A DNA stretch of 64,000 bases from Terriglobia bacterium. GTDB lineage: Bacteria; Acidobacteriota; Terriglobia; 2-12-FULL-54-10. Below the pieces are notes generated by a model. It ran no database searches and was not told where the DNA came from. It saw only the letters and a list, made by a program, of their open reading frames with translations. Position numbers and translations under genes: made by a program. Positions 1 to 64,000 of the stretch are shown piece after piece (within the stretch, counting starts at the first letter, position 1; the number at the start of each line of letters is the position of its first letter). Location: contig CAXVYR010000003.1 in assembly GCA_963666975.2 (NCBI GenBank), forward strand, positions 1,280,001 to 1,344,000, in the 5' to 3' direction.

Positions 1-1107
1 GCAATCGACTCGGATGCCCCCGCCAGTCCGCAAATAGTTATTACAGTACTTACCGTCCAGGAGTTGCCGGAAATAAGCCTGACCCCAACTTCACTCCGGT
101 TCCTCACCCCGGCAGGGAGCGATCCGGAACCGCAAACTTTTCAGGTGAAAAACGTGGGCGGGGAAACGCTCGGATGGACGAGCGTCGTGGCCACGGAACC
201 GCAAGGCAACTGGCTCGCGGTGAGTCCCGCAACAGGGGTGGCCCCTTCGACGCTGACGGTTTCGGTCAACTCGGCAGGCCTCAACGCTGGAACCTATACC
301 GGAAGCATCACCATCACTGCGGTGGACAATGCCAGCAACAGTCCGCAGGTTCTTCCCGTGGAGTTATCCGTAGGAGTGCCTGCTATTGGCCGGAATGGGG
401 TGGTCAACGGGGCCAGCTTCTCCACCGAAGCAGTCGTCAGCCCCGGCTCGATCTCTTCGCTGTTCGGCACAAACCTGGCCACAGAGACCGTGACAGCCGT
501 GGAGTTGCCTTTGCCGCGGACGCTGGCCGGAACGCAGGTTCTGGTGAACGACCTCCCCGTCCCGCTATTTTTTGTCTCTCCGTTTCAGATTAACTTCCAG
601 ATGCCGCCTGATGTCACCGGAACAACGGCTGAGATGGTGGTCGTCTCTGCCGGAGTGCGCGGATTGCCGGAGCCTGTAAGCGTGTCGCCGGAAAGGCCGG
701 GGATATTTACTGCTGTCTCCGGCGGAACAGGACAAGGGGCAGTGCTGCTGGCGAATTCCGACGTGATCGCCGCGCCCAGCGGGAGCATCCCGGGCCGGAC
801 GAGCCAACCGGTCGCGCGCGGAGAAATCGTTTCGATCTTCGCCACCGGCCTGGGCGCTACCGACCCGCAGAGCGAACCGGGCGAGCCAGCCGGAGCCTCG
901 CCTTTGAGCAACACGATTACGACGCCGGAAGTGTTCATCGGCGACATCCCTGCCAATGTATTTTTCTCCGGCCTGGCTCCAGACTTCGTGGGCCTCTACC
1001 AAGTGAACGTGGAGGTCCCCGCAGGCACAGCGCCGGGAGCGGAAGTCCCGCTGGTGTTGATCCAGAACGGAATTTCTTCCAACACCGTCTCTATTGCTGT
1101 GCAGTAA
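1..1107 (+). CDS. Secreted BACON/Ig-like repeat protein with Solibacter-type C-terminal domain (5' partial)
   Basis: Frame open from base 1; WLAVSPATGVAPSTLTVSV BACON-like repeat, then VVNGASF...PGSISSLFGTNL...FSGLAPDFVGLYQVNV typical of the acidobacterial TIGR03437-type domain. Confidence 0.85.
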   Translation, partial: AIDSDAPASPQIVITVLTVQELPEISLTPTSLRFLTPAGSDPEPQTFQVKNVGGETLGWTSVVATEPQGNWLAVSPATGVAPSTLTVSVNSAGLNAGTYTGSITITAVDNASNSPQVLPVELSVGVPAIGRNGVVNGASFSTEAVVSPGSISSLFGTNLATETVTAVELPLPRTLAGTQVLVNDLPVPLFFVSPFQINFQMPPDVTGTTAEMVVVSAGVRGLPEPVSVSPERPGIFTAVSGGTGQGAVLLANSDVIAAPSGSIPGRTSQPVARGEIVSIFATGLGATDPQSEPGEPAGASPLSNTITTPEVFIGDIPANVFFSGLAPDFVGLYQVNVEVPAGTAPGAEVPLVLIQNGISSNTVSIAVQ

Positions 1108-1376
1108 ACTGGGCCGGGATTCCGATTGCCTGCTGAAGCTTTCAGACTCTCTTCGCAGGCAAATTTATTGGCGAGTTCTTCGATTCGCGATGCTTAAATA
1201 GGTGTATAGTACTTCCCTAGAGTGGGAGATGCGCGCTTGGGATCGTACGGCGGTGATCGAACTCAATTGCATCACTTGGGAACTGTTCTCCGAGATCGAT
1301 ACTGTAGTATCCTCTTGCGCTGGATTCTGCCGAATCATTCACAACATTTGAAACCAAACATGAAGGAGCCACTGCA

Positions 1377-2270
1377 ATGGAACGGAAAAAGGCGACTGAT
1401 TTCCCGCAGGAGTTGCTGAACCTGTTTGACAAATACGTTCACGGCGATGTCAGCCGCCGCGGATTCTTGGATGGCGCGAAAAAATTCGCGGTAGGCGGCT
1501 TAACGGCTGCGGCCCTACTGGAGAGCCTCCGCCCGAATTTCGCTTGGGGGCAACAAATCGCTGAGGACGATAGCCGGCTCACGACCGAGCAGGTGACCGT
1601 GCCCTCGCCACAAGGAAATGGCAGCATCCGCGGCTACCTGGCTCGCCCCGCGAACGCCAGCGGAAAACTGCCCGGATTCCTGGTCATCCACGAGAACCGG
1701 GGTCTGAATCCTCATATCGAGGACGTAGCACGGCGTTTAGGCCTCGAGAATTTTATAGCCTTCGCGCCGGATGGCCTCACCTCTGTTGGCGGCTACCCGG
1801 GCGATGAAGACAGAGCAAGAGCGCTGTTCGGAGATGTCGACAGGGGAAAAATGACCCAAGATTTTTTGGCCTCGGCAAGCTGGCTGAAAGGGCGCTCCGA
1901 CTGCACCGGCAAGCTCGGCGTTGTTGGTTTCTGCTTTGGCGGCGGCATTGCCAACACGCTGGCCGTGCGGATGGGCGCAGACCTTGACGCGGCGATTCCC
2001 TTCTACGGCGGACAGCCCTCTGCCGCGGATGCCGCCAAGATCAAAGCGCCTCTCTTGCTCCACTATGCCTCCCTCGACGCGCGCATTAACGCAGGATGGC
2101 CCGATTACGAGAAAGCGCTGAAAGCGAATAACGTGACCCACACCGCGCATATGTATGAGGGTGCGAATCACGGTTTCCATAACGATACGACGCCCCGTTA
2201 TGACGAGGCCAATGCCAAGCTGGCTTGGCAGCGCACTCTCGCTTTCTCCAACAGGTATCTGCGGGGCTGA
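1377..2270 (+). CDS. Dienelactone hydrolase family protein (YghX-like), Tat-like leader
   Basis: SRRGFL motif, HENRGLNPHI, nucleophile GFCFGG, HGFHNDTTPRYD; AAGGAG RBS. Confidence 0.9.
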   Translation: MERKKATDFPQELLNLFDKYVHGDVSRRGFLDGAKKFAVGGLTAAALLESLRPNFAWGQQIAEDDSRLTTEQVTVPSPQGNGSIRGYLARPANASGKLPGFLVIHENRGLNPHIEDVARRLGLENFIAFAPDGLTSVGGYPGDEDRARALFGDVDRGKMTQDFLASASWLKGRSDCTGKLGVVGFCFGGGIANTLAVRMGADLDAAIPFYGGQPSAADAAKIKAPLLLHYASLDARINAGWPDYEKALKANNVTHTAHMYEGANHGFHNDTTPRYDEANAKLAWQRTLAFSNRYLRG

Positions 2271-2475
2271 TTCAACCCCTCGTTCCCTGAGGAGCTGAAC
2301 CCCGTCTCGTTCCAGAGAGGGACACTGGATTCCGGTCGTCGAGAATCCGGTGTCCCTTTTCCTGCTTCTCTCTTCCCGGACACTTTCCCTGATTTTAGTA
2401 CTGCTGGAAATGTAAGCGCACCCGGACCGGCCCCTGGGAACTGGTGCTATCGGATCGTCGCGATACAATACACAG

Positions 2476-3114
2476 ATGGAATCTTCCCGTTTCACGCCTG
2501 CGGAGCGCGCAATCATCCGCCGACACCGGACACCTCGTCAGGTGCAGAGATGGCTTCGTGCGCTTCCGTACAACATGAATGAGCGTCGCGACACGCTGCG
2601 GACGTTTCGCAGCGTTGTCCGCACAGGAAAAGCGCACTGCCTGGAGGCCGCGCTCAGTGCCGCGATGATCCTCGAACAGCACGGATATCCGCCCTTGCTG
2701 CTGGACATGGAATCCCAGGACAACTTGGACCATGTGCTCTTCTTATTCCGAGGGCGGCAGGGCTGGGGCGCGGTGGGCCGGTCACGCGACCCGGGGCTGC
2801 ATGGACGCCGGGCTGTGTTCCCCGCCGTCCGGGATCTGGTTTATTCCTACGTCGATCCGTTCGTCGACTTCACCGGACGGATTACCGGGTACGGTGTATT
2901 CGATTTGCGCACCCTGGATGGCGCGGGAACCGACTGGCGCATCGGGCGGGGAGATGTCTGGGAGGTCGAGTCGACGCTGATTAAAATGCCGCACAAACCG
3001 CTGCGTTCATCGAACACGCGCTATCAGATGTGGCTTCGAAAGTACCGAGCCTACCGGGCGAGGCATGGTGAAAAGAAACCCGTCTATTATCCCGGCAAAG
3101 ATCGCTGGATGTAG
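2476..3114 (+). CDS. Conserved hypothetical protein, transglutaminase-like
   Basis: 212-aa ORF with AHCLEAAL and LDHV motifs. Confidence 0.65.
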   Translation: MESSRFTPAERAIIRRHRTPRQVQRWLRALPYNMNERRDTLRTFRSVVRTGKAHCLEAALSAAMILEQHGYPPLLLDMESQDNLDHVLFLFRGRQGWGAVGRSRDPGLHGRRAVFPAVRDLVYSYVDPFVDFTGRITGYGVFDLRTLDGAGTDWRIGRGDVWEVESTLIKMPHKPLRSSNTRYQMWLRKYRAYRARHGEKKPVYYPGKDRWM

Positions 3115-3232
3115 CGCACGCGCAGTGGCTGTTCAAGAATAGTTTTCGCTCGAAAACGGTTTGAATGCGGCTACCGTTGACCGAGGACCGTTGACCTAGA
3201 ACGCTTTTTTCTTTCCCTTGGTCCCCGTAATC

Positions 3233-6200
3233 TCAAAATAGGAGTTTCAGTCCAAGCTGAAGCTGGCGAGAAGGCCCTGCGTTGAAAAGACGTCCGAAGT
3301 TGTTGGAACCGAAAATACGGCCCGGAGCGCCCACAAAATTGGTATGGTTGAGCAGGTTGAAAATCTCGGTCCTAAATTCCAACCGAGTTCCCTCGCTGAT
3401 CGGGATGTTCTTGAGCAGAGAGAAGTCAATTCTGCTTTCCCCGGCCTCGAAGACGAGATTTCTACCGGCATTGCCGAAGGTAAAGGGCTCCGGCATTTCG
3501 AAAGCCTCCGTATCGAACCAGCGTTCCGGAGTGCCGGAATCCAGGTTGGGGTTCCGCAAGAGATTCGGGCGCTGGGCCGGCCCGGCGCCGATGTTGGCAT
3601 TGTCGGAGCCGAGATTGACGGTAATAGGTGCGCCGGTTTGAAAGGTCCCAATTCCCGTGGCTGTCCACCCTTCCAGCAGCTTTCCCAGCCAGCCGGAAGG
3701 CTGGAAGGAGTGCCCCGGACCAAAGGGGAACTCGTAGGAATAGGTAAATACAAAGCGATGGCGATGGTCGAAGCTCGAAAGACCCTTCTCCGCCCCCATG
3801 TTTCTTACATCCTGCGGCAAATTGAACTCGTGGAAAGTAGGTCCCGGACTGGAGGCGTCATCAATCGATTTGGACCAGGTATAGTTGGCGTCGAACGTCA
3901 AGCCGCGAGAATACCGTTTTTCCAGCTTCAAGCTCAGTGAATTGTAACTGGAATAACCGTCCCAGCGGATGGTTCTAAAGCCGCTTAATTTCGGATTGGG
4001 ACGGCGGGTATCAATGTCCCCGGGACCAGGCTCTGGAACGTTCAGGAGCGTGCGGCTGTCGGCGCCCACCACTTTTGAGCCAAAGTAGGTGGCCTGCACC
4101 GCCCAGTTGGGCGACAACATCCGCTGCAGGCTAAAGGTCCAGGACTCGGCATATTCGGAGCGGTACTTATAATCCAAGCCGTCACCGCCGATGCTGCCGG
4201 TGGTGGGAGCCTGCAGAATGTTCTCGGTTGTCAGCGTAGGAATCTGAGTATCCGCAGCGGTGGTGACGCTCTTATTGAAATAAAAGGGAAGATTCAACGC
4301 CAGGCCCGTCTGAATGCCATATGCAGCCTGATTAAAAAACAGACCGAAGCCTGCACGCACCACCGTCTTTTCGGAACCGCGCGGCGACCACGCCAAACCG
4401 AAACGCGGCGCTACGCGGTGAAAGTTGGGCCGCTGCAAAGACCGGTCATAGCCGGCTTCTTTCGATGTGACGTAGGGCACGCCATTCTCGTCCAGCACGT
4501 TCAGCAAGGCATTGGCGTCCGGGTGAATATTTCCCTCATCATCGCTGGCGATGACGAAGCGGTCCAATTCGATGTTGGCAAGCCGGTTCCCCGTCTCCAC
4601 CATCTGTGTATTGATCTCGTAACGCACGCCGGCATTCACCGTCAGATTCTGATTCACCCGCCAGTCATCCTGCCCATAGAAGTGCATCCAGGTAGTGCGG
4701 CCATCTTCCTCTCCCCGGCCAATGCCTCCCTGGGCATTGGAGGGATAGCCCAGCAAAAAATCGGCAAAGGCGTTCCCGTCCGCCAAGCCTGCCGTCGAAG
4801 AAGAAAACCGGGGCGTAAAGGCGAAAGAGCCTCGGGTATTGGGGGAGGTCAGGGGGTTAAACCGCAAACGGTAGAAGTAAACTCCGAATTTCATGTTGTG
4901 GGAGCCACGGATCCAGGAAAGATTGTTGAAAAAGTCGAAGCTGTTGTTGCGGCGGCTGACCAGGCTGCCGGGATCTCCCATCGCGCTGTAGGCGTCGGAA
5001 AAACTGAAGGCGGGGAAGCCCGCTTTGCGCGGGTCTCGCGTCACGCCCTGCAGGCCGGACTGCCCGGCAAAATCAATCCCCTGGTTTTCACTCTCCTGTC
5101 CGCCGGTGACCCGAAGAAACCCGAAGCGGAATTCATTGATGAGGCTCGGGCTAAAAATATGCGTTTCACTTAGGGCGATGTTCCGAGTGAATGTTGTGAT
5201 TTCATACCCAAATCCCGGCACCAGAACTTCATTGAGATTGCTGTTTCCGAAAGGCTGGAAGGTGACAAAATTGGCGAAGTAGAAGCGCCCGAACAAACTG
5301 TCGTTCTGGCTCAGGTAATGGTCCGTCCGAACGATGAACTGATTGTGATCGTTCTTGAGGTTGGGCGAAGCGACAAAATTCTGCACTTCTCCGGGCAGGT
5401 TGGGGAGGGGCGCCTTCTCCAAGAAAGAACGCGCCACCGGATCCAGCCGGTCAGCCGGGATGCGGTTGCCAGGGAAGGGCCGCCGCTCTCCGGTGACGGG
5501 GTCCGTGGTTAAAGGATCATAAATAGTGGGCAAGCCGGAAAAATCCCCTGTGCGGACATTCTCCGAAGGCAAAGAGAACGTTCGGGTAAGGGTTCGACGC
5601 TCCCGGAATCCTTCATAGTTCAGAAAAAAGAAGGTCTGGTCCTTCTGGATGGGGCCGCCCAAGACTCCGCCAAACTGGTTTTGTCGCAACGGGGGTGGTT
5701 CCGAACCGGCAAAGAAATTCCTGGCGTCGAAAACGTCGTTTCTCAGAAACTCGTAGACGGAACCATGCAGGGAATTGCTGCCCGCCTTGGTGGCGGCATT
5801 GACATTGGCCGAGGCCTTTCCCCCGAATTCCGCAGCGTAAATGGATTTCTGAATCTTGAACTCCTGGATGGCATCGATTGAAGGAGAAGCCACCAAGTTA
5901 TTGAAATATTGGTCGGTAATAGAAACGCCATCCAGAAAATACATATTGTGTCCGGCCCGTTGTCCTCCGACCAAGACCTGCCGGCCCGTTTGTGCCAGGG
6001 CCGCTCCCCGGTTCCCAACCGGACTCAGGTATACGTTGTCGCTCAAAAGCGTGAGTTGCAGGAATTGCCTGCCATTCAACGGCAGATCCACGATTCGCTG
6101 ATTCGCAATCACCTCGCTCACCTCGGCGTTGGTCGTCCGCATGAGTGGAACCGCCTCCGTGACGGTAATCTGCTCGGTGACATCGCCCAATTCCATGACC

Positions 6201-6547
6201 ATGTCCACCCGCACACGGTCTCCCACTTGCAGGACAATGCCGGCGCGAATCTGGGTCTTGAAATTCGGCAGCTCCGCTCTGATTGCATACTCCCCTACAG
6301 CGAGGGCAGCGGCGACATAATTGCCGCTGCTATCGGTGGAGAGACGGCGCTCCTGACCGCTGGACAGGTTCGTGATCGTCAGGAGCACGCCCGGCAATAC
6401 AGCTTCGGAGGCGTCTTTCACTGTGCCCACAATTTCCGCCGCTGTGCCTTGAGCCCGTGCCACCGGTACGGCGAAAAGAATCGGAACAAGAAGCAAAACA
6501 CAAAGCCCTCTTCTTACCCTTTCCTTCGGCGACAAGTCTTTTCCCAT
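3233..6547 (-). CDS. TonB-dependent receptor with N-terminal carboxypeptidase-regulatory-like domain
   Basis: Signal peptide, GTVKDASEAVLPG, LPLNGRQFLQL, YEFLRNDVFDARNFF, C-terminal RQLQLGLKLLF; start placed at ATG 6547 after GAGGCGGAG. Confidence 0.93.
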   Translation of the reverse strand: MGKDLSPKERVRRGLCVLLLVPILFAVPVARAQGTAAEIVGTVKDASEAVLPGVLLTITNLSSGQERRLSTDSSGNYVAAALAVGEYAIRAELPNFKTQIRAGIVLQVGDRVRVDMVMELGDVTEQITVTEAVPLMRTTNAEVSEVIANQRIVDLPLNGRQFLQLTLLSDNVYLSPVGNRGAALAQTGRQVLVGGQRAGHNMYFLDGVSITDQYFNNLVASPSIDAIQEFKIQKSIYAAEFGGKASANVNAATKAGSNSLHGSVYEFLRNDVFDARNFFAGSEPPPLRQNQFGGVLGGPIQKDQTFFFLNYEGFRERRTLTRTFSLPSENVRTGDFSGLPTIYDPLTTDPVTGERRPFPGNRIPADRLDPVARSFLEKAPLPNLPGEVQNFVASPNLKNDHNQFIVRTDHYLSQNDSLFGRFYFANFVTFQPFGNSNLNEVLVPGFGYEITTFTRNIALSETHIFSPSLINEFRFGFLRVTGGQESENQGIDFAGQSGLQGVTRDPRKAGFPAFSFSDAYSAMGDPGSLVSRRNNSFDFFNNLSWIRGSHNMKFGVYFYRLRFNPLTSPNTRGSFAFTPRFSSSTAGLADGNAFADFLLGYPSNAQGGIGRGEEDGRTTWMHFYGQDDWRVNQNLTVNAGVRYEINTQMVETGNRLANIELDRFVIASDDEGNIHPDANALLNVLDENGVPYVTSKEAGYDRSLQRPNFHRVAPRFGLAWSPRGSEKTVVRAGFGLFFNQAAYGIQTGLALNLPFYFNKSVTTAADTQIPTLTTENILQAPTTGSIGGDGLDYKYRSEYAESWTFSLQRMLSPNWAVQATYFGSKVVGADSRTLLNVPEPGPGDIDTRRPNPKLSGFRTIRWDGYSSYNSLSLKLEKRYSRGLTFDANYTWSKSIDDASSPGPTFHEFNLPQDVRNMGAEKGLSSFDHRHRFVFTYSYEFPFGPGHSFQPSGWLGKLLEGWTATGIGTFQTGAPITVNLGSDNANIGAGPAQRPNLLRNPNLDSGTPERWFDTEAFEMPEPFTFGNAGRNLVFEAGESRIDFSLLKNIPISEGTRLEFRTEIFNLLNHTNFVGAPGRIFGSNNFGRLFNAGPSRQLQLGLKLLF

Positions 6548-7147
6548 CTCCGCCTCTCTGGTTCCGCCAGCGCCTAGTGCGAGTGCATGATCCCCGCACA
6601 CTACCAGACGCCGCTGACTCCGAAGAGCTGCTTGCAGTTTAGTTCAGTAAAACTTGAATGGGGGTCCCGCTTGCTATGCTGGGGAAAGGACCCACCCCAT
6701 AGTTTTTACTATATATTATTTCGTCAACCCAGTGTCAAGCCTCTAACCCTGCTGGGCACTTTCTGTGTCGATTTCTACAAGCAGCAAATAAACTTGACAA
6801 CCGGGAAAGAACAACGCTAGGTTCGTTTGCTTGGCGGAAACTGCAACAAATTTTGCCGTACCTAAGGTAACATTCCCTGTCCGCCGCCGTCATAGCGCAG
6901 TTCGCGAAGCGTTAAAAACAGCGTTGGCGGAAGACGAGGGGGAATGAGTAAAAGCTCACCCCGGAACGTCAGATCCATCCTCGGCGGGAGGATCAACGAA
7001 TTCAGCAATGGAGCGCCGGAGTCGGGACTGCTTTGGCTCACAAGTTGTCTCGCCGGATGAATCTCTGCGAACAGTGGCGCATCGTAATCCTGTGGGCGGG
7101 TCATCGAACGGCGCTGTGCCCGCTGTGTTTTGCTGGAACCACATGAG

Positions 7148-7654
7148 ATGAAAAGGTTCTCCAAAACGTTTCTGATCACCCTGCTGGTCACAGCGGTGGC
7201 GGTTCCCGGCTGGCTCCTCTTGAGGAGGCCCCAGCCTCCGGGGCCGGTGCAACCGATTGCCTTCAGCCACCGCGTCCATGCGGGCGACTACCAGATGGCG
7301 TGCCTCTATTGCCACACGACCGCCACGCGGTCCACGGTGGCGGGTGTTCCTCCCGTGCAGACTTGTTATGAATGCCATCGCGTGGTAAGCAAGGACAGCC
7401 CCGAAATCGTGAAGGTCCTCCAATACTGGGAACAGAAGCAACCGATCCCGTGGATTCGTGTTCATTCGCTCCCCGACTTCGTTTACTTCTCCCACAAGCG
7501 GCATGTCCTTGCAGAGGTTTCCTGCCAAACCTGCCATGGGGAAATCCAAGGGGTGGAACGGGTGCGCCAGGAATCCTCCTTGACCATGGGTTGGTGCGTG
7601 GACTGCCACAAGCAACGTAGCGCTCCGCTGGAGTGTTCCACATGTCACAAATAG
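7148..7654 (+). CDS. actA: Alternative complex III pentaheme cytochrome c subunit
   Basis: Five CxxCH motifs (CLYCH, CYECH, CQTCH, CVDCH, CSTCH), QPIAFSH, LPDFVYFSH, MGWC; N-terminal TM helix. Confidence 0.9.
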   Translation: MKRFSKTFLITLLVTAVAVPGWLLLRRPQPPGPVQPIAFSHRVHAGDYQMACLYCHTTATRSTVAGVPPVQTCYECHRVVSKDSPEIVKVLQYWEQKQPIPWIRVHSLPDFVYFSHKRHVLAEVSCQTCHGEIQGVERVRQESSLTMGWCVDCHKQRSAPLECSTCHK

Positions 7655-7658
7655 GAAC

Positions 7659-10637
7659 TTGAATATGACTGATTCTTTACACAGGCGCGACTTCCTCAAA
7701 CTGGCGGGACTGGCAGGTGTCGCCGGCGCTGTGGGATGCGGAGAGCAGCCGGTCCGCAGTTTGATTCCCCTTATGGTTCCATCCGAGGATATCCACACGG
7801 GCGTGGCCACATGGTACGCGACTACCTGCCGCGAGTGCCCGGCTGGCTGTGGCATGACGGTGCGGACACGGGAAGGCCGCGCCACCAAAGTGGAAGGGAA
7901 TCCCCAACATCCGATCAGCAGAGGAGGATTGTGTGTCCGGGGACAGGCCTCCCTGCAAGGGCTCTATAACCCCGACCGCATTCCGCAACCGTTCCGGCGG
8001 GACACCGGCGGGGCAACCCAAAACATTGGCTGGGAAGAGGCCGAAGAACAGCTTCGGGAGAGGATCGGCGCTCTGCTAGAGGCTGGCGAGGGAGACAAGA
8101 TTGTCTTTTTGAGCGGCACAAATGGAGAGAGCTTCCACCGACTGGCCGGCCGGTGGCTCGGCGCTTTGGGATCGGACCGTCATCTAGTTTACGAAGCCTT
8201 TTCAGCAGCGCCCATCCTGGAAGCCAACGAAATCACATTCGGCGCAAGGGCGCTCCCCTCCTACAACATCGCGGAGGCTGATTACATCGTCAGCTTCGGA
8301 GCGGATTTCCTTGAAACCTGGCTGTCGCCCGTCGGTTTTTCGCGAGACTTTGCTCAGATGCATGCCTACCGAGACGGCCAGATGGGAAAGCTTGTTCAGG
8401 TGGAGCCGCGTCTCTCCCTGACCGGCGCGAATGCCGACGAGTGGATTTCCATAAAACCAGGGACGGACATGTTTCTGGCGCTGGGCATGGCCTACATTAT
8501 CGTCACGCAGCAACTGGGCGTCTCGCTCAGCCGTGGTGAGGCACAGAGTTTAGAAAACCTGCTGGCCTCCTATGCACCGGACTCCGTGGCTTCGATAACA
8601 GAAGTGCCCGCTGAAACGATTGAACGCATGGCGAGAGAGTTCGCCGGTGCAAGCGCGGGGCTGGCATTGGGAGGCGGAGTGGCTGCGACCGGAGAAAACG
8701 CCACCGCTACGCTGGTGGCCATCAATCTGCTGAATTATGTCACGGGGCGAATCGGACAGACGATCCGGTTTGACAAGCCTCTCCATTCGGCGGAAAGCGC
8801 AGGACTGAACTCGCTTGCCGAACTGGTCGAATCCATGAATCAGGGCGATGTAAAACTCCTTCTCGTCCACCAAACGAACCCTGTATATAACCTGCCTCCT
8901 GCTCTCGGCTTCGCAGAGGCCTTGCAAAAGGTCCCCTTCGTAGTCAGCTTCTCGAGCTTTGCCGACGAGACCACCGACATGGCTCACATGGCCTTGCCGG
9001 ACATGACGCCGCTGGAGCAATGGGGTGACTTCCGTCCCGCAGCGGGCGTGCATTCCCTGATGCAACCGGCCATGAACCCGGTGTTTGATTGCCGCGCCAC
9101 CGGCGACGTTTTGCTTCGGGTAGCCAAACAGTTGGGCGGGACTGTTGCCGAAGCCTTTCCCTGGGAAAGCTTCCAGGAGTATCTGAAGGAAAGGTGGCAA
9201 GAAACCTACGGCGAATCGGTCGGCGAGAACTTTGATCAGTTCTGGCGCGACGCCCTGCAACGCGGCGGCGTCTGGGACTCGTCTCCCTCTTCGGCAGAAG
9301 CAGCAGCCGGCGCAGGAAACAATCTTCGGCTGACATCAGAAGCTCTGAGTTTCACTTTTCTCCCCGCCGGATTTGCGGGCCAGGGAGAATTCTTCCTGCA
9401 CCTCTACCCTTCTATCCATTACTACGACGGGCGAGGAGCCAACCGGCCCTGGCTGCAGGAAATACCCGATCCGATCACCAACATTGTGTGGGACTCCTGG
9501 GTGGAGATCCACCCGGAAACGGCCGTGCGCATGGGCATCGTGGAAGGCGATCTGTTGCGCGTGGAATCTCCGGCAGGGTCCGTGGAGGTCCCGGCTTACC
9601 TCTACGCGGGAGTGCGTCCCGACACGGTGGCAATTCCACTGGGACAAGGCCATGAAAGCTACGGCCGGTACGCCGCAGGCTTGGGAGTAAATCCCGCCGT
9701 TCTACTTCCTGCGATCTCCGACCGCCACACGGACACAGCAGCATGGTCCTGCACCAAAGTACAACTATCGAAGACCGGCCGAAGATCCGAACTGGTGCGG
9801 ACTGATGGCTCTGTTAAAGAACTGGACCGAGGCATCTCCGAAATTATTCCCCTATCCGCCCTGACCTCAGGATCGCAGGGCGAACAGCACGGCGAGATCG
9901 CCGAACAACACGCGGAACAAAGCATGTACCCGCCCCACGAGCACATCGACTATCGCTGGGGTATGGCCATCGACCTCTCGGCATGCACCGGGTGCGGGGC
10001 TTGCGTGGCTGCATGCTACGCGGAGAACAACATTCCCGTGGTGGGCAAGCAGCAGATCGCCCAAGGACGGCACATGGCATGGATTCGGATTGAGCGTTAC
10101 TTTGAAGACATCTCCGCCGCCCCGGATGTGCGCTTTTCACCTATGCTCTGCCAGCAGTGTGACAACGCTCCCTGCGAGCCGGTGTGTCCGGTTTACGCCA
10201 CCATGCACAGCTCCGAGGGCTTGAACCTGCAAGTGTATAACCGCTGTGTGGGAACCCGATACTGTTCCAATAACTGTCCCTACAAAGTCCGTGTGTTCAA
10301 TTGGTTTGAATACGAATTCCCCGAACCGCTGCACTTGCAGTTGAACCCGGACATCGCCGTCCGCGACAAGGGCGTGATGGAAAAATGCACTTTTTGTATC
10401 CAGCGCATTCGCGAAGGCAAAGATCATGCAAAGGATGAAGGGCGATTGGTCCGGGATGGAGAAGTGAGGCCAGCCTGCGCGCAATCTTGTCCTACCCAGG
10501 CCATCGTGTTCGGTAATCTACTGGACACGGAAAGCTCCGTTTCCAGGCTGTCCCAGCGGCAGCACGGCTATCACGCCCTCGAGGAACTCAACACCAAACC
10601 GGCTATCACCTATTTGCCGAGAGTCAAACGGATTTGA
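7659..10637 (+). CDS. actB: Alternative complex III ActB (molybdopterin-oxidoreductase-like domain fused to 4Fe-4S dicluster domain)
   Basis: Tat signal RRDFLK...AVGC; ANRPWLQEIPDPI; CTGCGAC, CQQCDNAPCEPVCP, CVGTRYCSNNCPY, EKCTFC. Confidence 0.92.
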   Translation: MNMTDSLHRRDFLKLAGLAGVAGAVGCGEQPVRSLIPLMVPSEDIHTGVATWYATTCRECPAGCGMTVRTREGRATKVEGNPQHPISRGGLCVRGQASLQGLYNPDRIPQPFRRDTGGATQNIGWEEAEEQLRERIGALLEAGEGDKIVFLSGTNGESFHRLAGRWLGALGSDRHLVYEAFSAAPILEANEITFGARALPSYNIAEADYIVSFGADFLETWLSPVGFSRDFAQMHAYRDGQMGKLVQVEPRLSLTGANADEWISIKPGTDMFLALGMAYIIVTQQLGVSLSRGEAQSLENLLASYAPDSVASITEVPAETIERMAREFAGASAGLALGGGVAATGENATATLVAINLLNYVTGRIGQTIRFDKPLHSAESAGLNSLAELVESMNQGDVKLLLVHQTNPVYNLPPALGFAEALQKVPFVVSFSSFADETTDMAHMALPDMTPLEQWGDFRPAAGVHSLMQPAMNPVFDCRATGDVLLRVAKQLGGTVAEAFPWESFQEYLKERWQETYGESVGENFDQFWRDALQRGGVWDSSPSSAEAAAGAGNNLRLTSEALSFTFLPAGFAGQGEFFLHLYPSIHYYDGRGANRPWLQEIPDPITNIVWDSWVEIHPETAVRMGIVEGDLLRVESPAGSVEVPAYLYAGVRPDTVAIPLGQGHESYGRYAAGLGVNPAVLLPAISDRHTDTAAWSCTKVQLSKTGRRSELVRTDGSVKELDRGISEIIPLSALTSGSQGEQHGEIAEQHAEQSMYPPHEHIDYRWGMAIDLSACTGCGACVAACYAENNIPVVGKQQIAQGRHMAWIRIERYFEDISAAPDVRFSPMLCQQCDNAPCEPVCPVYATMHSSEGLNLQVYNRCVGTRYCSNNCPYKVRVFNWFEYEFPEPLHLQLNPDIAVRDKGVMEKCTFCIQRIREGKDHAKDEGRLVRDGEVRPACAQSCPTQAIVFGNLLDTESSVSRLSQRQHGYHALEELNTKPAITYLPRVKRI

Positions 10638-10656
10638 CAGGGCACAAAGACAAGCA

Positions 10657-12003
10657 GTGAACGCAACCAGCCAACAACCCGTGAGCTTCACGCAGATCAC
10701 CGACGACATTCTGGCGCCCATGTGGAAACCAAGCCGGGGATATTTGCTCCTGCTCTTTGCGGCTCTCTCGCTTGCGGTCGTCGGAGGGCTCTGCTGGCTT
10801 CATCAGATCAACACCGGCATGGGCGTGGCCGGAATTTCCCGGCCCGCCGGGTGGGGCATCTACATTGCGGCCTTTGTATTCTGGGTAGGCATCGCTCATT
10901 CCGGCACCCTGATCTCCGCCATCCTGTACCTGTTCCACGTTCCCTGGCGGGCCGCCATCAGCCGCACCGCCGAGGCCATGACCATCTTCGCCGTCATGAC
11001 CGCGGGACTGTTCCCGCTGATTCACATCGGCCGACCCTGGCTTTTCTACTGGCTCATTCCCTACCCCAACGAGCGGCAGTTGTGGGTGAATTTTCGCTCG
11101 CCGTTGATCTGGGACGTATTCGCCGTAGGAACCTATTTCACCATCAGCCTGGTTTTTTGGTATGTCGGAATGATTCCCGACTTGGCTGCCATTCGAGACC
11201 GGAGCACAGGCCTGAAGCGGAACATCTACGGCTTATTCGCCCTGGGATGGAGGGGTTCGGGAAACCAGTGGCGCCACTATAAAGCAGCTTATTTGCTTTT
11301 TGCCGCTCTGGCCACCCCATTAGTGATCTCCGTACACAGCGTGGTCTCCTGGGATTTTGCGATGGGAATCGTGCCGGGATGGCATAGCACCATCTTCGCG
11401 CCCTATTTTGTCGCTGGCGCAATTTTTTCGGGCTTGGCGATGGTCTGCACATTGGTCATCCCGTTGCGCCGCGCTTTTCATCTCGAAAAATACATCACGC
11501 TAAACCACTTCAACCAATTGTCCAAGCTGCTTCTGTTCACGAGCCTCATCGTGACCTACGCCTACATCACGGAATTTTTTACCGCCTGGTACACGGGCAA
11601 TCCCATTGAGCGGGATTCTTTTTATTACCGCGCTTTCGGGGATTACCAAACTTTGTTCTGGATCATGACGGTTTGCAACTGCATCGCGCCCTTGGTTCTG
11701 TTTTTCCGCAAGATGCGACAGAACCTGAAGGTTCTTTTTGTCCTGTCTCTGCTGATCAATGTCGGCATGTATCTGGAACGCTTCATCATCATCCCGGTGT
11801 CGCTCACACACGGTTTTATTCCGAACGTCTGGGGCCTGTATACTCCTTCCCTATATGAAATAGGAATTCTCGCCGGGAGCTTTGGGTTCTTCTTTTTCTT
11901 TTTCCTGCTCTTCATCAAATTTCTTCCGGTGTTGCCGATTTTTGAAATCAAGGAAGGCTTCCAGCCGCATCCGGCAAAGCAAATCCAGGAGGCCGCGTCA
12001 TGA
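10657..12003 (+). CDS. actC: Alternative complex III ActC (NrfD/PsrC family quinol-binding subunit)
   Basis: FVFWVGIAHSGTLISAIL, NFRSPLIWDVFAV, PLVISVHSVVSWDFA. Confidence 0.93.
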   Translation: MNATSQQPVSFTQITDDILAPMWKPSRGYLLLLFAALSLAVVGGLCWLHQINTGMGVAGISRPAGWGIYIAAFVFWVGIAHSGTLISAILYLFHVPWRAAISRTAEAMTIFAVMTAGLFPLIHIGRPWLFYWLIPYPNERQLWVNFRSPLIWDVFAVGTYFTISLVFWYVGMIPDLAAIRDRSTGLKRNIYGLFALGWRGSGNQWRHYKAAYLLFAALATPLVISVHSVVSWDFAMGIVPGWHSTIFAPYFVAGAIFSGLAMVCTLVIPLRRAFHLEKYITLNHFNQLSKLLLFTSLIVTYAYITEFFTAWYTGNPIERDSFYYRAFGDYQTLFWIMTVCNCIAPLVLFFRKMRQNLKVLFVLSLLINVGMYLERFIIIPVSLTHGFIPNVWGLYTPSLYEIGILAGSFGFFFFFFLLFIKFLPVLPIFEIKEGFQPHPAKQIQEAAS

Positions 12004-12512
12004 GGGCAGCCGCTGGGGTGACGGGAATTTCATCGCGGGAGGAGCCTCTGGTCCAGGCGCTCGAACGCCTTCGCCAAAGAGGCTATAAAAACGTGCAAAC
12101 TTTCTCGCCCGTTCCACCGGAACAGTTAATAGAGAAACCGGAGTCGCTCAAAAGCCCAGTGCGTGCATACACGCTGACCGGGGGAATCCTGGGCTTTATC
12201 TCCGGATTAGCTCTGACGATCTGGACCTCTCTGGACTGGCCCTTACGGACCGGGGCAAAACCGATTGCCTCGATCCCCCCTTTTCTGGTGATCGCCTTCG
12301 AGTTGACCATCTTGTTCGGAGGCTTGTTCACCTTGGCGGGCCTTCTAATCCATGCGCGCCTGCCGCAGACGGCTCCCGAGCCAGGCTACCACGCGCGTTT
12401 TTCCGTGGATCAGTTCGGAGTATTCGTCCCTTGCGAGAACGGGCAGATCGAAGAGGTAAAGCAGTTGTTCCATGCCGCAGGAGTTGAGGAGGTGTCCGTT
12501 GAGACCGCGTAA
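12000..12512 (+). CDS. actD: Alternative complex III ActD (DUF3341)
   Basis: FSPVP, DWPLRTGAKP, FELTILF; ATGA overlap with actC. Confidence 0.88.
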   Translation: MRAAAGVTGISSREEPLVQALERLRQRGYKNVQTFSPVPPEQLIEKPESLKSPVRAYTLTGGILGFISGLALTIWTSLDWPLRTGAKPIASIPPFLVIAFELTILFGGLFTLAGLLIHARLPQTAPEPGYHARFSVDQFGVFVPCENGQIEEVKQLFHAAGVEEVSVETA

Positions 12513-13002
12513 CGTGCTACTCCTCGCAGGCATAGCGATTGCCGGCGTAGCAGCAAGCTACGGGGCTTTGATGGTCGGGTGGGAATGGTATCAAGGCCTG
12601 GTCCTTCCGCGCGAGGTCAAACCGCTCGCGGGATCTTTCAGCTGGTCTTCGCCCGCCGGGACCGTCCCAACAGGAGAAGCGGAACCTCCTCTGGCAAGAC
12701 GCGAAGCTGCCAATTTGCTCGAAAATCCCAACCCGGCAACGCCGGCATCCATCGCAACGGGCAAGGAAATGTTTGAAACCTATTGCGTGTTGTGCCATGG
12801 CAATGGCGGGCATGGCGATGGTCCCGTGTCAGAAAAATTTTTGAAACCCCCTGACCTGCCTTCCATTTTGGGAAGACGCAGCGACGGCTATCTCTACGCG
12901 ACAATTCGCAACGGTGGCGTTGTCATGCCGCCTCACGGGTACCGCATCCCGCCTGCAGAACGCTGGGACCTGGTGAATTACTTGCGGAGCATCCAAGAAT
13001 GA
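12499..13002 (+). CDS. actE: Alternative complex III ActE monoheme cytochrome c
   Basis: PAGTVP, NPNPAT, YCVLCHG..GDG, MPPHG, RWDLVNYLRS; TTG start after GAGGAGG. Confidence 0.85.
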   Translation: MRPRNVLLLAGIAIAGVAASYGALMVGWEWYQGLVLPREVKPLAGSFSWSSPAGTVPTGEAEPPLARREAANLLENPNPATPASIATGKEMFETYCVLCHGNGGHGDGPVSEKFLKPPDLPSILGRRSDGYLYATIRNGGVVMPPHGYRIPPAERWDLVNYLRSIQE

Positions 13003-14216
13003 TGACCGATCTTCCGCTCACAGACCGTCTACTAGAGGAAGCCGCGTGGCCAAAGCCGAGGCCGCTCGGCAAGGGAATCCTTCCATTGTTGGCGCTGCTG
13101 GCTGCGGCGGGCGCCATCGCATTTTTTCTTCTGCTCACCGGAGGCAACCCGGTCCGCGCCTGGCAAATTTTCCTGGTGAATTTTCTGTTCTGGTCCGGCG
13201 TAGCCGTAGCCGGAGTTGTTCTGGCAGCGATCTTTCAAGTCACCAACGCGCGCTGGGCAAGGCCGGTTAAACGGTTGGCGGAGGCCTGCGCAGCTTATTT
13301 ACCGGTCTCTTTCCTCCTTTTCCTGTGCATCTGGTTTGGCCGCCGCAGTTTGTTTGCCTGGATCGATCAGCCGCCAGCGGCCATTGCAGCTTGGTTGAAC
13401 ATCTCCTTTTTCTTCCTGCGGGAAGCAGCAGGATTGCTGGTTCTCTATGGCATGAGCTTGCTGTTCTTCTATCGCTCCGTGCGGCAGGACTCCCTTGCGC
13501 TGGCGCACCGGCAAGCGGGAGATTCGCCAGGGACTGACGTCGATGCAGGTTTCCTCCAGAAGCTCGGCGTGGCCCTGCTGCTTCTGTACTCGTTTGTTTA
13601 TTCGATGGTAGCCTGGGACTTTGTCATGTCGCTCGACCCAAGATGGTCGTCCACTCTATTCGGCGGCTTCTATTTTATCGGCAACCTCTATCTGGGACTC
13701 GCGGCAGTCACCGTCTTCACGCTGTATGCCCGCTGGCGTTACCAGTTGGAGAAGATCATTGATTCCCGAATTCTCCATAACCTGGGCAAACTGCTTTTTG
13801 CTTTTTCTCTATTGTGGACCTACCTGTTCTGGTCCCAGTATCTAGTCATTTGGTACGGTAATCTTCCTCATGAGATTGGCTTCCTCCTCCTGCGCACCGC
13901 CCAACAACCATGGAGCAGCCTGGCTATTGTGGTGCTAGCTATGAATTTTCTGGTTCCGTTTCTCGTTCTGCTGCCGCGCTCCAGGAAGGAAAGCCCCGGG
14001 ACGCTGCTGGGGGTTGCCCTAGTCATCTTTACCGGCATGTGGCTGGAGAGATATCTACTGGTTGCCCCATCCCTCGCGGCTGCCCCGGAGATTCTGCTGG
14101 GAGGGGCGGAAGCACTCATTACATTGGGCTTTCTTGCATCCTTCCTTCTAGCTTACTTGACTGTGCTTTCTAAAGTCCCTATCCTACCTGTAGGTGACTC
14201 TTTGTTTTGGAGGTAA
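12999..14216 (+). CDS. actF: Alternative complex III ActF membrane subunit
   Basis: WARPVKRLAEA, DFVMSLDPRWSSTLFG, WTYLFWSQYLVIWYGNLPHE. Confidence 0.9.
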   Translation: MMTDLPLTDRLLEEAAWPKPRPLGKGILPLLALLAAAGAIAFFLLLTGGNPVRAWQIFLVNFLFWSGVAVAGVVLAAIFQVTNARWARPVKRLAEACAAYLPVSFLLFLCIWFGRRSLFAWIDQPPAAIAAWLNISFFFLREAAGLLVLYGMSLLFFYRSVRQDSLALAHRQAGDSPGTDVDAGFLQKLGVALLLLYSFVYSMVAWDFVMSLDPRWSSTLFGGFYFIGNLYLGLAAVTVFTLYARWRYQLEKIIDSRILHNLGKLLFAFSLLWTYLFWSQYLVIWYGNLPHEIGFLLLRTAQQPWSSLAIVVLAMNFLVPFLVLLPRSRKESPGTLLGVALVIFTGMWLERYLLVAPSLAAAPEILLGGAEALITLGFLASFLLAYLTVLSKVPILPVGDSLFWR

Positions 14217-14249
14217 AAGTTTCAGACATTTTTCAACTGGAGGACGAGT

Positions 14250-14657
14250 ATGAGTCTGCCGAAGCTCGGTTCGTATTTGCTTGCGCTATTTGTATTTTCT
14301 TTTTTCGTCGCGGCCACCGCGCACCCACAGGACGCTGAATCCAAGAAGAACGGCGGAGAGAAAACTGCCGCGGCCGGCACAGGTGACGCAGCAAAAGGCG
14401 AAGAGATTTTTCAGCAGAATTGCGATTTTTGTCACGATGCGAAAAGCAACGAAACAAGGGTCGGACCGGGGTTGAAGGGTGTCCTAAAAAAGCTGCCTGA
14501 AAGCCATACGACATCCGATGGAACCGAACACACAGAGCACACCGTAGCCATCGTTCGGAAGAAGATTGAAGAAGGCGGCGGCGGAATGATGGCTATGAAA
14601 GATATCCTCTCCAAAGAAGAAATTGACCACATCATGGCCTACCTACAGACCCTGTAA
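14250..14657 (+). CDS. Periplasmic monoheme class I cytochrome c
   Basis: Signal peptide, GDAAKGEEIF, CDFCH, VGPGLKGV, distal Met cluster. Confidence 0.88.
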   Translation: MSLPKLGSYLLALFVFSFFVAATAHPQDAESKKNGGEKTAAAGTGDAAKGEEIFQQNCDFCHDAKSNETRVGPGLKGVLKKLPESHTTSDGTEHTEHTVAIVRKKIEEGGGGMMAMKDILSKEEIDHIMAYLQTL

Positions 14658-14759
14658 ACCGCAGACCCTGTAAACCATGGAGCAGTCTTCCGAGGCCGCT
14701 CTTGCTTGAGAACCGGCAGTAAAATTCTTGATGGGGCCAGATGTGTTTGGGGCCCGGCT

Positions 14760-16211
14760 TCAAGGCATCGGCGGCCTTCGCTTGTGCCACTCGGTGGCTT
14801 GCTCATAGGCGTAACCGCACTGCAGGACGGCAGCCTCCTCAAAAGGACGCCCGACGATCTGGAGACCGGCCGGAAGCTCGTGGCCGTCATAACCGCAGCA
14901 GACCGACAAAGCCGGATGACCGCTGGCATTGAATCCCCGCAGAAGGCGGGTGGCGGCGGCGCGCGCGTCTTCTTCCTTTTCCTTCCCCTTCTCTCTGAAC
15001 ACGACCTTGGTCTCACCCACAGGAAAAGCAGTCAACGGAGTTGCGGGGGTCACCAGCAAATCCGCTTGCTCAAAGAGACGCTCAAACTGCCGGCCGAACC
15101 GGCGGCGGGTGAGCTGCGCATCGATGTATTCGGCGGCGCTCACTTCCCTGCCCTTTTCGAGCAGTATTTTCACATCCGCGCCGAAATCGCCGGAATGGGT
15201 TTCTAAATTTTTCCTGTGAACGGCTGCCGCCTCCACCCACAACGAGGTGAGGCTTGCCGCTGTCAAGTCCGCCATGCCGGGAAGTTCTACCGGAACGATC
15301 CTGGCGCCCGACTTTTCCAAAACCCCTATTGCCTGGCGCACAAGGCGCTCCACATCCGGCTGGAGGGAATCAAAAAAATAATCCTTCGGGACCCCGACCC
15401 GCACTACGCCTTCCTGGCCGCTGCCAGGTAAAGACACATTCGGGAACGAAGTGTTCCAGCGAATATTGCCCACAGGCCGGTCCACCGAAAAGTTGTCTTT
15501 GGGATCGAATCCTGCGATGGCTTGGTAAACCAGGGCCACGTCTTCCACCGTTCGCGCCAGAGGCCCCGCGTGGTCGAGCGTGTAGCCCAGAGGTAGTATC
15601 CCGTGGAGGCTTACGCGCCCGAAGGTAGGTTTCAACCCCGCGACACCACAGAAAGAGGCGGGTATGCGAATGGAGCCGCCCGTATCGGTTCCCAGCGCCG
15701 CAAACGACATCCCCGCTGCCACCGCTACGCCTGACCCGCCGCTCGATCCGCCCGAGGTGTGTTCCGGATTCCATGGATTGCGCGTGGGGCCGTAGTGAGG
15801 ATTGTCATTGGTGATGCCGTAAGCGAACTCATGCAGCGCCGTCTTTCCCACCAGCACCGCCCCGGCCTGACGAAGCCTTGCAACCACTGTTGCGTCCGAG
15901 TCCGGCACGAACTTAGCGAGTATTTTCGACCCTGCCGTCGTGCGCACGCCCCGTGTATACATCAAATCTTTTACGGCAACGGGCACGCCGTGCAGCGGCC
16001 CTCGATAGTTGCCCCGCAGAATTTCCTGCTCCGCAGCGCGAGCCTGCTCTTCCGCCAGCTCGGCGGTGACCGTCACGAAGGCATTGAGACGCGGATTCTG
16101 CTCGCGGATACGCTCCAGAACCTCCGCCGTCACCTCGATGGGCGAGACCTGTTTGCTCTGAAGGAGAGCAGAGAGTTCAACGATGCTCAGTTCGCACAAT
16201 CCTCCCGACAT
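14760..16211 (-). CDS. Amidase signature family protein (GatA-like)
   Basis: GPLHGVPVAVKD, GGSSGGS, GTDTGGSIRIPA. Confidence 0.93.
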   Translation of the reverse strand: MSGGLCELSIVELSALLQSKQVSPIEVTAEVLERIREQNPRLNAFVTVTAELAEEQARAAEQEILRGNYRGPLHGVPVAVKDLMYTRGVRTTAGSKILAKFVPDSDATVVARLRQAGAVLVGKTALHEFAYGITNDNPHYGPTRNPWNPEHTSGGSSGGSGVAVAAGMSFAALGTDTGGSIRIPASFCGVAGLKPTFGRVSLHGILPLGYTLDHAGPLARTVEDVALVYQAIAGFDPKDNFSVDRPVGNIRWNTSFPNVSLPGSGQEGVVRVGVPKDYFFDSLQPDVERLVRQAIGVLEKSGARIVPVELPGMADLTAASLTSLWVEAAAVHRKNLETHSGDFGADVKILLEKGREVSAAEYIDAQLTRRRFGRQFERLFEQADLLVTPATPLTAFPVGETKVVFREKGKEKEEDARAAATRLLRGFNASGHPALSVCCGYDGHELPAGLQIVGRPFEEAAVLQCGYAYEQATEWHKRRPPMP

Positions 16212-16262
16212 GGCTCCTTTTATCAGAACGCACCAAGCAAAAAGCTTTTTTCAATACTTCTT

Positions 16263-17576
16263 TTAATGTTTCGGAAATGATGCGCCCGTACGGCCCGCGA
16301 CGGCAGCCGCCCCGTCCCGTAAAAATTCCAAGGCGGCAAAACTGACCACCGATTCTTCGTCGATATTCCATTGCTCGTAGCGCAGCACATTTCCGCGCGC
16401 CTGGGGCACCACTTGCAGGAAGGTGTACAGCGGCGAATAACCGCACCAGCGCAGTTCGTCGCCCTCTGGGCCCTCTGGCCGGACCAGTTCAAAGAACCCC
16501 TCCCTGTCACCGGCACAGACGCGGTGCAGGCGTTCCTGGTCCTTCCTGCGCACAGTCTCCATGTGGTCCTGCTCGGCGCGGGCGGCAAAAGAATCCCCGT
16601 AACGTCTTCCAATATGGGCCAGATCAATTCCCAGAACCCAGAATAATCGTGAGCCTTCCCTCTCCGCAATTTCACCCAGCACCTGAAAAAAACGTTCCAC
16701 GCTCTCGCTTGATTCGGGAGCTTTCCCTGTAACTAGGCTTTCCCAAAACGGCCCGCACAGAATCGGCAGTATCCGAATTCTCGATCCCGGCGCGTGCTGG
16801 GGAGACTGCTGGAGCGCATGTTGGATCGCATGTTGGATAAAGATGCACTGGAATTCTATCGAGTGCTCGATGGCGTGACAGTAATCCTCCATTAGCACCG
16901 CTTCTCCCGCCCGTCCGGCAATCTCGTTCACCAAGTTCGTGTCCACCTCCAAAGTTCCCAAAGGCGTTATAAAAGGCTTGCGGGTTAATCCAAACTTTTC
17001 CGGAGGGCCGTAATGGGAGGTTCCGAGAAGAACAAACGTCTTTTCCGCCAACTCCGAACCCATGCGCGCATAGGCGCTGGCGTAGCTTCTCCACCCGCCC
17101 GCAGGGCTGACATGGGGCGCTGCTAGGCCGATGACTTCTGAAGAATCAGTCTTTCCTTCCACGGCTTGCAGATAATCCCCCAGCTCTTTGCGCAACTCTT
17201 CCGGCTGGATCGGGTAGGACGCGCCGGAGTGGATCGCCACGCGCTCGGCGGAATCGCGGAACTTCGCGTGGCAACTCTCCCTCAAACGGTAGAACTCTTC
17301 GGTCTCCAGAAAACCTTGTTGCTGGAGAGTTCCGACAAAGTTTTCCACCACGTCGCTGCCAACCAACTGGCCGGTTTGGCGGGACAGGTCGGTTTGCAGG
17401 TCCAGGTAGGATTTTTCTCCGTCCAGATGGGCCAGCGCCTGGATCAGCGCCGGTGGAATCAGCAGCACGGCAGGCGTGTATCGGTATGGGTCCCGAATCA
17501 GCAACCCCGGCTGCTCGGAATCCGGTGAAGGCACGACGTCAATATCGGTTCGCAGTTTCGGAAGAAGCCGGGTCAT
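16263..17576 (-). CDS. MEMO1 family (AmmeMemoRadiSam protein B) with N-terminal extension
   Basis: APHVS, LLGTSHY, HAIEHSIEFQ, DLAHIGRRYGD, RWCG motifs; start moved to ATG 17576. Confidence 0.88.
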   Translation of the reverse strand: MTRLLPKLRTDIDVVPSPDSEQPGLLIRDPYRYTPAVLLIPPALIQALAHLDGEKSYLDLQTDLSRQTGQLVGSDVVENFVGTLQQQGFLETEEFYRLRESCHAKFRDSAERVAIHSGASYPIQPEELRKELGDYLQAVEGKTDSSEVIGLAAPHVSPAGGWRSYASAYARMGSELAEKTFVLLGTSHYGPPEKFGLTRKPFITPLGTLEVDTNLVNEIAGRAGEAVLMEDYCHAIEHSIEFQCIFIQHAIQHALQQSPQHAPGSRIRILPILCGPFWESLVTGKAPESSESVERFFQVLGEIAEREGSRLFWVLGIDLAHIGRRYGDSFAARAEQDHMETVRRKDQERLHRVCAGDREGFFELVRPEGPEGDELRWCGYSPLYTFLQVVPQARGNVLRYEQWNIDEESVVSFAALEFLRDGAAAVAGRTGASFPKH

Positions 17577-17735
17577 GGAGCCATTGTAGCCTGAACCGGC
17601 CAGCGGACGAAGGAAGGCCGCTGTTGTCGCAGATGACAACTTCAAGATTGCTGGATGGCGGGAAGGCTGAGGCCCACGAGAGGCTGCACGCGTCCTTGTG
17701 CGTCTTTAGTCCAACAAGGGGCCCCCGCGGGAAGT

Positions 17736-18767
17736 TCAGGCTTGCGGGACGGCAGAGCGGTCGCTGCTGGCGAGGGGCTGCGTGCGGCAGGTTGCTCCGG
17801 CGCCCTTCATGCAGTAGTCATAACAATTCTTGTGTCCCAGGTAGACGCGCTGAAAGGACTCCTCGAGCGTCCCTCCCAGGTCAAACCGGTCCTCATTGTA
17901 GATTACCGGGCACGGGTAGAAACGGATGCGCCCGCCGATCTTCTGCACGCAGCGGCTGTAGTGGCACATCAGCGTCTCCGCCGGTTTATTGAGGGTCTGG
18001 AAGCAATTGGTTGTGATGAAGACCTCGGGCGAGGGCGTGGCCCCGTTCTCCCCCAGGCGCACCAGTTGGTGGCCCATCTCCATGATGTTTTCAATCAGAT
18101 TGATCTCCACCTTCACACTCTGCTTTTCAAACAACTCCGCGAATCCGTTGCGGATTTCCTCGTCGGTCGAGACGCCGAGAAAAGGCCTCTCGGCATTGAT
18201 GATGGGAACCAATCCCATGGCGGAAAGCTGCCCGACGGTTTCGACGGTCTGGGCGAAGGTGCCCTTGCCGCGGATGGCGTCATGTTCGGAGGGCAAGAAG
18301 CTTTCGAGCGTAATCCGAAACCGCAGCCGGTCGCCGTGCTGGCGGAACAGCCCGGCCAGAGCGTCATAGTGGCTGCGGATGTACCGTCGTCCATTGGTCA
18401 GGATTTCCGTGGGAGCAATAGAGAGGGAGTATTCCAAGCTTGCCAGGAACTCTTCATTCGTTGCAGCCCGGCTGCGTAACACGTCTTCGTTGACAAAAAC
18501 CTCGCCGCCGGTGAAATAAATCTTCCGCACACCGAAAGCGCGGGCGTCGTCCAGATGAGGGCGCAATTCGTTGAAACGGATCTGCTGCAAGGTGTCGTTG
18601 GTGGGCGAGGAAGCCGTATAGCAGTGCTTGCATTTCAGGTCGCACAGCGACCCCTGCATCACCCACAGGTCTTCGAGCACCGGACGGCCATCCCGCAACT
18701 TCGGTTCGACAAAGCCCCGCTGCTCGCCTTTGGGGCTGGTCAACTCAATTCCGTTCGGATGTGACAC
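17736..18767 (-). CDS. Radical SAM protein with Cys-rich C-terminus
   Basis: CDLKCKHC motif, FTGGE, LTNG, HDAIRGKGTF; additional Cys in MCHYSRC, YPCP, CYDYC. Confidence 0.9.
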   Translation of the reverse strand: MSHPNGIELTSPKGEQRGFVEPKLRDGRPVLEDLWVMQGSLCDLKCKHCYTASSPTNDTLQQIRFNELRPHLDDARAFGVRKIYFTGGEVFVNEDVLRSRAATNEEFLASLEYSLSIAPTEILTNGRRYIRSHYDALAGLFRQHGDRLRFRITLESFLPSEHDAIRGKGTFAQTVETVGQLSAMGLVPIINAERPFLGVSTDEEIRNGFAELFEKQSVKVEINLIENIMEMGHQLVRLGENGATPSPEVFITTNCFQTLNKPAETLMCHYSRCVQKIGGRIRFYPCPVIYNEDRFDLGGTLEESFQRVYLGHKNCYDYCMKGAGATCRTQPLASSDRSAVPQA

Positions 18768-18976
18768 AGACGCCTCCAGACCCGCCGCTCCACCTGGTTC
18801 TGTTACTCCTGCTCCCTTGCTCTTCCGCCTTTTTTACCAACTACTTTCACCTAACCACAAGCCAGCCTGCTTTCCAGCACAAAGCGCTCCCGCACAAAAT
18901 AACAGTCTCTCATTAGATGCCTGAAGATAGCGCTGCGATGCAGTTTCGCTTCCCTCTCCGGGCGGAAACGGCGCGG

Positions 18977-20821
18977 TCACTTGCGCAGGTGGCGACGCAC
19001 GCTGGTCACCACTACCTTAGGTTTGAACATCAGGGCTCCGCGAAGGATCAGTCCACTCTGGTTGTGCAGAAGCTGCTGCCACCAGTGCGCCGGAACGAAC
19101 TCCGGCAACAGGACGGTGACTACATCATCATTTCGGAAGGCCTCCACCTCATCGACGAATTTCAGCAAGGGACGCAGAATGGAGCGATAGGGCGAGTTCA
19201 ACACCACCAAGGGAACATCCGTCACCCAGTGTTCCCATTGCTCCACAAGTTTATCGCGGTCCGCGTTATCCACATTGATTTGAACGGCGATCACGTCCTT
19301 GGAAATGGAACGGGCATATTCGATAGCGCCGAGGCTGACCACATTGATGCCCGCAATCGGAACCACGACCGTGTGCTTCAACTCCCGCATGCGGTCGTAG
19401 GATGCCACCGAGAGATCCGTCGTAACCTGGAAGTAATGCCTGCGAATGCGCAGAAACAGCCACACAAAAGCCGGGGTGGCGATCAACACGACCCATGCCC
19501 CATGCATAAACTTCACAGTGGCAACCGCCAGCAGCACCAATGCTGTTGTGATTGCCCCAAAAGCGTTCAACGCCATTCGCCAGCGAAATCCCTTGCTGCG
19601 CAAGCGTCTCCAGTGGATGACCATGCCCGTCTGGCACAATGTAAATCCAACGAACACCCCCACCATATAAAGAGGGATCAGGCTGTGGACGTCACCGCCG
19701 AACCAGATCACCAGCCCGCTGGCCATCAGTCCCAGAAAAATGATTCCGTTTGAAAACACCAGCCGGTCCCCCAGATTGGCAAACTGCCGGGGGAGAAAGC
19801 GGTCTCTGGCGATGAAGGAACTGAGCCGGGGAAAACTTGTGAAACTGGTGTTGGCCGCCAGGATCAGAACCGTCATGGTCACCAGTTGCATCGCAAAATA
19901 AACATATCCGTCCCCGAAGGTCTCGCGGCTCAGTTGCGAGAGGATCGTTTGATCCTCCAGCGGCTGGAGCCTGTAGAGATTGGTTGCAATGGTGATGCCC
20001 AAAAATAAGCTTGCCAGGATGGCGCCCAAGGTGAAAAGCGTGACCTTGGCGTTCCGCGATACCGGTTTCTTAAATGCATCGACCCCGTCGGCAACCGCCT
20101 CCACTCCGGTTAAAGCCGTGCAACCGGAGGCAAAGGCCCGCAACAGAAGAACCAGGGCCAATGGTTCGAAGGCCGGCATCTCAATAGGCGGCGCATCATT
20201 CGGAACCGAGGCGGCGCCTGTGAGGTACCGCAGGATAGCCACAATCACCAAAACGTATGCGAAAAGAATAAACAGATAGACGGGACCGGCAAACAGCGCC
20301 GCTGATTCGCGGGCGCCCCGTAAATTGACCAGCATAATCAGAAAAATAGCCAGCAGGCACAGGCCGATGCGATGAGGAAACAAAGAAGGGACCGCCGAAG
20401 TAATGGCTGCTACACCGGCTGCGACGCTCACGGCGACCGTCAGGATATAATCCATCAGCAGAGCGGCTCCGGCGGTCAAACCGGCATAGATTCCCAGATT
20501 TTCCTTCGCGACAGCGTAGGCTCCGCCGCCGGTCGGATACGCCTCCAGCACCTGGCTGTAGGAGGTCACCACAATCCAAAGCAGGCCCACAATCATCAAC
20601 GCCGCTGGAATCGAGAGGACCGAGAGAGAAAGGAACAGCGCTCCGGCAAACGGCAGTGCGCGGAGCATCTCTTCGGTGGCGTAAGCGGTGGACGAAAGGG
20701 CGTCGGATGACATGACGGTGAGCGCCGCCTTCTTACTCAGCTTCTGCTCACCCGCCTCGTCCGACCTGCGAGGACGGCCTACGAATATCTGCTTTAACCC
20801 CGCCACGGCCAGACCCCGCAA
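18977..20821 (-). CDS. APC family permease, YdaO/KimA-like potassium transporter
   Basis: SSDALSSTAYATEE, YPTGGGAY, AFASGCTALTGVEA, AANTSF..FPRL, SPYRS, LLHNQS. Confidence 0.88.
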   Translation of the reverse strand: MRGLAVAGLKQIFVGRPRRSDEAGEQKLSKKAALTVMSSDALSSTAYATEEMLRALPFAGALFLSLSVLSIPAALMIVGLLWIVVTSYSQVLEAYPTGGGAYAVAKENLGIYAGLTAGAALLMDYILTVAVSVAAGVAAITSAVPSLFPHRIGLCLLAIFLIMLVNLRGARESAALFAGPVYLFILFAYVLVIVAILRYLTGAASVPNDAPPIEMPAFEPLALVLLLRAFASGCTALTGVEAVADGVDAFKKPVSRNAKVTLFTLGAILASLFLGITIATNLYRLQPLEDQTILSQLSRETFGDGYVYFAMQLVTMTVLILAANTSFTSFPRLSSFIARDRFLPRQFANLGDRLVFSNGIIFLGLMASGLVIWFGGDVHSLIPLYMVGVFVGFTLCQTGMVIHWRRLRSKGFRWRMALNAFGAITTALVLLAVATVKFMHGAWVVLIATPAFVWLFLRIRRHYFQVTTDLSVASYDRMRELKHTVVVPIAGINVVSLGAIEYARSISKDVIAVQINVDNADRDKLVEQWEHWVTDVPLVVLNSPYRSILRPLLKFVDEVEAFRNDDVVTVLLPEFVPAHWWQQLLHNQSGLILRGALMFKPKVVVTSVRRHLRK

Positions 20822-21043
20822 TCCGCAATCGAGCTTGTTGCTGTTTGGTTGATTCTGGAAATCAAGAAGGCGAGGTCCACGGGCTCAGTGGCGGGGGAAA
20901 AAGCAGCAAAAGTTGCGGCGGACGATTCAACCAGAGGACTGCACCCCAAAATGAAGGTCCGGCTCTCTCTAGCAGCGGAAAGCCTGGCAAAAGCGATTAT
21001 ACACTGCGCGCTCTCCCGCAAACAAAAGGATGCATCGGGCGAC

Positions 21044-22738
21044 TCAGTCGCGGGAGGCGTTGATTTCGAGGAAAGCCTTGAGCTTGCGGCTCCGAGAGGG
21101 ATGGCGCAGTTTACGTAACGCCTTGGCCTCAATCTGCCGGATGCGTTCCCGTGTTACAGCGAAGCTCTGCCCCACCTCTTCCAGGGTGCGCTCGCTGCCA
21201 TCTTCCAGCCCGAAGCGCATTTTGATGACTTTTTCTTCGCGCGGAGTCAAAGTTTTGAGCACCCCGGCGGTCTGTTCTTTCAGATTGACGTTGATGACCG
21301 CTTCTGCCGGCGAGACAGCTGCCTGATCCTCAATGAAGTCGCCCAGGTGAGAATCCTCCTCCTCCCCAATAGGCGTCTCCAGTGAAATGGGTTCCTGGGC
21401 AATCTTAAGGACCTTCCGCACCTTGCCCACGGGAATATCCATCCGTTTGCCGATCTCTTCGCTGGTCGGCTCCCGGCCGTATTCCTGGACCAGTTGTCGC
21501 GAGGTGCGGATCAGCTTGTTGATGGTTTCAATCATGTGCACCGGAATGCGGATGGTGCGCGCCTGGTCGGCAATCGCCCGAGTGATGGCCTGGCGAATCC
21601 ACCATGTGGCGTAGGTGGAAAACTTGTAACCTCTGCGGTATTCGAACTTGTCTACCGCCTTCATCAATCCGATGTTGCCTTCCTGGATGAGGTCCAGGAA
21701 CTGCAAACCCCGGTTGGTATACTTTTTGGCGATGGAAACTACCAGCCGCAAATTGGCCTCTGTCAGATCCTGCTTGGCAATCTCGGCGTCCCGCTCCCCT
21801 TCAGCGAGGATTTGAAGAGTCCGGCGCAACTCGGCAGACTTGGCTCCGGATTCCTCCTCAATGGCGGAAATCAGGCTCTTGGCCTGATTCAGGCTTTTGC
21901 GCAATTCCTTGGCCGTGTCACCCTTGGCCGAATTCAGCCGCGTCTCAATCCGCTTCCGCTCCCGTTCCAGCGATTGAAGCGAATACACGGTGCGGTAGAC
22001 CTTTTCGATCAGGCGCTTGCGTTCCGTGTGCGTGAACTCGATCCCCCGGATCATCTGGGATATCCGGATCCGGAGGCGCGCCAGCCGGAAGCGAGCCCTT
22101 CGAAATTCCTTCGGTTTCTTTGTCCTCGGAATCTTCTCCAGGCGCAGTTTCGACTGCTGCATCTTTTTGTAGAGCTTGCTGATCTCTTCAATGGTTTCGC
22201 AGACCTCTTCCAGCTTCTCCTGGACGCGCTCCTCGGTTAATTCATCGTCATTGAAGACCACCAATTCTTTGATTGTCCTGGCGGAGGAGCGCAGGTCTTT
22301 TCCCAGAAGAAGAAGCTCTTGGACGATGATGGGGGACCGGGATATCACCTTCAGGACATTGTTTTGTCCCTGCTCGATGCGTTTGGCTATCTCTACTTCT
22401 CCATTGCGGGTCAGCAGCGGCACGGTCCCCATCTCGCGCAAGTACATACGCACCGGATCGTTGGTTTTCTCAAGGGAGCCCGGGCTGAGGTCCAACTCCG
22501 CATCCTCGCCGGCGTCGTCCAGCCTGGCCTCCATCTTCCCGTCCGGCGACAGTTTCGGGCTTTCCTCGACGACTTCAATACCCGCCGTCCCAAAAGTGGC
22601 CAGGATGTCCTCTATCTCTTCCGAGTTGCTGATGTCGGCCGGCAACAGCTCATTGACTTCGTCGTAGAGCAAATAACCCTTTTCTTTTCCCAAGGCGATC
22701 AGTTCCATCACCTGATCATATTTGTCTTCGATACCCAA
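21044..22738 (-). CDS. rpoD: RNA polymerase primary sigma factor
   Basis: [59 protein letters not shown]. Confidence 0.98.
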
Positions 22739-23000
22739 CTGACTCTCCTCAACAACGCCCCCACCCGGGGCCAGGAAAAATGTTTTGATAGTTGTCCTGC
22801 TTGTTTCGTTCCAAGCCTGTGGCCCGCAGCGTGGACTCCAGACTTGTTAACCGTTTCTACTCCACTTAAGGCCATAACGCTCAAGGTTCCCTCCCAAGGC
22901 AAGGCACCCGTAGCATTTGAGGGCCTGTAAAATACAAGCCTGTCTTTTTATGAGATGTAGAAAGTCCCTGTAGGGGTGTCCGGAACGGCCATAAAACTTC

Positions 23001-24764
23001 TTATTGTAACAACTCTGTTAGCCGCCTGTCAATATCCTGCTGTTCTCGGAGTAGTTCCATGGTTAACTGGCCGTCACTTTGTTTCTGCGCCTGCTGTATC
23101 CTATGCTGTAGTGACACTCTTTCCCTCTGCATGCGTTTCCGTTCCAGGGCCAATATATAAGTGCTTACTTCGTCTATATTTACAGGTCTAGCCTCCTTGT
23201 CGAACACGATTTCTGCCAGAATGCGCTGTTGGGCTTCTTCTAATCGGTCTGCCAGGGAAGCCATGGCGGGAGCGCCCCCTCCCTCGATCATGCCCACAAG
23301 AGCAGACACAATTGTTCCTGCCTCAAACTCGGGCAACAAGTTCTTTTGCCTCAGCACGGGAACAACCTCCTGCCTTGCTTCCTCGCTGCCCAGTAACAGG
23401 CGAATCAACATCGCCTCCGCCGACGGAATCCGGGCAGCCGCCCGAGGTAGCTGAAAAGATTCCCGCCGCGCTACTGCCGCCTCGCGGAATGTATCCCATA
23501 CGATACCGGGGCTCACGTCTATCTTTTGAGCAATATCGGCAACCAGCTCCGCCCGGATGAGCTTATTGGGCACCTTAGCCACAAAAGGCAGGGCGAAGTT
23601 CAGGCCTGCTACCTTGGCCTCCGGTGTTGACTTTCCGTGCATCTCCAGGACACGTGCCGCCAAATAGCGAAAGAAAGGTTCCGCCTCGGCCAGACGGGCG
23701 CGATAGGCCTCGCCGCCCTTTTTCTGAGTGAATTGGTCGGGGTCCATATTTTCTTCCAGCCGCAAGACCCGAACGCTCATCTCTTCTTCCAGCAGGACCG
23801 ATAACGAGCGGTCTGTCGCTGTTTTTCCAGCCGAGTCCGGATCGTAATTGACAACCACTTCGCGTCCATAACGAGAAAGCTTTTGGACCTGCCACTGGGT
23901 AAGACTGGTCCCGCAACTGGCCACCACGTTTCGAACTCCTGCCTGATAAACCGCAATGGCATCCATGTACCCCTCCACCAGGACCGCGCTGTTGGAACCC
24001 CGGATAGCCTCGCGCGCCCGAAAGAGGTTATAAAGAATGTGGCTTTTGGAGTAAAGAGGAGTTTCCGGCGAGTTGAGATACTTGGGCTGCTCGGAACCAA
24101 CCGCCCGGCCAGCGAAGGCGACGACCTTCCCATTTTCCGCCTCAATGGGGAATATCCAGCGGTTGCGGAACCGGTCCCGAAATCCGCCGCCGTCGCGCCG
24201 CAAGAGCAATCCACTTTCCTCCAGGACTTTCTCCGGAAACCCTTCCTTGAGCAGGAAGCTTGCCAGGGAACTTCCCTTGCCTGGAGCAAATCCCAGACCG
24301 AATTCCTCCACCGTCTCCGCCCTAACCCCTCGTTTGCGGATAATTTCGCGCAGCGGGGAAGCTTCCGACGATTGCAGTTGTTTCCGGTAGAAGTCCAGAG
24401 CGCGCTGATGAAGCTCCTGCAAGGCGGCACGCAAACGCGCCTCGGGGCTGCTGGACCCGCCACTGGGAACGTCCTGGGGAACCGGAATCCCCGCCAGTTG
24501 CGCCACGCGCCGCACAGCTTCCGGAAACGAGAGCCGCTCCGTCGCCATGACGAACTGGAAGACATCCCCTTTGGCTCCGCAGCCAAAGCAGTAGTAAAAC
24601 TGCCGCGCCGCATGCACCGAAAAGGAAGGAGTCTTTTCCTGATGAAAGGGGCACAAACCCAGATAGTTGTTGCCGCTCTTCTTCAGCCGAACCTGCTCGC
24701 CGATGACGCGAACAATATCGGCGGCGCTTTTTACATGCTGTGCGAAATCACTGGGCAGGGCCAT
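23001..24764 (-). CDS. dnaG: DNA primase
   Basis: CPFHQEKTPSF zinc finger, KYLNSPET, VEGYMD, DPDSAG toprim; upstream of rpoD. Confidence 0.97.
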   Translation of the reverse strand: MALPSDFAQHVKSAADIVRVIGEQVRLKKSGNNYLGLCPFHQEKTPSFSVHAARQFYYCFGCGAKGDVFQFVMATERLSFPEAVRRVAQLAGIPVPQDVPSGGSSSPEARLRAALQELHQRALDFYRKQLQSSEASPLREIIRKRGVRAETVEEFGLGFAPGKGSSLASFLLKEGFPEKVLEESGLLLRRDGGGFRDRFRNRWIFPIEAENGKVVAFAGRAVGSEQPKYLNSPETPLYSKSHILYNLFRAREAIRGSNSAVLVEGYMDAIAVYQAGVRNVVASCGTSLTQWQVQKLSRYGREVVVNYDPDSAGKTATDRSLSVLLEEEMSVRVLRLEENMDPDQFTQKKGGEAYRARLAEAEPFFRYLAARVLEMHGKSTPEAKVAGLNFALPFVAKVPNKLIRAELVADIAQKIDVSPGIVWDTFREAAVARRESFQLPRAAARIPSAEAMLIRLLLGSEEARQEVVPVLRQKNLLPEFEAGTIVSALVGMIEGGGAPAMASLADRLEEAQQRILAEIVFDKEARPVNIDEVSTYILALERKRMQRERVSLQHRIQQAQKQSDGQLTMELLREQQDIDRRLTELLQ

Positions 24765-24870
24765 GGGTCCACAGATTATACAGCTTCGGCAAAATCGAGG
24801 GATTCAGTATTCTCGGTTCTTTCGGTCGCGTTCGAAGCGGTTTTCCTCCTGAGTTCCGAATCCTGCCGCC

Positions 24871-25419
24871 ATCCGAGCCGCGACAGTAATGGAGCACCCT
24901 GCCAACCTGGCTCACCAGGAACAGCTCGGGATCATAGCCACCGCTTCAGACATCAAATCGGTTTGGGCATCGCTATCGTTCGGACAACTTGCCAAAATCA
25001 CAGACCCAGCGCCAAATTGTACATATTTCGCTGTGGGTCACGGTTGCCGTCCTGAGCAACCGCTCCATTACTGTCGCGGCTCGGATGGGGTTGTGCCTTC
25101 GATAACTGCGATCTCCTCTTCCGTCAGGCCGTACAACTCATACACCAGCCGGTCAATCTCCGCGTCGGTCGAGTTAATCTGGCGCTGGAGAACAGCCTTC
25201 TGGGCTGCTGCTTTAATCAGAGCCGCGACTGTGAAGGCGCGTTCACACAACCAACATAATCCCGCAACGCCTGAGCGATCATTGCGACTCTCGGTTTTGT
25301 CATCCCCCATTACTTCCACGTTCGTTGACCAAGCAACGAATCTCGGTTCCCACCCGACGTTCGGTGGCCGCTCCATGACTGTCCCCTCGGCTTTGCTCGG
25401 GGCAGGCGCGGCTCGGATC
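24871..25419. repeat. Cluster of four REP-like repeats (family B, CCGCTCC-N7-TCGCGGCTCGGAT) in alternating orientation
   Basis: Copies at ~24871-24895 (rev), 25060-25086, 25218-25241 (rev), 25368-25419 (with nested insert). Confidence 0.75.
25087..25217 (-). pseudogene. C-terminal remnant of a type IIG-like restriction-modification enzyme
   Basis: LQRQINSTDAEIDRLVYELYGLTEEEIAVIEG is the characteristic tail of Eco57I/TaqI-like RM proteins; only ~40 codons, bounded by REP copies. Confidence 0.7.
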
Positions 25420-27979
25420 ATACCTTCAACTCAACAATCGTTGCCCCGGCTCCTCCTTCATTCTGGGGAGCCGTGGAAAATTTCTCCACGTGCGGATGTT
25501 CGGCAAACATTTCCGCCAGGGTTTTCCGCAGGATTCCCTTTCCGCTCCCATGGACGATCCGCACCTGTGACAGTTGCGCCAGGAAGGCATTATCCAAAAA
25601 TTTGTCCACGCGCCGCCGGGCTTCCTCCGCTGTCTCCCCGATGACGTTGATCTCCGAAAGAGAGCCTTTGGCCGCCGTTTCCATCCGGATGCTCACTGCC
25701 TGCGGCGCAAAATCCTTTTTGGCAGGAGTGGCGGGGATCACTTCCTCTATATCCTCTGCGGGAACCCTGGTGTGCAGGCGACCGATCTCCACCTCCAGCC
25801 AATCCTGCGTCCTGTTGCGGACAGTGCCCACCTTGCCGAAACTTTTTAATCTTACATGGTCGCCCACTCGCGCTTCCGGCTTCGCTTCTGTTAGGCCGGG
25901 ATCAGTTACCCCTTCCCCGGCGAGGTGGCCGACCACGGTTTGCCGCAACTCTTCGGCGGCCTGCTGGCGGAGCCGGGACGCCATGCGTGCGGCCTCTCGC
26001 TGGGGGTCCGTCCGGCGCGCACGTCCAGTCGCACTCCCGGTCACATGAGTGGTCGCATGAGTGGCCGCCTGCGCGCTGACTTCGCGCAGCTTCTGCGCGG
26101 CTTGTTCTTCAAAACTTTGCCAGAGCGATTCCAGTTGCCGCTCCCACTGCCGGGTCCGCTCGGCTTCTCGCTGACGGAGCATTGCATTCCATTCTTTCTC
26201 TTGTTGTGCCAGCGCGGCTTGTTTTGCCTCCAACTCGGCGCGCACGCGAATGGAGGCGTCCTCCGCGCCCCGCAACCGGGCCAGGAGATCCTCCACCTCC
26301 GCATGGGCGGAGGTCAAAGCCAGCCGAGCCCGCTCCAGCACCTCCGGCTGAAGTCCCAGTCTTTGGGCAATGGCAAGCCCGCTCGACTTTCCGGGCCATC
26401 CCATCTCCAGACGGTACGTCGGCTGGAGCGTCTCCTCGTCAAAACCCATGCTGGCATTTTTCACCCCGGCGGTGTTGGTCGCATAGGCCTTCAGCGCCAG
26501 ATGATGAGTAGAAACAATGGCAAAGGCGCCGGCGGATCGAAAGCTGTCCACCACGGCCACGCCCAAGGCCCCGGCCTCCTCCGGGTCGGTGGCGGAGCCC
26601 ACTTCATCCAGCAGCACGAGCGAGTTCCGGCTGGCCGCCCCAATCATAGAAGAAATGTTCAGCAGATGAGCCGAAAAAGTGCTGAGGCTTTCCTGGATGG
26701 ATTGGTAGTCTCCGATGTCGGCCAGGATGCGGTCGAAAACCGGGAACTCAGCCTCAGCGGCAGGCACCGGCAGACCCGCCAGGGCCATCAGCGCCAGCAG
26801 GCCCGCTGTCTTCAAGGCAACAGTTTTTCCTCCCGTGTTGGGGCCGCTGATGACCAGGACCCGGTCCTCGCCTTCCATCGCCAGCGACACTGGAACTACC
26901 GGCGTTCCCTTTTTCCGCAGGAGGGCTTCGAGCAAAGGGTGTCTGGCGTCTTGCAAGACAAGGCGTGCAGGACCGGAGGCGGGACTGAACCGGGGAATGA
27001 CGCAGTCATAATCAATGGCAAACCGACCGCAGGCAAATGCCAGGTCCAGCACTCCCAAACAGTCGGCCGTCTCGGAAAGCTCACGCGCCTGCTGCCGCAA
27101 GTGGTAAGTCATCTCGGTCAAAATTCTGAAAATTTCCCGCTTCTCTTCCTCCATCAAGCGGACCAATTCGTTATTCAGGTCCATGGTCTCCAGCGGCTCA
27201 ACGTAAACCGTCTGGCCGCTGGAGCTGGAGCCGTGCACGATGCCCTTTACCCGTCCCTTGCGTTCCACGCGAACCGGCACCACAAACCGCTCGCCGCGGA
27301 TGGTAATGATCTGCTCCTGCGCAGAAGCTTCTTCCGTCTGGCTCCGCAGGAAGTTGCGGAGAGAGGAATGTATCAGTGCTCTCTGCTTTTCCTCTTCCCG
27401 CCGAATTCGTTTCAGCTCCGGGCTGGCATGGTCGTCCAGCTCGCCCGAGGGCAGAATTTTTCCACGCAACTGCTTCAGCAGGAAATGGAAATCACCGATG
27501 CGCGAAGCCTGTTCAGCCAGCCGGTCAAACCTGCCGGCGACCGCGAGCAGGTTTCGCTTGATATTAGACGCTTTTTCGGCAAGGGCGAGCAGTTCCACGA
27601 TCTCCGAAATTTCGAGCGTTCCCCCATCCAGCGCTGCTTTGGAAAGTGCCGGATCAGGATCGGTCAAGCCTGAGAAATTCAGCGGCAGGGTAGGAGATGG
27701 CTCGTCACGCGGCAGCAAAATGGCTCTGCTGGTTCCAGGCCGCTGTTGTTGCCAGACACTTTTGCTTTTTGCTTCCTGCGACTCTCGATTTAACCCAATA
27801 TTGGACCGCAGATATTCCCTGGCTTGTTCCGCAAGCTGCTGCCTGGCGGTAATCACATCCAGTTCCTGCAAGAGAACCAATGAACGCAGCTTGGCCTTTC
27901 CCAGCGGGCAGCGGACATAGCTCTCCAGCAGCGATAACAGCTCGTCGAATTCCAACAGCTTGAAAGTGTCTGCACTCAT
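25418..27979 (-). CDS. mutS2: Endonuclease MutS2
   Basis: ISGPNTGGKT, ADIGDYQSI, LLDEVGSATDP, C-terminal Smr domain IVHGSGKGILR...GGAGAT. Confidence 0.96.
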   Translation of the reverse strand: MSADTFKLLEFDELLSLLESYVRCPLGKAKLRSLVLLQELDVITARQQLAEQAREYLRSNIGLNRESQEAKSKSVWQQQRPGTSRAILLPRDEPSPTLPLNFSGLTDPDPALSKAALDGGTLEISEIVELLALAEKASNIKRNLLAVAGRFDRLAEQASRIGDFHFLLKQLRGKILPSGELDDHASPELKRIRREEEKQRALIHSSLRNFLRSQTEEASAQEQIITIRGERFVVPVRVERKGRVKGIVHGSSSSGQTVYVEPLETMDLNNELVRLMEEEKREIFRILTEMTYHLRQQARELSETADCLGVLDLAFACGRFAIDYDCVIPRFSPASGPARLVLQDARHPLLEALLRKKGTPVVPVSLAMEGEDRVLVISGPNTGGKTVALKTAGLLALMALAGLPVPAAEAEFPVFDRILADIGDYQSIQESLSTFSAHLLNISSMIGAASRNSLVLLDEVGSATDPEEAGALGVAVVDSFRSAGAFAIVSTHHLALKAYATNTAGVKNASMGFDEETLQPTYRLEMGWPGKSSGLAIAQRLGLQPEVLERARLALTSAHAEVEDLLARLRGAEDASIRVRAELEAKQAALAQQEKEWNAMLRQREAERTRQWERQLESLWQSFEEQAAQKLREVSAQAATHATTHVTGSATGRARRTDPQREAARMASRLRQQAAEELRQTVVGHLAGEGVTDPGLTEAKPEARVGDHVRLKSFGKVGTVRNRTQDWLEVEIGRLHTRVPAEDIEEVIPATPAKKDFAPQAVSIRMETAAKGSLSEINVIGETAEEARRRVDKFLDNAFLAQLSQVRIVHGSGKGILRKTLAEMFAEHPHVEKFSTAPQNEGGAGATIVELKV

Positions 27980-28065
27980 ATCGCCGGATACCGTTCGTGA
28001 AAAGCGGAACCTTCAGAACGCGGCCTGCGCCGGAATGGCAAAAACAACCCGGAACAAAATTCCCC

Positions 28066-28989
28066 TCAGCCCCGTTTCTGGAGCTCCGATACAACCTCCG
28101 CCGGGGGAAGATAACAATTCCGGTTGATGTCACAAACAGCGTGCTCAAACTGGATGGTGGTGTGGCTGATGTGAAACTCCCGCTCCAGCACAGAGTTGAT
28201 CTGTTTCAGGATTTCTTCGCTCTTGGAGGGAGGAATGTCCGCAATGCAAACATGGCAACTCATGGAATGGATACTCGATCCCAAACTCCAAATGTGAACG
28301 TCGTGAACTCCCTCCACCCCCTCAATCCGGAGCATCGCCTGAACTACCGTGTCCAGCCGCAGGCCGCGCGGAAGCCCCTCCAGCAGAATGTTCAGCGTTT
28401 CCCGGATGATGTCCACGCTGCTCCACAGGATCAATCCTCCGATCAGGAAGCTGAGAATCGGGTCGATCTGCTGCCAGCCGGTTCGCTGGATGAGCCAGCC
28501 GCCGATCACGATGCCGCCAGTGGAAACCGCATCGCCCGCCGTGTGGATGAAAGCGCTCCGCACGTTGACGTCCCGGCGGCTCCCCCGGAACAGGGCAATC
28601 GACACGCCGGCGTCCACCACGAAGCCCGCAGCGGCCACCCTCATCATCCACTCCGCATCCACCGGACGGGGACTCTGCAACCGCTGGTAGGCTTCGTAAA
28701 AGATGTACAGCGCGATCACGATCAGCGTGAACGCATTGACAAAAGCCGCCAGAACACCGGCGCGATGGTAGCCATAGGTCTTGGTTTCGTCGGCGGGTTT
28801 GGCCTGCAAGTAAAAGGCAAACCAGGCGAGGAGGAGAGCCAGCGAATCGGAAAAGTTGTGGCCCGCGTCGCTGAGCAGGGCCAGGGAGTTCGTCAGGTAG
28901 CCGGCCACGGCTTCGGCCAGCGCCAGCGCCAGCATCACAAAAATGGAATATTTTAATACCGCGCGGGTGTTGAAGTCGTGAACATGCAT
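28066..28989 (-). CDS. Cation diffusion facilitator (CzcD/ZitB-like) metal exporter
   Basis: SLALLSDAGHNFSD, TYGYHR, SAFIHTAGD, HDVHIWS, HTTIQFE. Confidence 0.93.
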   Translation of the reverse strand: MHVHDFNTRAVLKYSIFVMLALALAEAVAGYLTNSLALLSDAGHNFSDSLALLLAWFAFYLQAKPADETKTYGYHRAGVLAAFVNAFTLIVIALYIFYEAYQRLQSPRPVDAEWMMRVAAAGFVVDAGVSIALFRGSRRDVNVRSAFIHTAGDAVSTGGIVIGGWLIQRTGWQQIDPILSFLIGGLILWSSVDIIRETLNILLEGLPRGLRLDTVVQAMLRIEGVEGVHDVHIWSLGSSIHSMSCHVCIADIPPSKSEEILKQINSVLEREFHISHTTIQFEHAVCDINRNCYLPPAEVVSELQKRG

Positions 28990-29183
28990 GGCGCTGTTTT
29001 TCTTGCCCTCAGTCTACTGGACTAACAATTGACGGGTCAAGGACGGCGGCAACCGGACGCAGCACCCGGACACAGCAACAAAGAACCGGAAAGCAAAACA
29101 GGTAAACAGGAAGCACGAGACGCAAAGGCTGGGAGACAAGTTGGAAGGGGGGAGCGCAGGGCCGCACGCAGAAAATTGAAGGA

Positions 29184-30128
29184 TTAGCCGGGAGGCCTAA
29201 CCGCAAAGTATCCGCGTCGCGCTCTGACACGCAGGTCTTTCTTTTGCGGAATGATTTCGATCTCGTGGTAGGTCCCATCGCGGGGCGTCGTGGACCGGTA
29301 AGAGATGCTGTACTGGCTCCGAAGCTCCGTGTCGATCTCCTGGAATGCCCGGCTCAAATCCTCCATGTTGTGCGGCTGAAAGAACCGCCCTCCGGTCTCC
29401 TCGGCAAACACCTTTAGAACCTTGTCGCCCGGAAACGGGATGCCACGGATATTGGTGCTGATGGTATATAGAATCACTCCGGCCCGCTGCGACATTTCCA
29501 GCGCCTGGAAGCGGGTGGAGCGGCTCTGGTTGTCCTCTCCGTCGCTCAAGACCACCATGGTGCGGCGGACTTGGCTCGCGGGATACGCTTCGTCCATCAT
29601 TTTGTTCTTGCTGCCGAAATAGATCGCATCGTAGAGCGACGTTCCCCCGCCGGGCCGGAGCGACTCGACCGCACCGACCAGCTTGTCTATGTCATCGGTG
29701 AAGTCCTGCACCAACTCGGCCATGCTGTCAAAGCTTCCCAGAAACGCCTGATCCTTTCCGAACCGGACCAAGGAGCGCAAGAAATCCGCCGCAGCCCTTT
29801 GCTCAAACCCAAAGCGGTCCCGGATGCTGTTGCTGGTGTCAATCAGAAGGCCGATGCGAAGCGGGACATCGGTCTCGCGGGAGAAGGCGATAATCTCCTG
29901 CGGCTGCTTCTCCTCCAAAACGCGGAAATCCTCCTGGTTCAGGTCCGTGATTAAGCGGCCCTTCTTGTCGGTGACGATGAACTGGACGTTCACCTCCTCC
30001 ACCAGCACGCGGATGGGAGGAGCTTCTTCCTCCTGGAATACGGGTTCCTGGGAAGCGTCGGGTTGCTGGGCAAAGGCTTGCCCCAGTGAAATCGAAAATA
30101 GAGAAATGGCCAAAAATACGTTGGTCAT
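29184..30128 (-). CDS. Acidobacterial VWA-domain protein
   Basis: VTDKKGRLITDL, IDTSNSI MIDAS, GTSLYDAI, LSDGEDNQS, ELRSQYSISY, VRARRGY. Confidence 0.9.
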   Translation of the reverse strand: MTNVFLAISLFSISLGQAFAQQPDASQEPVFQEEEAPPIRVLVEEVNVQFIVTDKKGRLITDLNQEDFRVLEEKQPQEIIAFSRETDVPLRIGLLIDTSNSIRDRFGFEQRAAADFLRSLVRFGKDQAFLGSFDSMAELVQDFTDDIDKLVGAVESLRPGGGTSLYDAIYFGSKNKMMDEAYPASQVRRTMVVLSDGEDNQSRSTRFQALEMSQRAGVILYTISTNIRGIPFPGDKVLKVFAEETGGRFFQPHNMEDLSRAFQEIDTELRSQYSISYRSTTPRDGTYHEIEIIPQKKDLRVRARRGYFAVRPPG

Positions 30129-30208
30129 ACGGCTGGAAATTATTATAGGCCCTTTGTTTGTACAGGGTCAAACTGAATTGCGGCCGGGGTGAACCTGCCC
30201 GGAAGCAG

Positions 30209-30304
30209 GTGGCCATCACAGCAAATTGGCAGTCAAGATTTGCCGTGGGTTTGTAAATTCGGGAAAAGCTTACGGCGGGAAAAAGCACTCGCCGTAATGG
30301 CTAC
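30209..30304. repeat. GTAG-type REP doublet (REPIN, family A)
   Basis: Two hairpins in inverted orientation around spacer GTTTGTAAATTCGGGAAAAG; matches 38691-38778 and 60311-60388. Confidence 0.8.
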
Positions 30305-31107
30305 ACCGCTTTAGAAAGCTCGTCGACCACATGTTCAATTGCGGCGAGGGCTGAAAGTGCCGTAGCACGACTACACTTCTGTGCCTCCCTTGCAGCCTTG
30401 CCGGGATGAATCAAGTTACGGAACTCTCGGGCTATGCGGCACTGAGCAGCGGTTTCGTCATTGATAATCTTAAGACGATGACAAACCTCTGTAAGTTGAT
30501 GCAGATTCCAATCATTCCTGTCTTTTGGAGGAATTTTAGGGAAACATCCTGAATCTTTTAACGCACTACCTGCATCAGCGACCTTACCAGGGGATTTTGC
30601 GTCGTGTCGCTCGACCGCCCACAATAGAAGCGCCTCAACCACAGAACCGGATACAACCGTGCAACCTTTCCAATCTGCAGCCCAGTACGAGCGATTGGCA
30701 CCTGTGATGTCGAGCCGAAGAGTTTCCTGAAATTGAGAATCCGGTATGAAGGCGAGATCGGCTATAGTCGGCGCAACGACATCATCGGGCAGACTGGCCA
30801 AGTGCTTCCGAAGAAACACGAGTGGATGGATTTCGTTTCGTCCGGACACCTTATCACATGTATGGTTTATGTTCCCTGTCCGCCAAGCATCAACGGCCAC
30901 GCGAATTGTCTCCACCGACTCGCCGTATTCAGCATGCTCGGTTCCTTTTAGTGTGATAATTCCCGGAGGCAACGCTTCGATAAGGTTTAAGAGGTACGAG
31001 AAAGCCGCAGCGTGCAAATATCCTATGGAATGCTGACCGTTCTTCACCTCATTAGGGTATTTCGCATCAAGATACGCAACGATTTCACTCGGAACAGTCA
31101 TTGCCAT
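30301..31107 (-). CDS. Hypothetical protein, lower GC than flanks, C-terminal HEPN-like RNLIHP motif
   Basis: 268-aa ORF; GSVVEALL and REFRNLIHPG resemble HEPN/DUF4145-like domains. Confidence 0.7.
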   Translation of the reverse strand: MAMTVPSEIVAYLDAKYPNEVKNGQHSIGYLHAAAFSYLLNLIEALPPGIITLKGTEHAEYGESVETIRVAVDAWRTGNINHTCDKVSGRNEIHPLVFLRKHLASLPDDVVAPTIADLAFIPDSQFQETLRLDITGANRSYWAADWKGCTVVSGSVVEALLLWAVERHDAKSPGKVADAGSALKDSGCFPKIPPKDRNDWNLHQLTEVCHRLKIINDETAAQCRIAREFRNLIHPGKAAREAQKCSRATALSALAAIEHVVDELSKAV

Positions 31108-31290
31108 TCATTTCGAATCCGCCAAAAAGCTGAAACAGTAGTCTAGCTTCTGGTTAGGCGGATTTGGACTGGTTTTCACTTGGCCAGCCTATCACCAAAT
31201 CTGCAGCGGCGTGCTGAAAATAACTTCTGGAGCCTAATGACATATGGTCGCTGAACGGTTTTGTCGGCATATCCGAAATTGATCATCTAC

Positions 31291-31324
31291 CCGTAGGTTT
31301 GTAAATTCGGGAAAAGCCCACGGC
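31291..31324. repeat. Partial family A REPIN
   Basis: CCGTAGGTTTGTAAATTCGGGAAAAGCCCACGGC, same orientation as the 30243-30276 copy. Confidence 0.8.
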
Positions 31325-31347
31325 CCGCGTTGAGCCTGTTCCGAATG

Positions 31348-32493
31348 TTATCTTGAAGTCTCCGTCCGCGGGGCCAGTTTCGCAAGGAAGCTTTCCAGGT
31401 CCTGCGGTAACGGCGAGCGGATCTCCAGCGCGTCGCCGGTGCCGGGATGACGGAAGCGAACCACCGCCGCATGTAAAAACGTCCGCTCCAAGGTGAGTAC
31501 CAGCGCCTGAGAACGCTTGCCTTTTTGTTTCCGGCCCGGAGAAAGTTTCCCTTCTGAATCTCCATCCTGAACTCGTCCGTGTGATTCCTGAAACAGCAAT
31601 TGCAATAACTCCTCCGGCAACTGTGCAGGAGCGCCGTAGAGCGTGTCGCCCGCCACGGGATGCCCGATGCTGGCCAGATGCGCGCGGACCTGATGGGTGC
31701 GGCCGGTATATATCCTCACGTCGAGCAGCGTAAAGCCACGGAAGCGTTTGAGGACGCGATACCGGCTCATGGCAGGGCGTCCCTGTGCTCTGCGTGTGGT
31801 CATGCGGACGCGCCGCGCAGGGTCGCGGCTGATGGGAGAGGAGATAACCGCCTCCGTCTTGCGGACCGTGCCATGCACCAAAGCGATATAGTATTTCTCA
31901 ATCGTCCGGCTGGCGAACTGCGCCGCCAGTTGCCGATGGGCAACGTCATTTTTCGCCACCAGCAAGACTCCTGAGGTATTCCGGTCCAAGCGGTGGACAA
32001 TGCCGGGCCGCAACTCCCCGCCGACCTGCGAAAGACTCTGCAAGTGATGGAGCAAAGCATTCACCAGCGTCCCGCTGCGGACACCCGCTCCGGCGTGCAC
32101 GACCATCCCTGCTGGTTTATCCACCGCGACTAGGTCTTCGTCTTCGTAGAGTATCTTCAGGGGAAGCGGTTCCGGGTAAGCACGCAAGGGTGGCGGAGGG
32201 GCCCACTCCACCCACAGGCGCTCCCCACCCCGCAGGCGGTAGCTGGCCTTGAGCGGCGCGGACGGTTTCACATCATTTTCAGCATCAGCTTTAGCTTTAG
32301 CTTTATCATTCGCTTCAGCGGGGGGCGCACTATCCTCCACGCCCACATTGCCGTTGCGAAGAAGTTGCTGGATGCGGGAGCGGCTCAGCGCAGGGAGCCG
32401 CTCGGCGAGAAAGTGGTCCAGTCGCCGGCCTCGGTCCGACTCAGTCGCCGGAAAACTTTGCCGCGCGCCGGGACTGGGAGACAGTGTGTCCAT
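31348..32493 (-). CDS. rluD: RluA/RluD family pseudouridine synthase with S4 domain
   Basis: RLDHFLA..SRSRIQ S4 domain, DKPAGMVVH, GIVHRLDRNTSG, TGRTHQVRAH; start ATG 32493. Confidence 0.9.
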   Translation of the reverse strand: MDTLSPSPGARQSFPATESDRGRRLDHFLAERLPALSRSRIQQLLRNGNVGVEDSAPPAEANDKAKAKADAENDVKPSAPLKASYRLRGGERLWVEWAPPPPLRAYPEPLPLKILYEDEDLVAVDKPAGMVVHAGAGVRSGTLVNALLHHLQSLSQVGGELRPGIVHRLDRNTSGVLLVAKNDVAHRQLAAQFASRTIEKYYIALVHGTVRKTEAVISSPISRDPARRVRMTTRRAQGRPAMSRYRVLKRFRGFTLLDVRIYTGRTHQVRAHLASIGHPVAGDTLYGAPAQLPEELLQLLFQESHGRVQDGDSEGKLSPGRKQKGKRSQALVLTLERTFLHAAVVRFRHPGTGDALEIRSPLPQDLESFLAKLAPRTETSR

Positions 32494-33298
32494 GGGAAGC
32501 GGAAACCGGTTCCAGCCGCTGACGGCTGGAGGAACTGAACCAGAGCAACCAGACCGCGAAGCCAACCAGCAGCAGACCCGCCCACTGTGCGAGTGAAAAC
32601 AACTGCCCTCCGAAATAGGCCGCCTCGGTATGGCTGCGAACAAATTCAATGATAAACCGGGCTGCAGGATAAAGCAGCAGATACCACCCCAGTATCTGCC
32701 CGTGGAAGCGTTTCTGCCGGTACAGGCGATACAATAAAGCAAAGATGGCAAGCTCAGCCGCCGCCTCATAGAGCTGTGTGGGATGCAGAGCGATATCGAG
32801 CGGCACGCCCACCGTCTGGTGGCTATAGGGATTGGAAAAGGTGACGCCCCAGGGCAGCGTGGTCGGCTCTCCCCAGCAGCACCCTGCCGAGAAGCATCCC
32901 AAACGCCCGAAGAAATGTCCCAGCGCAATCCCCGGAGCGAAGGCATCGGCGGTTTTCAGAAAAGGAAGCTGCACCCTGCGGCCGTACCACAAAGCCATTG
33001 CGATGCCGCCGATCAAACCGCCATAGAAGATGCCACCGGACTGAACAGTGGAAAACGAGAAGATTGCGCCGGGATTCTGCCGGTAGTAATCCATGTCCTG
33101 AAAAATCAGGAGCAGCTTGGCTCCCAGCAGAGCCGCAAGCGCCACATAGACGCCCAGATTATAGATCGCCGCTCTGTCCAGGCCCTCCTGCCGCGCCAGA
33201 CGCAACGCCATAGCCAGGCCGATAGCAAAGCCGGACGCAACCAGCAGCCCGTAGGTGGGCAATACAAACGACCCATAGCTGAATAATTGAGGAAACAT
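32441..33298 (-). CDS. lgt: Prolipoprotein diacylglyceryl transferase
   Basis: GGIFYGGLIGG, GRLGCF, HPTQLYE, RFIIEFVR. Confidence 0.95.
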   Translation of the reverse strand: MFPQLFSYGSFVLPTYGLLVASGFAIGLAMALRLARQEGLDRAAIYNLGVYVALAALLGAKLLLIFQDMDYYRQNPGAIFSFSTVQSGGIFYGGLIGGIAMALWYGRRVQLPFLKTADAFAPGIALGHFFGRLGCFSAGCCWGEPTTLPWGVTFSNPYSHQTVGVPLDIALHPTQLYEAAAELAIFALLYRLYRQKRFHGQILGWYLLLYPAARFIIEFVRSHTEAAYFGGQLFSLAQWAGLLLVGFAVWLLWFSSSSRQRLEPVSASHGHTVSQSRRAAKFSGD

Positions 33299-33368
33299 CT
33301 TATGTCTTAGGTGATTCGATGCACCGGCAGCAAATTCGGCGCCAGAAAGTTTCTATGCATCCTGCTTT

Positions 33369-33905
33369 TTACCGTGTCTCCGTAGAAGCAGAAGAGGTGG
33401 CAGAAGAGGCCGTGGAGGAACCGCCGAGGTCCCAGTTTGGCAGCCGTCCCGCGAACAGCTCCAGCAAAAGCAATCCGCTGCCGGCAACGATGGCGCTGTC
33501 GGCGGCGTTGAAAGCAGGCCAATGGTAGCTCCCGATATAAAAATCCAGGAAGTCGATGACGCTGCCGCGAACCACGCGGTCCACCAGGTTGCTTGCCGCT
33601 CCTCCCAGAATGCACGACAAGCCGATTCCGGCGCGGACGGCAGAGCGGGGATTCTTCCATAACAGGACGCCCACAATCGCCAGCGCTGCCAGAGAGAAAA
33701 AGATCAGCAGGCCGAAGCTCAGGGCCGAGGAAGAATCGGAAAACAGGCCGAAGGCGATGCCCCGGTTCTCTACGCGAACCAGACGAAACAGGCCGGGGAT
33801 AACCGGCGCCACGCTGTAGGCGGAAAGGTTCGATACAACCGCAAATTTGGTGATTTGGTCGAGCCCCACCACGCAGGCTGCAATGAGGAGATAAACAGAA
33901 CGCAT
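33369..33905 (-). CDS. lspA: Signal peptidase II
   Basis: DQITK, NRGIAFG, GGAASNLVDR, VIDF, FNAADS. Confidence 0.95.
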   Translation of the reverse strand: MRSVYLLIAACVVGLDQITKFAVVSNLSAYSVAPVIPGLFRLVRVENRGIAFGLFSDSSSALSFGLLIFFSLAALAIVGVLLWKNPRSAVRAGIGLSCILGGAASNLVDRVVRGSVIDFLDFYIGSYHWPAFNAADSAIVAGSGLLLLELFAGRLPNWDLGGSSTASSATSSASTETR

Positions 33906-33968
33906 CAGTTACCCCCGGGAGGCATCTTCACGCCAGCCGGCCTGTTTCCATTCCCTGTAGCGGCGGCG

Positions 33969-36812
33969 CTACGACTGCTTCAACACACCCACGCAGCGGT
34001 CGCAGAGGTTGGGGAACTCCGGGTCTTGGCCCACCTTTACGGAATAGTTCCAACAACGCTCGCATTTCTCCCCGTCGGCGCGGCGGACCGCGACGCGAAG
34101 GCCGCGAATCAGGCCTTCTTCGGCGCCGGGCAAACCGTCTATCGAAAGATGCACCTGGGAGACGATAAACAGCATGGGCAGCAGTCCCTGATACTGCTCC
34201 AGCAGCCGCACCCATTCGCCCTCCGCCGAAAGCTCCACCTTTGCCTGGAGCGAGTTGCCGATGAATTTTTCCTTCCGCGCGGCCTCCAGGGCCTTCAGCA
34301 CTTCATTCCGCACGGTGATCAGCCGGTCCCAATTGCTCAAGCGCTCGACCTGCGCGACACTCAGATCACCCGAGAGGCTCGCCGCATCCGGGAACCGCGC
34401 CAAGTGGACGCTCGGAATCTCGGCAGGCCTGCCGGGCAGATGGCTCCAGATTTCCTCCGAGGTAAACGACAGCATCGGCGCCACCAGCCGCACCAAAGCG
34501 TCGGAGATGCGGAACAAAGCGGTCTGAGCGCTGCGGCGGGCCAAGCCCTGGGGCGCTGCCGTATAGAGCCGGTCCTTGGCGATATCCAGATAGAAGGCGC
34601 TCAACTCGACCGTGCAGAAGTTGTAGACGGCGTGGTAAACCTTGTGAAAGGCGAACTCTTCATACCAGCTCCGGCACATCTCCACCAGGCGGGACGTGCG
34701 GTACAGAGCCCACTGGTCCACTTCCATCATTTGTCCCACGGGCACTTGATCCTGGGCGGGGTCAAAGTCAAACAGGTTGGCCAGGCAGTACCGGAAGGTG
34801 TTGCGAATTTTGCGGTACGAATCCGTCAGCCGGGAGAGCATCTCGCGGGAAATACGCACGTCGTCCCGGAAATCCATGGACGCCACCCACAACCGCAGAA
34901 TCTCAGCGCCCTGCGAATTGATGATCGTTTGCGGCTCAATGATATTGCCGAGCGACTTGGACATGGCTCTTCCCTGCTCGTCCAGAACCCACCCATGGCT
35001 CGCCACCTGCCGGTAGGGAGATGCGTTGCGCAACCCAACACCCACCAACAGCGAGCTCTGGAACCATCCACGGAATTGGTCGCCTCCCTCGATGTAGAGA
35101 TCGGCAGGCCAGGACAAGCCTGATTGCTTTCCCAGAACCGCCAGGTGGCTGGAGCCGGAATCAAACCACACATCCAGGATGTCCCGCTCCGGGCGGAACT
35201 GCGTCCCCCCACACTTGCGGCATGTGGTTCCCGCAGGCAGCAATTCACCGGGCTTTTTCGTATACCATGCGTCGGAGGTCTCTTTGCTGAAGATCTCCAC
35301 GACACGGGAAAGCGCCGTGCGTTCGGCCAGTAATTCATTGCAGGATTCGCAATAGAAAACAATAATCGGCACTCCCCAGATTCGCTGGCGCGAGATGCAC
35401 CAATCCGGCCGGGTGGCGATCATATTGGAAATCCGCTCCATGCCCCATTCCGGAAGCCAGCGCACCTTGCGCACCTCCGACAGAGCGTGCTTCCGCAGAT
35501 CCCGGTGGTCCAGATTGATGAACCACTGCTCGGTGGCCCGGAAGATCACCGGACGATGGCACCGCCAGCAGTGCGGGTAGGAATGCTCCAGCGTCTCGGA
35601 ATGGAGCAGTTGCCCGCGACTGCGCAGGATTTCGACGACTGCGGGATTGGCCTCAAACACCGTCTTGCCGGAGATATCCGGGTATGCGGCGCTGAAGCGG
35701 CCTTTGTCGTCCACCGGGCAAAGGGTTTCCAGGCCGTATTTCTCCCCCATGGCGAAGTCTTCCTGGCCGTGGCCGGGAGCGGTGTGAACGACGCCGCTGC
35801 CCTGCTCCACCGTTACGTGGTTGCCCAGAACCCCCACCGACTCCCTCTCCAAAAACGGATGCTGAAACCGCACCCCTTCAAACTGGCTGCCCGGCAGGGT
35901 CGCCAGCATTTTCCCTGGCTGAAAACCGCATTTCTCGGCCACCGTCTGCAATAGCGGACGGGCCACCAGGAAAACTTCTGAATCCGAAGATGAGCCGCTC
36001 TCAACGGCCACGTATTCCATCGAAGGATGGAAGGCTAGCGCCATGTTGGCGGGCAATGTCCAGGGAGTGGTGGTCCATATGATGGCGCTGAGGCGGCGTC
36101 CTGCCAGGGCCGGGGAAATCTGCCCGGGGTCGGAGAGCATGGAAAACTTCACCCAGATCGACGGGCTCGTGTGATTCTGGTACTCCACCTCCGCTTCGGC
36201 CAGGGCTGTGCGGCAATGGATACACCAGTAAACGGGTTTCAACCCTTTGTACACATACCCTTTGTCCAGGAACTCCAGGAAGGCCCCGGCAATCACAGCT
36301 TCGTAGGAAGCCGCCATGGTCAGATAAGGCTCTTCCCAGCGGCCAAAGATGCCCAGCCGCTTGAAGTCGCGGCGATGCAGGTCAACGTATTTCTTGGCGT
36401 ACTTGCGGCACTCGCGGCGAATCTCCACAGGATGCATCTTGGCTTTTTTCGCGCCCAGTTCCTGGTCCACTTTGATTTCAATGGGCAAACCGTGGCAATC
36501 CCAGCCTGGAGTGAAAGATGCATTGAACCCCGCCATGCTCTTGGACTTGACAATAAAGTCTTTTAGAATCTTATTGAGGGCCGTTCCCAGATGAATTTTT
36601 CCGTTGGCATAGGGAGGGCCATCGTGAAGTGTATAAACCGGGGCGTCCCCTCGCATTTCCCGAAGCCGGTCATAAATTTTATCCTTTTCCCAGCGCTCCA
36701 GCATTTTCGGCTCGCTCTGGCTGAGGTTGGCCTTCATGGGAAAGGCGGTCTTAGGTAAGTTGACCGTACTTTTCACGTCCACAGGAGCGCGCATTTTGTC
36801 TCCGCTTTTCAT
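33969..36812 (-). CDS. ileS: Isoleucine--tRNA ligase
   Basis: LHDGPPYANG.IHLG, GWDCHGLP, DWCISRQR, AMSKSLGN, C-terminal CERCW zinc finger; start may be a few codons downstream. Confidence 0.97.
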   Translation of the reverse strand: MKSGDKMRAPVDVKSTVNLPKTAFPMKANLSQSEPKMLERWEKDKIYDRLREMRGDAPVYTLHDGPPYANGKIHLGTALNKILKDFIVKSKSMAGFNASFTPGWDCHGLPIEIKVDQELGAKKAKMHPVEIRRECRKYAKKYVDLHRRDFKRLGIFGRWEEPYLTMAASYEAVIAGAFLEFLDKGYVYKGLKPVYWCIHCRTALAEAEVEYQNHTSPSIWVKFSMLSDPGQISPALAGRRLSAIIWTTTPWTLPANMALAFHPSMEYVAVESGSSSDSEVFLVARPLLQTVAEKCGFQPGKMLATLPGSQFEGVRFQHPFLERESVGVLGNHVTVEQGSGVVHTAPGHGQEDFAMGEKYGLETLCPVDDKGRFSAAYPDISGKTVFEANPAVVEILRSRGQLLHSETLEHSYPHCWRCHRPVIFRATEQWFINLDHRDLRKHALSEVRKVRWLPEWGMERISNMIATRPDWCISRQRIWGVPIIVFYCESCNELLAERTALSRVVEIFSKETSDAWYTKKPGELLPAGTTCRKCGGTQFRPERDILDVWFDSGSSHLAVLGKQSGLSWPADLYIEGGDQFRGWFQSSLLVGVGLRNASPYRQVASHGWVLDEQGRAMSKSLGNIIEPQTIINSQGAEILRLWVASMDFRDDVRISREMLSRLTDSYRKIRNTFRYCLANLFDFDPAQDQVPVGQMMEVDQWALYRTSRLVEMCRSWYEEFAFHKVYHAVYNFCTVELSAFYLDIAKDRLYTAAPQGLARRSAQTALFRISDALVRLVAPMLSFTSEEIWSHLPGRPAEIPSVHLARFPDAASLSGDLSVAQVERLSNWDRLITVRNEVLKALEAARKEKFIGNSLQAKVELSAEGEWVRLLEQYQGLLPMLFIVSQVHLSIDGLPGAEEGLIRGLRVAVRRADGEKCERCWNYSVKVGQDPEFPNLCDRCVGVLKQS

Positions 36813-37063
36813 TGTCGATTGATTATAATCGTCCTCGCTGAATACTGTCCAGGTTATAAAGGGGCAGCAATTCGCAGCCTGCTATAGTAATATAAAATAA
36901 TTGGGAACGGCAGAAGATGAAAAAAATGGGATGCAACTTTTAGCATTCGATGATCATCTTTACTCATTAGGTGCATAGAAGCAAAGCGGCACCTGTGGCA
37001 GTTTTGTTAAGTTTACGGGCTTATTGAGATGCAGGAGTAGAACTTAGCCTTTCTCGCGGAAAA

Positions 37064-38065
37064 ATGCCAACCGACCTTCGTGTAAAGCAATCCGAGAAGC
37101 ATTCAACGGCTCCAGGACATTCGCCCGTCCAGGACCCGCTCGGTCACCTGTTGATCGTGCCTGAGCCGTTGTTCGCATCGCTCGTTCGGCAGATAAAGGA
37201 AACCTTCCGTCCGCCTAAGCTTCCTCCATTGCAAGTCACCTCCAAGCCGGCAGAGGTTCAGGACATCTGGGGCAAACGCGAATATAGCCGGGTCTCCGGG
37301 CGTATCTCGCTATACACGCACCTTGCGGTTCTGGCGTTGCTCATGATCCCCTTCGGCCGCGAGGTGGTGGAGGTGGTGAGAGAAGAGGTTGTCCCGCTGT
37401 TCCTCTCCCCTTATGAGGTAGACCTGCCGCCTGCGCCCGACGAGGCTGGCGGCGGCGGGGGCGGCGGCGATCGTTCTCCGGAACCGGCTTCTGCGGGCGA
37501 CTTGCCGGAGCCTGCCTTGATACAGTTGACTCCTCCTGCTGTGGTCCTCCGGAATCCCGAACCGGAACTGCCCGTGAAACCAACGGTCGTCGTGCCTCCA
37601 CAGATTACGCTTCCGTCGGTGAACCTGGCACAGTTGGGAGACCCGTTAAGTTATATCCCCGTTCCTTCCAGCGGCCCTGGCGGAGGCGGCGGCATTGGGA
37701 CGGGTTCCGGCGGCGGAGTGGGCTCAGGCTCCGGACCGGGCGTCGGCCCTGGCGAGGGCGGAGGAATCGGCGGAGGAGTGTTCCGGGTGGGCGGAGGCGT
37801 TACAGCCCCGCAGGTGCTTTATCAGGAGGACCCGGAATATTCCGAGCAAGCCCGCAAAGCAAAATTCCAGGGCACGGTGGTCTTAACCCTGGTGGTGCAA
37901 AGCGACGGATCAGTGCGCGACATACGCGTGGCGCAATCCTTGGGCCTCGGACTGGACGAAAAGGCCGTTGAGGCCGTGGAAAAGTGGCGTTTCCGTCCCG
38001 GCATGAAGAGCGGCAAGCCTGTGGACGTCGCCGCCACCATTGAAGTGACCTTCCGGCTGCTGTAA
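37064..38065 (+). CDS. Energy transducer TonB family protein
   Basis: TM helix, Pro/Gly-rich linker, PEYSEQARKAKFQGTV, GLDEKAVEAVEKWRFRPG. Confidence 0.9.
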   Translation: MPTDLRVKQSEKHSTAPGHSPVQDPLGHLLIVPEPLFASLVRQIKETFRPPKLPPLQVTSKPAEVQDIWGKREYSRVSGRISLYTHLAVLALLMIPFGREVVEVVREEVVPLFLSPYEVDLPPAPDEAGGGGGGGDRSPEPASAGDLPEPALIQLTPPAVVLRNPEPELPVKPTVVVPPQITLPSVNLAQLGDPLSYIPVPSSGPGGGGGIGTGSGGGVGSGSGPGVGPGEGGGIGGGVFRVGGGVTAPQVLYQEDPEYSEQARKAKFQGTVVLTLVVQSDGSVRDIRVAQSLGLGLDEKAVEAVEKWRFRPGMKSGKPVDVAATIEVTFRLL

Positions 38066-38146
38066 GCCCTTCTTTCCTTCCTCCACACCTATGGGAAGCA
38101 CGCGGAACGGTTTTTTCGGGATTATCCTTTTGGCAAGTCCAAGCGT

Positions 38147-38677
38147 TTAGTCTTCCGAGCATCCTGATCGCTGGTGTTGCTTTGAATATTCCCACAGAGC
38201 GCGATCAAGATCGCGCAGTGAGACGTTGGAATTGTGTGCAAGCTGACGGCAGCAGGAGAGGTATTCCAACCAAAGCGCGATTGAATAGTATTTCTTCTCG
38301 CAGTTCAAAGACCATAATGTTCTAAAGTCGAGGATTGGATACAACTCTGGTGCGGCGAGATGTAAAAGGGCTGAAGCGGTCCGCACTCTCACACCATGCA
38401 GTACGGTTAGTGCGACAATCCGAACCTGTTCATCAGGGGTTGCTAGGGCGATCTGTGTGAATTTGCGGACATCTTCCTCGGTGTTCTTTTCGTAATGACG
38501 CCGAACTCTACCCCGCGTCTTCCAGTCGCAGACAGCGATGAAGTCCTTTTTAGTATAGTAACCAACCTTCCCGCTGCGTGCGCCGATCTCAAGAACCTCA
38601 ACGTCTCCGTAAACATAAGAATACCGAGCAGCCCAAGGCAGGATTTCGTTTGCTGGGAATCTCAGCGAAAAATTCAT
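38147..38677 (-). CDS. Hypothetical protein with helix-hairpin-helix-like motif (DNA glycosylase-like fold), lower GC
   Basis: DWKT, LHGVRVRTASALL, PILDFR, LDRALW; ATG 38677. Confidence 0.7.
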   Translation of the reverse strand: MNFSLRFPANEILPWAARYSYVYGDVEVLEIGARSGKVGYYTKKDFIAVCDWKTRGRVRRHYEKNTEEDVRKFTQIALATPDEQVRIVALTVLHGVRVRTASALLHLAAPELYPILDFRTLWSLNCEKKYYSIALWLEYLSCCRQLAHNSNVSLRDLDRALWEYSKQHQRSGCSED

Positions 38678-38690
38678 TCCGTCTAGGCGG

Positions 38691-38778
38691 GTAGCCACGG
38701 CGAATGCTGTTGTCGCCGTGGGCTTTTCCCGAATTTACAAACCCACGGCAAATTTGAACTGCAATTTGCCGTGGCTAC
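38691..38778. repeat. Complete GTAG-type REP doublet (REPIN, family A), 88 bp
   Basis: Terminal inverted GTAGCCACGGC...GCCGTGGCTAC, each half forming its own hairpin. Confidence 0.88.
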
Positions 38779-38822
38779 CACTGTTTGCTCATACGTTTTC
38801 GATCACGTTGTCGTGATCTTGT

Positions 38823-40265
38823 TCACCTCTGTGTCTCCGTGCCTCCGTGGCGATCCGCAGTCCGCCGCTTTCGCTCCCAAATCTCTTCGAGCCGTTTCCG
38901 AAACTCTTTCTCCAATCCTTGCTGCGACGGCTGGTAGTACTGCCTCCCCTCCAAGCCGGGAGGAAGGCAAGGCATGGCCGAAATCTTCTCTTCGAGATTG
39001 TGGGCGTACTCGTAGCCCTCTCCATAACCTTCCTCTTTCATCAAGCGAGTGGGCGCGTTGCGCAGATGCAATGGCACCGGCTGGGCTGCGGTCGTCTCCA
39101 GGTCTTGCTGGGCGGCCCCATAGGCCGCATAGAGACTGTTTGATTTGGGCGCCAGCGCCAAATAGATGGCCGCCTCGGCCAGAGCCAGCGCGCCTTCCGG
39201 CATCCCCACAAAATGGACCGCCTGCATGGCGGCAATCGCCAGAGGCAGGGCCTGGGGGTCGGCCAGCCCCACGTCTTCGCTGGCAAACCGCACGATGCGC
39301 CGCGCGACGTAGAGAGGGTCCTCCCCGGCCTCCAGCATTCGCGCCAGCCAGTGCAACGCAGCGTCGGGATCGCTGTTCCGCAGGGACTTGTGCAGAGCGG
39401 AGATCAGATTGAAATGCTCCTCGCCGGCCTTGTCGTAGAGAAGGGTCTTGCGCTCCAGGGCAGCCTCCAAAACAGCGGGCGTGATCCGAATCTTTTTCCC
39501 TTCCGAGCCTTCCTCCGGCTCCGTGCCCCGGACCACTGCTTCCAGGACGTTGAAGGCGACGCGGGCGTCCCCACCGGCGAACACGGCCATTTGGCGCAAC
39601 AGCGATTCCGTCACTTCAATATTTTGCTCGCCCAGCCCATGCTCCCGGTCCTTTAGGGCGCGATGCAGCAATACCATGATCTGATCTTCATCGAGCGGGT
39701 GGAGCCGGTAGACCCGCGAACGCGACAGCAGCGCGGCGATCACCTCGAAAGAAGGGTTTTCCGTTGTCGCCCCGATCAAAACGACATCGCCCTTCTCCAC
39801 GTAAGGGAGAAAAGCGTCCTGCTGCGCCTTGTTGAAGCGGTGAATTTCGTCGATAAAAAGAATCGTGCTCCGGCCCAGGCGGCGCGCCCGTGCAGCGTCC
39901 GCCATCACGGCCTTGATCTCCTTCATGCCGCTTAAGACGGCGCTAAAGGTGACGAAGGTGCTCTTGGTTCTTTGCGCAATCACGCGCGCCAGAGTCGTCT
40001 TGCCGACTCCGGGGGGACCCCAGAAGATGAGCGAGGAAATTTCGTCCCGCTCCAGCTGCGTGCGAAGAGGCTTACCCGGCGCGAGCAGATGCTGCTGACC
40101 GACCACTTCCTCGATCCCTTGCGGCCTCATGCGGTCCGCGAGCGGGCGCGGGAGTTTTGCTTTCTCTCTTTGTTCCAGCTCTTCCGGTTCCAGGCTGGGG
40201 AATAATCCCATAATGTTTTTCCCTGGTTGCGTTTTTACTGGTTGTAATTCATCGTTGTGATTCAT
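38823..40265 (-). CDS. rarA: Replication-associated recombination protein A (MgsA/RarA)
   Basis: PLADRMRP, WGPPGVGKTT, DEIHRFNKAQQD, SALHKSLRNSD, ASEDVGLAD; start uncertain. Confidence 0.95.
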   Translation of the reverse strand: MNHNDELQPVKTQPGKNIMGLFPSLEPEELEQREKAKLPRPLADRMRPQGIEEVVGQQHLLAPGKPLRTQLERDEISSLIFWGPPGVGKTTLARVIAQRTKSTFVTFSAVLSGMKEIKAVMADAARARRLGRSTILFIDEIHRFNKAQQDAFLPYVEKGDVVLIGATTENPSFEVIAALLSRSRVYRLHPLDEDQIMVLLHRALKDREHGLGEQNIEVTESLLRQMAVFAGGDARVAFNVLEAVVRGTEPEEGSEGKKIRITPAVLEAALERKTLLYDKAGEEHFNLISALHKSLRNSDPDAALHWLARMLEAGEDPLYVARRIVRFASEDVGLADPQALPLAIAAMQAVHFVGMPEGALALAEAAIYLALAPKSNSLYAAYGAAQQDLETTAAQPVPLHLRNAPTRLMKEEGYGEGYEYAHNLEEKISAMPCLPPGLEGRQYYQPSQQGLEKEFRKRLEEIWERKRRTADRHGGTETQR

Positions 40266-40333
40266 GGTTGTAACTCATGGTCACAGCGCGGGCACGCTTA
40301 ATCCGGCACGTTCAATCAACACCCTCTCCGGCC

Positions 40334-41170
40334 TCAGTCGGAGTTTCTTTGGCGGGCGATTTCGTAAAGGATCACGGCGGCGGCAGTCGCGGCATTGAGC
40401 GATTCCACGGCTGCGGCCATCGGAATGGTCAATCGCCGGCCGGCTGCCGAGATTTCCTGCGGCAGTCCCGCCCCTTCCGCTCCGATTGCCACCGCCATCG
40501 GGCCGTCGCAATCTATTTCCGGAAGGCGTCTGCCTCCGCGTACGACACTCGAAAAAAGCCGCACACGGTGGCGGCGCAGCAGAGCCACAGCCTCCGCCGC
40601 AGTCAGGCCCCGAAGCATCGGCAACCGGAAAACAGCGCCCGCAGTGGCACGGACGACCTTCGCGTTGTAGGGACTCACTGTGCTCCCGGTCAAAATAACT
40701 CCCGTGACGCCGAATGCCTCCGCGCTGCGCAGGACTGCGCCCAGATTCCCGGGGTCTTGCAGCCCCGCCACAACCAACACCAGGGGAGACACCCGTGGGG
40801 ACCCGCTGGGGAATAAATCCTGTTCACGCCATACGGGCACGCGCGCCAGCGCTAGTATTCCCTGCGGTGTTTCCGTGCTCGCGAGCCCCTGAAAAACCTC
40901 CGGCGACACCTCGCAGACCACCGTTTCGGAAGGCAGCTTTCGCAGCAGACTGCGGACACGCGGACTGCCCTTCTCATCCACTAGAAGCTTGGGCACTAGA
41001 AGCTTGGGAATCGCTGCACCGCTGCCGAGCGCCTCCTCCACCAGCCGCACAGTCTCCAGCAGCACCAGACCGTCCGGAGATAGATCACCGGCGCGCGCCA
41101 TTCCCCGCACCTGCTTGACGAGCGGATGATGGCGGCCTTCAATCTTCCGATGCGAAAAATGAGCGCCCAT
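40334..41170 (-). CDS. TrmH/SpoU family RNA methyltransferase
   Basis: TETPQG, QDPGNLGAVLRSA, GAEGAGL, IPM...ESLN. Confidence 0.92.
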   Translation of the reverse strand: MGAHFSHRKIEGRHHPLVKQVRGMARAGDLSPDGLVLLETVRLVEEALGSGAAIPKLLVPKLLVDEKGSPRVRSLLRKLPSETVVCEVSPEVFQGLASTETPQGILALARVPVWREQDLFPSGSPRVSPLVLVVAGLQDPGNLGAVLRSAEAFGVTGVILTGSTVSPYNAKVVRATAGAVFRLPMLRGLTAAEAVALLRRHRVRLFSSVVRGGRRLPEIDCDGPMAVAIGAEGAGLPQEISAAGRRLTIPMAAAVESLNAATAAAVILYEIARQRNSD

Positions 41171-41256
41171 GTTCGATTCCCGAGCCAAAGGGAAATGTCA
41201 CCCCGGCCAATCTGATCTTAAAACAAAAGCGCGGCTCGTGTATCATATTTGGGCGA

Positions 41257-41997
41257 ATGAAACGGCGGCATGGAGCGCATGGCGCCGCTGGCTGTGAAGA
41301 CCCGGAGCATAGAGACCACTTGCCCACTGACAAACCATACAAGGCGGCATTCTACGACCTGGACGGGACTTTGTTGTCATGCAATCTGGTCACCACCTAC
41401 GCATATTACGCCCGCAATGACCGCTCGATTTTTAAGTCGGCCTATCTGCTGACCAAGGTGATACTCAGCGCTCCCTTGCTGCTGGGCCTGGACCTGTACT
41501 CCCGAACGCTGTTTAACGTATATTTTTTCAGAGCCTACCGGAACATGCACCGGGACCGTTTGATCGGCTTGGCGGACGACCTGTTTGAGGAAACGCTCAA
41601 ACCCTCCATCTATCCGAAGGCCGAGGGGCTGGTTCAGCAAACTCGCAAGGATGGGTATCGCAATATTCTGGTCACGGGGGCTCTCGATTTTACGGTCAGG
41701 CCGATTGCGCTCCATTTCGGAATTGAAGAGGTGATCTGCAACCGTCTGGAGTTCAAAAAACATATCGCAACGGGACGGGTCCTGGATCCGCTGGTCGCAG
41801 AGATGGAAAAAGCCCGGATCATCCGCGATTACGCGGCCAAGGAAGGAATCGATCTGGCACAGTCGTGCACCTTTTCCGACAGCACTTCAGACATTCCCAT
41901 GCTGACCGTCTCCGGCCACCCGGTGGCAACCAACCCCTCCCGCAGGCTGCGAAGCGTGGCGTTGCGGAATGAGTGGCCTATACTCGAATTGAGTTGA
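41257..41997 (+). CDS. HAD-IB family phosphatase (ElbB-like)
   Basis: AAFYDLDGTL, VTGA, FSDSTSDIPML, NPS. Confidence 0.9.
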   Translation: MKRRHGAHGAAGCEDPEHRDHLPTDKPYKAAFYDLDGTLLSCNLVTTYAYYARNDRSIFKSAYLLTKVILSAPLLLGLDLYSRTLFNVYFFRAYRNMHRDRLIGLADDLFEETLKPSIYPKAEGLVQQTRKDGYRNILVTGALDFTVRPIALHFGIEEVICNRLEFKKHIATGRVLDPLVAEMEKARIIRDYAAKEGIDLAQSCTFSDSTSDIPMLTVSGHPVATNPSRRLRSVALRNEWPILELS

Positions 41998-42039
41998 GAC
42001 GGATCAGGACACTGACTTTCAGAATACGGATGATTCGGA

Positions 42040-43755
42040 ATGGCGGCGCAGGAACCCGCCTTCGCACAGTTTTCTCCAAGGAGCCGGTTTTTGACATACG
42101 GGAACGGATATGATCCCGCCGAGGCGGCAAAGGATTGCGTAGTTTATCTGGACCAGAAGTCGGCTCCGCGCGTACTGTTTAGCGGCGAAGACCTGCTGGA
42201 GGTTTCCTTGCCGGCGGGCACGCGCGTCGTCTACACAAAGCCCCCCATCCCCGGATTGCCGGACCCGGCTGCGGCGATCCGCCATGCTCTCGAGCATCCG
42301 GAAAACATGGAGCCGCTTTCGGCGCTGTTGCAGCCCGGCATGAAGATCACCATCGCCATAGACGACATTTCCCTGCCCCTGCCGATGATGAAGCTTCCCG
42401 ACATTCGGCAATCGGTTCTGGAAATTGTTCTCGACATACTGGCCTCCCACGGCATTGAAGACATCCACATCATCCTGGCGATATCCTTTCACCGCCGCCT
42501 GACGGTTGCGGAGATGAAGCGGTGCGTCGGCAAAAAGATATTCCAGGCCTTTTACCCGGATCGCTACTACAACCACGACGGCGAAGATCCGGACGGCATG
42601 GTGGAACTGGAGCAGACGGCGCACGGAGAGCGTGTGCGGATCAACCGCAGGGCCGCGGAATCGGACCTGCTGATTTACGTAAACATCAATCTGGTCCCGA
42701 TGGACGGGGGGCATAAGTCTGTCGGCGTCGGCCTCTGCGACTATCCCACCTTGCAGGCGCATCACACGCCGCAGACGATCCTGGCATCGGATTCCTACAT
42801 GGACCCCGCCCGGTCCGCAATTTCCCATTCCTGCGAACGCATCGGGGCGGTGATCGACAAGCATCTCCGGGTCTTTCATATCGAAACAGCGCTCAACAAC
42901 CGGATGTTTGACCGCACTTCGGATTTTCTTGCCCGCAACGAAGACGGCTATTCCGCAACGGACCGTTTCAAGCTCAAGGCCGCCCAGTTCGCCCTCTCGA
43001 AAATGTCCGCTTCCATGAAGCGCAATCTTTTCTTCCGCATTCCGGCGGACTATGAAATGATCGGGGTCCACGCCGGTGAAACGGCAGCGACGCACAGCAA
43101 GATTTTGCAGTACTGCTATGACCAGTACTGCATTCCCGTCGAAGGCCAGTCCGACGTGATGATTACGGGAATCACATTCGTGTCGCCCTATAACGTCAAT
43201 TCGATCATGAACCCGCTGCTGGTCCAGGTGATAGCGCTCGGCTATTTCTTTAATTTTTACCGCAACATGCCGGTCGTAAAAAAGAACGGCGTCCTGATCC
43301 TCACGCATCCTTGCTACGATGAGTTCGATCCCGTCTTTCATCCTTCCTACATCGAGTTCTTCAACCGGATTCTGACGGAAACGCGGAATTCAGCGGAACT
43401 CCAAAGAAAATATGAAACCGAATTTGCCACCGATCCCGGCTACATCCGAATGTACCGCGAAGGCAACGCCTATCACGGGGTTCATCCCTTCTACATGTGG
43501 TACTGGGGAGAAAACGGCCGCGCGCACATGGGCAAGGTGATCGTCGTCGGCAGCATCAACAAGCGAGTGCCCGCCATCCTGGGCTGGGACACGGCGGATT
43601 CGATGGAGCAGGCTCTGGAAATGGCGCAGTCCCACGTCGGTCGCAAGCCTAGCATCACACTGCTCCACTTCCCTCCCATCCTAATGGCCGATATGATAGG
43701 AACACCGGAGACGATCCCGGCAAGACCTCCTGAACCCGAGGGGAGGCATGGCTAA
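42040..43755 (+). CDS. Lactate racemase (LarA/DUF2088)-domain protein (ElbC-like)
   Basis: TIAIDDISLPLP, HRRLT, NHDGED, PMDGGHKS, YHGVHPFYMWYWG. Confidence 0.85.
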   Translation: MAAQEPAFAQFSPRSRFLTYGNGYDPAEAAKDCVVYLDQKSAPRVLFSGEDLLEVSLPAGTRVVYTKPPIPGLPDPAAAIRHALEHPENMEPLSALLQPGMKITIAIDDISLPLPMMKLPDIRQSVLEIVLDILASHGIEDIHIILAISFHRRLTVAEMKRCVGKKIFQAFYPDRYYNHDGEDPDGMVELEQTAHGERVRINRRAAESDLLIYVNINLVPMDGGHKSVGVGLCDYPTLQAHHTPQTILASDSYMDPARSAISHSCERIGAVIDKHLRVFHIETALNNRMFDRTSDFLARNEDGYSATDRFKLKAAQFALSKMSASMKRNLFFRIPADYEMIGVHAGETAATHSKILQYCYDQYCIPVEGQSDVMITGITFVSPYNVNSIMNPLLVQVIALGYFFNFYRNMPVVKKNGVLILTHPCYDEFDPVFHPSYIEFFNRILTETRNSAELQRKYETEFATDPGYIRMYREGNAYHGVHPFYMWYWGENGRAHMGKVIVVGSINKRVPAILGWDTADSMEQALEMAQSHVGRKPSITLLHFPPILMADMIGTPETIPARPPEPEGRHG

Positions 43756-45438
43756 ATGGCAACCTTCATTCCATGGCGATGGAACCCCATTCTAGGAGAG
43801 TATGAAATCTCCGAGGGGAAGAAATACTGCGGCACCGGCGAGATTTCCGCTTTCGACGCGTTTCACAATAGCACTTTGGTTCTGCTGGGGGCCACAGGCT
43901 TTGTCGGGAAGGTGCTGCTCGCCATGATCTTCGACCGGATTCCAGAGTTGGGACGACTCGTGATTCAGGTCCGCCGAAAGAAAACGCTTTCCGGAGAACA
44001 GCGCTTCTACACCGAAATACTCCATTCCCCGCCCTTGCTCCCAACATTGCAAAAATTGGGAGAAAAACACATCCGTCAAAAGGTAACAATTGTCGAGGGT
44101 GACCTGAGCAATCCCTTCTGCGGCCTGCGTGAGCGGGAGTTGTCGGAACTGAAGGGAAAAGTCGACGTCGTCGTGAACGCGGCGGGCCTGGTGGAATTCG
44201 ATCCCCCGCTCAACGAATCGCTTCTGACGAATGTTTACGGGATTCGGAACCTCCTCGAATTGGTGCAATTCCTCGGCACCAAGCTGGTCCATATTTCCAC
44301 CTGTTATGTGGGGGGAAAGAGGAGCGGACGGATCTCCGAGAACACTCCGATTGTCGGTTACTACCCTGGGAGAAAAGACGACCAGGACAACCGTTTCGAT
44401 GTGATGCAGGAACTCGCCTGGTGTGAGAACTTCATTCGCGAAACAGAGCAGGGACGATTCGAAGGACAAGAACAAGGAAGCGAAGAAGCTCTGCCGGAAA
44501 ACGAACAGCACGAGTCCCGCCGCCAGCTTCCTGCCCCTGCCACGGTTCGCGAAAAATTGCGCAAAGGCGGCACGGCGAGAGCCAACTCCTGGGGCTGGAT
44601 CAACACCTACACCTATACGAAAAGCATCGGCGAGCAACTCCTCGCGCTGACGCCTAGTTTGGAGTATTGCATCGTGCGGCCGGCAATCGTTGAATCGGCC
44701 ATGAGTTTCCCTTTCCCTGCCTGGAACGAAGGATTCACCACGTCGGCCCCGCTGGTTCTGCTGGGCGGAGAAGGCGTCAAGAGCTGGCCGGTCCGCAAGG
44801 ACGGGCCGCTCGAAATCATCCCGGTCGATCTGGTTGCGGCGGGGATTTTGATCGCCACCGCAGCGACCCTTTGCGGCAAGCATGCGCCGGTTTATCAACT
44901 CGCCACTGCCTACGATAATCCGGTGATGATGCCCCGGCTGGTTGCCTTTCTCGGCATGAACGCCCGCTATAGACACAAGCGCAAGAAAACCGGCAACCGG
45001 CTGATCAACATTTGGAAAACTTATGGGGAAACGCAGGTGGTCACGGTCGAACAACTCAAATCACAGCAGGCCCGCCTGCACCGCGTCTTGAACTTTTACC
45101 ACGCCCTGCTCAACCTGCTCAAGCATATCCTGGGCAACAAGATTGTCGCTCCGCAACTGAAGAGTTTCCGGATGACTCGCCGGCTGATCCGCCAGCAGGA
45201 ACAACTGGTGGACAAGTTTCTCCCGTTCATGGTTCATAACACCTTTACCTTTGAGACCCGCAACATCCGCGAGACCTTCCGTAAACTGACGGACAAAGAC
45301 CAGCAGCGGCTGACCTGGGATCCGGAAAACATCGACTGGGCTGATTACTGGGTCAACATCCACACCAAAGGAATTGACAAGTGGATTCGCCCGCTCGTTG
45401 CCAGGCAGGAAAAGTCCCCCGATGGCGCGGCCCTCTGA
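43756..45438 (+). CDS. Fatty acyl-CoA reductase (male-sterility/NAD_binding_4), equivalent to the N-terminal reductase domain of ElbD
   Basis: GATGFVGKV, HISTCYV, GWINTYTYTKSIGE, VRPAIVES, IPVDLV. Confidence 0.88.
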   Translation: MATFIPWRWNPILGEYEISEGKKYCGTGEISAFDAFHNSTLVLLGATGFVGKVLLAMIFDRIPELGRLVIQVRRKKTLSGEQRFYTEILHSPPLLPTLQKLGEKHIRQKVTIVEGDLSNPFCGLRERELSELKGKVDVVVNAAGLVEFDPPLNESLLTNVYGIRNLLELVQFLGTKLVHISTCYVGGKRSGRISENTPIVGYYPGRKDDQDNRFDVMQELAWCENFIRETEQGRFEGQEQGSEEALPENEQHESRRQLPAPATVREKLRKGGTARANSWGWINTYTYTKSIGEQLLALTPSLEYCIVRPAIVESAMSFPFPAWNEGFTTSAPLVLLGGEGVKSWPVRKDGPLEIIPVDLVAAGILIATAATLCGKHAPVYQLATAYDNPVMMPRLVAFLGMNARYRHKRKKTGNRLINIWKTYGETQVVTVEQLKSQQARLHRVLNFYHALLNLLKHILGNKIVAPQLKSFRMTRRLIRQQEQLVDKFLPFMVHNTFTFETRNIRETFRKLTDKDQQRLTWDPENIDWADYWVNIHTKGIDKWIRPLVARQEKSPDGAAL

Positions 45439-45443
45439 CGCTC

Positions 45444-46463
45444 ATGAAGAAAATCCTTGTAACGGGGGCGACCGGTTTTCTGGGAACCCACTTGGTCGAG
45501 CGACTCCAAACACAGGCCCACCATGATCCCGACGGCCTCTCCGTCCGCGTCCTCTCCCGCCAAAAAAACCGTTGGGAAGGTGATCCGAAACTGGAAATCG
45601 TCTGCGGCGATATACTCGATGCTCAAACGGTAGATCGCGCCGTCGCAGGCGTTTCCGGAATTTTCCACCTTGCCGGCTCTGTTACGCGCGACCCCGCACA
45701 GGCTGCCGAGCTTTTTGACACTCACATTCGGGGAACGCGCAACCTTTGCGAAAGCGCGCGGGCCCACGGGAACCCGAGAATGATTATCGCCTCTTCCTCC
45801 GGAACCGTCGCAGTAAGCCGCAAGCCCATCCTGCACACCGAAGACGCGCCTTATTCCTACGACATTACGGGGCGCTGGCCTTACTACCTGAGCAAGATCT
45901 GCCAGGAAAAATTGGCGCTGTCTTATCATGCGCATCACAACCTTCCAGTCATTGTCCTGAATCCGTCCCTTCTTCTGGGACCGGGAGACGAGAGAAATTC
46001 CTCATCCGGCGACATTCAAGCGTTTCTGGACGGCTTCGCCACCAATATTCCAAACGGAGGAATGAATTTCGTCGATGTTCGCGACGTAGCCGACGCTTTC
46101 ATTGCCGCCATGCAGCTCGGCGTTCCGGGCCGCCGTTACCTTTTGGGCGGCCACAATATGACCGTCCAACAATTTTTTCAGCTGATCGAGCGTGTTACCG
46201 GCGTGCGCGGCCCGAGAGTCCGCCTCGCGGAAAACTGGGCCCGGCGCGGCGCGGCTGTTCTCCGCCGCATTTACGGATGGCTGGGCCGCAGTTTCCCCAT
46301 CGATGACTGCACGGCGGAGATGGCCTATCGTTTCTGGTATATCGACAACACGCGGGCACAGTCCGAATTGCGCTTCACGCCGCGTCCCGCCGAAGATACT
46401 ATTCGCGATACGGTAGAATTCTTACGCAGCAGAAAATCTCCCGCTCCTGGGAAGCAACCGTGA
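45444..46463 (+). CDS. NAD-dependent epimerase/dehydratase (ElbE-like)
   Basis: LVTGATGFLG, YYLSK catalytic motif, FVDVRDVA; ATG 45444. Confidence 0.9.
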   Translation: MKKILVTGATGFLGTHLVERLQTQAHHDPDGLSVRVLSRQKNRWEGDPKLEIVCGDILDAQTVDRAVAGVSGIFHLAGSVTRDPAQAAELFDTHIRGTRNLCESARAHGNPRMIIASSSGTVAVSRKPILHTEDAPYSYDITGRWPYYLSKICQEKLALSYHAHHNLPVIVLNPSLLLGPGDERNSSSGDIQAFLDGFATNIPNGGMNFVDVRDVADAFIAAMQLGVPGRRYLLGGHNMTVQQFFQLIERVTGVRGPRVRLAENWARRGAAVLRRIYGWLGRSFPIDDCTAEMAYRFWYIDNTRAQSELRFTPRPAEDTIRDTVEFLRSRKSPAPGKQP

Positions 46464-47419
46464 GCGAAAACGTCCATCCGCCAGGAACCGGCAAAGGTTC
46501 GATTGCCGCGATTGTCAATCCGAGATCGGCCAGCGGAAAAACTGCCCGCGCCTGGGCCACCATTCGCCCGCACCTGGAGGCCACCCTGGGTCCGGTCCGG
46601 GTTTTGGAAACCACCGCTCCACAGCACGCCACCCGGTTGGCCGCCTCCGCCATACGCGAAGGGGTAAAAACAATCATCGCCGTGGGAGGCGACGGGACGA
46701 TTCATGAGGTGGCGAACGGATTCTTCGATCGTGACGGGCCAATCTCCCGCGATGCCGTGCTGGGAATCATCCCCCAAGGCACAGGATCGGATTTTCGGAG
46801 GACGCTGTCGATCCCGCTCGGCGCGAAGGAAGCCATCGATGTCATCCGCCGGGGTGTCACCAAACAGATTGACGCAGCAAAAGTCCGCTTCCAAACTCTG
46901 GAGGGAACCGGCGGCGAGCGGTATTGCTTCAATATTACGAGCTTTGGCGTGGGGGGGGTTGTGGCCGCGCGTGCGAACCGATCATCGAAACGCCTGGGCG
47001 GCAAGCTGTCGTTTGCCCTCATCGCAGCCCGTACCGTCCCCTGGTTTCGCGGGAATACGGTGAGGCTCCGCCTCGATGGAAAAGCGCTCCCGGAGACAAC
47101 GATCACTCAAATTGCCGCCGGCAACGGACAATTTCATGGCGGAGGGATGTGGGTATGTCCGAGGGCAGTTCCCGATGACGGGCTTTTGGACATCACCGTC
47201 ATCCAGCATCTATCGGCGCTGCAATTTCTGCGCTCTTTCCCGGCCCTTTACAACGGAAAGCTGTACGAACATCCAAAGGTCGAATTCCATCGCGCATCCA
47301 GCGTGGAAGCCGTTTCGAACGACCAGAGTTTGATTGAAATCGACGGAGAACCGGTCGGCAGGCTTCCCCTGGAGATTTCCGTTCTTCCCAAGGCAATTGC
47401 AGTTTATGTGCCCGGGTAA
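46460..47419 (+). CDS. Diacylglycerol/lipid kinase family (YegS/BmrU-like)
   Basis: VNPRSASG, VGGDGTIHEVANG, GTGSDF, NGQFHGGG, IDGE. Confidence 0.92.
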   Translation: MSENVHPPGTGKGSIAAIVNPRSASGKTARAWATIRPHLEATLGPVRVLETTAPQHATRLAASAIREGVKTIIAVGGDGTIHEVANGFFDRDGPISRDAVLGIIPQGTGSDFRRTLSIPLGAKEAIDVIRRGVTKQIDAAKVRFQTLEGTGGERYCFNITSFGVGGVVAARANRSSKRLGGKLSFALIAARTVPWFRGNTVRLRLDGKALPETTITQIAAGNGQFHGGGMWVCPRAVPDDGLLDITVIQHLSALQFLRSFPALYNGKLYEHPKVEFHRASSVEAVSNDQSLIEIDGEPVGRLPLEISVLPKAIAVYVPG

Positions 47420-47467
47420 CCGGGAATGCAGGCCGGAACCCGAGCGCCGTTTTCTATTTTCCGGCTT

Positions 47468-48076
47468 CTAACGCTTCCCACCCGTCAGCAGTTCCCGCAG
47501 GTTCGATCTGTGGCGAATCACGATCAGAACCCAGGCAAAGAAAGCAAAAATCCCGGACTCAACTCCTCGGAAAAATAGCACCGCCATGGCTATGGCGAAC
47601 ATTGTGGTGAGGGAGGCGATTGCGCCCTCCTGCGCCCAGCCAGCACGCCGGCCCGCCATCCGAAGCGTTGGATACAAGATCACACAGGCGCCCGTGTACA
47701 ACGGCACGAGATAAAACAGCACGCCCAAAGTCGTTGCCACACCCTTGCCGCCTTTGAATCGCAAAAAAGGGCTCCAGCAATGCCCTGCCACCGAAGCCAA
47801 GCCCAGCAGCCAAAAAATCGTCGTGCTGTCTCCAGGCCTCGACAATAGTGCCAGCGCCACGAAGCCCTTCGACACGTCCCCGGCGAGGGTGATCCCCGCA
47901 CGCAGCTTGAATCCCATACGCAGAACATTATTGAAGCCGGGATTCTTGGAGCCTACCTGCGTGATATCAATCCCCGTCCCCCACATGGAAACCACGGCGA
48001 AGGGAATAGCTCCAATCAGCAAGCTGAGAAGGATTCTGGCGATATCGAAAAAATCCATTTTGAAAACCAGGGACAA
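47468..48076 (-). CDS. plsY: Glycerol-3-phosphate acyltransferase
   Basis: GAIPF, GSKNPGFNNVLR, GHCWSPFLRFKGGKGVAT, RHRSNL. Confidence 0.88.
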   Translation of the reverse strand: MSLVFKMDFFDIARILLSLLIGAIPFAVVSMWGTGIDITQVGSKNPGFNNVLRMGFKLRAGITLAGDVSKGFVALALLSRPGDSTTIFWLLGLASVAGHCWSPFLRFKGGKGVATTLGVLFYLVPLYTGACVILYPTLRMAGRRAGWAQEGAIASLTTMFAIAMAVLFFRGVESGIFAFFAWVLIVIRHRSNLRELLTGGKR

Positions 48077-48129
48077 CTCACTTCACTATTTGAATGAATG
48101 AGATTAAGGATGAAGCTTCAAGGAATTGT

Positions 48130-49242
48130 TTAACCCCAAATCTGGCTGGCTATCTCGACGACTAGACGGAGTTTTTGTTTTTCCACATCCAGCGTTACCG
48201 GCCTGCTTCCCACGCTGGTGCCAAAGCCGCATTGCGGACTGATCGCCAGCCTTTCGAGCGGGACAAACCGGCTTGCCTCGTCCACTCTTTTCTTCAACAA
48301 GTCAGCCTGCTCCATATCGGGCGTTTTACTGCTCACCAGGCCCAGCACCACCAATTTTGTGGAAGGCACGTGCTTAAGCGGACTGAAGTCACCGGCGCGG
48401 GGGCCATCGTACTCCAGAAAGAACGCATCCACATTCAGATTGTTGAACAGCCGGTCGGCAACTGCTTCATAGCTCCCTTCCGAGAGCCAGCTTGCTTTGT
48501 AGTTTCCGCGGCAAAGATGCATTCCCACCGTTAACTGTTCCGGTTTGTCTTTAACAACAGCGTTGACGATATCAATATATTTCTCCCGCAGCATTTCAGG
48601 GTCCCTGCCACGGCTTCGCACCGCAGCCTGAATTTTCGGGTCGCAGAGCATGGCCAGGGGGACCTCGTCGATCTGCAGGTACCGCATTCCGAGCGAGACC
48701 AGTTCGGCCACCTCCTCGCGATAGACACGAACGAGATCGGCGAAAAATTCCTCCTCATCGGCATAGGCCGATTGCTCCACCGCTTCGCCGCAACGAAAAA
48801 AATGTATCGTGGAGGGCGACGGCATAGTGACTTTCGGCGTGCGCTGGGTGTTTCCCTGGAGGAACCGGAACTCTTCGGTCGATATGCCCCGCTCGCGCTT
48901 GAGCTTGCCCGCTATATGAGGAGCATTGAAGTGAAGCTTCTTGCCGTTCTTGTCGGTGAAGTTGAAAACCGCTTCCTTGTCTGTGATCCCGGTCACGGCC
49001 TCGATGAAGTGGCTGAAATAGGAACCCCGCCGAAACTCACCGTCGGTGACCGCCTGTAATCCGGCCTCCTCCTGCAAGCGGATCACATCCCGGATCAAAT
49101 TTTCCTGCACTTCACGAAAACCCTCGGCGGTCAGATTGCCGGTTGCGAGGGAGCGATGCGCTTCAATCAACTCGTGCGGGCGAAGCAGACTGCCGATGTG
49201 TTCCGCGCGAAAGGGAGGATTGCTTTTAGCTTGAGTTGTCAT
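48130..49242 (-). CDS. Cobalamin-independent methionine synthase II family (MetE C-terminal-like)
   Basis: FRAEHIGSLLRP, TDGEFRR, HLCRGN, LEYD, SPQCGF; ATG 49242. Confidence 0.9.
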   Translation of the reverse strand: MTTQAKSNPPFRAEHIGSLLRPHELIEAHRSLATGNLTAEGFREVQENLIRDVIRLQEEAGLQAVTDGEFRRGSYFSHFIEAVTGITDKEAVFNFTDKNGKKLHFNAPHIAGKLKRERGISTEEFRFLQGNTQRTPKVTMPSPSTIHFFRCGEAVEQSAYADEEEFFADLVRVYREEVAELVSLGMRYLQIDEVPLAMLCDPKIQAAVRSRGRDPEMLREKYIDIVNAVVKDKPEQLTVGMHLCRGNYKASWLSEGSYEAVADRLFNNLNVDAFFLEYDGPRAGDFSPLKHVPSTKLVVLGLVSSKTPDMEQADLLKKRVDEASRFVPLERLAISPQCGFGTSVGSRPVTLDVEKQKLRLVVEIASQIWG

Positions 49243-49339
49243 ATCCTTACTCTCCTCGTTCACTACTCTATTATTTATTTGGCCTCGTCTCCATTCCGCC
49301 AACCCGACTCCATTCCCCGGGGGCGCAAAATGCCGACAC

Positions 49340-50686
49340 TCAACTTTCCATCTGGTAGATCGTCAGACCGGAGAGCAATTTGGGATAGAAATCCGTGGAC
49401 TTTTGCGGCAACACGCGGCCCTCCAATGCAACGTCCCGCACCTGCTGCAATTTCACGGGATTCAAAAAGAAGCAGGCTTGCGCTTTGCCTCCGGCGACTT
49501 TCTCCGCGCCTTCCTCGAACTCCCGGACATAGGTAATCCATTTTTCGTCCCGCACCGCCTCTTCGTCCATCTCCAAACAGATTCGGAAAGCAATCTGGTG
49601 CAAGATGGTCACATCCAAAGACCGCTGCGCCGGGGAAAGCTCCGGCAACAAGCTCGCACGGTCCACGCCCTCCCGCAATTGCAGCAGATAGAAAGCCTCC
49701 TTATCCGCAAACAGCGCGGCAACCGCCGTCAACCCGCCGGCGGCGGCGGCGGCCAGTTCCGCCTGCAATCTCTGCATCACGGACCGCCTCTGGTCTGGTC
49801 CGGAATAAGCGTATTCCCGGCCTGTAAAATAGCGGGCGGCACGCGAAAGAAATCCCGCGCTGCTGAACTCCGGAATTCCGGAAAGCAAACGATGGGTCGG
49901 CAAGACGGGAATCCCTTTCGACTCCATATTGATGAAAGTCATCATCACCTTCGAGCAGTCCGACGGTCCCTCATGCGGACGGCTGGCCTGGCACTCCCGC
50001 TGAAAGGCCAGGGCCGTTTCATACCGATGATGCCCGTCGGCGATAATCAACTGCTTGTCGCTCATGGCATGCTGAATCGCCTGCACTTGCTCCGGGTCGT
50101 CGATATCCCAGAGCGAGTGAATTACGCCGAAATCGTCTGTGACGCGGGTTGCCGGGGATTTGGCAGCCTCGACTTCCAGGAGGCGGTCGACCATTCGCTC
50201 AGGATCACTGTACACCATGAAGATTTGGCCAAAGTGGGCACGCGTCGCGCGCAACAACTCCAGCCGGTCCAGCTTAGGTCCGGAAAGAGTCTGCTCGTGG
50301 CGGAATACTACTCCGCTGTCATAGGATTCCAGATTGCCCAAGCCGATGAAGCCTCTCCGAACCAGTGTAGTGTCGTTGGATGCCCCAGGCGGATGAAACT
50401 CCTGAAAGTAAGCGTACAGTGCCGGGCGCTTGCGTTGAAGAAGCACCCCTTGCTCGCGCCATTTTTGGAGATACGCAGAGGCACGAGTGTAAACATTATC
50501 GGCGGGAGAGTCTCCCTCCCATGCCTTCCCCTTGAGGATATAAGCCAGGTTGTAGGGACTGCGCTGCCAGTACACCTGCTGCATCTGGGGCGTTATTTTG
50601 TCGTAGGGCTGCGTGAGGACTTTATCCAGCCCTCCCACCCGTTGGGCGTCGTAACGAATCGCTGCAAACGGAGAAACCACTGCCAT
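49340..50686 (-). CDS. DUF1015 family protein
   Basis: PYDKI, RHEQT, IADGHHRYETA, LPTHR, PQKSTDFYPK. Confidence 0.9.
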   Translation of the reverse strand: MAVVSPFAAIRYDAQRVGGLDKVLTQPYDKITPQMQQVYWQRSPYNLAYILKGKAWEGDSPADNVYTRASAYLQKWREQGVLLQRKRPALYAYFQEFHPPGASNDTTLVRRGFIGLGNLESYDSGVVFRHEQTLSGPKLDRLELLRATRAHFGQIFMVYSDPERMVDRLLEVEAAKSPATRVTDDFGVIHSLWDIDDPEQVQAIQHAMSDKQLIIADGHHRYETALAFQRECQASRPHEGPSDCSKVMMTFINMESKGIPVLPTHRLLSGIPEFSSAGFLSRAARYFTGREYAYSGPDQRRSVMQRLQAELAAAAAGGLTAVAALFADKEAFYLLQLREGVDRASLLPELSPAQRSLDVTILHQIAFRICLEMDEEAVRDEKWITYVREFEEGAEKVAGGKAQACFFLNPVKLQQVRDVALEGRVLPQKSTDFYPKLLSGLTIYQMES

Positions 50687-50794
50687 AGATTCACACCTTC
50701 AGAACTTGAAATCTGCCGGGACGGAGCAGTATTCGAAGCTGAGATTTTTGAAACGGCGGTCGAAGCTGCGGGTGGAAGCGTTTCCGAAACCGAA

Positions 50795-52174
50795 TCAATG
50801 GGCAGCCAAAGAACAGATGGCCGCTGCCAGCGACTCATCCTGCTCCGGAAGGACGGTGCGGAGGTCCAGCAAGACAGCGCCCGATTCTACCCTTACAATC
50901 ACCGGAGGTTGCCAAGACCGCAGGCGGCCTTCCAGCAACGTGGCATTTTCCCCGTCATGCTGCAGGGCTATCAGGCGGGTGGGGAGCGTTTGCCCCGGGG
51001 CCGAGCCGCCTCCAATCACCGATTCGCCGTCCTTCAGCTCCAGACGCAATGGCCCGTTCTGACAGCGCGCACAGGATTCCAGCAATCGCTTGGCGCGGCC
51101 CTCCAGTTCCGAAACCGGAAGATCGATCATCCGAAAGACCGGAATTTGGTGGAGCTGATCTTGCAAATAAGCCAGCAAGGTGGTTTCCAGGACCGCATAA
51201 GTCAGCTTGTCCACCCGCAGCGCCCGAAACAACGGGTTGCGGCGAATTTGCTGGACAAAATCCTTCTTCCCGGCGATCACGCCGGCCTGCGGCCCGCCCA
51301 ACAGCTTGTCACCGCTGAAACTCACCACATCCACACCCGCGGCCAGGCTCATCGCAACGGTGGGTTCCTCGGCAATGCCCCGGGAAGCCAGCGATACCAG
51401 ACAACCGCTGCCCAGGTCTTCAAACACCGGGATTCCGGCTTCCCTGCCCAGATCGACAACCTCATCGAGCGCCGGTTTTTCCGTGAATCCCGTGATCCGG
51501 AAGTTGCTGGGATGCACGCGCAGGAGAAGTTTGGTTTTCTCGCTGAGCGCATTCCGGTAGTCGGCAATGCGCGTGCGGTTGGTGGCGCCCACCTCGCGCA
51601 GCACCGCCCCGCTCTTCCGCATGATGTCCGGGATGCGGAACGCCTCCCCGATTTCAACCAACTCTCCGCGCGATACGATGACCTCGCCGCCCTCGGCCAG
51701 CGTGTTGAGAGTAATCAGCACGGCCGCTGCATTGTTGTTCACTACAATCGCGCCGGGGGCGCCCAGCAACTCTTGCAAGCGCAGGGACACATGCACGTCC
51801 CGCTCTCCTCTGCGGCCGGCAGACAGGTCGTATTCCAGATTGGAGTATTGGGTGGCCACCTCCAGGGCGTGTTCCAGCGCCTCGCGGGCCAGCGGAGCGC
51901 GCCCCAGATTGGTGTGAAGAACAACCCCAGTGGCATTGATGACGGGACGCAGCGAGCAAGCGGCCGCCTGTTCCACGGCCCCGCTGATGCGGGTTTCGAG
52001 AAGCGTCTCCGACAGGGGCTCGGTCCGGGGCCACCGGCCATCGCGGATTTGCTGGCGGAAACCGGCCAGCACCTCCCGCACGCGGACGGTCACAAACTTC
52101 CGTCCCAGTTTTTCTCCCAGCTCCCGGATTACCGGCCGATTCAAGATTTCTTCCACAGCAGGAATCTGCCGCAA
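50795..52174 (-). CDS. selA: L-seryl-tRNA(Sec) selenium transferase (selenocysteine synthase)
   Basis: VINATGVVLHTNLGRAPL, NNNAAA, SRGELVEIG, EDLGSG, FSGDKLLGGPQAG, RALRVDK; frame stays open ~25 codons upstream so start uncertain. Confidence 0.96.
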   Translation of the reverse strand: MRQIPAVEEILNRPVIRELGEKLGRKFVTVRVREVLAGFRQQIRDGRWPRTEPLSETLLETRISGAVEQAAACSLRPVINATGVVLHTNLGRAPLAREALEHALEVATQYSNLEYDLSAGRRGERDVHVSLRLQELLGAPGAIVVNNNAAAVLITLNTLAEGGEVIVSRGELVEIGEAFRIPDIMRKSGAVLREVGATNRTRIADYRNALSEKTKLLLRVHPSNFRITGFTEKPALDEVVDLGREAGIPVFEDLGSGCLVSLASRGIAEEPTVAMSLAAGVDVVSFSGDKLLGGPQAGVIAGKKDFVQQIRRNPLFRALRVDKLTYAVLETTLLAYLQDQLHQIPVFRMIDLPVSELEGRAKRLLESCARCQNGPLRLELKDGESVIGGGSAPGQTLPTRLIALQHDGENATLLEGRLRSWQPPVIVRVESGAVLLDLRTVLPEQDESLAAAICSLAAH

Positions 52175-52611
52175 TAATTCTTCCAGGCCGGGCGGCCGTG
52201 CATCCGCCGCCGGGATGCTACTTGCACGCTTTGCCTTCGCTTTGGGAATGTGCAGCCCCCCCGAATCGGAATTCCGACTTTTATACTGGTAAATAGAAAC
52301 TAGCTGGGACGCTAGAAATTGCAGCCAGGGTTCAAAGCTAGAGCTTCAAAGCTAGAGCTTCAAAAAGCAAATTGTATGCACTACAAGTTGTATGCACTAA
52401 ATGTTACCAGCGAGATATTGCCAGCCGTACCAGAGTGCGCTGAAGCCTTCATTCTACGGGGATATCAACGCATTTCCCTTCCCCCCCGTGACGCCCCATG
52501 CACTTACGTAACACCGGTATTCTAACACCCGCGGTATTCAAACACTAGTTACTGTGCTCGTCCCGTAACAGCGCGTCGCGCCGCCTAACAGGTTGTTGAA
52601 AAACACCATTT

Positions 52612-52832
52612 ACCCGCTCCCTCACCCCTCGGCTTCGCTCGGGGCAGGCTCTCGCGGCTCGGAATTGGCGTGCTGATTTGGCTGCACTTACCGAGCCGCG
52701 CGCGTTAGCAAGCGGGTAAAAAATAATGATGAGTGCCGAGTAACAAGTAATATCCAACATACCGGTGCCTTTGCTCGCCACTCGTCACTTGTCACAGATT
52801 TAACCCGCTCCCTGACGGTCGCGGCTCGGATT
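52612..52832. repeat. Cluster of three family B REP-like repeats
   Basis: ~52612-52665 (nested insert), 52691-52717 (rev), 52803-52832. Confidence 0.75.
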
Positions 52833-52850
52833 GGTATTCCAACAAACTTT

Positions 52851-53611
52851 TCACTGAAACACCGACCGAATCTCGCCGGTGATGCGGAGCAACTCCAGCC
52901 GGGCCCTTTCCGTCTGGTATCCCACCTCCAAAAAGTTCAGCCAGCTTTCGTTTTCCGCAAAGCGGGCTTGCTCCAAAACCAGCCGGTTCATTCTGCCCTC
53001 TTCGTACTGCGCCAGCGTCGCGCCCAGCGTACTCCGCGCCAACTCCAGCTCCAGCCGGGCGACTTCCTGAGCCGCTGCTTGCTGCTCCGTCTCGCCCATC
53101 AGTTCCCTGACCTGCCGGGCGATGCCAGCGCGGGCGCTGCTCAGCCGGTAACGGGCGGCGGCCAGTTCCGCTTCCGCCTTGGACAGGCGGGCAGAAAACC
53201 GGGCGCGGTCATACAAAGGCATCACCACGGAAATGCCAAAGGTCGCGTTGTGGCGGGCGAGTTTTTGGAAGAAATCGGAGAAGTTGTTGATGTCGCTAAA
53301 CAAACCGTACTTGCCCACCAGATTCACACGCGGCCAGCGGCTCCCTTGCTCGCTCTGCACCTGGAACTCCCGAGCGCGTACTTGCGCCTCTAGCGACTTG
53401 ATCCCTTCATTGTTGCCGACGGCCTTCTCGACCGCCCCCCTGTCGTCTTGTTTTTGTCTCATCTTCGTTCCTTTCAGTCTCTACGATGAGCCAAAAACAT
53501 CACCTTAACAATTAACCTCTATCTGTCCAACATGCCCTGACGAGGTACACCTGCCACCAGTATGATGAGTGCCAAAAATAGCCCGAGGCGACGAAATTTA
53601 CCAGTTGCCAT
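52851..53611 (-). pseudogene. TolC-family outer membrane efflux protein, interrupted by an IS fragment and internally deleted
   Basis: Signal-peptide start MATGKFRRLGLFLALIILVAG at 53611-53550; OEP-like C-terminal half (WPRVNLVG, FGISVVMPLYD, AQYEEGR) at 52851-53417. Confidence 0.75.
53418..53549 (-). mobile_element. Left-end fragment of the IS3-like element (IRL plus first 15 codons of orfA)
   Basis: Reverse complement near-identical to 61003-61134; begins TGTACCTCGTCAGGGCATGTTGGACA. Confidence 0.9.
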
Positions 53612-53760
53612 GGGAATTGACCGGGAAAACCTCCCATTTTGAAGTATAGCAAAGTTCCCTTCCCGGCCATGACTGGCGGTATGCTTTTTTGCCGTGCCCG
53701 CTCTTGCGGAACTTCTCAAGACCGAATCGGTTCAAAGACTAAAGAAAAGGAGTCAGCAGC

Positions 53761-55104
53761 TTGATTCAGCGAATGACGGTGAACGCAATCTTTCTGGTCC
53801 GGCGATATATGCCGGCGCCTTACCTGCTAGCCCTGGTCCTCACTTTCGTCGCCGCAATTCTGGCAATGACCATCACACGAACGCCGCCGTCGGAGGTGGT
53901 GGACCACTGGTATCGCGGGCTCTGGGATATCCTGACCTTCACCATGCAGATGGTACTGGTGTTGATGTGCGGCCATGCCTTGGTGGATGCCCCCTTGGTC
54001 AAGCGCGGCCTGGATTGGTTCAGCACTCGTCCTAAAACGGAGCGGCAGGCGGGGGTGCTCGTTTTTTTAATCGGCTGGGCGACCGCTCTGTTCAATTGGG
54101 GCTTCTGCCTGGTGGTGGTCGGCGTCATGGTGCGGGAGATTCCCCGCAGGTTGCCGGGAGTATCCAAGGGATACCTGGCAGCCGCCGGATATACCGGCTT
54201 TGCGGTGTGGGCATCGGGCCTCTCCAGTTCCATTGCCCTGGTCACGGCAACGGACGGAAGTCCGCTGAATATCGTCGATCAGATGGCCCATCAGACTTTC
54301 TCCCTGCGCGAGACCCTGTGGACCCCCTATAACATTTTTGGCGTGGCCGGCATGCTGGTCCTGATGCCGCTGCTGTTCTGGCGCATTCCTATCTCCAAAT
54401 TAGAGCCGCAGACGCCGGACCTGGAGCAGCCGCCCTCTTCGGTTGAGCCGGTTGCGGCAGAAGGAGCGAAGGCGGCGGAACGTACCCCGGCTGAAAAAAT
54501 CGAGCAGAGCCGCGTGGTCACATTTCTGTTAGTGCTGATGAGCATGGGATATGTCTATACACGGTTCCGCCAGGGCACATTTCATCTGGATTTGAATATG
54601 ATGATCTTTCTGCTGCTGGTGCTCGGGTGGATTCTGCACGTCACACCGATCCGTTACATGCAGGCCTTTCATGCCGGAGCCCGCGCCGCCGGTCCGCTGC
54701 TGCTGGCCTACCCTCTCTATGGAGGGATCATGGGCCTGATTCGAGATACCGGCCTAGCCGACTGGTTTGCGCAACTGTTCGTATCGTTCTCGACCGCAGA
54801 AACCCTGCCCTTTTGGTCTTATGTCAGCTCCAACATCATCACCCTGTTCGTTCCCTCCGGCGGAGGACACTGGGCAGTCCAAGGACCTGTGATGGTGAAG
54901 GCGGCCATAGAGATGGATGCCTCCTTGCCGAAGACCGCCATGGCGGTTGCCTTCGGCGAACAAACCGCCAACCTGTTGCAGCCCTTTTGGGCGCTCCCGA
55001 TCGTCAGCATCGCCGCTCTGAGCGTGCGCGAGATGATGGGCTACTGTCTGGTGGCGCTGGCCGTCGCCGCTCCCTTGTTTGGAATTGCGTTACTGCTTTT
55101 CTAG
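53761..55104 (+). CDS. Short-chain fatty acid transporter family (AtoE-like)
   Basis: FTMQMVLVL..GH, NWGF, GLSSS, PLYGGIMG, FVPSGGGHWAVQGP, NLLQPFWALP. Confidence 0.92.
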   Translation: MIQRMTVNAIFLVRRYMPAPYLLALVLTFVAAILAMTITRTPPSEVVDHWYRGLWDILTFTMQMVLVLMCGHALVDAPLVKRGLDWFSTRPKTERQAGVLVFLIGWATALFNWGFCLVVVGVMVREIPRRLPGVSKGYLAAAGYTGFAVWASGLSSSIALVTATDGSPLNIVDQMAHQTFSLRETLWTPYNIFGVAGMLVLMPLLFWRIPISKLEPQTPDLEQPPSSVEPVAAEGAKAAERTPAEKIEQSRVVTFLLVLMSMGYVYTRFRQGTFHLDLNMMIFLLLVLGWILHVTPIRYMQAFHAGARAAGPLLLAYPLYGGIMGLIRDTGLADWFAQLFVSFSTAETLPFWSYVSSNIITLFVPSGGGHWAVQGPVMVKAAIEMDASLPKTAMAVAFGEQTANLLQPFWALPIVSIAALSVREMMGYCLVALAVAAPLFGIALLLF

Positions 55105-55285
55105 TAAGACTGCCAGAAGCGAGAAAGCGGCACACGACTCTTCCGCAACTCTTCGAGGATACGCAGGCTGGAGACCGCTGATTCTGATTCAGTGAAGTTT
55201 ATTTGCTGCGAGCGAACGCACGCAGTCTGCTGCACGCGGTGAAGGATAACATGACTCAGGCCTTCCAGAACGGAATGAACCTACC

Positions 55286-55483
55286 TTACCGCCACGCGGA
55301 AGAATTCCGGGATGCATGGTTAGCGGACTCAGCAGCCACCCAGGATTTGTGAGAGCCACAATAGCCACAACGGAATTCAAGCTGCCCGTCTTGGGCGATT
55401 TGCCAGGCTTGCTCCGCACTGAGGCCGAATTGTTTGCGCATGCCACAACTGGTACACTTTAGTTGGACTTCTTCGATTTCCAT
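55286..55483 (-). CDS. Small putative zinc-ribbon protein
   Basis: CTSC and CGYC pairs in 65 aa; AGAGG upstream. Confidence 0.55.
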   Translation of the reverse strand: MEIEEVQLKCTSCGMRKQFGLSAEQAWQIAQDGQLEFRCGYCGSHKSWVAAESANHASRNSSAWR

Positions 55484-55728
55484 GTTTGCTGCCTCTTTAT
55501 TATTTGCCTGCTGACCGGATGCCGTTCCGTCTGCAGCCTTCCGGCCTGAACATTAAAAATCCAACACATATACCTGTACTTCATTGATGTGATCGGATAC
55601 TTTTATCAGTACTTTAGATGGTGGAAAATCAAAGATGTTCACAACACCCGGCTGGCTGCCTGTATCCCTCGCAGGCTTAGCAAGAAGGTGTTATAATCCC
55701 TCAGAGTACGGTTGATGGCCGAATTGCC

Positions 55729-55977
55729 ATGTTTATTTCAATGCAAAATGCAAGGATTTGTCTTGACTGCGATACCGTATTTGAAGAAACGAACTGCCCT
55801 CGCTGCAGCAGCGAAAGCTTCCACCCCCTGAGCAGATGGATTCGGCCTGCCATAGCCGCCGAACCGGTTGCCTTGGCCAAGAAAACAAGAAATGCCTCCC
55901 TCTTGTTGCTGGCTTCCGGGATTGCGTTTGCGGCTTGGCATTTTTTCACAAAGCCTGACAACAACTCGCCGAAGTGA
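55729..55977 (+). CDS. Small putative zinc-ribbon protein with C-terminal TM segment
   Basis: CLDC-x8-CPRC; hydrophobic LLLLASGIAFAAW; TATAAT at ~55692 upstream. Confidence 0.6.
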   Translation: MFISMQNARICLDCDTVFEETNCPRCSSESFHPLSRWIRPAIAAEPVALAKKTRNASLLLLASGIAFAAWHFFTKPDNNSPK

Positions 55978-56086
55978 TTTTTTACGCCGCCACCCTTCGC
56001 GCCGGAACATTCAGTGGCTGGCGCAAGTTCCCATTCTCCTCCTGCGCCCATCCGGGAACTTCTGTGCTACACTGCCCCAAAATTGC

Positions 56087-57805
56087 ATGTTGCAACATCT
56101 GCACATTGAGAATTACGCTCTGATTGAGTCCCTGGACCTGGAGTTCCACCCCGGCTTCAATCTGCTGACGGGGGAAACAGGAAGCGGCAAGTCGATTATC
56201 GTGGACGCCGTGGGGCTGCTTCTGGGCGAAAAGGCGTCGGCGGAGATGATCCGCGGCGGAGCAGACCGGGCGAGGATCTCCGCAGTTTTTTCCTTTTCAC
56301 CATCTCCCGCTTCCGGGCATGCCGAGCACCGCCTCCATCCGCTGAAGCAGCTTCTTGCCGAAGCGGGGCTGGCCAGCCAGGAAAAGGAAGACCTCATCCT
56401 GCAACGAGACCTTTTGCTCGGCGGGAAGTCCCGAGCTTTTGTGAATCATCAGCCTGCCACCGTAGCGATGCTCAAATCTTTGGCTCCTTTTCTGACGGAG
56501 GTCCACGGCCAGAATGAGCAGCAGGAGCTATTTTCCCCGCACGTTCAACTGGAGATGCTCGACCGCTTCGGCGGCCTCGCCGCTCTGGCAGCCACTGTTC
56601 GAGAGCAGTTTAACCTTTGGAAAGACCTCCGTCGCCAGCAGGAAGGCTTGGCTAAGCAGGCGCAAGAGCGGCTGCGGCAGATGGACCTGTGGCAGTTTCA
56701 GAAACGCGAGATCGAACAAGCCGCAATCACTCCCGGCGAAGATCAGCGGTTGGAAGAGGAAAAACTGCTGCTCGCCCATGCAGCGAAGATACAGGCCAGC
56801 CTGGCCGCTTCATTTGATCTGCTTTATGACTCCTCCCACTCCGCTGTCGCCTCCACGGCGTCTGCCAGCAAGAAGCTGGAGGAGGTGCTGCCCTATGACG
56901 CCACCTTGAAACCGCTGGCCGAGGCCTTGCAGTCGGCCCAGGTCTCGCTGGAAGACGTTTCGCTGAGCTTGCGCGACCGATTGTCCGGGATCGAGTCCAA
57001 CCCTCAACGGCTGGAGGAGGTGGAAAACCGGCTTGCCTTGCTGGAACGGCTCAAGAGAAAGTACGGTCCGACGCTGGAGGAGGTGCAAGCTTACGGGGAG
57101 CAGGTGTCGGCGCAAATCCAGGAGACGGAATCGAGCGAGGCGCTCAGCCAATCCCTCGCAGCAAAGCTTGATGAGACCGCGGCTGCTTATCAGAAGAATG
57201 CTGAGGAACTGTCCCGCAGACGGCAGAAGGCTGGCCGGGAACTGAAAGCGGATGTCGAAAAGGAATTGAAGGCGCTGGCCATGAAGGGAACGGTGTTTGA
57301 GGTCCGGTTCACAACCTCGGCCGCCGAAGCGGATTGGCGCGCCTCGGGAATCGACCGGGCCGAATTTCTGATCTCCCCCAACCCCGGAGAGCCGCTCAAG
57401 CCCCTGGCCCGGATCGCCTCCGGCGGGGAGATTTCCCGCACGATGCTGGCGCTGGAAACCGTCCTCGACGCCCGGCGGTGTTCCGGCGGCACAGACCATG
57501 CGCTTATTTTCGACGAGGTGGACGCCGGCATCGGGGGGCGCGCCGCCGAAACGGTGGGCAAAAAGCTGCGGCAGTTGGGGAAACACCGCCAAGTGCTTTG
57601 CGTAACCCATCTGCCACAGATCGCCAGCTTCGCGCATCACCACTTCCGTGTGGAAAAAAGCGAGCGCAACCGGCGGACAACCACCCAGGTCAAATATCTC
57701 GACGGAGAGCAACGCACGGCGGAATTGGCGCGGATGCTGAGCGGCAGCCAGATTACGGATGCCGGAATGAAACATGCGGCACAGTTACTGAAGGCGAATT
57801 CGTAG
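56087..57805 (+). CDS. recN: DNA repair protein RecN
   Basis: MLQHLHIENYALIE, TGETGSGKS, ASGGEISR, FDEVDAGIGG, VTHLPQIA, ELARML. Confidence 0.97.
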   Translation: MLQHLHIENYALIESLDLEFHPGFNLLTGETGSGKSIIVDAVGLLLGEKASAEMIRGGADRARISAVFSFSPSPASGHAEHRLHPLKQLLAEAGLASQEKEDLILQRDLLLGGKSRAFVNHQPATVAMLKSLAPFLTEVHGQNEQQELFSPHVQLEMLDRFGGLAALAATVREQFNLWKDLRRQQEGLAKQAQERLRQMDLWQFQKREIEQAAITPGEDQRLEEEKLLLAHAAKIQASLAASFDLLYDSSHSAVASTASASKKLEEVLPYDATLKPLAEALQSAQVSLEDVSLSLRDRLSGIESNPQRLEEVENRLALLERLKRKYGPTLEEVQAYGEQVSAQIQETESSEALSQSLAAKLDETAAAYQKNAEELSRRRQKAGRELKADVEKELKALAMKGTVFEVRFTTSAAEADWRASGIDRAEFLISPNPGEPLKPLARIASGGEISRTMLALETVLDARRCSGGTDHALIFDEVDAGIGGRAAETVGKKLRQLGKHRQVLCVTHLPQIASFAHHHFRVEKSERNRRTTTQVKYLDGEQRTAELARMLSGSQITDAGMKHAAQLLKANS

Positions 57806-57838
57806 CCCGCCGCAATCTCTCTCCTGAGCGTTCGGGAT

Positions 57839-57927
57839 CCGCTTGCTGAGAGCCTGCCCTGAGCCATGTCCTGAGCAAAGCCGAGGGAGAAGTCGAAGGG
57901 AGCTTGCCGAAGGGCGCGCGGCTCTGA
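57839..57927. repeat. Family B REP with multiply nested CCTGAGC...CGAAGGG mini-repeats
   Basis: CCGCTTGCT[...]CGCGCGGCTCTGA shell enclosing repeated CTGAGC and CGA(A/G)GG units. Confidence 0.7.
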
Positions 57928-57988
57928 CTACACATTCATTGTGAAAGTATAATAGCATTGTGAAAGTGTATTAGAGCCGTTGCCAGCC

Positions 57989-58018
57989 TTGACAGTGGGA
58001 ACCGCCTGTTCGTATAGT
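57989..58018 (+). promoter_or_regulatory. Putative sigma70 promoter of the selenoprotein operon
   Basis: TTGACA (57989-57994), 18-bp spacer containing GAAC-N5-GTTC dyad, TATAGT (58013-58018). Confidence 0.6.
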
Positions 58019-58043
58019 TAAATCGAGGATAGGCAAAACCGTC

Positions 58044-58364
58044 ATGGAATCTAATCCGAAACGCGCAGGCGTTGTGGCCATTGCAGCCGCTCTGCTGGCG
58101 CCCAGTTGATGAGTGCTTCCTCAAGTCCTGGCAGGACTTGGCTTATTGTCGCTGTTGAGCGCCAGCTGCCTGTTCTGGCTGGAACGGTTGCAGCCGGTCT
58201 TCATCACGATGGCGGTGGGCGCGCTGGCCTACGAGGGTTGGCTGGTGCATCGGCGTCCCCGGTTCCTCCGGACACGGGGAATTCTGGCCATCCTTTGGGG
58301 GAGCATCGTCATCAATATATTAGTGCTGGGAGCCTGGGTGGTGCTGTGGTTTCGTTATCGATGA
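58044..58364 (+). CDS. MerT-like heavy-metal transporter, putative selenoprotein with tandem Sec-Sec (TGA TGA at 58107-58112)
   Basis: MESNPKRAGVVAIAAALLAPS-U-U-VLPQVLAGLG...LERLQPVF...three TM segments; UU sits where MerT has ASxCCxxP; hairpin 58122-58140. Confidence 0.82.
58122..58140 (+). promoter_or_regulatory. Candidate bacterial SECIS hairpin
   Basis: CAAGTCCT-GGC-AGGACTTG perfect 8-bp stem, G-containing loop ~18-21 nt after the two UGA codons. Confidence 0.7.
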
Positions 58365-58403
58365 CGGTTTCCAGGATCGGTTTGGTCCACTGAGGAGATG
58401 CAA

Positions 58404-58880
58404 ATGAGCCACGTGAAGTCGCTTTGCCTGCTGTTCCTGCTATCGTTGCTCTCTGCGGTGGCCGCCCCGGCTCAGGTGGAGACGGTTGCGGCGCGGGCCA
58501 GCGGCATCACCTGAGCATCCTGCGCGGTGATCATGGAGATCGCCCTCAGACGCCTGGATGGCGTTGATCAAGTGACAATCAGCATTCAACAGCAGGCCCT
58601 GTCAGTGACCCTGAAACCAGGAAGCAGGTTCGATCCCCAGGGCATCCGGGACGCCGTAGCTCGGGCCGATGTGTCGATTCTCCGCTTCTACGTCGAGGCG
58701 CGCGGACAGGTGGAGCAAAAGGGGGACGAGCGTTACTTCGTCGCCGGCAAAGACCGCTTCCTGCTGGTCGCCTCTCGCGATGTTCCCGCCGGAGAGCCCA
58801 TTTGGGTCAACGCCTTGGTTGACGACAACACCAACCCCCTCCAGATGAGAGTAAACGAACACAAACCGCTCGAGCCATGA
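58404..58880 (+). CDS. Periplasmic MerP/HMA-domain protein, putative selenoprotein (TGA at 58512-58514, UxxC)
   Basis: GAGGAG RBS, signal peptide, then SGIT-U-ASC-AVIMEIALRRLDGVDQVTIS matching the HMA GMTCxxC...ALxxLxGV pattern. Confidence 0.85.
58526..58544 (+). promoter_or_regulatory. Candidate bacterial SECIS hairpin
   Basis: GGTGATC-ATGGA-GATCGCC 7-bp stem (one G-U pair) starting 11 nt after the UGA; lower stem CATCC/GGATG. Confidence 0.65.
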
Positions 58881-59323
58881 GCGCCTCCGCACAAAGCGAC
58901 AAGTCAGAATCCGCACGATATGCCGGACTGTTCCGGAGTCCTGTCCTAGACCACTTTCACCATCCGCGTAATGTCGGTGTCGCCGCCGGACACAACCAGT
59001 CCTTTCTGGAGCAAGACAACCCGTGGCAGGTCCGGTTGCGATTCACCCTGCGTGTGGAGCAAGACGGCATCGCGGAGGTAAAGTTCCAGGCGCAAAGTTG
59101 CGTCACCACCACGGCCTCGGCCAGCGCGCTGACCGTGATGGCCCAGGGAAAACGTGTGGAGGAGGCGTTGGCCATCACTCCCGAACAGCTTTCGAGGGAG
59201 CTGGGAACGGTTCCCCCCGAAAAGATGTACTGCTGCCAACTGGCCGTGGCAACGCTTCAGAAAGCTTTGCGGTCGCCGGAACAGGCCAGTTCCGAGACGC
59301 CCGCAGAGGTGAACAAGGAGTGA
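58877..59323 (+). CDS. IscU/NifU N-terminal-like scaffold protein, atypical
   Basis: VLDHFHHPRNVG, KFQAQSC, ASASALT, GKRVEEA, PPEKMYCC; ATGA overlap with upstream gene. Confidence 0.88.
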   Translation: MSASAQSDKSESARYAGLFRSPVLDHFHHPRNVGVAAGHNQSFLEQDNPWQVRLRFTLRVEQDGIAEVKFQAQSCVTTTASASALTVMAQGKRVEEALAITPEQLSRELGTVPPEKMYCCQLAVATLQKALRSPEQASSETPAEVNKE

Positions 59324-59517
59324 TTACTGCGGAACAAATCGGCGGCATGACGGTCCTCGATGCGCTGGACCTGTCACCGGAGGTGCGGCGCTACCTGCTG
59401 CGCCGGCTTCCCGAGATATGATGCTGGCCGGGGGAAACCCTCGAAGCGGTCGCTTTGAAAAAGAAGATGGACCTGGACGCGCTGGTCCGCATGATTCAGA
59501 CCATCCTCGCTAAATAG
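59320..59517 (+). CDS. Small DUF1858/ScdA_N-like protein, putative selenoprotein (TGA at 59419-59421, U-C)
   Basis: GTGA overlap; MITAEQIGGMTVLDALDLSPEVRRYLLRRLPEI-U-C-WPGETLEAVALKKKMDLDALVRMIQTILAK; family-like pattern on both sides of the TGA. Confidence 0.75.
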
Positions 59518-60058
59518 CGAAGATTTCCTTGATCGGCGCGCGAAAACCGGGGAGGACTGGCCCACCATCCAATTCCTGGTCGGCAGTGAGGACTTTTACA
59601 TCCTGGAGAGAACGATAAACGGTGACTCGCTGATTGGCGGGATCAACCACCCAAACCAAAGGGACTCCGGCCGTCAGGTACTCCTCGACCTTTTTTTGGA
59701 TTTCGCTGGCCGTGTCTTCCGGCGAGAGCACCTCGACAGCCAAATCGGGAGGAAACTCGGCAAACTTCTCAGGAATGCCTTCCTTGGCGATACGGTCCTT
59801 CGAAATGAACGCCACATCGGGAGCGCGCAGCGTGTCCGGGTTCCGGCTGAGGTAGAAGCCGCCCTCCGGGCCAACGAGGCCACACCTGTTCTCCGTCACA
59901 TAGTTTCCCAATAACCGATTCAAATTGGAAACAACCGCAGCATGTCGTATTCCCACAGGCGTCATCGGAATCAACTCTCCCTTGGACAACTCATAGCGGC
60001 TGCCATCGGCCACGATTTTCCAGAGGTCTTCACCGGTCAGAAGCGTTTTTGTGCGCAT
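59510..60058 (-). CDS. Uma2 family (DUF820) endonuclease-like protein
   Basis: RYEL..GEL, RAPDVAF, PDLAVEVLSP, KVEEYLTAGV..VWVVDP, VLPGF. Confidence 0.93.
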   Translation of the reverse strand: MRTKTLLTGEDLWKIVADGSRYELSKGELIPMTPVGIRHAAVVSNLNRLLGNYVTENRCGLVGPEGGFYLSRNPDTLRAPDVAFISKDRIAKEGIPEKFAEFPPDLAVEVLSPEDTASEIQKKVEEYLTAGVPLVWVVDPANQRVTVYRSLQDVKVLTADQELDGGPVLPGFRAPIKEIFAI

Positions 60059-60082
60059 GGGGAAATGATATCACAAAGGATG

Positions 60083-60273
60083 CAGAGCCGCGCGCGCCTG
60101 TCCCGAGCGAGGCCGAGGGAACAGCAAGCGGGTAAAAGCTTAAAGCTTAATGATGCGGGGCGAGTGGCAAGTAGCAAGAAAAGTGTCGTCAAAAATCCGC
60201 TCTTGCTCATCACTCGTCGCTCATCACTATTCACTCGGAATGCACCCGCTCCATCACTGTCGCGGCTCGGATT
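60083..60273. repeat. Inverted pair of family B REP-like repeats
   Basis: ~60083-60133 (rev, nested insert) and 60245-60273. Confidence 0.7.
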
Positions 60274-60310
60274 GGTCGGTTGCGCCTGTTGAAAGGGGTT
60301 TCGACGCGGA

Positions 60311-60388
60311 AATTAGCAGTTCCAATTTGTCGTGGATTTGTAAATTCGGAAAAAGCCCACGGCGAAAAAGACACTTCGCCGGGGCTAC
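60311..60388. repeat. Family A REPIN (degenerate left half); further partial copy at ~60451-60471
   Basis: CGTGGATTTGTAAATTCGGAAAAAGCCCACGGCGAA...TTCGCCGGGGCTAC. Confidence 0.8.
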
Positions 60389-60864
60389 CGGCTTAAACTT
60401 ATTCCTGAATTGCCCCAAGCCGAGGAAGCAGTTCCGCTGCCGGAAATCGAAGCCCACGGCGGAAAAAGAACAAGATTGCTAACTAGTACTGGAAGTAAAA
60501 AAGCTGATGCCACTATGCCGAAAAACAGCAGATAAATATTCATGATCTGGCCCCAATTCAACGGAACTTTATCTACTACATATTCCCCTTCGGGCAAAAT
60601 CACACTCTCAGCAATGGGGACCACTGGAATAGAGCGATCATCAGGGGTTTGAGGTGGAAGAATCGTAAGTGGTTGATCGCGGTCCGTCGAAAAGAAAGGA
60701 TAGTAATCGGGGTCAACCCGCCAAACGCGGTAGGATCCCAAGGGGATGATCGGAAGGTACAACGCGACGAGCCACTTCGTAGTAATGCAAGAACCGTCCG
60801 GAAGCTCATCTCGCTTGCCGTAGAACCGTGTCCCGGCACCTCCAAAAACGATTGATATTGGCAT
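60385..60864 (-). CDS. Hypothetical membrane protein
   Basis: GAGTRFYGKRD..DGSCITTKWLVALYLPIIPLGSYRV, PLNWGQI; lower GC; C-terminus runs into REP sequence. Confidence 0.7.
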   Translation of the reverse strand: MPISIVFGGAGTRFYGKRDELPDGSCITTKWLVALYLPIIPLGSYRVWRVDPDYYPFFSTDRDQPLTILPPQTPDDRSIPVVPIAESVILPEGEYVVDKVPLNWGQIMNIYLLFFGIVASAFLLPVLVSNLVLFPPWASISGSGTASSAWGNSGISLSR

Positions 60865-61002
60865 ATACGAGTTACCGACGCAGCACCATCGGTGCTGCCC
60901 TCAAGAAACCTTGGTGACGGCGGGCAGAGCCACGGCATCCAGTGTTTTCAGGTCAAGTTTCTGCGAGGCGTGGTCAATGTCAATCCCGACGATATTCCCG
61001 GT

Positions 61003-62652
61003 TGTGCCCCGTCAGGGCTTGTTGGACAGGTAGAGGGTAATAGTTAAGGTGATGTTTTTGGCTCATCGTAGAGACTGAAAGGAACGAAGATGAGACAAAA
61101 ACAAGACGACAGGGGGGCGGTCGAGAAGGCCGTCCGGGAGATCAAACGCAGGACGCGGCGCAGGTTCAGCCCGGAAGACAAAATCCGCATTGTATTGCAG
61201 GGACTTCGCGGCGAGGACAGCATCGCGGAGCTGTGCCGCCGCGAGGGGCTGCACCAGAACCAGTATTACCGCTGGAGCAAGGAGTTTCTGGAGGCTGGCC
61301 GCAAGCGGCTGGCGGGCGACATAGACCGTGAGGCAACCAGTGGCGAAGTCAAGACTCTGCGGGAGCAGGCCGTACAGCTCATCTCGCTTGCCGTAGATAC
61401 CGTGTCCCGGCACCTCCAAAAACGAGCTGAAAGAGGCCCTGGCCGAGGCTATGCTGGAAAATCGCCTGCTAAAAAAAAGCGTGATCGGGGATGGGGAGGA
61501 ACATACATGAGATACCCTGCCTCGGAGAAGCTGGAGATCATGCTGGAAAATCGCCTGCTAAAAAAAAGCGTGATCGGGGATGGGGAGGAACATACATGAG
61601 ATACCCTGCCTCGGAGAAGCTGGAGATCATCTGCACGGTGGAGCAATCTGCCCTGGGGGTGCGCCGGACGCTGCAGCAGGTTGGCATTCCCAGATCGACG
61701 TTTTACAACTGGTACGACCGCTATGTGTCGGAAGGCTTTGATGGGCTGGAAGACAAAAAACCCGATCCTGGCCCTGTCTGGAACAAGGTGCCGGAGGAGA
61801 TAACTCAGCAGTTGGTGACGTTAGCCCTGGCCGAGCCCGATCTGTCGTCACGCGAGCTGGCGGTGCGTTTTACCGAGGAAAGGCGGTATTACCTTTCTGA
61901 ATCGACGGTTTACCGCGTCCTGAAAAGCCATGACCTGATTACCGCGCCAGCCTTTATTGTCCTGAAAGCGGCGGAACGGTTCGCCAACCCGACCACGGCG
62001 GTCAACCAGCTCTGGCAGACCGACTTCACCTACCTGAAAGTCATCGGTTGGGGCTGGTTCTACCTGTCCACGGTGCTGGACGACTTCTCGCGCTATATCA
62101 TCGCCTGGCGGCTGTGCAAAACCATGAGCGCAAGTGACGTCTCGGCCACGTTGCGGGATGCTTTGCAAGCCACCGGCCTCGACCGCGTGGGCGCCCGGCA
62201 CAGACCTCGCCTCCTGAGCGACAACGGGCCGTGCTACGTCTCTTCCGAACTGCAATCATGGCTGGCAGAAAACAGCGTGCCGCATACTCGCGGCAAGCCC
62301 TATCACCCCATGACGCAGGGCAAGATCGAACGCTGGCACCGAACTCTGAAAGACCGCATCCTGCTCAACAACTATTACCTGCCAGAAGAGCTGGAGCGGC
62401 AGATCGATGCCTTCGTCAACCACTACAACACCAACCGATACCATGAAAGCCTGAACAACCTGACACCGTATGACGTTTTTACAGGCCAAGGCAGTGCCAT
62501 CCTGCAAAAACGGGATCGCATCAAAGAGAAAACTATGATCTTAAGAAAACGGTTGCACTTCAAAAGAAGGGCAGCCTAACATCAACCCAGAGGAGCCTGA
62601 ACGCCACCTTATCTTTTTATGCTCTGTGTCCAACATTATCTGACGACGTACA
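61003..62652 (+). mobile_element. IS3-family-like insertion sequence with 9-bp target duplication; orfA disrupted
   Basis: IRL TGTGCCCCGTCAGGGCTTGTTGGACA, IRR TGTCCAACATTATCTGACGACGTACA, ATTCCCGGT at 60994-61002 and 62653-62661; orfA HTH from 61090, A8G slippery site, orfB DDE integrase. Confidence 0.92.
61596..62579 (+). CDS. IS transposase OrfB (rve integrase core)
   Basis: WQTDFTY, LDDFSR, LSDNG, HPMTQGKIERWH. Confidence 0.9.
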   Translation: MRYPASEKLEIICTVEQSALGVRRTLQQVGIPRSTFYNWYDRYVSEGFDGLEDKKPDPGPVWNKVPEEITQQLVTLALAEPDLSSRELAVRFTEERRYYLSESTVYRVLKSHDLITAPAFIVLKAAERFANPTTAVNQLWQTDFTYLKVIGWGWFYLSTVLDDFSRYIIAWRLCKTMSASDVSATLRDALQATGLDRVGARHRPRLLSDNGPCYVSSELQSWLAENSVPHTRGKPYHPMTQGKIERWHRTLKDRILLNNYYLPEELERQIDAFVNHYNTNRYHESLNNLTPYDVFTGQGSAILQKRDRIKEKTMILRKRLHFKRRAA

Positions 62653-62768
62653 ATTCCCGGTCTCATCGAAATCAGCAACGACTCCTTCGGCAACGATGCG
62701 AGAGTCCGCACTAGGGTTTGGGTTCAACTCGATATAAAGGGAGTCGGTCTCTGGATAGTAATGAAGCT

Positions 62769-62945
62769 TCACTGCCCCTCCTCGGTCAATTCTGATGGTA
62801 ACCGGAAATCCCTGTCCGGGAAAGCGTTGAGAATCGTTTCTCCATCCTCCAACGTAATCACACTGAGGGCACGACCGCCCAGTTCCGGCACAACGCCCCA
62901 GAAGCGGATGCGTCCGTCCGGTTGCACTTCACGCCGGATTGGGTG
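62769..62945 (-). pseudogene. 5'-truncated toxin-like partner of DUF2283
   Basis: PIRREVQPDGRIRFWGVVPELGGRALSVITLEDGETILNAFPDRDF...*; stop overlaps DUF2283 GTG; cut at family B REP 62947-62973. Confidence 0.7.
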
Positions 62946-62970
62946 GGCGCTCCATCACTGTCGCGGCTCG

Positions 62971-63062
62971 GATTGCGTCTCGCCTTGTTCCGTATAAAGC
63001 AAAAAGCCCAACCCCGGATTGCGTCTCGCCTTGTTCCGTATAAAGCAAAAAGCCCAACCCCC
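62971..63062. repeat. 46-bp tandem duplication
   Basis: GATTGCGTCTCGCCTTGTTCCGTATAAAGCAAAAAGCCCAACCCC repeated at 62971 and 63017. Confidence 0.9.
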
Positions 63063-63087
63063 GATTGCGGATTGGGCTTTGTTTTTA

Positions 63088-63148
63088 ATCCCGGCAACGA
63101 CCTGCTCTCCCACACCGTTGCCAGCGCGGTATCATCGGCCCTGGAAGG
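63088..63148 (-). pseudogene. Duplicated 3' half of 5S rRNA
   Basis: 63078-63138 matches 63561-63621 with 3 mismatches. Confidence 0.85.
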
Positions 63149-63157
63149 CAGGCTGCC

Positions 63158-63370
63158 TCACGCAAACACTAGACGACCCTTGGGCTGGGGGATGGGGCGG
63201 CCGAGTTCTTTGGCGGTCTCGATCCACTCTCGGATGACGACCTCGACGTTCTGAAGCGCCTCCCGGCGTGACTTCCCATCCGCGGCACAGCCTGGCAGTT
63301 CGGGCACTTCGGCGATGAACGCGTTGTCCTCCGCGCTCCAGTAGATAATGACCTCGTACTTAGGACTCAA
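63158..63370 (-). CDS. hicB: HicB family antitoxin
   Basis: YEVIIYWSAEDNAFIAEVPELPGCAADG..EAL...WIETAKELGRPIPQP. Confidence 0.92.
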   Translation of the reverse strand: MSPKYEVIIYWSAEDNAFIAEVPELPGCAADGKSRREALQNVEVVIREWIETAKELGRPIPQPKGRLVFA

Positions 63371-63462
63371 TTTTCCCTCCCAAACCGACGCAATCCTTCA
63401 AAGGAAATATTGGCGTCTGAAGTTCCCCGAAGAACATGTTCAAGAATTTTGCTCGGATGCAC
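63367..63462 (-). pseudogene. HicA toxin remnant (internal deletion)
   Basis: MHPSKILEHVLRGTSDANISFEGLRRFGREN*; HicA-like N-terminus without the GSH core; stop overlaps hicB start. Confidence 0.65.
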
Positions 63463-63535
63463 CACAGGACGGAGCTTACTCTAACACCCGAAAACTGTAC
63501 AACAGAAACTGTCCTTCAGAAACCCACCAAAAGCA

Positions 63536-63563
63536 AAACGGGCTCAGAAAACTGAGCCCGTTT
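63536..63563 (-). terminator. Intrinsic terminator after 5S rRNA
   Basis: AAACGGGCTCAG-AAAA-CTGAGCCCGTTT hairpin followed by T-rich run on the minus strand. Confidence 0.8.
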
Positions 63564-63572
63564 GTTTTTAAT

Positions 63573-63689
63573 CCCGGCAACGACCTACTCTCCCACACCG
63601 TTGCCAGCGCAGTACCATCGGAGCTGAGGGGCTTAACTGCCGTGTTCGGGATGGGAACGGGTGTGACCCCCTCGCTAAAGTCACCGAGA
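63573..63689 (-). rRNA. rrf: 5S ribosomal RNA
   Basis: Reverse complement contains CACACCCGTTCCCATCCCGAACACGGCAGTTAAGCCC...GATGGTACT...GGGAGAGTAGGTCGTTGCCG. Confidence 0.97.
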
Positions 63690-63802
63690 AACTTCAATTG
63701 CAAACTGAATCGGAAGGCCAAGTGGTGACAGGACCTCTGCCCTGCCACTCGTGCGACAAGCCGGGAGGCTTGTCGCTACGCGAATGCACTCAGTAAATTT
63801 TA

Positions 63803-64000
63803 TGGTCAAGCCGAACGGGCAATTAGTACTGGTAAGCTAAATCCGTCGCCGGACTTGCACCTCCAGCCTATCAAACAGGTGGTCTTCCTGTGCCCTTCTT
63901 ACCCCGCCTTGCGGCGGAGTTGGGAGATCTTATCTTGAGGTGGGCTTCACGCTTAGATGCTTTCAGCGTTTATCCCGACCGAACTTCGCTACCCAGCCGT
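63803..64000 (-). rRNA. rrl: 23S ribosomal RNA, 3' end (partial)
   Basis: GCTTAGATGCTTTCAGCGTTTATCC and ATTAGTACTGGT...GCCTATCAA on the plus strand are conserved 23S 3'-domain sequence. Confidence 0.97.

Follow-up and report, generated by a model that had tools for sequence, protein, structure and literature searches.

Bacterial selenocysteine (Sec) insertion is understood as the combination of one SECIS hairpin, one fixed short distance and one UGA codon, and MerT and MerP form a textbook pairing. MerT-related selenoproteins are already known (PMC9312934, PMC2398784). The protein ABB16073.1, annotated as 'putative mercuric transport protein', contains one Sec in a C/SxxU motif (PMC13188914, Table 1), and a preprint describes a MerT group with a CU motif and a single Sec, exemplified by WP_250634603.1 (bioRxiv 10.1101/2022.07.06.499078). 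A 2026 compilation of 119 prokaryotic families and subfamilies of selenoproteins includes UxxU, CU and UxxxxU motifs and no UU motif (PMC13188914). [quoted passage not shown] In the literature searched, subscription journals being beyond reach, this algal protein was the only such case found, and no bacterial protein with consecutive UGA codons or Sec residues was encountered.

We analysed a stretch of 64,000 nucleotides from a Terriglobia bacterium, referred to as the window. Its MerT-like gene (58044..58364, plus strand) comprises 106 codons plus a stop when both internal UGA codons are read as Sec (U22 and U23). From the ATG at 58044-58046, 21 sense codons (M1-S21) lead to an in-frame TGA at 58107-58109, which is directly followed by a second TGA at 58110-58112 and then by 83 sense codons (V24-R106), with the stop TGA at 58362-58364; the initial annotation had read this layout exactly. 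The tandem UGA UGA (58107..58112, plus strand), the proposed Sec22-Sec23, lies opposite the Cys-Cys pair of MerT helix 1 in the alignments. Elsewhere in these genomes UGA serves as an ordinary stop codon, and the MerT-like gene and the MerP-like gene that follows it in the window both terminate in TGA. Upstream of ATG 58044, we found the sequence GAGGA (58025-58029, plus strand) and a promoter-like site, TTGACA-18-TATAGT (57989..58018, plus strand), which ends about 25 nt before the ATG and matches 11 of 12 positions of the consensus, as a consensus match only. Similar TTGACA...TATAGT sequences were recognised by eye before the ATG in seven of the related loci described below (L001, L002, L003, L013, L018, L019 and L039). 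No Shine-Dalgarno-like sequence is present in the window before GTG 58113, the codon that follows the two UGAs.

The relationship of the encoded protein to MerT was assessed with C replacing U. The Pfam MerT model (PF02411) matched residues 4-71 with 22.9 bits, under the gathering score of 32.9, and the best NCBIfam MerT model, merT_RC607, gave 26.5 bits against a cut-off of 130; no MerT or selenoprotein cut-off of NCBIfam (release 20) was reached. By curated cut-offs, the protein is a distant MerT relative and not a member of the family; a trace match to the selenoprotein model NF045683 was also seen. An exhaustive profile search with 38 full-length sequences (alignment A3) against 1.84 billion representatives yielded 84 matches at E <= 1e-3, of which 20 were fetched and 12 of those aligned. 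Two full-length close relatives, P0123 (E 3e-25) and P0125 (E 1e-23), exhibited CC at the UGA positions, an extra residue after the CC and a different, variable peptide at the site corresponding to the hairpin described below; judged from the peptide sequence alone, this CC sister group probably has no such hairpin. More distant matches scored above the Pfam MerT threshold (P0159, 84.3 bits; P0156, 76.8 bits; P0161, 70.3 bits). Columns without variation in the joint alignment A4 are M1, both UGA positions, P26, P51 and L61; UU-V-L-P of the window aligns with CC-I-L-P, a vicinal pair followed by xxP in the first helix. The UGA positions share their column with the Cys-Cys of Pfam-positive MerT proteins, and together with the Pfam match over residues 4-71 this alignment bears out the MerT-like nature that had been proposed for the N-terminal part. 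The peptide LPQVLAGLG, encoded by the hairpin, is part of a conserved helix. In the 38-sequence alignment, the loop that connects helices 2 and 3 (window sequence HRRPRFLRTRG) contains no Cys, and C42, private to the MerT-like family, is the only other invariant Cys. The AlphaFold2 model built from the 38 sequences was poor (pLDDT 63.7, pTM 0.38) and was used for the helix count only, giving three helices at residues 5-29, 36-70 and 78-105.

Related loci, 42 in number, were collected in one scan of a species-representative genome collection with amino-acid patterns. One of these patterns covers the peptide encoded by the hairpin, so that relatives differing there may be under-sampled; the pattern is degenerate at synonymous sites, and the protein searches are free of that sampling bias. 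Most loci (37 of 42) are labelled Acidobacteriota (Terriglobia, Bryobacteraceae, Solibacteraceae, Vicinamibacterales, Luteitalea), and the remaining five carry the labels Armatimonadota, Binatia, Deltaproteobacteria, Verrucomicrobiia and Clostridia. As all 42 loci come from metagenome-assembled genomes, the odd taxon labels may be binning errors. TGA TGA was found at the two homologous codons in 43 of 43 sequences (42 loci and the window; 42 distinct). The true stop of the gene, in contrast, is TAA in 18, TGA in 15 and TAG in 8 sequences (n = 41), counted over the sequences with 82 or 83 codons past the UGAs, L040 and L041 being excluded; the terminating stops drift among the three codons, whereas the internal TGA TGA never becomes TAA or TAG. 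Loci L040 and L041 have 119 and 146 codons past the UGAs and look frame-shifted.

Both sides of the tandem UGA exhibited a coding pattern. The mean entropy of the upstream codons -18 to -1 was 0.79, 0.39 and 1.51 bit at codon positions 1, 2 and 3, respectively, and the corresponding values downstream of the UGAs were 0.92, 0.64 and 1.35 bit. The upstream peptide is conserved as DPKRAG-hydrophobic-AALLxPS, at a constant distance from the UGAs. These sequence patterns indicate that both flanks are under purifying selection, and, given the conservation in all 42 related loci, a chance origin of the tandem UGA and its hairpin can be dismissed. The codon after the UGAs is GTG in 34 of the 42 loci, ATG in 3, CTG in 3, GTC in 1 and GTA in 1; the five genomes with CTG, GTC or GTA therefore have no ordinary start at that codon. 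Database entries gave a uniform picture of how the gene is annotated. A word-indexed protein search returned 156 matches at E <= 1e-3 among 253 candidates, and 115 of the best 120 of these 156 homologues are exactly 83 aa long. Every one of the 23 short homologues that were aligned starts right after the second UGA, with [M/V]-LPQVLAGLG. A single 106-aa entry among the best 120 of the 156, P0003, has the UGAs read as WW by a TGA-as-Trp code, and the five among these best 120 that carry an NCBI-derived name are all 83 aa long and called 'hypothetical protein'. The uniformity of the 83-aa entries implies that gene callers cut this MerT-like family at the same place everywhere; because such calls omit the first helix, annotation pipelines miss the helix that would bind the metal.

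A SECIS-like hairpin, CAAGTCCT-GGC-AGGACTTG, is located just after the two UGAs (58122..58140, plus strand), with a perfect 8-bp stem and its loop at 58130-58132. The foot of the stem lies 12 nt from the first UGA and 9 nt from the second, and the first loop base 20 nt and 17 nt, respectively; the loop distances of 21 and 18 nt given in the initial annotation are the same distances counted inclusively. When the constraints were compared directly, the hairpin (loop 3 nt, stem 8 bp, U-GGC-A) fell within all limits of the bSECIS model for both UGAs, the two loop spacings and the MFE of -9.2 kcal/mol included. The use of one hairpin for two UGAs had been judged mechanistically unusual, and unusual it is, but it does not go beyond the known range, both UGA-to-loop distances lying within the published 16-37 nt. 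For the isolated hairpin, the MFE of -9.2 kcal/mol corresponded to z = -3.6, with 0 of 200 shuffles as stable. Within a context of 71 nt the fold was no more stable than shuffles (z = -0.12), and within 39 nt its stability was like that of shuffles (z = -0.59). No Rfam match at E <= 1 was obtained in 57500-59500. Since the folding energy in context is not unusual, the case rests on comparative data.

These data come from alignment A2, which holds 42 rows (the window and 41 loci, L042 being left out because it has too little upstream sequence). Across the 40 distinct rows, 320 of 320 stem cells were paired. Six of the eight stem pairs are invariant; an A-U pair is replaced by G.U in two rows and a U-A pair by U.G in one row, with pairing kept, and compensatory double changes were found in 0 of the 8 stem pairs of A2. 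In the loop, 40 rows have GGC and two have GGU. Because the stem hardly varies, the argument is one of synonymous-site invariance and not of covariation. Over the 40 distinct sequences, the hairpin codons, which encode Q-V-L-A-G-L, exhibited a third-position entropy of 0.08 bit, compared to 1.51 bit for the upstream and 1.35 bit for the downstream codons. In the remainder of these genes, CAA accounts for 17 of 107 Gln codons (0.16), GCA for 52 of 438 Ala codons (0.12), GGA for 83 of 284 Gly codons (0.29) and CTT for 81 of 728 Leu codons (0.11), and for any one sequence the six hairpin codons would jointly be used for this peptide with a probability of about 8e-5. As four of the six codons are rare elsewhere in these genes, the freeze of the hairpin codons is not codon bias; it could in principle reflect another constraint at the RNA or DNA level.

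Downstream of the MerT-like gene, the window carries a gene for a MerP-like, putatively secreted protein with an HMA-like domain (58404..58880, plus strand; alternative start ATG 58398), whose signal peptide was judged by eye. The protein scored 22.5 bits with HMA (gathering score 24.8), 41.4 bits with NF041115 (cut-off 95) and 37.8 bits with the MerP model TIGR02052 (cut-off 92.55). An in-frame UGA at 58512-58514 lies in the motif G-I-T-U-A-S-C, and a 7-bp hairpin, GGUGAUC-AUGGA-GAUCGCC (58526..58544, plus strand), begins 11 nt after this UGA. A MerP-like homologue was detected by tblastn directly after the MerT-like gene in 41 of the 42 loci, L007 being the one without it. The metal motif could be scored in 39 of 43 sequences, as G-I-T-U-x-x-C or G-I-S-C-x-x-C, with 17 UxxC and 22 CxxC forms. 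The hairpin of this gene occurs in the 17 U forms and only there, and the mean MFE over 63 nt was -26.4 kcal/mol in the U forms compared to -19.0 kcal/mol in the 22 C forms. In its sequence pattern, this distribution is the Sec/Cys alternation classically seen in genuine selenoprotein families. With an independent and more conventional selenoprotein gene in the same operon, Sec decoding of the MerT-like gene becomes more credible.

The window also contains selA, the gene for selenocysteine synthase (50795..52174, minus strand), 6 kb from the MerT-like gene, with 563.7 bits to TIGR00474 (cut-off 267.9) and 465.7 bits to Pfam SelA. The presence of selA suggests that the organism has Sec machinery; selA is the only gene of this machinery in the window, where no tRNA gene was found. 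In locus L014, a selA fragment precedes the merT-merP pair, with selB (344.8 bits) and selD (360.2 bits) coming after it, and in locus L041 a tRNA-SeC gene is located upstream of the pair, with DUF169 and then selA downstream. The gene after the MerP-like gene in the window is NifU/IscU-like (58877..59323, plus strand; Pfam NifU_N 84.4 bits) and overlaps the MerP-like stop; by tblastn, such a gene stands beside the pair in only four of the 42 loci (L001, L002, L005 and L013). For the neighbourhood as a whole, two upstream and two downstream ORFs per locus, within about 2.2 kb, were examined, and among these 150 flanking ORFs of the 42 loci Pfam revealed no constant third gene and no domain of MerA or MerR type. 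Otherwise the window consists of ordinary chromosomal sequence (IleRS, recN, TonB and others). A crude selenoprotein script run on the window gave five candidates, the best of which, with a TGA at 2580, was rejected since the translation of that frame is unlike a protein. The filters of this script exclude tandem UGAs and the AUGGA loop, hence the MerT-like and MerP-like genes were missed.

Several explanations of the tandem UGA have to be weighed against a Sec-Sec pair. Read-through might occur and yet yield something else, through near-cognate decoding as Trp or Cys or through a codon hop, with CU-like, UC-like or non-selenium products. We regard this as rather unlikely. The known MerT selenoproteins carry one Sec (CU, C/SxxU; PMC13188914 and bioRxiv 10.1101/2022.07.06.499078), and no bacterial UU precedent was found in the literature searched, but the two codons of the present family are equally invariant, with TGA in 43 of 43 sequences at each. 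A dispensable Sec would be expected to show TGY in some lineage, as in the partner with its 22 CxxC and 17 UxxC forms, and the hairpin lies inside the published spacing range for both UGAs; hopping is further opposed by the colinear CC homologues. Less probable still is that the locus makes two products, a 21-codon upstream ORF and an 83-residue protein from GTG 58113, by re-initiation or from an independent start, with the hairpin in some other role. Such an arrangement would agree with the 83-aa calls in 115 of the best 120 of the 156 homologues and with the fact that 37 of 42 loci have GTG or ATG after the UGAs. Nothing would keep a double stop from drifting, though, and all 43 sequences have TGA TGA while the true stop varies. 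The upstream peptide shows homology to MerT helix 1 and aligns colinearly with the single-chain CC homologues; an 83-aa form would be without the metal-binding helix. Translation starting only at GTG 58113, which the initial annotation had named as a way in which its reading could fail, is for its part unlikely: five of the 42 loci have CTG, GTC or GTA there, the 21 codons upstream keep their frame and a conserved amino-acid sequence with no indels, and it is ATG 58044 that has a promoter-like site and GAGGA, whereas GTG 58113 has no Shine-Dalgarno-like sequence in the window.

A role of the hairpin as a transcription terminator or attenuator downstream of a leader peptide, with an upstream ORF that is regulatory and outside the protein, is very unlikely. 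The tail of the hairpin, CTTATTGTCG, led a simple scan to list it as terminator-like in the window, but the tail is not T-rich in many loci (e.g. L005, L006, L014 and L032), the conserved protein frame continues past the hairpin, and the LPQVLAGLG that it encodes belongs to the conserved helix. A pseudogene or a sequencing artefact, which two in-frame stops in a single sequence might suggest, has a negligible chance of being the explanation: 42 independent assemblies, made by several laboratories and with several sequencing technologies, show the same feature, with purifying selection on both sides of the UGAs, and the occurrence of TGA TGA in all 42 loci already refutes it.

Taken together, the fixed internal TGA codons beside a real stop that varies, the colinear Cys-Cys homologues, a hairpin within the bSECIS constraints and the Sec genes nearby point to read-through of both UGAs. 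The gene most likely encodes a pair of adjacent selenocysteines in place of the two cysteines found in related mercury transporters. With a probability of about 75%, we propose a three-helix selenoprotein of the MerT superfamily in which a single SECIS hairpin would direct the insertion of a vicinal Sec-Sec pair, and which would work with its MerP-like partner. What we infer from these comparisons is that Sec is inserted at both codons and that the hairpin is re-used, together with the direction of transport and the substrate, and 'transporter' and 'diselenide metal site' are predictive labels for this protein. If efficiencies are like those of E. coli, the need for two SelB deliveries in succession would compound two inefficient events. 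Combinations of SelB with a SECIS from another organism often do not work. In the proposed mechanism, SelB-GTP-Sec-tRNA would bind the hairpin at 58122-58140 and decode the first UGA, with the stem beginning 12 nt downstream. After peptide bond formation and one translocation, the second UGA would be in the A site with the stem beginning 9 nt downstream, and the still-folded hairpin, now 3 nt nearer to the ribosome, would present a second SelB ternary complex for this codon; either a new SelB would bind or the resident SelB would reload GTP and Sec-tRNA. The same hairpin could serve both UGAs because the 12 and 9 nt registers bracket the 11-nt spacing given for fdhF. The resulting Sec22-Sec23 diselenol would be located near the outer end of helix 1, and the secreted MerP-like protein, with its U/CxxC motif, would hand a soft metal or metalloid ion to this site. 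By homology, Hg(II)/Cu(I)/Ag(I)/Cd(II) would be the default substrate class.

Alternatively, the pair might have no role in mercury handling and instead be dedicated to bringing selenium, or a metalloid bound to selenium, out of the periplasm and into the Sec pathway. This idea, which we consider unlikely, comes from the position of the pair within a sel cluster in one sub-clade, in the order tRNA-Sec ... merT-merP-DUF169-selA in L041 and selA ... merT-merP-selB-selD in L014, from the distance of only 6 kb to selA in the window, and from the fact that neither merA nor merR was found among the 150 flanking ORFs. The vicinal Sec-Sec site could then carry Se as a triselenide-type adduct, and the gene, if this were true, would be the first bacterial tandem-UGA selenoprotein and a new component of selenium uptake at once.

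The preferred reading, a Sec-Sec protein of the MerT superfamily decoded with one hairpin, would have consequences for both decoding and metal chemistry. A widespread natural gene of this kind offers a test of the spacing freedom in the complex of SelB, SECIS and ribosome. With one hairpin after a tandem UGA, it could be asked whether the hairpin, and perhaps the resident SelB, is re-usable after a single translocation, and how the competition of the release factor is beaten twice in succession. The protein, if this reading is true, would provide the first natural vicinal diselenol/diselenide site in a membrane protein, and such a site would be relevant to soft-metal chemistry (Hg, Cu, Ag, Cd) and to selenium trafficking in soil Acidobacteria.

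Compared with the known systems, the family shares with the annotated MerT selenoproteins a small MerT-like membrane protein in which Sec replaces Cys of the metal motif, an in-frame UGA and a hairpin downstream of it; unlike these one-Sec proteins, from which it is set apart here by their descriptions, it has a UGA at both dyad positions in 43 of 43 sequences. Like canonical MerT/MerP (PF02411, TIGR02052), it has three helices, a vicinal chalcogen dyad in helix 1 followed by xxP, and an adjoining gene for a putatively secreted HMA-like protein with an xxC-type motif. In MerT of Tn501/Tn21, the cytoplasmic loop joining helices 2 and 3 bears another Cys pair, whereas the loop of the present family, RRPxFLRT, is without this second pair, and an invariant Cys42 is found instead. 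The partner differs from canonical MerP in an extra C-terminal domain of about 60 residues that matches no family, and the loci differ from canonical mer operons in having no merA or merR among the 150 flanking ORFs in 42 loci. With NF045683, the MerT/CopZ fusion-like heavy metal transport selenoprotein, and NF041115, the UxxU metal-binding (seleno)protein, the pair has in common the MerT-like and HMA modules and the presence of Sec in metal sites. Unlike NF045683, there are two genes here and not a fusion, with scores of 13.7 and 27.7 against a cut-off of 375, and unlike NF041115, the partner has UxxC or CxxC and not UxxU, and it scores 41.4 bits against a cut-off of 95. For the fdhF SECIS, the likeness is a hairpin within the coding sequence just past the UGA and with a G in the loop; the window hairpin differs in having no bulged U, a GGC triloop and two registers (12 and 9 nt). 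The algal PDI_e also has two adjacent UGA codons, both taken as Sec, but it is eukaryotic and of an unrelated family, and its SECIS, located in the 3' UTR, works over a distance, which avoids any positional problem. The family type and the decoding system of the gene are known, and what appears to be new, by the literature searched, is an invariant tandem UGA with a single hairpin.

The MerP-like gene adjoining the MerT-like gene in the window (58404-58880, plus strand), which codes for a secreted HMA-domain partner, is on its sequence a predicted selenoprotein gene too, with an in-frame TGA at 58512-58514 (U37). Across the related loci the corresponding motif alternates between UxxC (17 of 39 scored sequences) and CxxC (22 of 39), and the hairpin with an AUGGA loop is limited to the U forms. 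At its C-terminus the MerP-like protein carries a domain of about 60 residues that matched no family.

We found also that the pair formed by the MerP-like gene and the MerT-like gene with tandem UGA codons, read as Sec-Sec (MerT-UU), sits within a cluster of Sec-machinery genes in two related MAG loci, L014 and L041. The order is selA fragment, MerT-UU/MerP pair, selB and selD in L014 (positions 1-7298), and tRNA-Sec, MerT-UU/MerP pair, DUF169 and selA in L041 (positions 1838-6657). Because the match of the L014 selD ORF begins only at model position 33, its true start may precede an in-frame UGA.

The codon usage at the foot of the MerT-like hairpin stem was compared among 42 distinct sequences. 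The fourth codon after the tandem UGA (58119-58121 in the window), coding for proline, was CCG in 27 sequences and CCT in 15, with CCC and CCA in 0 of 42, while all four proline codons occur at the comparison proline located two codons 5' of the UGAs. CCT adds a ninth pair, U.G, to the stem, and the limited codon choice may represent an extra constraint at this position.

Two kinds of anomalous family members were encountered. P0145, a database protein fragment of 61 residues matched by profile search, starts with the N-terminus of the MerT-like family and ends with the helix-2 region, with a different peptide containing two CC pairs across the UGA region. This divergent peptide is the expected product of the -1 frame of the family DNA, and therefore probably results from indels in a contig. 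The MerT-like frame after the tandem UGA extends over 119 codons in L040 and 146 in L041, compared to 82 or 83 otherwise; tblastn covered the query only in part in these two loci, and the overlong frames are probably assembly frameshift errors. Stop-codon and full-length counts of the MerT-like gene were made without them.

In the window, an inverted repeat of 132 nt, 95% complementary (arms 53418-53549 and 61003-61134, 7453 nt apart), encloses the genes for an SCFA-type transporter, recN, MerT/MerP/NifU and a Uma2 endonuclease. Its right arm continues into an IS carrying an rve transposase (61491-62579) and an exact 89-nt tandem duplication (61451-61628). More short repeats lie toward the window's end, namely an exact 46-nt tandem duplication (62969-63060) and, in a short-ORF region, a 66-nt repeat with 92% identical copies 483 nt apart (63078-63626).

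Upstream of the MerT-like gene, both copies of a 12-nt direct repeat, CATTGTGAAAGT (57937-57948 and 57956-57967), flank a TATAAT (57948-57953). A repeat scan of the 220 nt 5' of the start codon detected this repeat neither in L001, whose protein is 93% identical, nor in any of the other loci. The repeat pair of the window looks like an operator.

Follow-up and report, generated by a model that had tools for sequence, protein, structure and literature searches.

A chromosomal locus of a soil-type acidobacterium (58044-59517 of the window, the 64,000-nucleotide stretch of DNA that was analysed) carries four co-directional genes, g1 to g4, three of which contain in-frame TGA codons, and comparison across relatives gives good support for reading all four of these codons as selenocysteine (Sec). 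We hold with moderate confidence that this operon is real and encodes three selenoproteins with four Sec residues (two in g1, one in g2, one in g4), and that g1 and g2 form the core of a MerP/MerT-like relay for a thiophilic cargo. The initial annotation had described both the tight packing of the four genes and the three TGA sites, and reading frames translated with TGA as Sec recover the same arrangement, as follows.

50795/50816-52174, minus strand: selA, encoding SelA, inside the window
55868-57805: recN, flanking gene
57989..58018, plus strand: sigma-70-like promoter site, TTGACA-18-TATAGT, 11/12 matches, a consensus match only
58044..58364, plus strand: g1, predicted MerT-like membrane selenoprotein, 106 aa
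58107..58112, plus strand: g1 TGA TGA, probably read as Sec-Sec; two TGAs in 8/8 orthologues of the order and at 42/42 loci
58122..58140, plus strand: g1 SECIS-like hairpin, 8-bp stem, 12 nt past the first TGA and 9 nt past the second
58404..58880, plus strand: g2, predicted secreted HMA/MerP-like selenoprotein, 158 aa
58512..58514, plus strand: g2 TGA (putative Sec37), first position of the HMA CxxC motif
58526..58544, plus strand: g2 SECIS-like hairpin, 7-bp stem, loop AUGGA, 11 nt past the TGA
58877..59323, plus strand: g3, IscU/NifU_N-like protein without Sec, 148 aa; its ATG overlaps the g2 stop
59320..59517, plus strand: g4, predicted ScdA_N/DUF1858-like selenoprotein, 65 aa; its GTG start overlaps the g3 stop
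59419..59421, plus strand: g4 TGA (putative Sec34), kept in G005, G007, G008 and L095; Cys form (CC) in P0127
59441..59458, plus strand: g4 SECIS-like hairpin, 7-bp stem, loop GGUC/AGUU, 19 nt past the TGA
59510-60058: Uma2-family gene, convergent flanking gene

The promoter proposed in the initial annotation is the site listed above; a consensus scan of the region returned two sigma-70-like sites against 0.5 expected, and the promoter region carries CATTGTGAAAGT repeats. As that annotation also stated, no merA, merR or P-type ATPase gene adjoins the operon, whose neighbours are recN and the Uma2-family gene. In three other studies, contigs span every TGA site with 0-3 differences over the stretch; none of the differences listed touches a TGA, 23 further ones being outside that listing. 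The codons are not assembly errors. In one metatranscriptome run, contigs of a relative ~92-95% alike cover 58035-58207, 58238-58708 and 58999-59280; as this type of library can contain DNA, such coverage is no proof of transcription.

Evidence for selenocysteine recoding

The genome encodes the complete Sec machinery, with every component over its curated cut-off: tRNA-Sec (72.8 bits, anticodon tca), SelB (372 bits), SelD (349 bits, from a gene with an in-frame TGA of its own) and SelA (563 bits), the product of the selA gene that the initial annotation had located within the window. Within the order, g1 is found in 8 of 14 genomes, including 6/6 high-quality ones, always with two TGAs, and a scan of 185,579 species genomes returned 42 loci from other genomes, each encoding the UU pair. 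At the motif column of g2, UxxC occurs at 15 of the 42 loci and CxxC at 27, most matches to the g2 family having one TGA. The TGA of g4 is retained in four further intact orthologues (listed above), and one homologue, P0127, has CC at the Sec-Cys position. Cys or a conserved TGA at the same columns is what would be anticipated of Sec sites.

Hairpins past each TGA had also been reported, and all three are present. Because single-sequence folding of the three post-TGA stretches, run alongside two stop-codon controls, gave energies no better than those of shuffles (z -0.08, -1.01 and -0.49), the hairpins were judged on comparative evidence, which is strong. The g1 hairpin is unchanged in 8/8 orthologues save for one G-U change; its 20-mer is identical at 31 of 39 loci, the other 8 altering only the loop or giving a wobble pair, and synonymous sites in the codons around it are frozen (5 of 7 columns invariant, against 0 of 33 elsewhere). 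In g2, three pairs show compensatory changes among 10 sequences, and the structure accompanies the codon: TGA forms average -14.0 kcal/mol and keep at least 6 of 7 pairs in 12 of 15 cases, whereas the hairpin is absent from TGC/TGT forms (mean -5.1 kcal/mol; 0 of 27). All seven pairs of the g4 hairpin are kept in five sequences, one of them by a compensatory change from A-U to G-C in two. An Rfam search over 57800-59700 with E up to 1 returned no SECIS family, only a chance match to sraL.

This pattern bears directly on the opposite reading, in which the TGAs are stops, the products being an 83-aa g1 that begins at a GTG past the TGAs and a 117-aa g2, or in which the genes are decaying. Public databases do present the genes this way: g1 is a protein of 70-83 aa in 119 of the 120 matches listed, typically an 83-residue "hypothetical protein" starting at the GTG just past UU, and g4 appears mostly as fragments of ~33 aa ending at the TGA. 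In one genome of the same genus (G001) there are further defects, a TAA in g3 and a frameshift plus TAG in g4, and both genes look decayed. Yet the parts upstream of the TGAs behave as protein. Over the 17 codons 5' of the g1 UU, amino acids are kept while synonymous sites vary, which argues that this part is coding; a truncated g2 would be without its signal peptide and metal motif; and TGA is retained at identities down to 35%. Together with Cys in place of Sec in homologues, hairpins that go with TGA and not with TGC/TGT, and complete machinery, this makes the absence of Sec very improbable.

Sec recoding at all four TGAs is thus well supported by comparative sequence evidence (complete machinery, conservation of the TGAs, Cys in matching columns of homologues, and SECIS-like hairpins), in agreement with the initial annotation's preference for recoding over nonsense mutations. 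SelB and tRNA-Sec would decode each UGA as Sec, with the hairpin that starts 9-19 nt downstream as guide, and in g1 a single hairpin would serve both adjacent UGAs.

The MerT-like and MerP-like core

The g1 protein has about three hydrophobic segments, with Sec22-Sec23 in the first, between two prolines (APS-U-U-VLPQ), and Cys42 of this segment is invariant in a 10-sequence alignment (A3). Aligned with a plasmid MerT from a merT-merP-merA operon (45% identity over 64 aa), its UU falls exactly on the CC of MerT (A-P-S-U-U-V-L-P against A-A-T-C-C-V-L-P), placing a Sec-Sec pair where MerT has the vicinal pair of its first transmembrane helix, and 11 of 11 weak tblastn matches of g1 in plasmids lie on annotated MerT genes. 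Scores stay under the MerT profile cut-offs, at 26.4 bits against 32.9 for Pfam PF02411 and 20-26.5 bits against 130-150 for the NCBIfam models NF010314 and NF033560. MerT has a second Cys pair on a cytoplasmic loop; in g1 this pair is missing, the loop (HRRPRFLRTRG) being without Cys, and there is no linkage of g1 to merA or merR. No Cys-Cys form of g1 was found among the 42 loci or the 11 database proteins examined, which would be uncommon if the site did nothing but bind metal and may indicate redox or chalcogen chemistry.

The g2 protein consists of a signal peptide ending in APA (followed by QVE), an HMA domain with GIT-U-ASC, and a five-strand beta domain. Its structure model (pLDDT 91.6) has the ferredoxin-like HMA fold, beta-alpha-beta-beta-alpha-beta with the metal motif on the first loop/helix, and CopZ, MerP and CCC2a are among the structures that the HMA domain matches (Foldseek TM up to 0.89; VIA Z up to 8.5). 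For the C-terminal domain (residues 91-155), PDB match lists are dominated by the HMA domain, with only weak matches falling on 92-157 (Z 5.1). With Sec read as Cys, g2 scores 22.5 bits against HMA (PF00403, cut-off 24.8) and 37.8 bits against MerP (TIGR02052, cut-off 92.55), below the threshold in each case; its best NCBIfam match is NF041115 (UxxU metal-binding (seleno)protein), at 41.4 bits against a cut-off of 95, the motif of g2 being UxxC instead of UxxU. On alignments, folds and profiles, the family assignments of the initial annotation (MerT, HMA/MerP and, more tentatively, ScdA_N/DUF1858 for g4) are right at the superfamily level.

The resemblance to MerT/MerP of mer operons (PF02411, PF00403, TIGR02052) lies in a small membrane protein with a vicinal chalcogen pair before Pro in its first hydrophobic segment, followed by a gene for a secreted HMA protein with the GxxCxxC pattern. 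Unlike MerT/MerP, g1 and g2 use Sec for Cys (UU, UxxC) and score under the family cut-offs, g2 has an additional C-terminal beta domain that MerP does not, the operon is without the cytoplasmic Cys pair, merA and merR, and the g1-g2 locus is chromosomal and conserved across an order, whereas mer is found on mobile elements.

Modules of MerT-like and HMA-like type that use Sec are already catalogued. They include NF045683 (MerT/CopZ fusion-like heavy metal transport selenoprotein) and other MerT-family selenoproteins, among them a "putative mercuric transport protein" with one Sec in the motif C/SxxU; a CU form is mentioned by Haft. These have one Sec per module or are fused, whereas the present operon keeps the two modules in separate genes and has two Sec side by side in g1; against NF045683 (cut-off 375 bits), g1 scores 14 bits and g2 28 bits. 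Sec at the first HMA motif position, as in g2, also occurs in NF041115 and in the Sec-containing HMA domains of P-type ATPases (UxxC), from which g2 differs in being secreted, in its extra beta domain, and in lying always beside a UU membrane protein. The UU motif is absent from the 119 selenoprotein families in the table of a 2026 review, and in the literature searched (main texts) nothing relevant turned up on UGA codons next to one another, or on vicinal selenocysteine, in bacteria. The initial annotation's impression of novelty can thus be narrowed: MerT-, HMA- and DUF1858-type selenoproteins are each catalogued, so that the kind is known, while the obligate Sec-Sec pair, the g1 family and the gene combination look undescribed. 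The family comprises at least 156 database clusters and 42 species-level genomes, nearly all versions being truncated at the Sec codons.

Distribution and accessory genes

Linkage identifies g1 and g2 as the conserved core. g2 lies directly 3' of g1 at 41 of the 42 loci, while g3 and g4 stand beside few of them, and genes of IscU-like, DsrE-like and ScdA_N-like type are accessory, occurring at a minority of the 42. The four-gene unit of the initial annotation stands as a linked arrangement at this locus, and the gene order expected of homologues holds widely for g1-g2 and in few genomes for the whole. Since g3 and g4 are missing at most loci and defective in G001, the core does not depend on them. 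Several orders occur: g1-g2-g3-g4 (G000, G001), g1-g2-g3-DsrE-g4 (G005), g1-g2-IscU'-DsrE' (L101) and IscU'-DsrE'-g1-g2 (L128), the DsrE-like neighbour scoring 23.4 bits against the Pfam DsrE cut-off of 22.7. Neighbour clustering across the 42 loci, in which many clusters were spurious high-GC antisense ORFs, gave no other gene to equal g1 and g2 in constancy. Judged by their representatives, clusters that recur at 5-15 loci each encode NHL-repeat, ankyrin, NosD-like beta-helix, methyltransferase and TonB-type proteins. In a sample of the phylum, g1 matches occurred in 2 of 401 genomes, namely its own genome and one weak match without TGA.

The g3 protein contains a clear NifU_N domain (PF01592; 84.4 bits, cut-off 22) and falls below the cut-offs of the equivalog models of IscU, NifU and SufU. 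Compared with IscU/SufU it keeps the second and third cluster Cys (Cys75 and Cys119), but the first is replaced by an invariant Trp (NPW; Trp50 in the alignment to 2z7e) and the His preceding the third by Tyr, leaving the usual three-Cys cluster site incomplete. An IscU paralogue elsewhere that had been flagged "1 TGA" (C2:110026-110388) is an ordinary gene, the TGA being its terminal stop.

The g4 protein has the motif D/E-I-U-C (PEI-U-CWPGETLE) and belongs to a tiny family (19 matches among 1.84 billion representatives). Against ScdA_N (PF04405) and DUF1858 (PF08984; TIGR03980) it scores 12.1, 14.2 and 13.3 bits, with cut-offs of 32-45, while its family profile matches ScdA 9r7j at E 0.03 with UC on CC. 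The nearest Foldseek matches to its model (pLDDT 93.8) are DUF1858 2k5e and 2k53 and the YtfE N-domain 5fnn (TMq 0.57-0.73, E at least 0.6). It may thus share the small helical fold of the ScdA_N domain of RIC/YtfE and of stand-alone DUF1858, differing from the former in having no hemerythrin domain and from the catalogued DUF1858 selenoprotein, whose motif is CxxU, in its vicinal U-C. YtfE, which bears an ScdA_N domain, binds IscU and IscS (PMC8117158), a precedent that may be set beside the position of g4 next to an IscU-like gene.

Proposed relay mechanism and candidate cargoes

The Sec signals, homology, linkage and motif alignment described above are observations; the transport direction, hand-off order and cargo we infer. 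In the relay that we prefer, g2 would act as a periplasmic MerP-like HMA protein that captures a thiophilic cargo; ligand exchange would then move the cargo from g2 onto the Sec-Sec pair of g1 in the membrane, and from there it would reach the cytoplasm. Because g1 is without the cytoplasmic Cys pair of MerT, soluble acceptors would have to take the cargo, and in this genome the candidates are g4 (ScdA_N-like, Sec-Cys) and g3 (IscU-like, two Cys). The initial annotation had proposed a relay for a soft metal (Hg, Cu, Ag, Au) or for selenium; homology to MerT/MerP suggests the relay itself and leaves the cargo divided between metal and chalcogen. We give a soft metal ion such as Cu(I) or Hg(II) slightly less than an even chance, a selenium or sulfur species a distinctly smaller one, and a redox relay with no cargo little chance, other explanations accounting for the rest.

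Classical mercury detoxification is unlikely, since the genome contains no MerA at cut-off (best 401 bits against 454) and HgcA was not found in it. The best MerA match is a 499-aa FAD disulfide reductase without the C-terminal CC. Import of Hg without a reductase would be harmful. The accessory genes (IscU-, DsrE- and ScdA_N-like) suit the handling of sulfur/selenium or Fe-S no less than that of Hg, Cu or Ag. Partners of the DsrE-like and IscU/SufU-like kinds belong to sulfur relays and are not metal chaperones, an observation that runs against a metal relay.

It is conceivable, if rather unlikely, that the g1-g2 cassette moves selenium (or sulfur) and not metal. Selenite, selenide or a polysulfide-type species would form a mixed Se/S adduct on g2 and cross the membrane by way of the Sec-Sec pair; carriers of DsrE-like and IscU/SufU-like type would receive it as perselenide or persulfide, in the end for SelD or cluster synthesis. 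DsrE-like and IscU-like genes adjoin g1-g2 in several of the gene orders above, the retention of only two of three cluster Cys in g3 might suit a sulfur acceptor, and an obligate UU with no CC form is easier to reconcile with chalcogen exchange than with simple metal binding. The review table includes Sec forms of sulfur-trafficking proteins (DsrE-like, rhodanese-like, YeeE/YedE), and, as weak evidence, the query used for YeeE/YedE-family transporters gave no match in this 98.9%-complete genome. A selenium pathway that itself depends on selenium would have a parallel in the genome, SelD being a selenoprotein. Both core proteins, however, are homologous to metal-handling families, the accessory genes occur at a minority of the 42 loci, and the query used for a DsrE-like gene gave no match in this genome. 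We are not aware of any HMA or MerT protein with a demonstrated role in carrying S or Se. A more specific form of this reading, which we regard as improbable, would make the g1 Sec-Sec an obligate membrane diselenol/diselenide centre, the first natural vicinal Sec-Sec and one made from two UGAs with one SECIS, and g1-g2 a selenium-dependent relay bringing selenium (or sulfur) to carriers of IscU, DsrE and ScdA_N type. If so, it would constitute a missing route of bacterial selenium acquisition in soil Acidobacteriota, annotated away as an 83-residue hypothetical protein.

Less probable still is a transmembrane redox relay, akin to DsbD/CcdA with selenium, in which the g1 Sec-Sec would cycle between diselenide and diselenol and pass reducing equivalents from a cytoplasmic g4 to the periplasmic g2. 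All three selenoproteins have pairs capable of forming a dichalcogenide (UU, UxxC, UC), NCBIfam TIGR03980 names DUF1858 a "redox disulfide domain", and the obligate Sec of g1 fits the kinetic demands of exchange reactions. Vicinal Cys-Sec is a redox centre in thioredoxin reductase. Such a relay would need a strained eight-membered diselenide ring within a membrane helix, g4 lies beside few g1-g2 loci, the neighbourhoods show no recurrent partner of thioredoxin-like or DsbD-like type, and the HMA and MerT families are not, to our knowledge, families of oxidoreductases.

Whatever the cargo of the preferred MerP/MerT-like relay, the linkage of carriers of this type to IscU-, DsrE- and ScdA_N-type proteins suggests a trafficking route for metal or selenium/sulfur outside mercury resistance. 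The g1 proteins add an unannotated selenoprotein family that gene callers and family libraries miss, so that selenoproteome counts for Acidobacteriota are too low. Two adjacent UGAs with one hairpin offer a direct test of how strict the bacterial SECIS-to-UGA distance is, and the core is a natural experiment on Sec use, in which Sec and Cys alternate freely in g2 (15 and 27 loci, respectively) beside a g1 never seen with Cys.

Four genes behind one promoter-like site

Direct reading of 57700-59900, with ORFs listed with and without TGA translated as selenocysteine (Sec, U), confirmed the four co-directional genes (g1-g4) with in-frame TGAs proposed in the initial annotation, whose coordinates and motifs proved correct; its sigma70-like promoter was likewise found.

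Features of the operon
57989-58018: promoter-like site TTGACA-18-TATAGT, a consensus match
58044-58364: g1, MerT-like membrane protein, 106 aa, ...LLAPS-U-U-VLPQVLAGLG...; TGA TGA at 58107-58112
58404-58880: g2, secreted HMA/MerP-like protein, 158 aa, hydrophobic leader to APA-QVE, then GIT-U-ASC; TGA at 58512-58514
58877-59323: g3, IscU/NifU_N-like protein, 148 aa, without internal stop; start codon ATG overlapping the g2 stop
59320-59517: g4, ScdA_N/DUF1858-like protein, 65 aa, ...LPEI-U-CWPGETLEAV...; GTG start overlaps the g3 stop; TGA at 59419-59421
Flanks: recN upstream of g1; a convergent Uma2-family gene downstream of g4

g1, g2 and g3 themselves end in TGA, so there is no wholesale reassignment of the codon. 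Three further studies yielded contigs that span the stretch and differ from it at 0-3 positions; no TGA is hit by the differences listed (23 more lay outside the listing), which excludes read or assembly errors as the source of these codons. These public contigs break exactly at the g1 hairpin, owing to a 36-mer (58119-58154) that a related organism present in those samples has as well. Just 5' of the promoter-like site lies a direct repeat, two copies of CATTGTGAAAGT at about 57937-57948 and 57956-57967, which is overlapped by a second promoter-like match (57924-57953) and could be a candidate operator for some regulator.

Decoding of the TGA codons

A g2 query matched 20 of 61 related genomes (12 of 13 within the window's own family), mostly with one in-frame TGA and at identities as low as 35%, and g1 occurs in 8 of 14 species genomes of the order, including all 6 of high quality, with two TGAs each time. 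A pattern scan across 185,579 species, each represented by a single genome, returned 42 loci, at least 4 of them from genomes also among the related genomes compared individually below; 37 are Acidobacteriota by record title (Terriglobia, Bryobacterales, Solibacteraceae, Vicinamibacterales, Luteitalea) and the other 5 carry different bin labels. g1 reads Sec-Sec (UU) in all 42 (PSUUVLPQ 38, PSUUMLPQ 3, PGUUVLPQ 1), with g2 directly 3' of it in 41. Amino acids 5' of UU are conserved while synonymous sites vary; this part of g1 is therefore coding and the start does not lie after the TGAs.

Homologues with Cys or TGA at the same columns, which the initial annotation proposed to look for, exist. 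The g2 motif is UxxC in 15 and CxxC in 27 of the 42 loci. The g4 family is tiny (19 matches among 1.84 billion representatives), consisting mostly of ~33-residue fragments that end exactly at the TGA; of its full-length members one has CC at the Sec column and one LC. No Cys form of g1 was seen among the 42 loci and 11 database proteins read. The best 120 database proteins for g1 are, with one exception, 70-83 residues long; 9 of the 11 inspected start at MLPQVL, right after UU, one further is a shorter fragment, and the sole 106-residue entry among them reads WW, TGA having been translated as Trp. The UU aligns with the Cys-Cys of true MerT from a plasmid merT-merP-merA operon (APSUUVLP and AATCCVLP; 45% identity over 64 residues).

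SECIS-like hairpins
g1: 8 bp, beginning 12 nt after the first TGA and 9 nt after the second
g2: 7-bp stem, beginning 11 nt after the TGA
g4: 7-bp stem with loop GGUC or AGUU, beginning 19 nt after the TGA

All 8 orthologues share the g1 hairpin exactly but for one A-to-G change, which leaves a G-U pair, and the hairpin's 20-mer is identical in 31 of the 39 loci caught by the hairpin pattern (which missed 3 of the 42), the other 8 having loop changes or wobble pairs only. Where the amino acid of a column is invariant and degenerate, the codon is invariant as well in 5/7 columns inside this hairpin versus 0/33 outside, a contrast that is plain despite relatedness, although its Fisher p of 3e-5 is overstated because the sequences are relatives. 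Three compensatory pairs occur in the g2 stem among 10 sequences, and the g4 stem is kept in 5/5 sequences with one compensatory pair. The two forms of g2 provide a natural control that is decisive: those with TGA (n=15) average -14.0 kcal/mol over nt 11-40 and retain at least 6 of 7 aligned pairs in 12 cases, whereas those with TGC/TGT (n=27) average -5.1 over the same stretch and none keeps the pairs. Single-sequence folding after the TGAs did no better than shuffles, and an Rfam search returned no family matching the hairpins.

The organism's genome (4.23 Mb, 98.9% complete) encodes the selB, selC and selD that the initial annotation wished to see confirmed: SelB (372 bits), tRNA-Sec (72.8 bits; ARAGORN call SeC, anticodon tca) and SelD (349 bits; contig C4:1360322-1361257, L017), with SelA on the minus strand of the window (563 bits). 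Full machinery, conserved TGAs, Cys at the same columns and a hairpin that tracks the TGA support the Sec interpretation, and the TGAs of the operon are very probably decoded as Sec. SelD itself contains an in-frame TGA and is a selenoprotein too. Another selenoprotein may be encoded elsewhere in this genome (contig C3:90509-91201, L139), where a sequence with one in-frame TGA weakly resembles the MerA-type FAD disulfide reductase family.

Protein families and catalogued selenoproteins

g1 and g2 are homologous to the MerT/MerP pair, with Sec on ligand positions. The likeness, already proposed in the initial annotation, is borne out by UU on the MerT CC and by the g2 fold, with profile scores under the cut-offs: g1 reaches 26.4 bits in Pfam (cut-off 32.9) and 26.5 bits against NCBIfam merT_RC607, and the best NCBIfam matches of g2 are a UxxU metal-binding selenoprotein (41 bits) and MerP (38 bits). 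All 11 weak plasmid matches of g1 fall on annotated MerT genes. g1 has about three hydrophobic segments, the first bearing UU flanked by two prolines, and Cys42 is invariant in a 10-sequence alignment; unlike that of MerT, its cytoplasmic loop is basic and without Cys. The g2 model (pLDDT 91.6) comprises an HMA domain (24-86), structurally matching CopZ, MerP, CCC2a and ZntA, and a five-strand beta domain (91-155) with no conserved Cys, His or Met. A second secreted protein of g2 type, with Sec (GIL-U-GDC), stands alone without a MerT-like neighbour at C4:113105-113554 (L042/L043, about 4971-5450), and several genomes of the family have this stand-alone paralogue too.

A secretion signal is present in g2 and absent from g3 and g4. 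g3 is a NifU_N protein (84 bits) which, compared with Aquifex IscU, has an invariant Trp (NPW) for the first cluster Cys and Tyr for the His before the third, keeping Cys75 and Cys119. g4 scores far under Pfam cut-offs; its family profile places DI-U-C on DF-C-C of ScdA (9r7j, E 0.03), and its model (pLDDT 93.8) is nearest the DUF1858 proteins 2k5e and 2k53 and the YtfE N-domain (TMq 0.57-0.73, E at least 0.6).

Selenoproteins of this kind are already known, since MerT-, HMA- and DUF1858-type members have been catalogued: reviews (PMC9312934, PMC13188914) name a putative mercuric transport protein with a single Sec (C/SxxU), HMA domains that contain Sec and a CxxU selenoprotein of the DUF1858 type, a preprint by Haft a small MerT-family group with a CU motif (10.1101/2022.07.06.499078), and NCBIfam (June 2026 release) a MerT/CopZ fusion-like selenoprotein besides the UxxU protein. 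No NCBIfam or Pfam model reaches cut-off on g1, g2 or g4. The UU motif is absent from the 119 families in Table 1 of PMC13188914, and the literature searched held neither an IscU-linked arrangement like g1-g2-g3-g4 nor any account of bacteria decoding neighbouring UGA codons as Sec, though supplements could still list these. The UU motif, the family and the gene combination, the last already taken as new in the initial annotation, thus look undescribed, and the kinds of selenoprotein are known. New would be an unannotated, obligately Sec-Sec MerT-like family with its MerP-like partner, joined here by an IscU-like protein and an ScdA_N-like selenoprotein.

Core pair, accessory module and candidate cargo

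The constant part of the locus is g1 and g2 only, so that the proposed four-gene unit stands for this pair; g3 and g4 are absent from most loci. An accessory module is made up of the IscU-like and ScdA_N-like genes and, in most cases between the two, a DsrE-like gene (Pfam DsrE 23.4 bits, cut-off 22.7).

Gene orders in the genomes compared (G) and in single loci (L)
G000, G001: g1-g2-g3-g4
G005 (L109): g1-g2-g3-DsrE-g4
L095: as G005, g3/DsrE junction truncated
G007: g3-DsrE-g4, on a separate short contig
G008: DsrE-g4
L101: g1-g2-IscU'-DsrE'
L128: IscU'-DsrE'-g1-g2

Module and core recur in varied gene orders, which speaks for a functional link. The core does not depend on the module, as shown by the module's absence from most loci and its apparent decay in G001. 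In G001 (same genus; L023/L094) g3 has a TAA and g4 a frameshift and TAG, g1 and g2 being intact, which is either decay of the module or error in that assembly. The DsrE-like protein of relatives has 112 aa and the motif CDQC(A/C)YERE (L109 6507-6842, L069, L062, L101, L128); none was detectable in the window's genome with the query used. Database protein P0134 (91 aa) has the end of g3 and the start of g4 in a single frame that runs to the g4 TGA, and suggests a fused or frame-shifted g3-g4 in one relative.

Classical mercury detoxification is unlikely, in agreement with the initial annotation: neither MerA nor MerR is linked, the genome has no MerA above cut-off, no HgcA was found in it, and the cassette lies on the chromosome and is conserved across an order. 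We propose that g2 would capture a thiophilic cargo in the periplasm and pass it to the membrane Sec-Sec site of g1 (plus Cys42), from which cytoplasmic acceptors would take it, here g4 with its Sec-Cys and g3 with its two Cys; the pair could together complete one putative site, and such a pairing has precedent, since the ScdA_N-bearing YtfE contacts IscU/IscS (PMC8117158). Cargo identity and transport direction we can only infer. Selenium or sulfur would fit the presence of DsrE-like and IscU/SufU-like partners, sulfur carriers already catalogued in Sec form, the lack of any YeeE/YedE transporter found in this genome, and a g1 never seen with Cys, whereas g2 alternates freely between Sec and Cys. 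A soft metal would fit the metal handling of, to our knowledge, all characterised relatives of both core families. A redox relay instead of cargo transport, for which all three motifs would be capable of dichalcogenide bonds, is the least supported.

In Bryobacterales- and Solibacteraceae-type loci a NosD-like right-handed beta-helix protein (25 bits) is often encoded just 5' of g1 (for example L107 4314-4970 and L112 2421-3572), and NHL-repeat and ankyrin-repeat proteins recur nearby.

Follow-up and report, generated by a model that had tools for sequence, protein, structure and literature searches.

Introduction

Selenoproteins of the HMA and MerT types have been catalogued before. A selenoprotein of the NF041115 type, with a UxxU motif, is tabulated as 'putative mercuric reductase' (tables in PMC13188914 and PMC9312934). 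For the MerT family, a passage of one preprint speaks of a 'small set' of selenoproteins with a CU motif (bioRxiv 10.1101/2022.07.06.499078), and an entry in PMC13188914 gives the motif of MerT (PF02411) selenoproteins as 'C/SxxU'. Selenium in metal trafficking is described in a passage of the latter source as predicted and needing study.

The stretch of Terriglobia DNA analysed here (64,000 nucleotides, referred to as the window) contains a gene for a predicted exported HMA-type selenoprotein directly downstream of a gene for a MerT-like membrane protein. The transporter differs from the catalogued MerT selenoproteins in its motif, which is UU, two adjacent selenocysteines (Sec). Because HMA and MerT selenoproteins are already on record, the gene is a variant of them. 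Coordinates are window positions on the plus strand unless stated otherwise.

Gene layout and recoding of the in-frame UGA

With TGA read as Sec, the gene (58404..58880; 158 codons plus stop) runs from ATG at 58404 to the stop TGA at 58878-58880, and its translation is MSHVKSLCLLFLLSLLSAVAAPA/QVETVAARASGIT-U-AS-C..., 158 residues in total. The in-frame TGA (58512..58514) is codon 37 and supplies the first ligand of a U-x-x-C loop with the motif GIT-U-AS-C. The second ligand is Cys40 (TGC, 58521..58523), a column that is invariant in alignments A3 and A5. A ribosome binding site, GAGGAG (58392..58397), precedes the ATG with a 6-nt spacer, and one of the related loci (L020) likewise carries GAGGAG. 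Both the binding site and the GIT-TGA-AS-TGC motif had been claimed in a first-pass annotation of this DNA, and both were found as described. Under the bacterial code (table 11) the gene yields just a 117-residue ORF (58527-58880), and public annotation has a shortened entry of about 115 residues, labelled 'hypothetical protein'. Base composition at the operon was ordinary (GC 0.59-0.61).

All 85 of the 85 related loci preserve the in-frame TGA together with the signal peptide and the residues on either side of the codon. These comprise five genome loci, from metagenome-assembled genomes of Terriglobia (2), Acidobacteria, Verrucomicrobiia and Deltaproteobacteria, and 80 metagenome loci; the TGA and its two flanks are intact in 5/5 and 80/80, respectively. 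The first-pass annotation had made its reading depend on conservation of the N-terminal 36 codons, and these are likewise kept in all 85 loci. Over codons 24-36, 5' of the TGA, the amino acids are constant in spite of variable third positions (entropy 1.2-1.7 bits), a pattern that marks this stretch as translated.

Alignment A5 holds 26 other sequences: 21 full-length homologues (23-44% identity), three C-terminally truncated and two N-terminally extended. Cys occupies the Sec position 37 in at least 90% of its rows; in these more distant, Cys-form homologues the first Cys of CxxC aligns with U37. Sec machinery is present in the genome. SelB (371.8 bits), SelA (563.5 bits; gene at 50816-52174 on the minus strand, inside the window) and SelD, whose gene carries a TGA of its own, all score above the curated cut-offs, and a tRNA-Sec with anticodon TCA was found by ARAGORN, which reported no tRNA within the window itself. 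Taken on this comparative basis, the gene is almost certainly a true selenoprotein gene.

If the TGA were an ordinary stop, the real gene would be the 117-residue ORF at 58527-58880, without the metal loop, and the upstream frame would be untranslated. All but two of 46 database homologues are annotated as the short ORF, a MEIAL start occurs in 19 of 20 aligned database homologues, and an Rfam SECIS match is absent. Against this, the upstream frame is open and amino-acid-conserved, with a signal peptide, throughout the 85 loci; no ribosome binding site precedes 58527 or 58533; the start of the short ORF would fall within helix 1 of the HMA fold; and the Cys-form homologues are full length. The database starts at 58527/58533, which the earlier annotation had considered as possible true starts of homologues without CxxC, proved to be gene-caller truncations at the TGA. 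An ordinary stop is thus extremely improbable and, judged by the comparative data, already contradicted.

Two RNA libraries from a single study yielded contigs, approximately 90-95% identical, that span 58238-58708 and 58466-58826 and are the same at the TGA. They were not counted as expression because DNA can occur in such libraries.

Candidate SECIS hairpins

The best SECIS candidate is a hairpin of 7 bp with loop AUGGA (hairpin 1, 58526..58544), which starts 11 nt past the UGA. It had been noticed in the first-pass annotation, and its sequence, GGUGAUC-AUGGA-GAUCGCC, does form 7 pairs within the minimum-energy fold. A second hairpin of 5 bp with loop UGGAU (hairpin 2, 58550..58564) lies over the RRLDGV codons and is indicated by the fold and by conserved pairing. 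Among 42 distinct sequences, pairing is kept in 98.2% of 504 pair cells (97.6% in hairpin 1, 99.0% in hairpin 2), as compared with 32-56% in slid controls. Hairpin 2 was also seen in a paralogue, and its conservation may stem in part from the protein motif.

Mean synonymous-site entropy is 0.31 bits at codons 41-51 versus 1.06 elsewhere, the lowest of 49 sliding runs, and synonymous sites are frozen at codons 41-46, over hairpin 1. The stem codons also code for conserved residues. Covariation is weak: a two-sided change occurs in one pair only, and the other changes are one-sided and wobble-compatible. In sister subfamilies, Sec forms have a hairpin about 10 nt past the UGA, whereas Cys forms of the same subfamily do not; mean folding energies there were -15.6 for UxxC (n = 8), -17.3 for UxxU (n = 7) and -11.3 for CxxC (n = 7).

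By single-sequence folding the hairpin is not beyond chance (z = -1.33; 20 of 200 shuffles fold equally well), and none of the three UGA contexts of the operon is significant alone (z = -1.33, -0.05 and -1.42). An Rfam search of the whole window at gathering threshold matched 5S and 23S rRNA only, with no SECIS family. The case for recoding, as an argument from sequences, is carried by the comparative evidence and not by the single-sequence hairpin or by a Pfam score.

Predicted export and domain architecture

Residues 1-23 (58404..58472) form a predicted signal peptide with cleavage at A-P-A/Q and a helix at residues 3-15 in the model. N-terminal K/R, a hydrophobic core and A-x-A/Q were present in 6 of 6 full-length sequences, in agreement with the cleavage near AAPA-Q that had been proposed earlier; the assignment is one from sequence features. 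Export to the periplasm via the Sec pathway is accordingly a prediction, and a highly probable one. The mature protein, of about 135 residues, is modelled as a divergent HMA domain followed by an OB-fold-like beta-barrel.

The HMA domain (residues 24-98; 58473..58697) adopts a ferredoxin-like beta-alpha-beta-beta-alpha-beta fold in the AlphaFold model (pLDDT 94.4). U37 and C40 sit between strand 24-33 and helix 38-49, so placing two chalcogen ligands x-x apart. By VIA-align, the closest structure is 1fvq (Ccc2a; Z 11.3, rmsd 1.8 over 72 residues), followed by 6ff1 and 1mwz (Z 11.0 and 10.9); the three best align 69-73 residues. MerP (1afi) gave Z 7.5, and the fold was recovered by Foldseek with probability 1.00. 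Profile searches likewise retrieve HMA domains of known structure (i-E 1.4e-8 for the best single stretch). The Pfam HMA score (PF00403) is 22.5 bits, just under the gathering cut-off of 24.8; some Cys-form relatives pass this cut-off (29.6, 25.2) and others do not. The domain is therefore termed a divergent HMA-fold domain and not a Pfam-certified member, and the earlier label 'HMA/MerP-like' stands by profile search and fold while falling short on the PF00403 score.

Because whole-model fold searches probed the HMA part only, the tail was modelled separately. The model gives an all-beta structure to residues 99-158 (58698..58877), the roughly 60 residues beyond the HMA domain to which attention had been drawn before, and arranges them as a five-stranded barrel (isolated-domain pLDDT 93.7) in which strand 1 extends beta-4 of the HMA domain. 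When the barrel was searched on its own, OB folds made up nearly all of the 50 best structural neighbours (best Z only 8.0, best Foldseek E 0.0098), which lends the suggestion 'possibly OB-like' some support at fold level.

Among these neighbours, YgiW (1nnx), the NlpE C-terminal domain (2z4h), CusF (1zeq, 2qcp, 2vb2) and potempin A (8b2n) are likewise five-stranded domains of about 65 residues; sequence similarity to them is absent. VIA-align Z values were 8.0 for 8b2n (rmsd 2.8, 67 aligned), 6.6 for 2z4h and 5.9 for 1nnx, and CusF was matched by Foldseek at E 0.046-0.054. On VIA-align's scale such Z values are 'middling' and do not establish shared ancestry.

The conserved barrel columns are R100, G101, F112, A114, G115, K116, D117, F119, L120, L121, P128, D141 and P145; no Cys, His, Met or Trp is among them. 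To judge by this pattern, the barrel probably contributes no metal site. The metal site of CusF is built from His, Met and Trp, and the barrel lacks conserved residues of this CusF type. Docking or oligomerisation may be its role.

No Pfam or NCBIfam model covers the barrel domain or captures the HMA plus OB-like architecture, which recurs in Acidobacteriota. A search of the ESM Atlas with the C-terminal part of one homologue (P0004) retrieved clusters at 0.82-0.85, none of them named. One scan brought up at least 92 related stretches. Since the full product carries a signal peptide as well as a predicted Sec-Cys metal site, a whole clade that is common in soil metagenomes is mis-called.

The MerT-like partner and the gene neighbourhood

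The upstream gene (58044..58364) encodes a MerT-like membrane protein of 106 residues with two adjacent in-frame TGA codons (58107-58112), which place the motif APS-UU-VLPQVLAGLG in the first hydrophobic helix. MerT models are its best family matches, and both lie under their cut-offs (Pfam MerT, E 7.7e-6, 26.4 bits versus 32.9; NCBIfam merT_RC607, E 6.1e-6), as do all NCBIfam matches here. Judged against Tn501 MerT, the protein presumably lacks the cytoplasmic-loop cysteine pair. A hairpin, CAAGUCCU-GGC-AGGACUUG (58121..58141), begins 9 nt past the second UGA and is a candidate SECIS. The same hairpin was also flagged as terminator-like by a simple scan. Should it decode both codons, the UGA-UGA pair in a membrane helix would reveal how two adjacent codons can share a single bacterial SECIS.

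A promoter-like TTGACA-18-TATAGT (57989..58018; 11 of 12 consensus positions) lies ahead of the MerT-like gene. This TTGACA...TATAGT block is found upstream of the gene in five genome loci, with TATATA as the second hexamer in L022. The UU motif occurs upstream in 68 of 85 loci, and in 12 of the 17 others the available DNA stops short of 400 nt upstream of the HMA motif; counting only loci with enough upstream DNA, it is present in 68 of 73, and the other five show no UU gene there. The spacing is 37-54 nt in six genome loci and 39 nt in the window. A paralogue in the same genome has no MerT-like neighbour, from which it follows that the carrier does not need such a partner in order to work. 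For the sister subfamilies, whose membrane partner has 'LICCALPS', hhalign of that partner against the MerT-like profile gave 12% probability, which does not show homology.

Downstream, the start of a gene for a NifU_N/IscU-like protein (58877..59323; Pfam NifU_N, E 9.2e-24) overlaps the selenoprotein stop (ATGA), and its own stop overlaps (GTGA) the start of a gene for a small DUF1858-like protein (59320..59517). The latter has an in-frame TGA (59419-59421; motif PEI-UC-WPGETLE) and family matches that are all weak (DUF1858, ScdA_N, TIGR03980). The operon thus contains three selenoprotein genes with four Sec codons. The two downstream genes are not part of the core, because a NifU motif follows in only 4 of 60 loci with room for it and the UC motif in 3 of 51, including L020 and L021, where it is kept.

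Besides the NifU-like protein, the neighbours in the window are RecN and Uma2. Clustering of the neighbours of 86 loci returned mostly alternative-frame ORFs of GC-rich DNA and one recurrent real gene, for a divergent NHL-repeat propeller protein (cluster in 49 loci). Pfam searches of the neighbours in L046, L111 and L126 gave nothing beyond the NHL repeat, and this neighbour says nothing about function.

Proposed function and alternatives

The best explanation, which we favour with some reserve, is an exported HMA-OB selenoprotein that acts as a periplasmic soft-metal chaperone and feeds a selenium-lined importer. Of the earlier proposal, a 'periplasmic selenoprotein metallochaperone', the selenoprotein and HMA/MerP-like parts are upheld by conservation, profile and fold, and the periplasmic part by features of the N-terminus only. 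In the proposed sequence of events, SelB and tRNA-Sec would recode the UGA at 58512, guided by the in-CDS hairpin 11 nt downstream. The selenolate/thiolate pair of the periplasmic protein would then bind a soft, thiophilic metal ion. By ligand exchange, the ion would pass to the adjacent Sec pair in transmembrane helix 1 of the co-transcribed MerT-like partner and from there inward. This hand-off to the MerT-like partner is, in our estimate, somewhat probable. In this genome, the translationally coupled NifU-like protein and the UC-motif DUF1858-like selenoprotein would be candidate cytoplasmic acceptors. Import of metal by selenolates, if true, would widen the bacterial roles of selenium from redox catalysis to metal trafficking.

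A rival reading takes the protein for a classical MerP, which would hand Hg(II) over to MerT so that MerA can reduce it. MerP is the second-best NCBIfam match (TIGR02052, E 2.1e-9), the partner is MerT-like, and a metagenome table includes a 'Mercuric transport protein MerP' selenoprotein (table in PMC2398784), which also counts for this assignment. However, the match scores 37.8 bits, far below the cut-off of 92.55, and the mature protein has an extra domain. The best MerA match anywhere in the genome reaches 401 bits, below the cut-off of 454.45, and sits elsewhere; with no MerA above cut-off, the locus is not a classical mer operon, and no mer genes were seen among the scanned neighbours. 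A tblastn search of 72,556 plasmids found no similar gene, its two records both being HMA domains of P-type ATPases. We regard delivery of mercury to MerA as very improbable.

The motifs would also suit a selenol/thiol redox relay (periplasmic UxxC, membrane UU, cytoplasmic UC) in which exchange of selenosulfide bonds would carry reducing equivalents through the membrane, as in DsbD/CcdA systems. Each component carries a redox-type dichalcogenide motif; TIGR03980, weakly matched by the small downstream protein, is described as a 'redox disulfide domain'; a NifU-like protein is next downstream; MerA over cut-off is absent; and MerP can be crystallised in oxidised form (1osd). Yet fold and profile both indicate metal-binding HMA domains, the partner matches MerT transporters better than any other family, most loci lack the UC and NifU-like genes, and no thioredoxin-fold partner was seen beside the operon in the window. 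We regard such a relay as unlikely.

Selenols readily form Se-Se and Se-S adducts. The protein might carry selenium or sulfur species (e.g. selenide, persulfide/perselenide) in place of a metal and feed selenium metabolism within the cell; selA is some 6 kb off in the same window, and the family of the NifU-like neighbour handles sulfur-derived clusters. The selA link is not conserved, though, the gene pair being found in many different contexts, and known selenium-transport families in Pfam and NCBIfam were unmatched. This role appears very improbable.

Returning to the soft-metal chaperone, a wider reading can be put forward tentatively, as a possibility that we hold to be well short of even. 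The two genes might constitute a selenium-lined metal path across the inner membrane, from the Sec/Cys pair of the carrier to the UU helix, with UGAUGA decoded by a single downstream hairpin. The carrier might belong to a large, uncurated family of exported HMA plus OB-like proteins that switches between CxxC, UxxC and UxxU, and might serve import of a scarce soft metal in acid soil and not mercury detoxification, with the barrel as a docking module. Selenolates remain ionised at low pH, and capture and import of a scarce soft metal by bacteria of acidic soil would therefore be feasible along such a path.

Comparison with known systems

The copper chaperone for superoxide dismutase type of architecture, CCS, is an analogy of domain order only: an HMA domain is followed by a beta-barrel domain. 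The CCS barrel docks on its target. CCS entries in the whole-model Foldseek list were 6fon, 6fp6, 1qup and 1jk9, with rmsd 7-14 Å over two domains. The barrel of CCS is of another kind, and CCS is eukaryotic and cytosolic.

CopZ/Atx1 copper chaperones share the fold and the loop position (structural Z 9-11), and one public source labels a Cys-form relative 'copper chaperone CopZ'. They are cytoplasmic single-domain proteins, whereas the protein described here is predicted to be exported and has two domains and Sec.

The MerT/CopZ fusion-like selenoprotein NF045683 resembles the locus in having Sec in a MerT-type transporter together with an HMA partner or fusion. Here, two separate genes are present, and their scores of 27.7 and 14.2 bits fall far short of the cut-off, 375.

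NF041115 ('UxxU_metal_bind') is the best NCBIfam match (E 1.2e-10, 41.4 bits, below the cut-off of 95) and, like the protein described here, belongs to the HMA-type selenoproteins whose metal loop contains Sec. The present protein has one Sec (UxxC) and not two, and the 74-position model spans the HMA part only. Acidobacteriota UxxU relatives that share the C-terminal domain also score under this cut-off.

MerP (TIGR02052; PDB 1afi, 1osd) shares the signal peptide and the HMA fold with the protein, has its dithiol-type loop likewise placed between strand 1 and helix 1, and is encoded beside a MerT-type membrane protein. It differs in that here, in a genome without MerA over cut-off, Sec takes the place of the first Cys and a 60-residue OB-like domain, which MerP lacks, completes the protein.

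Reading frame and recoding

The GAGGAG ribosome binding site and the GIT-TGA-AS-TGC frame proposed by the first-pass annotation were borne out by the sequence of region 58392-58880 (plus strand). GAGGAG lies 6 nt ahead of ATG 58404 and is followed by 36 sense codons, TGA (58512-58514), GCA, TCC, TGC and an open frame to the stop at 58878-58880. With the internal TGA read as selenocysteine (U), the ORF encodes 158 residues, MSHVKSLCLLFLLSLLSAVAAPA-QVETVAARASGIT-U-AS-C-AVIMEIALRRLDGVD..., and under the bacterial code (table 11) only a 117-residue ORF starting at GTG 58527 was obtained. An additional in-frame ATG at 58398 abuts GAGGAG, so the start at 58404 is likelier. On comparative sequence evidence, TGA 58512-58514 is a selenocysteine codon and the gene a real selenoprotein that is mis-called in public data. 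Four independent lines support this identification: the Sec machinery, the conserved TGA with its flanks, the Cys forms and the constrained RNA.

The gene for SelA (563.5 bits; 50816-52174, minus strand) lies within the window, about 6 kb from an operon with three selenoprotein genes. Genome searches also detected selB (371.8 bits), selD (349.5 bits, with an in-frame TGA of its own) and tRNA-Sec (72.8 bits), called by ARAGORN as tRNA-SeC with anticodon TCA.

Forty-six homologues (104-129 residues, about 72% query coverage) came from a word-indexed protein search. Nineteen of 20 aligned homologues start exactly at Met44, the first ATG past the TGA, which is a signature of gene callers halted by TGA. 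The remaining one (P0022) is complete at the N-terminus, has Arg in place of Sec (GIT-R-PSC) and stops early. The upstream frame was open and conserved, with TGA within G-I-T-TGA-x-x-TGY, in all five species genomes (two Terriglobia, one Acidobacteria, one Verrucomicrobiia and one Deltaproteobacteria MAG). Of 92 relatives detected in a metagenome scan, 80 were kept; all 80 had the TGA, giving 85/85 with the genome loci, where the scan pattern (VMEIALRRL-like) favours close relatives and the 85 loci represent one clade, not independent events. Across 61 distinct sequences, the residues encoded by codons 24-36 are retained (Q24, V25, G34, I35 and T36 at 100%) while third positions differ (entropy 0.9-1.7 bits), as expected of translation and not of RNA structure. 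The alternative of unconserved 36 N-terminal codons, or of homologues starting at 58527 or 58533, therefore failed: the frame is conserved and the Met44 starts are a gene-caller artefact.

An exhaustive profile search retrieved 3024 proteins at E ≤0.001, 242 at ≤1e-10 and 21 at ≤1e-30; the top matches include proteins of 155-183 residues aligned to the profile end to end. In a 27-row alignment, at least 90% of rows have Cys in the Sec column, and Cys40 never varies. Judged from these alignments, Cys forms of the selenoprotein exist; one is publicly named 'copper chaperone CopZ', and a truncated Sec form 'hypothetical protein'.

RNA element downstream of the UGA

The 7-bp hairpin previously claimed at 58526-58544 is present (loop AUGGA), starts 11 nt past the UGA and is part of the minimum-energy fold, but by shuffling alone the single-sequence fold of the UGA region is unremarkable (z -1.33; 20 of 200 shuffles equally stable). 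The same 11-nt UGA-to-hairpin spacing occurs in the E. coli fdhF element. Over this hairpin and a second one (58550-58564), standard pairs were found in 98.2% of 504 pair cells (42 distinct sequences) versus 32-56% with the partners slid, and the observed value was reached by none of 500 shuffles. Changes in the stems were nearly all one-sided and wobble-compatible, with both sides altered in only one pair. Codons 41-46 and 49-51 show frozen third positions; mean synonymous entropy was 0.31 bits over the nine usable codons in 41-51 versus 1.06 over the other 48, the lowest of 49 sliding runs. By these comparative measures, the RNA downstream of the UGA is constrained.

In Acidobacteriota sister subfamilies, compared as a control, Sec forms have a hairpin about 10 nt past the UGA and Cys forms of the same subfamily are without it. 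Mean folding energy over the following 48 nt was -15.6 (8 UxxC), -17.3 (7 UxxU) and -11.3 (7 CxxC), these being small numbers of related sequences. No family matching the hairpin was found in an Rfam search of the window.

Protein architecture

The proposed signal peptide held at the level of sequence features: all 6/6 full-length sequences have the marks of a Sec-type signal peptide, namely 1-3 K/R within residues 1-8, a hydrophobic core, small -3/-1 residues and an invariant A-QV; with these features the selenoprotein is presumably exported.

The HMA domain (residues 24-98) matched Pfam HMA at E 1.5e-4 with 22.5 bits, below the 24.8 cut-off, so the HMA assignment did not pass by Pfam score and stood by fold. 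The family profile found HMA domains among solved structures (ATP7B as best single stretch, i-E 1.4e-8; MerP 1afi, E 3.6e-6), with all matches confined to residues 19-104. The AlphaFold model (56 rows; pLDDT 94.4, pTM 0.84) has the order beta-alpha-beta-beta-alpha-beta and places U37 and C40 where strand 1 joins helix 1. Its structural neighbours are Ccc2a (Z 11.3, rmsd 1.8, 72 residues), CsoZ (11.0), ZntA (10.9) and MerP (7.5). The selenoprotein belongs to the HMA fold class as a divergent member.

The best NCBIfam matches all remained below cut-off. Membership of NF041115, 'UxxU metal-binding (seleno)protein', was rejected at 41.4 versus 95 bits, MerP proper at 37.8 versus 92.55, and the fused type NF045683, 'MerT/CopZ fusion-like selenoprotein', at 27.7 versus 375, the genes being separate here.

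In the full-length model, HMA strand 4 extends (residues 91-106) into four more strands. Residues 91-158 modelled alone (63 rows) gave a five-stranded barrel with pLDDT 93.7, and nearly every structural neighbour of this barrel is an OB fold (SSB, RPA, MCM, RNase R, Stn1/Ten1 and aspartyl-tRNA synthetase anticodon domains). The expectation of a beta-rich, possibly OB-like extra domain was thereby supported at fold level, at a best Z of only 8.0. Neighbours from the bacterial envelope were potempin A (Z 8.0, rmsd 2.8, 67 aligned), the NlpE C-terminal domain (6.6) and YgiW (5.9); since Z below 8 can reflect merely a common arrangement, 'OB-like' describes the fold and claims no family membership. 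CusF was a neighbour at Foldseek E 0.046-0.054. No Pfam or NCBIfam model covered the barrel in the window protein, the Cys forms or the sister subfamilies. Its conserved residues (R100, G101, F112, A114-D117, F119-L121, P128, D141, P145) include no Cys, His, Met or Trp, which makes a second metal site in this domain unlikely.

Operon and neighbourhood

A MerT-like gene (58044-58364, plus strand, 106 residues) ends 39 nt upstream of the selenoprotein gene. It matched Pfam MerT (E 7.7e-6) and, over nearly its full length, merT_RC607 (E 6.1e-6), both below cut-offs. Its first hydrophobic helix reads APS-U-U-VLPQVLAGLG, encoded with adjacent TGA codons (58107-58112), and a GGC-loop hairpin lies 9 nt past the second. 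The UU motif was found upstream in 68 of 85 loci; of the remaining 17, 12 lie on contigs with under 400 nt ahead of the HMA motif, and five have room and no such gene. The most likely function of the pair is periplasmic soft-metal capture by the carrier and hand-off to the selenium-bearing MerT-like importer; the main rival is a selenosulfide redox relay instead of a metal carrier.

In assemblies of two runs (X4 and X6), contigs break at 58086-58148. A second contig has these 63 bases (4 differences) and then unrelated sequence upstream, so a similar MerT-like gene start may occur elsewhere in those samples.

A promoter-like block, TTGACA-18-TATAGT (57989-58018, plus strand), lies upstream of the MerT-like gene and also occurs in the other five genome loci (L020-L024), with TATATA as second hexamer in L022. 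Its 18-nt spacer is GC-rich and partly symmetric, and the block recurs in loci with protein identities of just 41-85%. Neither in the window nor in L020-L024 was a regulator gene seen next to it. Directly upstream, at 57937-57974, is a tandem 19-nt repeat (CATTGTGAAAGTATAATAG and CATTGTGAAAGTGTATTAG); none of L020-L024 showed its core TGTGAAAG ahead of the MerT-like gene.

Downstream, a NifU_N/IscU-like gene (58877-59323, plus strand; E 9.2e-24) overlaps the selenoprotein stop with its start (ATGA). A small DUF1858-like gene (59320-59517, plus strand) likewise overlaps the NifU-like stop (GTGA); its TGA (59419-59421) gives PEI-UC-WPGETLE. Through these two overlaps the NifU-like gene is translationally coupled at either end. 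The latter has weak family matches only (DUF1858 E 0.047, TIGR03980 E 0.062), and its UC motif recurs in L020 and L021. IscU has three scaffold cysteines; by eye, the first seems absent from the NifU_N/IscU-like protein, with a CC pair at the third. A NifU-like gene stands beside the pair in 4 of 60 loci with room and a DUF1858-like gene in 3 of 51, so the core module comprises the two upstream genes.

Nothing in the genome reached the MerA cut-off (best match 401 bits versus 454.45). Other neighbours in the window are RecN, a short-chain fatty acid transporter, a Uma2-family nuclease (59513-60058, minus strand, convergent on the operon) and an IS3-type transposase in two overlapping frames (HTH_Tnp_1, then rve; 61090-62579, plus strand), beyond which lie 5S rRNA and the end of 23S rRNA (63572-64000).

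Distribution and related architectures

In a sample of 401 phylum genomes, the MerT-like UU profile matched only the source genome, and the carrier profile matched 76 at E ≤1e-8, many of these matches being to large ATPases with HMA domains. Three unpublished genomes (G024, G049 and G152) are counted in both tallies; the loci described are all from other genomes. A second copy in the source genome (contig 4, 113093-113557; L129 3576-4070) carries GIL-U-GD-C and has no MerT-like neighbour. Beside it are an open frame of some 900 codons on the minus strand, containing CVTCH, and another that is OmpA-like by eye.

Other Acidobacteriota genomes encode a signal peptide, HMA domain and tail with CxxC, UxxC ('GMDUxxCAHA') or UxxU ('GMTUPLUAYG'). 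A small membrane protein with a CC or CU motif adjoins most CxxC and 'GMDU' loci, and none was shown by the UxxU loci. At another Acidobacteriota locus (L106 1462-3225), a 588-codon frame extends the arrangement of signal peptide, HMA domain (UxxU) and tail by some 400 residues, beta-propeller-like by eye. A three-gene cassette recurs at L111 616-2405 and L126 632-2433: an ORF of 282-285 residues, an HMA-plus-tail protein (CxxC in L111, UxxC in L126) and a 140-residue LICCALPS membrane protein. The flanking proteins of both cassettes had no Pfam match.

Relation to known selenoproteins

A 2008 ocean-metagenome survey includes 'Mercuric transport protein MerP' and 'Putative mercuric transport protein' among its selenoproteins (PMC2398784). 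In the parts consulted, reviews of 2022 and 2026 list the UxxU metal-binding protein (accession NF041115 only in that of 2026), PF02411 MerT-type ('C/SxxU') and DUF1858 selenoproteins, and describe metal-related roles as predicted (PMC9312934; PMC13188914). In the limited literature searched, where supplements may list more, neither a MerT-like protein carrying UU nor an HMA selenoprotein that has an OB-like C-terminal domain was found described. Attention is merited by two neighbouring Sec residues within one membrane helix, by an operon with three selenoprotein genes and by the HMA plus OB-like family, so far uncurated. A few MerT-family selenoproteins carrying CU are mentioned in a 2022 preprint (10.1101/2022.07.06.499078). 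The MerT-type selenoproteins of the literature consulted thus carry CU or C/SxxU, whereas the MerT-like protein described here carries UU.
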